Position numbers and translations under genes: made by a program
In this document: piece by piece, positions 1-64,000 of the stretch
Position numbering within the stretch: the first letter of the stretch is position 1
Layout: each line of letters opens with the position of its first letter
The notes under the pieces: generated by a model
Seen by the model: only the letters and a program-made list of their open reading frames with translations
Told to the model about the DNA's origin: nothing
The model's database searches: none
DNA from: Eledone cirrhosa
Taxonomy: Eukaryota
Assembly (NCBI GenBank): GCA_964016885.1
Contig: OZ024761.1
Coordinates: 9,424,001 to 9,488,000, forward strand
DNA length: 64,000 nt
Direction: 5' to 3'

Positions 1-22
1 CAGCGGTGAACCTCAAACCTGA

Positions 23-55
<33 letters not shown>

Positions 56-691
56 CATTTATCGCAATAAATTAATATTTATTATATTATATTAAATCAC
101 TATATTAGTTCTACCTTCATGGGAGGAATGAAACCTAAATAATGGATATGATATTGTACAATATATCTATATTTTCACAAACTATATATAGCGTTAAACC
201 GAAACGGTAATTATGATTAAGTTATTATACATTATACATATAGATGTAAAAAACCAAATGCAGAGATATACGAAAGAATAATATGATTTTGCTATTAAAC
301 AATATACACATATTTGCAAAAAAAATTAGGTATAGAGAGATATACTAAGTATTAATGAGAAAGTATACTTTTGGTAAATGATAACGTTTATAATCTTATA
401 TAACAGATTCAAACATGCAAAGGTTAAATACATACATATATATAAAAGAGTGTAAACGCATGAATGATTCCCAGTTCAAAATAAGGTCCGTAAAAATTTA
501 CAGGTTGGATATTTGAACTATATTTAAAACATAGATAGAAAAATAAAGATAGAGAAATAATGGTATGGATCAAAGTTAATAATATTATTTTATGTAAATC
601 AACGTGTCGGCATGTTATTAAAACGTTATTTCTTTTATAGATAGTTATAAGATAAAATAATATTAAAGTCCATTAAGGTGTTCAACTGTTG

Positions 692-750
692 ATTATGTAC
701 GTCTGATGAGGACGTTCTGTTATACCTCTGAAATATGTATAATAAAATTT
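692..750 (+). ncRNA. Degenerate type I hammerhead ribozyme (family of 18158/50161/53531)
   Basis: CTGATGA 703-709, GAAA 730-733, then TATGTA-TA-ATAAAA as in better copies; stems weak. Confidence 0.4.
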
Positions 751-964
751 AATTGATCAAAAGAACATCTATTTTATAATATTAATAACTCTGGAAAATT
801 TTTTTTTACTGTAGAGTGCTTCCAATCTACTGTAAAACTTATTCTTTGATGTACTCATCCCAACGACTTTTTTTTAGCCGTTGCTCGCACCAACCTGAGG
901 TATATGGCCTTTAATGCGACGAAATGCCTACGACGGTTGGATAGCCACTGATGAGGACAAACTT

Positions 965-1026
<62 letters not shown>

Positions 1027-1037
1027 GTATATATATT

Positions 1038-1174
<137 letters not shown>

Positions 1175-1215
1175 ATATAGTTGAAAATTGCAAACTTGAC
1201 TGTCACCACACATTA

Positions 1216-1254
1216 TGAACCTGAAGATTGCGAAAGCATGAAAGTACTTGTTCA
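1216..1254 (+). ncRNA. Minimal type I hammerhead ribozyme
   Basis: TGAAC-CTGAAGA-t-TGC gaaa GCA-t-GAAA-GTAC-TT-GTTCA: stem I TGAAC/GTTCA, stem II with GAAA loop, palindromic stem III. Confidence 0.85.
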
Positions 1255-1410
1255 ATTAACACTTAACATTTAATATTCTACCATACTATTTGATTCTAAT
1301 ACCATTATAAATTTTAAAGCATTGTAAATAAAATGAGTAAATCAGACAAAGTTGGAATACCTTTTATTAATATAATCTTCTATACACAATCATACACACC
1401 TGTGTATATT

Positions 1411-1471
<61 letters not shown>

Positions 1472-1531
1472 CCTGTCTTAACGACATCACAACTTTCTCC
1501 GCTTGGCCTGTTTCCCCCCTTTTGGAACTTT

Positions 1532-1567
1532 TCCCCCGTTGATGGGCGTGAGCCCGAAATATTGGGA
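1532..1567 (+). ncRNA. Degenerate minimal hammerhead ribozyme
   Basis: TCCC-CCGTTGA-t-GGGC gtga GCCC-GAAA-TA-TT-GGGA; stems intact, core has two changes from CUGANGA. Confidence 0.5.
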
Positions 1568-1714
1568 TTAAATCTCTACTACGGTAACCCTTCTACCTTT
1601 GTTTTGTTTTCATCTCTGTCTCTCTCAATTTTCACTTTCTCCTATTTCTCCTATCTATATTTCACTTCCTACCTCGAGATTTCCCTTTGCATTGTTGTGG
1701 CTTTCTTAAATACG

Positions 1715-1755
<41 letters not shown>

Positions 1756-2011
1756 TCTAAATACCTATAAAATATGAAAGCCGCCTGAACCTTGCGCGGC
1801 CATTTTAAGCTCTGAATAACGAAAAAGAAAAAAAACTATAAAAAATATGTAAACTCATTAAATCTAAGGCAAATCGTATAGGTATATGTTGAACTACATT
1901 TACAGTAATGTATTTAGCAACAAAATTAATAGGCCTGTGATACGATATGGATATTTTATAGTCTATGGTAATAAAATATGTAGGATATGGGTAATTACTC
2001 AACAACAGCAA

Positions 2012-2127
<116 letters not shown>

Positions 2128-2294
2128 AACATACAACATGGTTAAGTATTTATTAAACGGGCGAATATATAGATGGGTAGTATAGATGATTATTTTTAAA
2201 CGTAATTGCAATAGAGAAGCTTGTGTCAGTATATATTTATTGAAGTCTAATACATAAAGTTATGGGTGGTTATTACCTAAGTAATGATGTAATG

Positions 2295-2735
2295 TTTGGC
2301 TCCGCGGGCCGGATAGCCATGCAACGGTGGCCCCGCGGGCCGGATGCACAATTAATACTACTTATATACAAATAAGTAATCGTTTATTTATCCCTTATGT
2401 TAGATTTGAAACAAAATTCAATATCGATACTTAGAGCTGTCCCAAGCAGAAAAATACATTTAAACATTGTTTTATTCGGCAATATCGATAGATCGGCTTC
2501 CGAGGTTGACTTTGCCTTTCATCCTTACGGGGTCGATAAAATAAAGTACCAGTAATGAACTGGGTATTTGCTGGCCTTGTGCCCAAAGTAGAAACAAATA
2601 TCGATAGATCGGGTGCAAATTTATTGCAAACTATACCCTTTTTAGAAACCCCGCGGGCAGGATAAAAGCCTTCGCCGGTCAGATTGAGACCCTTCGCGGG
2701 CCGGATGTGGCCCACGGGCAGGAGGTTGGTAATCC
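2295..2735. mobile_element. Partial hAT-type MITE (same family as 10980-12015) interrupted by a SINE fragment
   Basis: Near-identical to 10995-11166 plus 11877-12005; termini eroded. Confidence 0.8.
2497..2596 (+). mobile_element. 5'-truncated tRNA-derived SINE with 16-bp TSD
   Basis: GCCTTTCATCCTTACGGGGTCGATAAAATAAAGTACCAG core; AATATCGATAGATCGG duplicated at 2481-2496 and 2597-2612. Confidence 0.85.
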
Positions 2736-3200
2736 CAAAAGTAAGGTCTCCTTCCGATATTGCAACTTTTCTGTTAAAATCCTGTGGATGGTGCTTTGGG
2801 AAACCCCAGGAACCAAAATGCAGAGAGCATCCAGAGTGATCCGCCGATCTTTACGCATGTTTTCCTCGGAAGGAGACCTTACTTTTGGGGTTGTCCTCTA
2901 TATAATAACTGCGCGAAATTAGCACTTGGCGGTAGCGTTCAACGGGAGCTCCATTCCCAACGGCTGCGAAGCCAAGATTGAGCATCCCAGCGAAGCGCGC
3001 GCATGCTTGTTTGGGAGTGAAGGAAGCACGTACGAACAGTTTCTCTGCGTCCCCATCGCTTTGGAGACCTTACTTTTGGGATTACCTTCGTATATATATT
3101 GAGTATATGTTGGTTGTTTACCGACACCTCAGTATGAAGGTTGGAGCACTCAACGAGGTACGCAGGCTGGTTTGTTTACTCCGGAGTAATGTAAAATAAG

Positions 3201-3525
3201 TAAGTCAAACATGTAAAATTTGGCTTCGTTTATTATCTGCTATATATATTTCAGTGACAGCTATTATTGGCTGTGACCTCATCACGCAGTACGAATTAAT
3301 GTAGAAAGAACAGGTAAACATGGTGTTGAAATGTCTTCCACTCTGTCAATTCATCGATATGTCCAGCTCCAGGGTGGAATTGACAGGGTGGAACACATTT
3401 CACCACGTTTACCTGTTCTTTCTACATTAATTCGTACTGCCTGAAGAGGTCACACCCAATAATAGCTGTCACTGAAATATATCTAGCAGATAATAAACGA
3501 AGCCAGATTTAACATGTTTGACTTA
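3201..3525. mobile_element. Fold-back PLE pLTR remnant with HHR in each arm
   Basis: Inverted arms 3201-3352 / 3377-3525; + HHR CTGC-CTGAAGA(3441)...GAAA(3474)-TATATC-TA-GCAG; minus copy has C3G. Confidence 0.75.
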
Positions 3526-3743
3526 TAATATAAAACAGCTCGAGACACGATCATTGTGTGGATCTGTCTGATTCTGGACCCGCAAGTTCGACGGACACGT
3601 CTAATGATTTCGAAGCAAATTCTTTCACGTTTTATATCATATCATACTCTGCTCTGTAAGAGCATAGAGTGCTCAACCGGCATACCGCCTATGGAAGCAT
3701 CTTAGCTACCATCAGACAGACATATATATATAGATATACATGA

Positions 3744-3807
<64 letters not shown>

Positions 3808-4617
3808 CACGTACATATATACACATATATGCACACATACATACATAACTGTGTGTATGCATGCCTGTATGCGTATATATGTGTGTGTAACAGTATATAT
3901 ATGTGTGTGTATGTGTGAGTAAATATATGTTTGTGTGCGTGTGTGTGTATGTTTGTGTATATGTATGCCTGTGTAAATATATATATATATATGTGTGTGT
4001 GTGTGAATGTTTGTGTATATGTATGTGTGTATATATATATATGTGTGTGTGTGTGTGTATGTGTGTGTAAATATATATATATGTTTGTGTGTGAATGTTT
4101 GTGTATATGTATGTGTGTATATATATATATGTGTGTATGTGTGTGTAAATATATATATATGTTTGTGTGTGTATGTTTGTGTATATGTATGTGTATGTAA
4201 ATATATATATATATATATATGTGTATGTGTGTGTGTGTGAGTGTAATATGTTTCCAGGGTGCTATGACGAAGCATATCTGTCACACGATACAAAAATTAA
4301 ATACAACAAAATAAAACAATACAAAACAAAACACAGCAAAACAAAATAAAAATAAAATAAAATAAAACAAAATGGCCGTCTCATCATGGCGAATCTCTGG
4401 AGAGAAAGGAATTGAATTCTCGTATTAATCAGAAGAATTTTTCATGACAACGTTTGTTTAAGATTTTGTTAAAGATTTCTATTGAAGGAGGAAAATATTA
4501 AATAGAAACGCTAATAACACGGCTTGTTTATAAAACAAACGTACAAAGGATAGAATGAATAAAAGTGAGAGAGAGAGAGACTATTGATAAAGAGAGTGGT
4601 AGGATGAGGTAGATTGT

Positions 4618-4673
<56 letters not shown>

Positions 4674-4763
4674 GAAGGAGGAGGTAGATAGACAGTTAGA
4701 TAGAGGGTAGGAGATAGATGATAGACAGTAGGAAATAGCTAGCTAGCTAGATAAATTGGTATG

Positions 4764-4928
4764 TCGACGGCTAATTCTGGAATTAGCCGTCCAGAATTAG
4801 CCGTCGAAACGGCTTGAGCTCAGCCGTCGGGGTCCTACTCGTTCCTATTACCCACTCTACTACCGTAAGTATTGAGTAATTTGGTGCGTTATGGTCCACC
4901 TGGTTCCTTACCACATCTCCTTCGTTAT
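4764..4928 (+). mobile_element. Short repeat family A (half-hammerhead fold-back element)
   Basis: GCCGTC-GAAA-CGGC ttgagctca GCCG-TC-GGGGTCC...TCCTTCGTTA ending in (TA)n; more than 10 copies in window. Confidence 0.8.
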
Positions 4929-4948
4929 ATATATATATATATATATAT

Positions 4949-5011
<63 letters not shown>

Positions 5012-5029
5012 TGTTTCTTTATTATAGAC

Positions 5030-5066
<37 letters not shown>

Positions 5067-5783
5067 TACAGATAGATAGAAAGAGATTAGAAACAGAAAG
5101 TTAGATAGATCAAGAGAGAGATAAGGTGAGATTGATAGAGGTATTTATCTTTCCGAAACTGTTAAATAATTGATTGTATGACGTGAATAAGCACTGTTCC
5201 TTTACCTGTAGAACATTCTAAACGAGAACACGATCGCAAGTAATTCTTTACTTCTTTGTAGAAAAGAATAGAGATTGTAATTCTGTAAACTTGGTGCACA
5301 TCACCGGAATATCGAGAGCTAATTGGCAGTATAGTTAATTAGCAATTTGCTACATTTTGTTGTATACGATTGTATACACACACACACATACATATTTAGA
5401 TTTACACATATATATATAGTATTAAGGATACTATTTATGGTTATTCATTACCAATTCAACCCCCTTACACTCTTGTTCGCCCGTTTAAGTGCCTCTATTG
5501 CATGTAACACTCTGCCGCACTATAGCATTATATAAACAAGACACACGTGTAACTATTGCACTCAATAACTGCTTATGAATATCCTATCGCATTAATTTCA
5601 TGTTGTATTTTAACCTTAATTTTTGATTTTTCCTCTTTTGATATGAATGTAACCTTTAAGTGTATACTGCCACACTAAACATTATAATGGTTGTCGACCT
5701 ACCGAGCAACAATGTTTGCATATGTATCTGTATGTCTCTTGGGTTGAAAAGAAGGTCATATTTGTTATCATCCATTAATAAAT

Positions 5784-5830
5784 TGCTCCGAAGAATCCAA
5801 ACCTCGGTTTGGAGGAAACAATTGTAAGCA
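5784..5830 (+). ncRNA. Minimal hammerhead ribozyme with U4C core (CCGAAGA)
   Basis: TGCT-CCGAAGA-a-TCCAAACC tc GGTTTGGA-g-GAAA-CAATTG-TA-AGCA. Confidence 0.75.
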
Positions 5831-5867
5831 TATAAATGATTTGATTAGAACTTTGATTCTTATAACT

Positions 5868-5972
<105 letters not shown>

Positions 5973-6030
5973 GTGAGGTTTTTTTTACAAAATGAAAAAT
6001 AACCGAGGTGTCCTACACGAGTGAAAGTAT

Positions 6031-6290
6031 AAAGAGAAAGAGATGAAATCGAAAATGCAACTAGAGTCTTATTTTTTAAAAAATATATATATATTTATTT
6101 GGTTCCTTTACCGGTTTCGCAGTTCTTCTGCTTTTCAAAAGGTGAGTTGAGATGGAGGGTCTGTGGTTTTTCTCAACTCACCTTTTGAAAAGCAGAAGAA
6201 CTGCGAAACCGGTAAAGGAACCAAATAAATATATATATTTAAAAAAAAAATAAGACTCCAGTTGCATTTTCGATTTCATCTCTTTTTCTT
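6031..6290. mobile_element. Fold-back element with U3-A8 variant hammerhead in both arms
   Basis: Arms ~6031-6152 / 6171-6290; + HHR 6181-6218 CCTT-TTGAAAA-GCAG aagaa CTGC-GAAA-CCGG-TA-AAGG. Confidence 0.85.
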
Positions 6291-6310
6291 TATATATAAA
6301 TATATATATA

Positions 6311-6509
6311 TAACGAAGGAAATGTGGTAAGGAACCAGGTAGACCATAACGCACAAAAGTACTCAATACTTAGGGTAGTAGAGTGGGTGATAGGAACGAG
6401 TAGGACCCCGACGGCTGAGCTCAAGCCGTTTCGACGGCTAATTCTTGACTATTTTAGTCCATAATTAGCCGTCTAAACGGCTTGAGCTCAGCCGTCGGGG
6501 TCCTACTCG

Positions 6510-6512
<3 letters not shown>
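6311..6512. mobile_element. Repeat family A, palindromic copy
   Basis: TAACGAAGG...GACGGCTAATTCTTGACTA|TAGTCCATAATTAGCCGTC...CCTACTCGTTC between TA tracts. Confidence 0.85.
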
Positions 6513-6550
<38 letters not shown>

Positions 6551-7481
6551 ATCAGGAAAGAAGGTTGACATGGTTTGCTATACAAAAAAGGTTTAATCAC
6601 ATAGCTGACAATTGTTTCTCTGAACTGGTAGGTCTAGAGATCGCTATTCGCTTATTTTCGCGTTACTCGATCACCAATACAAAATTATAACCAGTCAGAT
6701 CTTCGGAGCATGCGAGAAGGAAGAAAATACACAGGCAAGAAAAGAATATACAGGCTACTATATGAAGTAGTAATGGCATTCAATTAGAACAATAACAACA
6801 ATTACAACAATGCTATTAATAAATTATTTAAGGAGACCCTGACATTACTAGGTGGGGGGTATATAATGTATCTAACGTTACGGCGTGTAAAACTAGCTGT
6901 CATGAGGCAAAAGAAAGCGTTTGGCATGTACAGAGTATCGAAGTGTATATCAATTTTAAATTTTAAATTTTAAATTTTGTAACGTTAGATACATTATATA
7001 CCCCCCACCTAAGTAATGTCAGGGTCTCCTTAAATAATTTATTAATAGCATTGTTGTAATTGTTGTTATTGTTCTAATTGAATGCCATTACTACTTCATA
7101 TAGTAGCCTGTATATTCTTTTCTTGCCTGTGTATTTTCTTCATTCTCGCATGCTCCGAAGATCTGACTGGTTATAATTTTGTATTGGTGATCGAGTAACG
7201 CGAAAATAAGCGAATAGCGATCTCTAGACCTACCAGCTCAGTGAAACAATTGTAAGCTATGTGATTAAACCTTTTTTGTATAGCAAACCATGTCAACCTT
7301 CTTTCCTGATTTATTATTACTCCAAGTGTTTACAACATATGAATTACGGCATACCCGCAGCATCACTATGAAAACGCCTTGTTGAGTCAAACCAAGCCAA
7401 GCGTTAATATCATCCACTACCTGGAATACCATAACTGGACTTTACCTAGGTGGACTGCATTTAACTATTATTTGTTACCCC

Positions 7482-7482
<1 letters not shown>
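6551..7482. mobile_element. Fold-back PLE pLTR remnant, ~330-bp arms, HHR (CCGAAGA core, long stem II) in both arms
   Basis: Arms 6551-6881 / 6979-7310; + HHR CCGAAGA 7155-7161, CTGACTGG/CCAGCTCAG stem II base, GAAA 7243-CAATTG-TA-AGC. Confidence 0.8.
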
Positions 7483-7563
<81 letters not shown>

Positions 7564-7565
7564 GC

Positions 7566-7611
<46 letters not shown>

Positions 7612-7969
7612 ATACTTTAGGAGGGTGATGCTGCCAATAAACACACACACACCTGTTGATTTTCACTTCAATTTATATTTATATATGTATATATATATAT
7701 ATCATAAAACATGTCTATAGAATCACCAGATAAAATATATACCATTTCCTCTCCCAATTAGCATAATTAACTATATAAAAAATCGAATAGACCAGGCTAT
7801 AAGAATAAGGCTTCTATGAAGAAATCTCCAACGAATAACCGAAACTAGCCCTTCGCGTCGGCCGAAACGGAATATTTATCGAATATTTCGACAGCGTAAT
7901 CGCCCTGATACAGTCAATTAAACAGAATTAGGTGTAAAATAAACTAGGAGAAAATAAATACATTTAAAT

Positions 7970-8056
7970 ACCTCTACCATGGTTTCGTCCGCATTTTGAG
8001 ATTTCCAATAATTATGTAATTATTATATAACTCGAGCACTGGATTCATCAGGAGAT
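7970..8056 (-). ncRNA. Hammerhead ribozyme with extended stem II
   Basis: Reverse strand ATCTC-CTGATGA-aTCC...GGAc-GAAA-CCATGG-TA-GAGGT. Confidence 0.75.
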
Positions 8057-8323
8057 TTGCTCTGATCTAGACACTAAATTTTCCAAAGTGATCGCGCCAA
8101 GAATTCATTCAAAATGGCTAAGAATCGTGACGTAGTCGCGGTCAGGTTGGAAGGGGTGTGGTAGTTGCTTACGACTGGTGGCTTTTTTGCTCGAAAGCAC
8201 AGCACAATACAGCCAAATTTGTATCTCAACCTAATGGGAGATTATTACATATAAAAGTTTACATATATATATACATACATATACATATACGTGTTTTGCA
8301 ACGGGTCACTTTGTGGCTCAATG

Positions 8324-8402
<79 letters not shown>

Positions 8403-8495
8403 GTGAACAACACAATATATAACTACTCCATGACCAAATGTTTCTGGTTGTTCACTTTCTAATTAAATAGCTCTTTTAAATAGCTCGGAATTACC

Positions 8496-8540
<45 letters not shown>

Positions 8541-8543
<3 letters not shown>

Positions 8544-8741
8544 CGAAGGAAGTGTGGTAAGGAACCATATAGACCATAACGCACCAGAGTACTCAATACT
8601 TAGGGTAGTAGAATGGCTAATAGAAAAAAGTTTAATCCCGACGGCAGAGCTTAAGCCGTTTCGACGGCTATTTCTTGACTAGTCCAGAAATAAATAGCCA
8701 TCGAAACGGCTTGAGCTCTGCCGTCGGTGTTAAACTTTTTC
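8541..8741. mobile_element. Repeat family A, palindromic copy
   Basis: Same consensus; axis at TTGACTAGTCCA. Confidence 0.8.
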
Positions 8742-8786
8742 ATATATATATATATATCCATACATATATATACCAATACATACATA

Positions 8787-9396
8787 CATGGTGGCTGCCA
8801 ACTCGTTTTCGAGTACGGCCACTACTTTATATCCATGTAGGAGAACCCCTACCGATGCGCTGAACGAGTGTGACTTTTTAGTCCAGCCAGCGACTTGAAA
8901 ACTCTGGTACAAACCCTACACTTGTGACAATTATTGACACATAGTGCTGGGCCCATGGTACCATGTGATGACAAGTGCAGAGAGATCTCCAGATATAAAG
9001 CAATGCCTGTGCCGTGAAGCTTTTATAGTGAGCAAAGGCACTGCACAAAGCCAGTCCCACTCTCTTAACCAAGATGATATTTACCAAAAGAAGAACAAGT
9101 CAACATCATTGGATACCATCAGGGTTGCAGGTGTTATATCAAAATTTTCCTTCTCCTAGAATTATGCCTTGACAAAGGCTAAGGGGTCATCTCTCCCGGT
9201 GATTTTGGATGGCCATTCACTCTTAAGAGCTCCTTTGCCCTTTGACAGGTTTTGTTTTTAGTCCTGCAGGATGTCAAAAGTCACCCTCCTCACCAAGAAA
9301 CCTTGGTGGGGTTGCCAGTTTAGTCGCCAACGACCCGACCATGAGACAGGTTGTACTGGGATACATGTTACCAGTAGCACCAACTGGTGACCTGAC
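8787..9396 (-). mobile_element. Non-autonomous ~610-bp RTE-LINE-derived element with (TATG)n tail
   Basis: Near-identical to 62609-63219 (inverted) and 44401-44811; CTAGGAGAAGGAAAA motif recalled from RTE 5' UTRs; 3' hairpin CTCGAAAACGAG then (TATG)n. Confidence 0.65.
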
Positions 9397-9773
9397 ATAC
9401 ATACAAACACATTTCGTTGTTCATCTTAAGTAAGTGATATTCTAAAATATATTCCTAAATACATTTCTTAAGCTAATGTTGAATAGTTTTCTGTGATCTG
9501 ATGTGTTAACTGCCCTGTTACTTTTGACTCACACTCTATATGTCTCGCGTTTAATTTCCATTCAATTCTAAAACGGTTTTCATTTTGATAATATAATTAT
9601 TTTAGTGAAAATACTAATTAAATACACAAGGAGGTAAAGAATAAATAGAAAATAAAGATAGGAAAGAATAAGAGAATGAATGAGAGATAAAGAGAGAGAG
9701 AGGGGGGAGGAGGGGAGAGAGAGAGAAAAGGAAGTGAAAGAATTAGCCCCCATAAATGGAATGGAGGGATAGA

Positions 9774-9864
<91 letters not shown>

Positions 9865-10068
9865 AGAGAGAGAGAGAGAGAGGAGAGTGAGAGAGTGAGA
9901 TAGTTAGACAGACAGATAGATAGATAGGCATTAGAGAGAGAGAGAGGGGGGACGGGGGAGAGAAGAGAGAGAGAAAGAGAGACAGACTGAAAGAAAGAAA
10001 GAAAGAAAGCAAGAGAGAAAGAAAAAACGAAAGAGAGAGGGAGAGAGAGAGAGAGAGAGAGAGATAGA

Positions 10069-10106
<38 letters not shown>

Positions 10107-10136
10107 AAGAGAGAGAGACAAAGTGAGAGAGAGAGA

Positions 10137-10214
<78 letters not shown>

Positions 10215-10412
10215 AAGAAAGAACCAGAGAGAGAGAGAGAGATTTCTAATTTTGGTGTCTAATTATGAAAAGCTGTCGTTATAATTCTATTTAGAAAGTT
10301 CCGCTGTGAAATGACAGAATTACTAATTTTATTGAGATACGAGTTTCACTCGGGAGAAAACCAATGTGTAGTATTTATTATTATGGGACTTTTTGATAAA
10401 AAAAATATAATA

Positions 10413-10482
<70 letters not shown>

Positions 10483-10597
10483 CTATCTATTTATATATAT
10501 CATACACATATGTACACACACACATACACATGTAAATGTGTGTATATATATATATATATATGTGTGTGTGAATATATATATATATATATATATATAT

Positions 10598-10856
10598 AAC
10601 GAAGGAAATGTGGTAAGGAACCAGGTGGACCATAACACACCAAAGTACTCAATACTTAGGGTAGTAGAGTGGGTAATAGGAACGAGTAGGACCCCGACGG
10701 CTGAGCTCAAGCCGTTTCGACGGCTAATTCTGGACTAAAAACATTTTTTTTAATCCAGGGGTTCTACTCGTTCCTATTACGCACTCTACTACCCTAAGTA
10801 TTGAGTACTTTAGTGCGTTGTGGTCCTTCTGGTTCCCTACCACATTTCCTTCGTTA
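10598..10856. mobile_element. Repeat family A, palindromic copy with two long arms
   Basis: TAACGAAGGAAATGTGG ... CCACATTTCCTTCGTTA in (TA)n. Confidence 0.85.
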
Positions 10857-10979
10857 TATATATATATATATATACACTGTAAGAGGGGCAGGTAAACATA
10901 CACAGGTGTGAGCTGTAACACCAATGACATGAAAGGACTGGATTACTTGTCAATAAAACCTCCATTAAATCTTCTATGA

Positions 10980-12015
10980 CAGGGGTTTCCAACCTTTTGG
11001 CTCCGCGGGCCGGATAGCCATGCAGCGGTGGCCCCGTGGGCCGGATGCACAATTAATACTACTTATATACAAATAAGTAATCGTTTATTTATCCCATATG
11101 TTAGATTTGAAACAAAATTCAATATCGATACTTAGAGCTGTCCCAAGCAGAAAAATACATTTAAACCTCGGCAAACCTTAGAGTTAAGGAAGCACTAATT
11201 ATAGATAAAACACAACCACCAATCAATAATATACTAGAACTCAACACCCAATTTATAACCTGATAGAGCTTCTAGCCCCATATTTACACACACCCCACAC
11301 ACACACACGCACACACACACACACACACACGCTTACACCTCCACTTATTCTCTCTCACACATACACACCCAAAACCAGTTCTAACACCAGATAACACCTA
11401 TCCCCCCACATTTACGAATAGACTTATCTTCTCACACACTCACACACACACACTCACATACTTACACCTTCATGCATTCTCCCACACACTTAAACAGGCA
11501 TGTATAAAAAAAACAAAAAAACAACAAAAACAAACCCCTTTTAAAGGGAGACTACTCTTTATCCACCTAATTTTAACTCTTTGACATTAGAGATAGAACA
11601 GATACTCTATACCATTTCCTGTCAGCATGACTTGGCAAGATATTTAGAATGCTGGTTTGAGACCTTTATTTCCCTCTGAAGAAGAGATATTATCTCGAAA
11701 ATTAAGGACATTTAAATAAATCTAAGGTAAAGGACTAATTGTCAACAATATCTTTTGCATTTGCATTCTTTATTCTATGTCCATACCTGCATTGTTTTGG
11801 CTTTATTATACATATACAAACGTTTATACCTCATTACACAATGCTTCAAGTGAACTATAACCTCCTCCATTTAAACATTGTTTTATTCGGCAATATCGAT
11901 AGATCGGGTGCGAATTTATTGCAAACTGTACCCTTTTTAGAAACCTCCCGGGCAGGATAAAGGCCTTCGCCGGTCAGATTGAAACCCTTCACGGGCTGGA
12001 GGTTGGGGACCCCTG
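10980..12015. mobile_element. hAT (Charlie-like) MITE with 8-bp TSD
   Basis: TIRs CAGGGGTTTCCAACCT / AGGTTGGGGACCCCTG; TTCTATGA duplicated at 10972-10979 and 12016-12023. Confidence 0.9.
11167..11867 (+). mobile_element. 5'-truncated Penelope-like element nested in the MITE
   Basis: Absent from the 2295 MITE copy; CATTTAAAC duplicated 11158-11166/11868-11876; 11168-11263 reads SANLRVKEALIIDKTQPPINNILELNTQFIT* (GIY-YIG C-terminal KEALxI...PxxN motif); HHR-like CTGAAGA(11676)-GAGAT att ATCTC-GAAA. Confidence 0.75.
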
Positions 12016-25280: not shown

Positions 25281-26588
25281 AGGTCTTCAAAATGTTTATT
25301 ATAAACATACAGAATATTTTCGAATATTCTATGTCTATATTCACATATATATCGCTATTTCAGAGCATTTATTCCAATTTCTAATTTCTGCCGGACCGGC
25401 AACCGCTCTTTCAAACCAGTTCCTGTACACAGCTAAGTATTCTATAAGTCTCTAGCTGTGTCATTCTCGATAAAAGCACTGGATATGTAGTCCTGATGAT
25501 TTCTAACAAGAATGAAACGCGTAGATTACTTCCCTTGCTTTTATCGAGAATATAATTGTAATACGTGACGTATTCTATTCTATAGCGATTAGGTCTTCAA
25601 AATGTTTATTATAAACATACAGAATATTTTCGAATATTCTATGTCTATATTCACATATATATCGCTATTTCAGAGCATTTATTCCAATTTCTAATTTCTG
25701 CCGGACCGGCAACCGCTCTTTCAAACCAGTTCCTGTACACAGCTAAGTATTCTATAAGTCTCTAGCTGTGTCATTCTCGATAAAAGCACTGGATATGTAG
25801 TCCTGATGATTTCTAACAAGAATGAAACGCGTAGATTACTTCCCTTGCTTTTATCGAGAATATAATTGTAATACGTGACGTATTCTATTCTATAGCGATT
25901 AGGTCTTCAAAATGTTTATTATAAACATACAGAATATTTTCGAATATTCTATGTCTATATTCACATATATATCGCTATTTCAGAGCATTTATTCCAATTT
26001 CTAATTTCTGCCGGACCGGCAACCGCTCTTTCAAACCAGTTCCTGTACACAGCTAAGTATTCTATAAGTCTCTAGCTGTGTCATTCTCGATAAAAGCACT
26101 GGATATGTAGTCCTGATGATTTCTAACAAGAATGAAACGCGTAGATTACTTCCCTTGCTTTTATCGAGAATATAATTGTAATACGTGACGTATTCTATTC
26201 TATAGCGATTAGGTCTTCAAAATGTTTATTATAAACATACAGAATATTTTCGAATATTCTATGTCTATATTCACATATATATCGCTATTTCAGAGCATTT
26301 ATTCCAATTTCTAATTTCTGCCGGACCGGCAACCGCTCTTTCAAACCAGTTCCTGTACACAGCTAAGTATTCTATAAGTCTCTAGCTGTGTCATTCTCGA
26401 TAAAAGCACTGGATATGTAGTCCTGATGATTTCTAACAAGAATGAAACGCGTAGATTACTTCCCTTGCTTTTATCGAGAATATAATTGTAATACGTGACG
26501 TATTCTATTCTATAGCGATTAGGTCTTCAAAATGTTTATTATAAACATACAGAATATTTTCGAATATTCTATGTCTATATTCACATAT
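25281..26588 (+). repeat. Tandem of 4.2 x 310-bp hammerhead-containing units (retrozyme-like)
   Basis: AGGTCTTCAAAATG starts at 25281, 25591, 25901, 26211, 26521; units look identical; flanked by (TA)n. Confidence 0.95.
25487..25529 (+). ncRNA. Minimal type I hammerhead ribozyme (repeated at 25797-25839, 26107-26149, 26417-26459)
   Basis: GTAGTC-CTGATGA-t-TTCT aaca AGAA-t-GAAA-CGCG-TA-GATTAC; predicted GUA cleavage after 25523. Confidence 0.92.
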
Positions 26589-26688
26589 GTAAATATATAT
26601 ATATATGTAAATATATATATATAATTATGTATATATATATATATATATGAATGTATATATATATATGTATGTATATATATATATATGA

Positions 26689-26722
<34 letters not shown>

Positions 26723-26929
26723 AAAAATGAAACGAAATTTTAGTGAAGTTTTAAATCAAAATATATGATATGTTGATTTAAAACTTCACTATTCACAAGT
26801 GTTTTTTAAGCTTCATATCATGTCTCCCTATTTCATCTAATGAGAACGCAGATATCATCCCATGATGATATTTGTTTTTGAAATGCGCATTATGAAATAC
26901 TTGGAACTCTTTTAACCATCTTTTGATCT

Positions 26930-26965
<36 letters not shown>

Positions 26966-27008
26966 GAAAGGTATAGAAAACATTGTAGCGAAAAGCCAAT
27001 AGTATTCC

Positions 27009-27071
<63 letters not shown>

Positions 27072-27240
27072 AGATCAAAAGATTGTTAAGAGAGTTCCAA
27101 GTATTTTATTATGCGCATTTCAAAATATATCCCCCACCACCACCCCACTCTCAAGAGCGTGAAACTAATAAACATTTGTTCGTACTGCCTCTCTGTTTTG
27201 TTCCCGTTCAATTTTTCACTATATATATATATATATATAA

Positions 27241-27344
<104 letters not shown>

Positions 27345-27345
27345 C

Positions 27346-27401
<56 letters not shown>

Positions 27402-27450
27402 TTGCAAGGGTTTTTATATGAAATCGTGTGTCGAAACAAATATAGTTATA

Positions 27451-27858
27451 CTTGGGGAGGGTCATATTGTTGTAATAATATTGCCAGAATTAATAACTGA
27501 ACTCTCTCACTGTTTGGATCGTTTTCGCTTCTGTATCTTTTATATCAGTTAATTCATTCGGTCCTCAATGTTTACCATTGACTGACCAACGGTCAAAAAT
27601 ACAGATATAATATAGACGCAAACACATATATATAGTCTTACAAAGTTCTTTCGTTGCACATCTGTAACATCATATATATGTGTTTATATCTATATTATAT
27701 CTGTATTTTTGACTGTTGGTCAGACAATGATAAACATTGAGGACCAAATGAATTAACTGTGGAGATATAAAAGATAGAGAAGCGAAAACCAACCAAACAT
27801 TGAGTGTGTTCTGTTATTATTTCTGGCAATATTATTACAACAATATGACACTCCCCAA
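27451..27858. repeat. Diverged inverted repeat (~160-bp arms) between TA tracts
   Basis: 27451-27610 inverse of 27695-27858 (GTCATATTGTTGTAATAATATTGCCAGAA). Confidence 0.75.
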
Positions 27859-27871
27859 ATACAACACTATA

Positions 27872-27955
<84 letters not shown>

Positions 27956-28469
27956 AACACGCAGATACATGCGGACACATACATATACATGAATATATCC
28001 ACATATATCCCTGAGTTAGTGGTACCAACCTCAACCGATGTTGCTCTATGAATATCTGGGATAAACCAATCCGAATGGATTAGATTGATTCAGTACCAGA
28101 GCTATATAATACATTATGAAGAGAGAAGAAACATTAGATATAATTAATAATAAGATATATCATACCCAAACTGCGTCTTTAGTCCCCGACTACGTAGTTT
28201 CGTGGCATATTATGCAAAAACACTACATCATGGATATAAAATTTTTGTGAGGTCTGCCGACTCATTAAGAGGATGCCTCATTAAGGGTTTCAAAACACTT
28301 CTGTAAGATGCGGGATAGAATCCCGAAAAGGCGGAGGGGGAGTCAATCACGTGATACAGCGGTCAAGAAACAGAGCTAAGCCTCTTATAACCCTGAAAAA
28401 AATACCAGCATAACTCGGATATTGCGTTTCGCTTTGTTTTCGACCACAGCCGAAATCCGAATCTCGCTG

Positions 28470-28542
<73 letters not shown>

Positions 28543-28543
28543 T

Positions 28544-28690
28544 TATTTATTAAAATAACAGATTAAAGTTTAAGTAAAGAATCACTGCTTTCGCCCTTAA
28601 CGGCATCTTCTGAAACTTCTTCAGAAGATCCCGTTAAGGGTGAAAGAAGCGATTCTTTCCTTAAACTTTAATCTGTTATTTTAATAAATA
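28544..28690. mobile_element. Fold-back element with HHR-like motif (CAGAAGA core)
   Basis: Axis ~28616; CAGAAGA-tcccgttaagggt-GAAA-GAA gcga TTC-TT. Confidence 0.55.
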
Positions 28691-28774
28691 TTTGCTCTAC
28701 GGTTCATAAATATTTGATATATATTTATCCTTATCGAGCCCTCTTTGGATTTTAGTCTTCAAATTTATTATTAT

Positions 28775-28807
<33 letters not shown>

Positions 28808-28812
<5 letters not shown>

Positions 28813-29950
28813 AATTTATATCTAGTAACATTTATATACACACAGATGCATATCAATGCTAGCAAATATATAGGTTTTGTCTTATTAACAATGTGGTTCA
28901 ATGCATGGGGTTGCAGAACAATAATATGAGAGACGTAAAATAAGAAAATTATAAAATTAACTTACTTACTAAAAAATCACTTCCAACTAATTAGTTTCTG
29001 GAATGGAGTAAATATATTTTCCGAAGAAACATATAGAAAATCATTCCGTCATCAGGAAAGTCTTTTTCCGTATAGGTCTCCAGGCATAGCGAGGACACTG
29101 GAAACTTATTAAAAAAAATAATTCAGTGGAATGGAAATAGCGAAGCGTGGACTGGATTCCAAGCCATTGAGAAAATCACTGCCTCTACGTCTGTGGCAAA
29201 TTCCAGTCCACGCTTCGCTATTTCCAATCCACTGAATTATTTTTTTTAATAAGTTTCCAGTGTCCTCGCTATGCCTGGAGACCTATACGGAAAAAGACTT
29301 TCCTGATGACGGAATGATTTTCAATATGTTTCTTCGGAAAATATATTTACTCCATTCCAGAAACTAATTAGTTGGAAGTGATTTTTTAGTAAGTAAGTTA
29401 ATTTTATAATTTTCTTATTTTACGTCTCTCATATTATTGTTCTGCAACCCCATGCATTGAACCACATTGTTAATAAGACAAAACCCATATATTTGCTAGC
29501 ATTGATATGCATCTGTGTGTATATAAATGTTACTAGATATAAATTCCTTATAATTATCTCCAATTCATTTGTCGAGCAATATTTGGCCATGACTGCTACT
29601 ATGGTAGTAAGCTGGCCGCTGTCTTAATAACCACTCGCTTTCCACTGATTGACCTCGATGTCACGTGATTGATTCTTTTTGAATTTGCCACAGACGTAGA
29701 GGCAGTGATTTTCTCAATGGCTTGGAATCCAGTCCACGCTTCGCTATTTCCATTCCACTGAATTATTTTTTTTAATAAGTTTCCAGTGTCCTCGCTATGC
29801 CTGGAGACCTATACGGAAAAAGACTTTCCTGATGACGGAATGATTTTCAATATGTTTCTTCGGAAAATATATTTACTCCATTCCAGAAACTAATTAGTTG
29901 GAAGTGATTTTTTAGTAAGTAAGTTAATTTAATAATTTTCTTATTTTACG

Positions 29951-29957
<7 letters not shown>
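28808..29957. mobile_element. Inverted plus tandem arrangement of a 526-bp HHR-bearing unit
   Basis: Arms 28808-29155 / 29202-29550; + HHRs CTGATGA at 29303 and 29829 (ACTTTC..GGAATG/CATTCC..GAAA-CTAATTAG-TT-GGAAGT); - HHR ~28979-29062. Confidence 0.85.
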
Positions 29958-30013
<56 letters not shown>

Positions 30014-30016
<3 letters not shown>

Positions 30017-30202
30017 CGGAAGAAATGTGGTAAGGAACCAGGTGGACCATAACGAACCAAAGTACTCAATACTTAGGGTAGTAGAGTGGGTAATAGGAAC
30101 GAGTAGGACCCCGACGGCTGAGCTCAAGCCGTTTCGACGGCTAATTCTGGTCCAGAATTAGCCGTCGAAACGGCTTGAGCTCAGCCGTCGGGGTCCTACT
30201 CG

Positions 30203-30206
<4 letters not shown>
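30014..30206. mobile_element. Repeat family A, palindromic copy
   Basis: Axis AATTCTGG-t-CCAGAATT. Confidence 0.88.
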
Positions 30207-30272
<66 letters not shown>

Positions 30273-30669
30273 TTCGTTGTGGAGTGTTCTTGATTTTGGC
30301 TTCCAGTGTGAGACAGCCAACAGCCAACAGCCTATGCCAAATGCCTAAACACCCAAACATCCAAAACATATTTCACAGCTTCACCACTTCACAGCTGAGA
30401 AGCAAAGCCAAACCACGTAGACTGGAAAGAGACACTTGTTCTATAAGACAAGCAAAATTATGAGATTAAATACATCGTTACATGAATGTTAATTATGCCC
30501 TTGTCACTATAGTTGTAAATCTTCTTTATTTATTTTTTTTTTTAGCATTTGTGTGCAGTACTTGGCTATGCACATTGACTGCAAATAAATCCTTCCTCGT
30601 GCATCGCTAACTTGTATTAATTTTGTTATCTTGTTATGTAAAAACGTTTCAAATTCCCTGTTGGATGTC

Positions 30670-31650
30670 ACATAGAGGAATACATACATATATATAAACA
30701 CCCACATGCATATATATAGAGGAATACATACATATATATAGAGGAATACATACATATATATAAACACACACATGGATATATATAGAAGAATAGATACATA
30801 TATATAAACACCCACATGAATATATATAGAGGAATACATACATATATATAATCACCCACATGGATATATATAGAAGAATATATACATATATATAAAAACC
30901 CACGTATATATATATATAGAAGAATAGATACATATATATATAAGCACATACATGTATATATATATAGAGGAATACATACACATATATAAACACCCACATG
31001 GATATATATAGAAGAATATATACATATAGATAAACACACACATGAATATATATATAGAAGAATACATACATATATATAAAAACCCACGTATATATATATA
31101 GAAGAATAGATACATATATATATAAGCACACACATGTATATATATATAAAGGAATACATACATATATATAAACACCCACATGAATATATATATAGAAGAA
31201 TACATACATATAGATAAACACACACATGTATATATATATATAGAAGAATAGATACATATATATATAAGCACACTCATGTATATATATATAAAGCAATACA
31301 TACATATATATAAACACCCACATGAATATATATATAGAAGAATACATACATATAGATAAACACACACATGTATATATATATATAGAAGAATAGATACATA
31401 TATATATAAGCACACTCATGTATATATATATAAAGGAATACATACATATATATAAACACCCACATGAATATATATATAGAAGAATACATACATATAGATA
31501 AACACACACATGTATATATATATATAGAAGAATAGATACATATATATATAAGCACACTCATGTATATATATATAGAGGAATACATACATATATATACATA
31601 CATACACATATATATAATATATATAGAGGAATACATACATACACATGTAT
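30670..31650. repeat. Microsatellite-derived ~40-bp minisatellite with ~120-bp higher-order unit
   Basis: AGAAGAATAGATAC / GGAATACATAC / AGAAGAATACATAC subunits alternate in threes. Confidence 0.75.
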
Positions 31651-31791
31651 ATAATATATAGACAGATGCCACGTTTACACACAATTACACACTCACAAAC
31701 TCACTAAACCAAACGCACACACTTACAACTAGACACTAAACCACACGCACACACACACTCGAAGATAGACGCACTGATATATATATATATA

Positions 31792-31859
<68 letters not shown>

Positions 31860-31865
31860 TATATA

Positions 31866-31896
<31 letters not shown>

Positions 31897-31897
31897 G

Positions 31898-32267
<370 letters not shown>

Positions 32268-32269
<2 letters not shown>

Positions 32270-32456
32270 AACGAGTAGGACCCCGACGGCTGAGCTCAAG
32301 CCGTTTCGACGGCTGGGCTCGTCCAGAATTAGCCGTCGAAACGGCTTAAGCTCAGCCGTCGGGGTCCTACTCGTTCCTATTACCCACTCTACTACCCTAA
32401 GTATTGAGTACTTTGGTGCGTTATGGTCCATCTGGTTCCTTACCACATTTCCTTCG

Positions 32457-32500
<44 letters not shown>

Positions 32501-32625
32501 CGGAGGAGGTGTGGTAAAGAACCAGATGGGAGCACCAAAGTACTCAATACTTAGGGTAGTAGAGTGGGTAATAGGAAAACGTTTAACCCCGACGGCAGAG
32601 CTCAAGCCGTTTCGACGCTTAAACG
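32268..32625. mobile_element. Two adjacent family A copies
   Basis: Palindromic copy 32268-32459 and second copy 32498-32625 separated by (TA)n. Confidence 0.82.
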
Positions 32626-32631
32626 TTTGCC

Positions 32632-32662
<31 letters not shown>

Positions 32663-32709
32663 AGAAACTGAGAGATTGGAAGTGAGAAAGTGACATGGAG
32701 GAAGAGTTG

Positions 32710-33150
32710 TCCCTAGTATTTGACTGGTACATTTTGACTGGACCTTAAAAGGATGAAAGACAGAGTTGACCTTAGCAGGATTGAATACAGAAGATTCCTC
32801 CCTGAGAAAGATAAAAAGTGAGAAAGAGATAGTTGAGGAAGAGTGGCCCCTAGTATTTCACTGGTACATTTTTATCGACCTAGAATTGATGAAAGACAAA
32901 GTTGACGTCAGTAGGACTGAATACAGGAGATTTCTTCCAGAGAAGGATTGAGCAAGTGAGAGAATGAAAGTGAGAAAGAGATATTGAGGCATCGACCCAA
33001 GTATTTCACTGGTATTTTTTGTTATCGGACTTGAAATAGATGAAGACAGAGTTAAGATCAGTCGGATTTGAATTCAGTGAGATCAGAGAACTGGAACTAA
33101 TACCATATTTATTTATTTCATCCGACGTTCTAAGGACTCTGTCAAATGGC
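32710..33150 (-). mobile_element. Three tandem degenerate SINE-core fragments
   Basis: CTGGTAC...GAC...GATGAAAGACAGAGTTGAC x3 is the reverse complement of the SINE core. Confidence 0.6.
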
Positions 33151-33366
33151 CGTCTCTTGAGTAAATACCAGCTGGTTTATGTTGGGTCCTTAAACTAGCA
33201 TCTTCAACATATTAATGGCCTTTAATGTCCCTTTAAATATTTCGTCAGAAGATTTTTTAATAATCTTCCAATATTTATGTAGTCCCAGATTTCTAAATTA
33301 ATTCGTTTCTTTCCCACTCAATAATCTCCCTTGGTGACCATCTCTAGTAAAATATGTCATCTACTG

Positions 33367-33795
33367 AACAACAACAACAACAACAACAACTACAACAACA
33401 ACAACAATAACAACTACAACAACAACTACAACAACAACTACAACAACAACAGTAACAACAACAACTACAACAACAACAACTACAATAACAACACCAACTA
33501 CAACAATTACAATAACAATGACTACAACAACAACTACAACAACAACTACAACAACAACTACAACAACAACAGTAACAACAACAACTACAACAACAACAAC
33601 TACAATAACAACACCAACTACAACAATTACAATAACAATGACTACAACAACAACTACAACATCAACATCAATAACAACTAACGTTAAGAAATAACTAAAA
33701 AAAGCAACAACATAAAATAATAATAAAACGAAAATAAAGAAGAAAAAGAAGAAAAAGAAGGAGAAAAAGAAGAAAGAGAAAAAGTCAAAGAAGAT

Positions 33796-33826
<31 letters not shown>

Positions 33827-34058
33827 AAGAAGAAGAAGAAGAAGAAGAAAAGAAGAAGATGAAGAAGAAGGAAAAGAAAAAAGAGAAGAAGGCAAAGAAA
33901 AAAGAGAAGAAGAAAAAGAAGACAAGAAGAAGAAGAAAAAGAAGAAAAAGCAGAACAAAGAAGAAAAGAAGAAAAAGAAGAACAAAGAAGAAGGAAAAGA
34001 AGATTAAGACAAAAAGAAGAAGAAGAAGAAGAAGAAGAAGAAGAAGAAGAAGAAGAAA
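33367..34058. repeat. (AAC)n tract with internal 120-bp duplication followed by (GAA)n
   Basis: Lines 33421-33540 repeated at 33541-33660; poly-N/K/R ORFs are artefacts. Confidence 0.9.
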
Positions 34059-34644
34059 ACAAACAGTGAAATCAAATCAAATATGATCGATACGTTATAA
34101 ATTTGTTTGTTTTGTTTTGAACCATAAACTAATATCGATTACTGCAGTGGGGTGGGTGGGGGGACATGGAATAGAAGTTAAAGAATAAATAAATAAATAA
34201 AAAATACGGGGGTTGACGGAAGTGGGGGTAGGAGTGGGGTGATAGTGGAGTGTGAGGCGTGGTGGTGGTTGGAGGGATGAAATGGGTGGTGGTGGGAGGG
34301 ATGAGATGGGTGGTGGGATGGTGATGCTGGGTAAGATGAGAGGGGTGGTGGGGGCATAGTGACGGTGGGGCAGATGAGACGAGTGGTGGGGTGGATGATA
34401 GGGGTGATGGAGGAGGAGGCGGGGTGCTGGGGAGGATGAGATGGATTGGTGGTGGGGGTGAGGAGGTTGAGAGGGGATGGGGGAGGATTAGACGGGTTGG
34501 CGGTGGGGGTGGGAGGATTAGACGGGGTAGTTAGAGAATGGGAGACAGATAGAGAGGGAGAGAGGCGAGCGAAATTCAGAGAGAGTGAGAGGGAGAGAGA
34601 GAGATACAGAAAGAGAGACGGAGAGAGAGTGAGAAGGAGAATGA

Positions 34645-34696
<52 letters not shown>

Positions 34697-34962
34697 AAGA
34701 GACAGAGACAGAGAGAGATGGAGAGACAGAGAGAGTAAAAATACGTTTCTTTAAATTAATCCCGAAAGATGAAAGTCAAATGAAGCCAACGCGAGTAATC
34801 ACCCTTTGGTGGATACTTCTGATTATCTCAATACCAACAAGTAATTGACTGGGTCAGAAACTGGAGGCATAGGTTTATAATTAATAACTATATATATATA
34901 TAATAATAATAACATGTGGAGAGGAAGCACACGAGTTAGGATATATATACACACATATATAT

Positions 34963-35008
<46 letters not shown>

Positions 35009-35077
35009 ACAGGGAGAAAGAGACGATTATTAGGGAGAAAAATATATTTTTTTCCTTTTTTGTTTCTCTCTCTTTTC

Positions 35078-35663
35078 CAACGTGCCCTAAAATTAGACAT
35101 CCAGGAACTCAGACACCCCAAACCCAGGAATGAACCGCAACAAAAAACTCTACCATACATCTCCACACACAACCCCCTCAACAATGAGGCATTCGATACC
35201 ATCCTCCAGAACATTCCTTTACTAAAAAGAGTCCCAAGAATGAACAAAATCCTCCAAACACACAACATCATAAAGAGCAAAAGACAACCAAAATCAATAA
35301 AAAACATCCTCACACAAGCGAAAATCCAACAAACCTTCACAATGAACCCTACAGTAACAAAATGCGGAAGGCCCAACTGTGGCATATGCATAAATCTAAT
35401 AGAAGGTTCAACATTCCATTTTAAACAAGGACAGCGTTTCACAGTTAAACACAACTTTACATGTGCATCTGAAAACCTAATCTATGTTTTTACCTGTTCA
35501 GGTTGTCAAGAACATTACATAGGATAGACAAAAAACACCTTCCGTCAACGTATGACCGTCTATAAATCACAAATTAAAATAGAGGAATACAGAAAGATTG
35601 CATTTAGTGAACATATCGCCAATTGTGCTCACAACCAACATCCAGACTTTAAAATTTCCCCCA
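35078..35663 (+). pseudogene. Penelope-like (Neptune-type) RT-linker/zinc finger/GIY-YIG fragment
   Basis: LPYISTHNP...KSKRQPKSIKNILT...KCGRPNCGIC...FTCASENLIYVFTCSGCQEHYIG*TKNTFRQRM; premature stop after YIG. Confidence 0.85.
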
Positions 35664-35719
35664 GTATTTTTATGCATTATCAAATGATAGTGAAATGTAT
35701 TAGTGTGGTGTCACACATG

Positions 35720-36230
35720 TGAAAAAAATCACGAGCACTCTATCTCAAAATTATTTTTCAAAAGCATTAGAAATGCGCAACCTGTAAAAACTTAAAACTA
35801 AAACTGTATACTAACTACTACTTATTACTAATTTATACTTATTCCTAATTAAACTATTTTTCGCCTAGAAAAAATTGTCAGCCTTTTTTCTTTTCCTTTT
35901 TACAAATATATCAAATATATCACAACTCGTGTGTCACACCTTTATTTTTTAATATATATATATACAGATATGTAGATAAATCTACTAAAATATACGGTAG
36001 TGTCCAATGCGTATGAAGAACTCAATGTAATCCAAATATCATGAAAAGAAAAGATGTATTCAAAAATGTTTTCGATGAAAATCACAGGAAAACAGTCAAG
36101 ATAAATTAATAAAAACAATGAATAAAAACAAAGAAACAGTTCTTTATATTAAAAAATTCATCATTTTACGATCGTTTCTAGGATATATATGTGTGTGTTG
36201 GTATGTATATCATATAGATCTATGTAAAAT
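35720..36230. mobile_element. Family D (+) joined tail-to-tail to family C (-)
   Basis: Homology to 20640-20825 and inverted homology to 20280-20600. Confidence 0.7.
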
Positions 36231-36729
36231 ATATATATATATATATATATATACATCAACGCTTACATGGTCCTCTCAAAATTCGTTGGATTTTCTAATT
36301 GGATTTTCACCCTGAAACTGAATACCAACCCGGAGTACACCTGGACTTCCACCAGGAAATCTTTCGTATCATTGAAATGTTCTTTGCTTCTTATATATAT
36401 ATATATATAATTTGTGTATCTCTCTGAGCATGTGTATGATATACACATACATATTTCTCCATATTTGTATATAACGTGTATGTGTATTGATATGTACGCC
36501 TGTGTAAATGTGTCCGTGCACACACATATATATAGAGGTGTATATATGCAATATCATTGCGCCCGTAGGCGGTATGACGGGTGAGCATTCGATCCCAGTG
36601 CTTTTGATTCCAGAGTAGCGCCAGATCGATACAGATCGAACCTTGAGCTGATGAACAGCGAAACACGCGTCACCAACCAATAATCGTAATGAAGGAGCAA
36701 CCACTTGTCCTTGTATTATTATATTACAC

Positions 36730-36916
36730 AGGGGGGTGGATTGGCAGTATCGGTAGAGGGTCGGACGCCATGCTTTCCAGCATAGTTACGTCCCTTTACG
36801 GTCCGAGTTCAAATCCCGCCGAGGTTGACTTTGCCTTTCATCCTTACGGAGTCGATAAAATAAAGTACCAGTAATGTACTGGGTAATTGCTGGCCTTGTG
36901 CCTAAACGTAGAAACA
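36730..36916 (+). mobile_element. Full-length tRNA-derived SINE with 15-bp TSD
   Basis: ATTATTATATTACAC at 36715-36729 and 36917-36931; A/B boxes. Confidence 0.9.
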
Positions 36917-37464
36917 ATTATTATATTACACTCTGTCTAGCTCTACACCTCGATACTAACGTGAACCTAAACGTCGAGTGCTTACCTGGGTAAACCTACT
37001 GTAACTCCGTGTTATACTCCCTTTTTAACAACACCAACAACAATAATCAAATAAACAACAACAACAACAATGACGAGAACCAAAAAAAAAAAAATTAAAG
37101 CAAACAAACAAAACTATTTTTCTTCTATTCTTTTTGTTATTTCTGTTCGATACAATAAAATAAAAATAAAAATATTTAACGAAATTCACTGAAACTATTT
37201 CTTAAAATCAAATTCTTAGCTTAGACTATAATTGATCATCTTTACCATTTGTCATCGTCTGAAGAGATTTATAAAGATTCTAATTAATCGAATGTGGTGA
37301 CAAGATTGATGACAAATCCAGCGTTGTGTAAAACCTTAACGATTCTAGTTGTGACAGCTCAGCTCACTTGGTATAAACGTAGGAATTACTTCATCAGTGA
37401 TTAGAACAATGCAAACTACGACATCATGAAGATGTGTGTATATATATGTATATATGTGTGTATA

Positions 37465-37513
<49 letters not shown>

Positions 37514-37775
37514 GTATATATATCAAAATATATATATATATGTGTATATATATGTATATATATATATGTATATACATATATGTATATATATATATGTATA
37601 TATATATATGTATTGTATATATATATGTATATATGTATATATATATATGTATATATATATGTATATATATATATGTATATATATGTATATATATATGTAT
37701 ATATGTGTATATATATATGTATATATGTGTATATATATATGTATATATGTATATATATATATATATGTATATATG

Positions 37776-37806
<31 letters not shown>

Positions 37807-37807
37807 G

Positions 37808-37845
<38 letters not shown>

Positions 37846-37913
37846 TGTATATATATGTATATATATGTATATATATATATATATATGTATATATATGCAT
37901 ATATATGTATATA

Positions 37914-37957
<44 letters not shown>

Positions 37958-37991
37958 GATGTATATATATATATATATGTATATATGTATA

Positions 37992-38227
<236 letters not shown>

Positions 38228-38250
38228 TGTATGTTTGTGTATATATATAT

Positions 38251-38392
38251 AGGAAAAGAGTCAGGAGCCCGACGGCTGAGCTCCACCTGCCGTTTCGACA
38301 ACTGGATCTGAACGCGTTCAGATCCAACTGACGAAACGGCCGGAGCTCAGCCGTAGGGCTCCTGACTCTTTTCCTATTACCCACTCTACTAC
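38251..38392. mobile_element. Repeat family A (subfamily A2), palindromic copy
   Basis: Axis GGATCTGAACGCGTTCAGATCC. Confidence 0.8.
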
Positions 38393-38417
38393 TTGTTGTT
38401 GTTGGTGTTGTCGTTGG

Positions 38418-38448
<31 letters not shown>

Positions 38449-39331
38449 ATTGGTGTTGTTGTTGTTGTTGGTGGTATCGTTGTCGTTGTTGTTGTTGTTA
38501 TTGTTGGTGTTTTCGTTGGTGTTGTTGTTGTTCTTGTTGGTGTTGTTGTTGGTATTGTCGTTGTTATTAGTTTTAGTGTTGTCTTGTTATTCATGTTGTT
38601 GTTGTTGCTCAGATCATTGTGAGGTTGTTGTTGTAATCCTTGTTGTTGTCATTGTTAGTGTTGTTGTTGTTGTCATTGTTGGTATTATTTCTCTCGCCCC
38701 AGGAGAACATCGATCGATAAAATATTTGAGATCAAACATCTCCTGTCCTAACCATACAATCATTATTTTTTTCTTTTTCAAATAATACACCATGTACTAC
38801 ATTCATTATCCAATATATCTGTATTTAATAAGCTGCTGATATGATATGAGGAAGATTTGGCTGCTATTCTTTTCAGGAGTGTTACATTTACCACAAGTTC
38901 CTATCAAATACAAGCCTTTTGAGTACTATTGGGTGGTGAAACTTGTAAGCGTGTTGGTTGGAAGGAGTGTACCTCTGCTTCGTGAGTAGGATTTATATAT
39001 TACCCGGTTTAATACCACTTGTTAGCACTTGGGTACCAAGTCATTCAGATGTAGTCTCCAATCTAAGGGCAAATGTTTCCCTTCTATACAGTCGGCCCGG
39101 AGGTCCTGTCACCTTTGACCTAGCAGACGTATTCAACTTTATTTCAGCCGAGAACATCTCATCTTTTATTCAGACCTAACGTATCTGAATATATATATTT
39201 ATATATATATATATACTTTGATTTTTAATGCGATGAAATATCAATGAGGGTTGGCAAATCACTGACGAAGGACTATTTTTATCATATGTAACCCATGTGC
39301 AACCACGCAGTATTCTTCATTCTTCTCATGT

Positions 39332-39371
<40 letters not shown>

Positions 39372-39373
39372 GT

Positions 39374-39530
39374 ATAACACAGAAGGTGTGGTAAGATACG
39401 AGGTGGACCATAACGTACCAGAGTACTCAATACTTAGGGATAGCTAGGTTCCCGCCGTTCTATTACTGCTGGCTTAGTTCGGATCTAGATGTCGCAAGGG
39501 CCGGAGCTCAGCCGTCGGGACTCAACTCTT
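39374..39530. mobile_element. Degenerate family A copy
   Basis: GGACCATAACGTACCAGAGTACTCAATACTTAGG...GAGCTCAGCCGTCGGGA. Confidence 0.65.
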
Positions 39531-39549
39531 TATAACATATACGTATATA

Positions 39550-39658
<109 letters not shown>

Positions 39659-39659
39659 G

Positions 39660-40357
<698 letters not shown>

Positions 40358-40358
40358 G

Positions 40359-40507
<149 letters not shown>

Positions 40508-40508
40508 G

Positions 40509-40539
<31 letters not shown>

Positions 40540-40540
40540 C

Positions 40541-40727
40541 GCGAAGGAAGTGCGGTAAGGAACTAGGTGGACCATAACGCACCAGAGTACTCGATACTTA
40601 AGGTAGTAGAGTGGGTAATAAGAAAAAAGAGTCAGGACCCCGACGGCTGAGCTCCGGCCGTTTCAACAGCTAGTTCTGAACTAGCTGTCGAAACGGCCGG
40701 AGCTCAGCCGTCGGGAACCTGACTCTT

Positions 40728-64000: not shown

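Follow-up and report, generated by a model that had tools for sequence, protein, structure and literature searches.

The tandem array and its flanks

Within the window, the 64,000-nt stretch of Eledone cirrhosa DNA analyzed here, a tandem array occupies positions 25281 to 26588 on the plus strand. TRF assigned it a period of 310 nt, 4.2 copies, and a 100% match, and direct comparison of units 1 to 4 and the 68-nt fifth unit gave 0 differences, in agreement with the first-pass annotation, which had described four identical head-to-tail units followed by 68 bp of a fifth. The array had also been said to be inserted in (TA)n, and AT microsatellite sequence is indeed present on both sides. To the left, (AT)n at 25254-25276 is followed by four 5'-junction bases foreign to the unit (25277-25280, plus strand), and to the right the array borders on an AT microsatellite with interruptions (26589-26720). 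The GC content of the unit is 33.9%. On its concatemer, the longest stop-free frame spans 59 to 61 codons, which bears out the earlier claim that no open reading frame (ORF) is present, and an ORF combining a reverse transcriptase (RT) with GIY-YIG, a trait of autonomous Penelope-like elements (PLEs), is absent from the unit.

Two segments of the unit recur as 3' ends of insertions. Site A (unit 54-72; 25334-25352, plus strand) is an AT-rich tract whose fifth copy forms the array end at 26588, giving the window copy a type A 3' end. Site B (unit 96-105, mostly 98, which is 25378; 25376-25385, plus strand) is predicted to be largely unpaired and serves as the second fixed 3' end at other loci. 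The window copy represents the one-armed form, which is rarer than the two-armed form described below.

A conserved type I hammerhead in each unit

Each unit carries one predicted type I hammerhead. In unit 1 (25487-25529, plus strand), a 6-bp helix I (25487-25492/25524-25529) encloses an intact core (25493-25499), a helix II with a U-U at its base (25500-25513), GAAA (25514-25517), and a palindromic 6-nt helix III (25517-25522), and cleavage is predicted after 25523. The corresponding plus-strand motifs of units 2, 3, and 4 lie at 25797-25839, 26107-26149, and 26417-26459, with predicted cuts after 25833, 26143, and 26453, respectively. The first-pass annotation correctly recognized one hammerhead per unit with a palindromic stem III, but its designation as minimal does not hold, since the motif is of the canonical type with a short helix III and not the helix-III-less form. 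This short palindrome, with a computed self-pairing energy of -7.5 kcal/mol, matches the dimer-type anatomy that had been proposed, as far as it can be predicted from the sequence. A 15-bp helix (25464-25478/25536-25550, plus strand) surrounds the ribozyme and, like both small hairpins, was found where it had been placed before; it covaries in the sister families, and 5' truncations of insertions cluster at its 3' arm. Folding z-scores were -4.1 for the linear monomer, -5.5 for the circular monomer, and -6.9 for the ribozyme domain, and the predicted circular fold is branched, with 60% of the unit paired.

Rfam alone yielded weak and exclusively sub-threshold HH9 matches (19.2 bits, E value of 0.25, under the gathering score of 52 bits), and therefore the case for the hammerhead rests on sequence comparison. 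Among 15 aligned sequences from the family and its sister families, double-sided changes were seen in 17 of 26 consensus pairs, a count inflated by kinship; the consensus fold of these sequences recovers helices I and II and the outer helix, not helix III. Within the ribozyme core, C3-G8 is replaced by U3-A8, with both positions switching together, and helix III is self-complementary or nearly so across different sequences. These comparisons indicate that the hammerhead is conserved as a structure, with compensatory changes, and is a selected ribozyme. A hammerhead core was not found on the minus strand of the unit, and for this reason the earlier term circular RNA replicon, understood as RNA-to-RNA replication, is unsupported. 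In the L056 array, the cleavage position is fixed for G in 3/3 units, which suggests that a poorly cleaving template may still be copied.

A large and young retrozyme family

The predicted ribozyme pattern matched the 3.0-Gb genome 13,338 times, compared to 0 matches for the reversed control, and the 310-nt family accounts for about 0.14% of the genome bases. Sister families with units of about 314 to 316 nt, which are about 75 to 82% identical over the end-carrying segment, contribute a further 6,456 pattern matches. Four of six listed sequence runs were compared, all of them in the form of contigs; among them X1, which may represent the source sample, behaves like genomic DNA, with 695 records and loose ends that enter (AT)n at 25352 and 25380-25383. 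An assembly artifact or a single locus, either of which would have undermined the first-pass reading, is excluded by the number of genomic matches together with these X1 ends.

The sequence traits of non-LTR retrozymes are all present: tandem units in the range of about 170 to 400 nt, low GC content, absence of an ORF, one conserved type I hammerhead per unit, and dispersal in high copy number. Unit anatomy, the conserved hammerhead, and the dispersed matches thus sustain the non-LTR retrozyme reading, and the identical units, the number of genomic matches, and the clonal loci described below likewise sustain the proposed recent insertion and dispersal. Judged by these features, the array represents a single insertion from a young non-LTR retrozyme family that lacks coding capacity. 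A literature survey, confined to papers proper and mostly to open-access ones, brought up no account of the family and none of clonal retrozyme insertions with two arms and fixed ends; the repeat databases Repbase and Dfam as well as supplements may hold the family. By extrapolation from 14 loci within the first 36 Mb of C1, the family should comprise some 1,200 to 1,700 very young loci, and insertion models can be told apart by the ends, lengths, and haplotypes found there. Another tandem hammerhead pair, with a period of 511 nt, was noted at L111:7068 and 7579.

Insertions with two arms and two fixed 3' ends

We examined 49 loci, comprising the window, 35 loci chosen by identity to the query among the matches listed (150/183), a choice that biases the unit-272 and 5'-end counts given below, and 13 loci taken in positional order. 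At 36/49 loci, two arrays in inverted orientation meet at their 5' ends and both outer ends are covered; two further loci are two-armed with only one end covered. The remaining 11 were one-armed (7 A, 3 B, and 1 ambiguous; two of them touch a contig end or gap). All 36 complete two-armed loci combined one A end with one B end, and AA or BB combinations did not occur (0). At site A, the last templated base lies within unit 54-72, mostly at 63, and at site B within about 90-105, mostly at 98. The two-armed A/B form was found at 11/14 position-ordered loci, and the same end rule applied to 14/14 complete pairs in the sister families. The first-pass annotation had anticipated dispersed arrays with permuted start points, which is accurate for the scattered 5' starts but not for the 3' ends, which occupy two constant positions remote from the cut.

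Almost all of the 3' ends enter (AT)n. Target duplications are unreadable in pure (TA)n, and L048, with its non-microsatellite target, is the one readable locus, showing a duplication of 12 to 15 bp. In 36/36 pairs, the inverted copy was 5' truncated and a tail of 30 to 40 bp was present at one end only, with unit 63 and unit 98 as the commonest ends. Published descriptions of PLE insertions include an inverted 5'-truncated copy, a single terminal tail of 30 to 40 bp, and a bias toward (TA)n targets, and, in the sections concerned, the origin of tandem and inverted PLE insertions was stated as an open question (PMC8557442, PMC3846280). By its sequence anatomy, the typical insertion of this retrozyme family is two-armed with a Penelope-like signature. 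A tiny inverted B arm was not found beside the nine one-armed loci tested for it, the window included. At L066, a four-segment insertion with a doubled central inversion suggests repeated template switching.

Evidence for a proposed circular template

A linear monomer cut at the predicted site would allow arms of at most about 138 nt from site A or about 164 nt from site B. These limits were exceeded by 33/36 A arms and 33/36 B arms, the longest arms reaching up to 19 units. The arms cross the predicted cut site 304 times with no added bases, and template jumping on linear monomers was rejected on this ground. Of 72 5' ends, just one falls 5 nt or less from the cut, while 15 map to the 3' arm of the long helix (P = 1e-5, in a partly ascertained sample). 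Among the 14 position-ordered loci there were 10 haplotypes, and in all 11 two-armed loci of this set the arms match at shared sites; over 38 arm pairs, some discordance was seen in 11, mostly in the form of single-unit changes. Arm lengths, clean cut-site crossings, and clonal arms together make the rolling-circle reverse transcription put forward in the first-pass annotation probable.

The unit-272 allele carried by the window is rare, the alternative allele making up 99.8% of the X1 depth. It occurs either in exactly one unit (8 to 10 arrays) or in every unit (13 arrays); the all-unit arrays belong to four backgrounds and include up to 23/23 units. Apart from junction-overlapping first units, no intermediates were found at this position. 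Such a one-or-all pattern is predicted by a monomer bottleneck followed by rolling-circle copying. Variants of intermediate frequency at L049 (3/12) and L037 (3/5) and the discordant arm pairs speak against it.

These data bear on the possibility that an uncut, linear, multimeric read-through transcript served as the template, mobilized by a PLE and primed twice in a manner resembling LINE-1 twin priming, in which both target strands prime and the arms meet head-to-head by microhomology. Homogeneous parents would give homogeneous daughters under this scheme, the ribozyme may be slow, and junction microhomology would fit either model. However, a linear multimer cannot turn a one-unit variant into a 23/23 or 11/11 array without intermediates, its first arm should halt near the second priming site, yet the 5' ends of B arms scatter around the unit, and the conservation of the ribozyme with compensatory changes also speaks against it. 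We regard a linear multimeric template as unlikely.

Two independent runs, as opposed to a fold-back, are the favored origin of the two arms. A-arm length does not correlate with B-arm length (rho = 0.20, P = 0.25), and at 16/36 loci the A arm exceeds the B arm. Of 37 central junctions, 14 contain inserts or mismatches, and 17 of the 23 insert-free junctions show microhomology of at least 2 nt, compared to 18.5% expected at random. The inverted arm might instead stem from self-copying of a single folded-back cDNA, a route related to the antisense self-priming put forward in PMC3846280. This would account for the haplotypes shared between arms, and the junctions at L037, L041, L048, and L068 lie on hairpins of the unit itself, with overlaps of 16 to 35 nt. 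Self-priming is nevertheless very unlikely in view of the uncorrelated arm lengths and of the 9/36 loci where the A arm is longer than its partner, but by fewer than 284 nt, an outcome that a fold-back cannot produce in either order; moreover, most junctions are not palindromes.

A satellite-like origin, with solo monomers inserted and then amplified by local unequal crossing-over (a model discussed in bioRxiv 10.64898/2026.07.22.740005) or through rolling-circle amplification from circular DNA, is highly improbable. Tandem homogeneity is expected from concerted evolution, and the two variants of intermediate frequency could be local duplications, yet neither the two fixed ends, the inverted arms of one haplotype, and the target duplication nor the non-integer copy numbers, the absence of intermediate mosaics, and the selection on the RNA enzyme would be accounted for.

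Further runs, of unrecorded data type and under three other organism codes (X4, X5, and X6), each contain a near-identical unit as one closed 340-nt contig, an appearance that a tandem repeat would share; X6 carries an allele that makes up about 1% of the depth in X1. Related hosts, diet, contamination, or transfer could account for the matches in X4 to X6. A viroid-like RNA that replicates from RNA to RNA and is only occasionally endogenized could be read from these contigs, from the 310-nt size with 60% pairing as a circle, and from the many haplotypes with recurrent changes, but it is hardly credible given the lack of a hammerhead core on the minus strand, the branched fold, about 13,000 genomic copies that suffice as templates, and the fact that a tandem DNA repeat also yields a closed contig.

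Candidate partners among Penelope-like elements

Our search for GIY-YIG sequences in the same genome returned 10,597 candidates, of which 150 were scored and 40 loci examined. A 4.2-kb PLE family encodes a 775-aa RT plus GIY-YIG frame with a cysteine linker, a feature assigned to Neptune and Nematis in PMC8557442. It had 69 near-identical matches, 67 of them without stops; the named relatives of a PLE protein encoded in this genome are mostly from bivalves. The unit of the 4.2-kb family, 4,202 to 4,211 nt long, includes a single hammerhead whose helix III is a 6-nt palindrome, and whole units are also joined head-to-tail into multimers, in which a hammerhead recurs every 4,211 nt. Two-armed insertions of this PLE had one short and one long end in 8/8 pairs, and at two loci, locus-private variants were common to both arms. 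The tail measures about 54 nt, as against about 35 nt in the retrozyme. No significant terminal sequence was shared by the 310-nt unit and this PLE (best E value of 0.05 to 0.18). Searches of the 40 GIY-YIG loci with the unit by BLAST and HMM, the latter weakened by junction-spanning rows contaminating its source alignment, retrieved nothing beyond sister retrozymes and one short match in the ribozyme. The 4.2-kb family is an intact, very young two-ORF PLE with copies about 99.5% identical, seen at L137 (G000:C4:322580700-322590600) and in the set L129 to L146.

In a second PLE-like family, 26/28 nt of the core and helix II are shared with the 310-nt unit, with different flanks. This family follows an A/B-type end rule in 9/9 facing pairs and has a tail of about 68 nt. 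Its representatives L160 and L161 contain an unclassified PLE-like ORF without a Pfam match, and its hammerhead pattern gave 9,393 matches. This family is a possible source of the retrozyme's ribozyme. None of the PLEs sampled, from 40 loci among more than 10,000 GIY-YIG candidates, shared significant terminal sequence with the unit, and tail lengths differ, which leaves these families as putative partners.

A model for insertion and its relation to known systems

From the structure of the insertions, we consider it likely that this young retrozyme is spread by a Penelope-like RT-endonuclease that copies a predicted 310-nt RNA circle, with priming from both target strands. Under this model, an array would be transcribed, and two hammerheads would pair via the palindromic helix III and cut the transcript once per unit, after which a host ligase would close the monomer into a circle. 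A GIY-YIG endonuclease would then nick (TA)n in a staggered fashion, and both exposed target strands would prime reverse transcription on one and the same circle, sharply at site B (unit 98) and, through AT pairing, in a fuzzy manner at site A (unit 54-72). Each run would roll through a variable number of turns, often stalling at the long helix. Microhomology would then join the two cDNA ends, and the product would be an inverted pair carrying a tail of about 35 nt at one end. The window copy might be an outcome in which only the run from site A was kept. Points that weigh against the model are the U-U at the base of helix II in the window haplotype, the differing tail lengths of the PLEs sampled, the single readable target duplication, the inserts or mismatches at 14/37 junctions, and the one-armed form of the window copy, together with the low activity reported for related hammerheads (see below).

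It is tempting to extend this scheme to PLE integration in this genome generally, with both nicked strands priming at two fixed sites on a hammerhead-made RNA circle and then rolling around it, a generalization that could equally well prove right or wrong. If it were true, the pseudo-LTR would represent copying beyond a full turn, the inverted copy would be the product of the second run, and the tail would span the distance between the priming sites; the 310-nt retrozyme would then be a minimal cis-substrate and the 4.2-kb element its coding equivalent.

The retrozyme class, PLEs as the proposed movers, and a circular template as a hypothesis are known; what is provided here is evidence from insertion junctions. 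Compared to LINE-1 twin priming, the two-armed form constitutes the majority in the retrozyme, both priming sites are fixed, and arm lengths are unlimited and independent. A circular template was hypothesized in PMC4209133 (2014) and PMC7229834, in the sections concerned without a test on insertion junctions. Like the non-LTR retrozymes described from coral, mussel, and axolotl (PMC7229834), the family consists of tandem, non-coding units of about 300 nt and 34% GC with a type I hammerhead in each and is present in thousands of copies, and the axolotl motifs share the weak helix III and the U-U at the base of helix II. In contrast, inverted insertions, fixed A/B ends, a (TA)n target, and a target duplication do not feature in the main text of that study.

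With endonuclease-bearing (EN+) PLEs of the Neptune/Nematis type, as presented in PMC8557442 and PMC3846280, the retrozyme has in common the inverted 5'-truncated copy, the tail of 30 to 40 bp confined to one end, insertion into (TA)n, and a short target duplication, as well as partial tandems and a hammerhead whose helix III is a 6-nt palindrome. It differs from these 3- to 4-kb elements in its 310-nt unit, the absence of an ORF, up to 19 turns per arm, and the lack of demonstrable terminal-repeat homology to the PLEs sampled. Low in vitro activity was reported for PLE-type hammerheads (PMC4209133), and cleavage was reported in only 1/9 dimers in a preprint (bioRxiv 10.64898/2026.07.22.740005). 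In the same preprint, retrozymes are viewed as pLTR derivatives dependent on PLEs, and a dependence on PLEs is likewise what we propose. Its argument, in the parts bearing on this question, builds on co-occurrence and similarity in vertebrates and on local tandem amplification, without junction analysis, whereas in the present family the arrays seem to arise in the course of insertion. Our results would tie animal retrozymes to the PLE machinery by insertion anatomy and not only by co-occurrence, and they supply a defined RNA substrate of 310 nt along with an intact candidate enzyme with which the reaction could be assayed in vitro.

Other hammerhead-bearing and Penelope-like sequences in the window

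Upstream of the array, a 116-bp inverted repeat in (TA)n (24692-24941) carries a different type I hammerhead in each arm (24747, minus strand; 24886, plus strand) and looks like a short two-armed PLE-type insertion. The miRNA-like Rfam matches at 24734-24900 were rejected, as they are explained by this repeat, which is unrelated to the array. Ten further hammerhead-like motifs, belonging to several other families and including three facing pairs, were noted at 1221, 6138/6185, 17664/17673, 18169, 20905/24009, 53014, and 63952. The motif at 1221 belongs to the young 4.2-kb PLE family, and the pair at 6138/6185 represents, together with L104:349-5518, another Neptune-type family with the U3-A8 core variant and a tail of about 63 nt on one arm only. 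A fragment of a PLE RT-endonuclease gene, 71% identical to L108, lies at 35078-35662.
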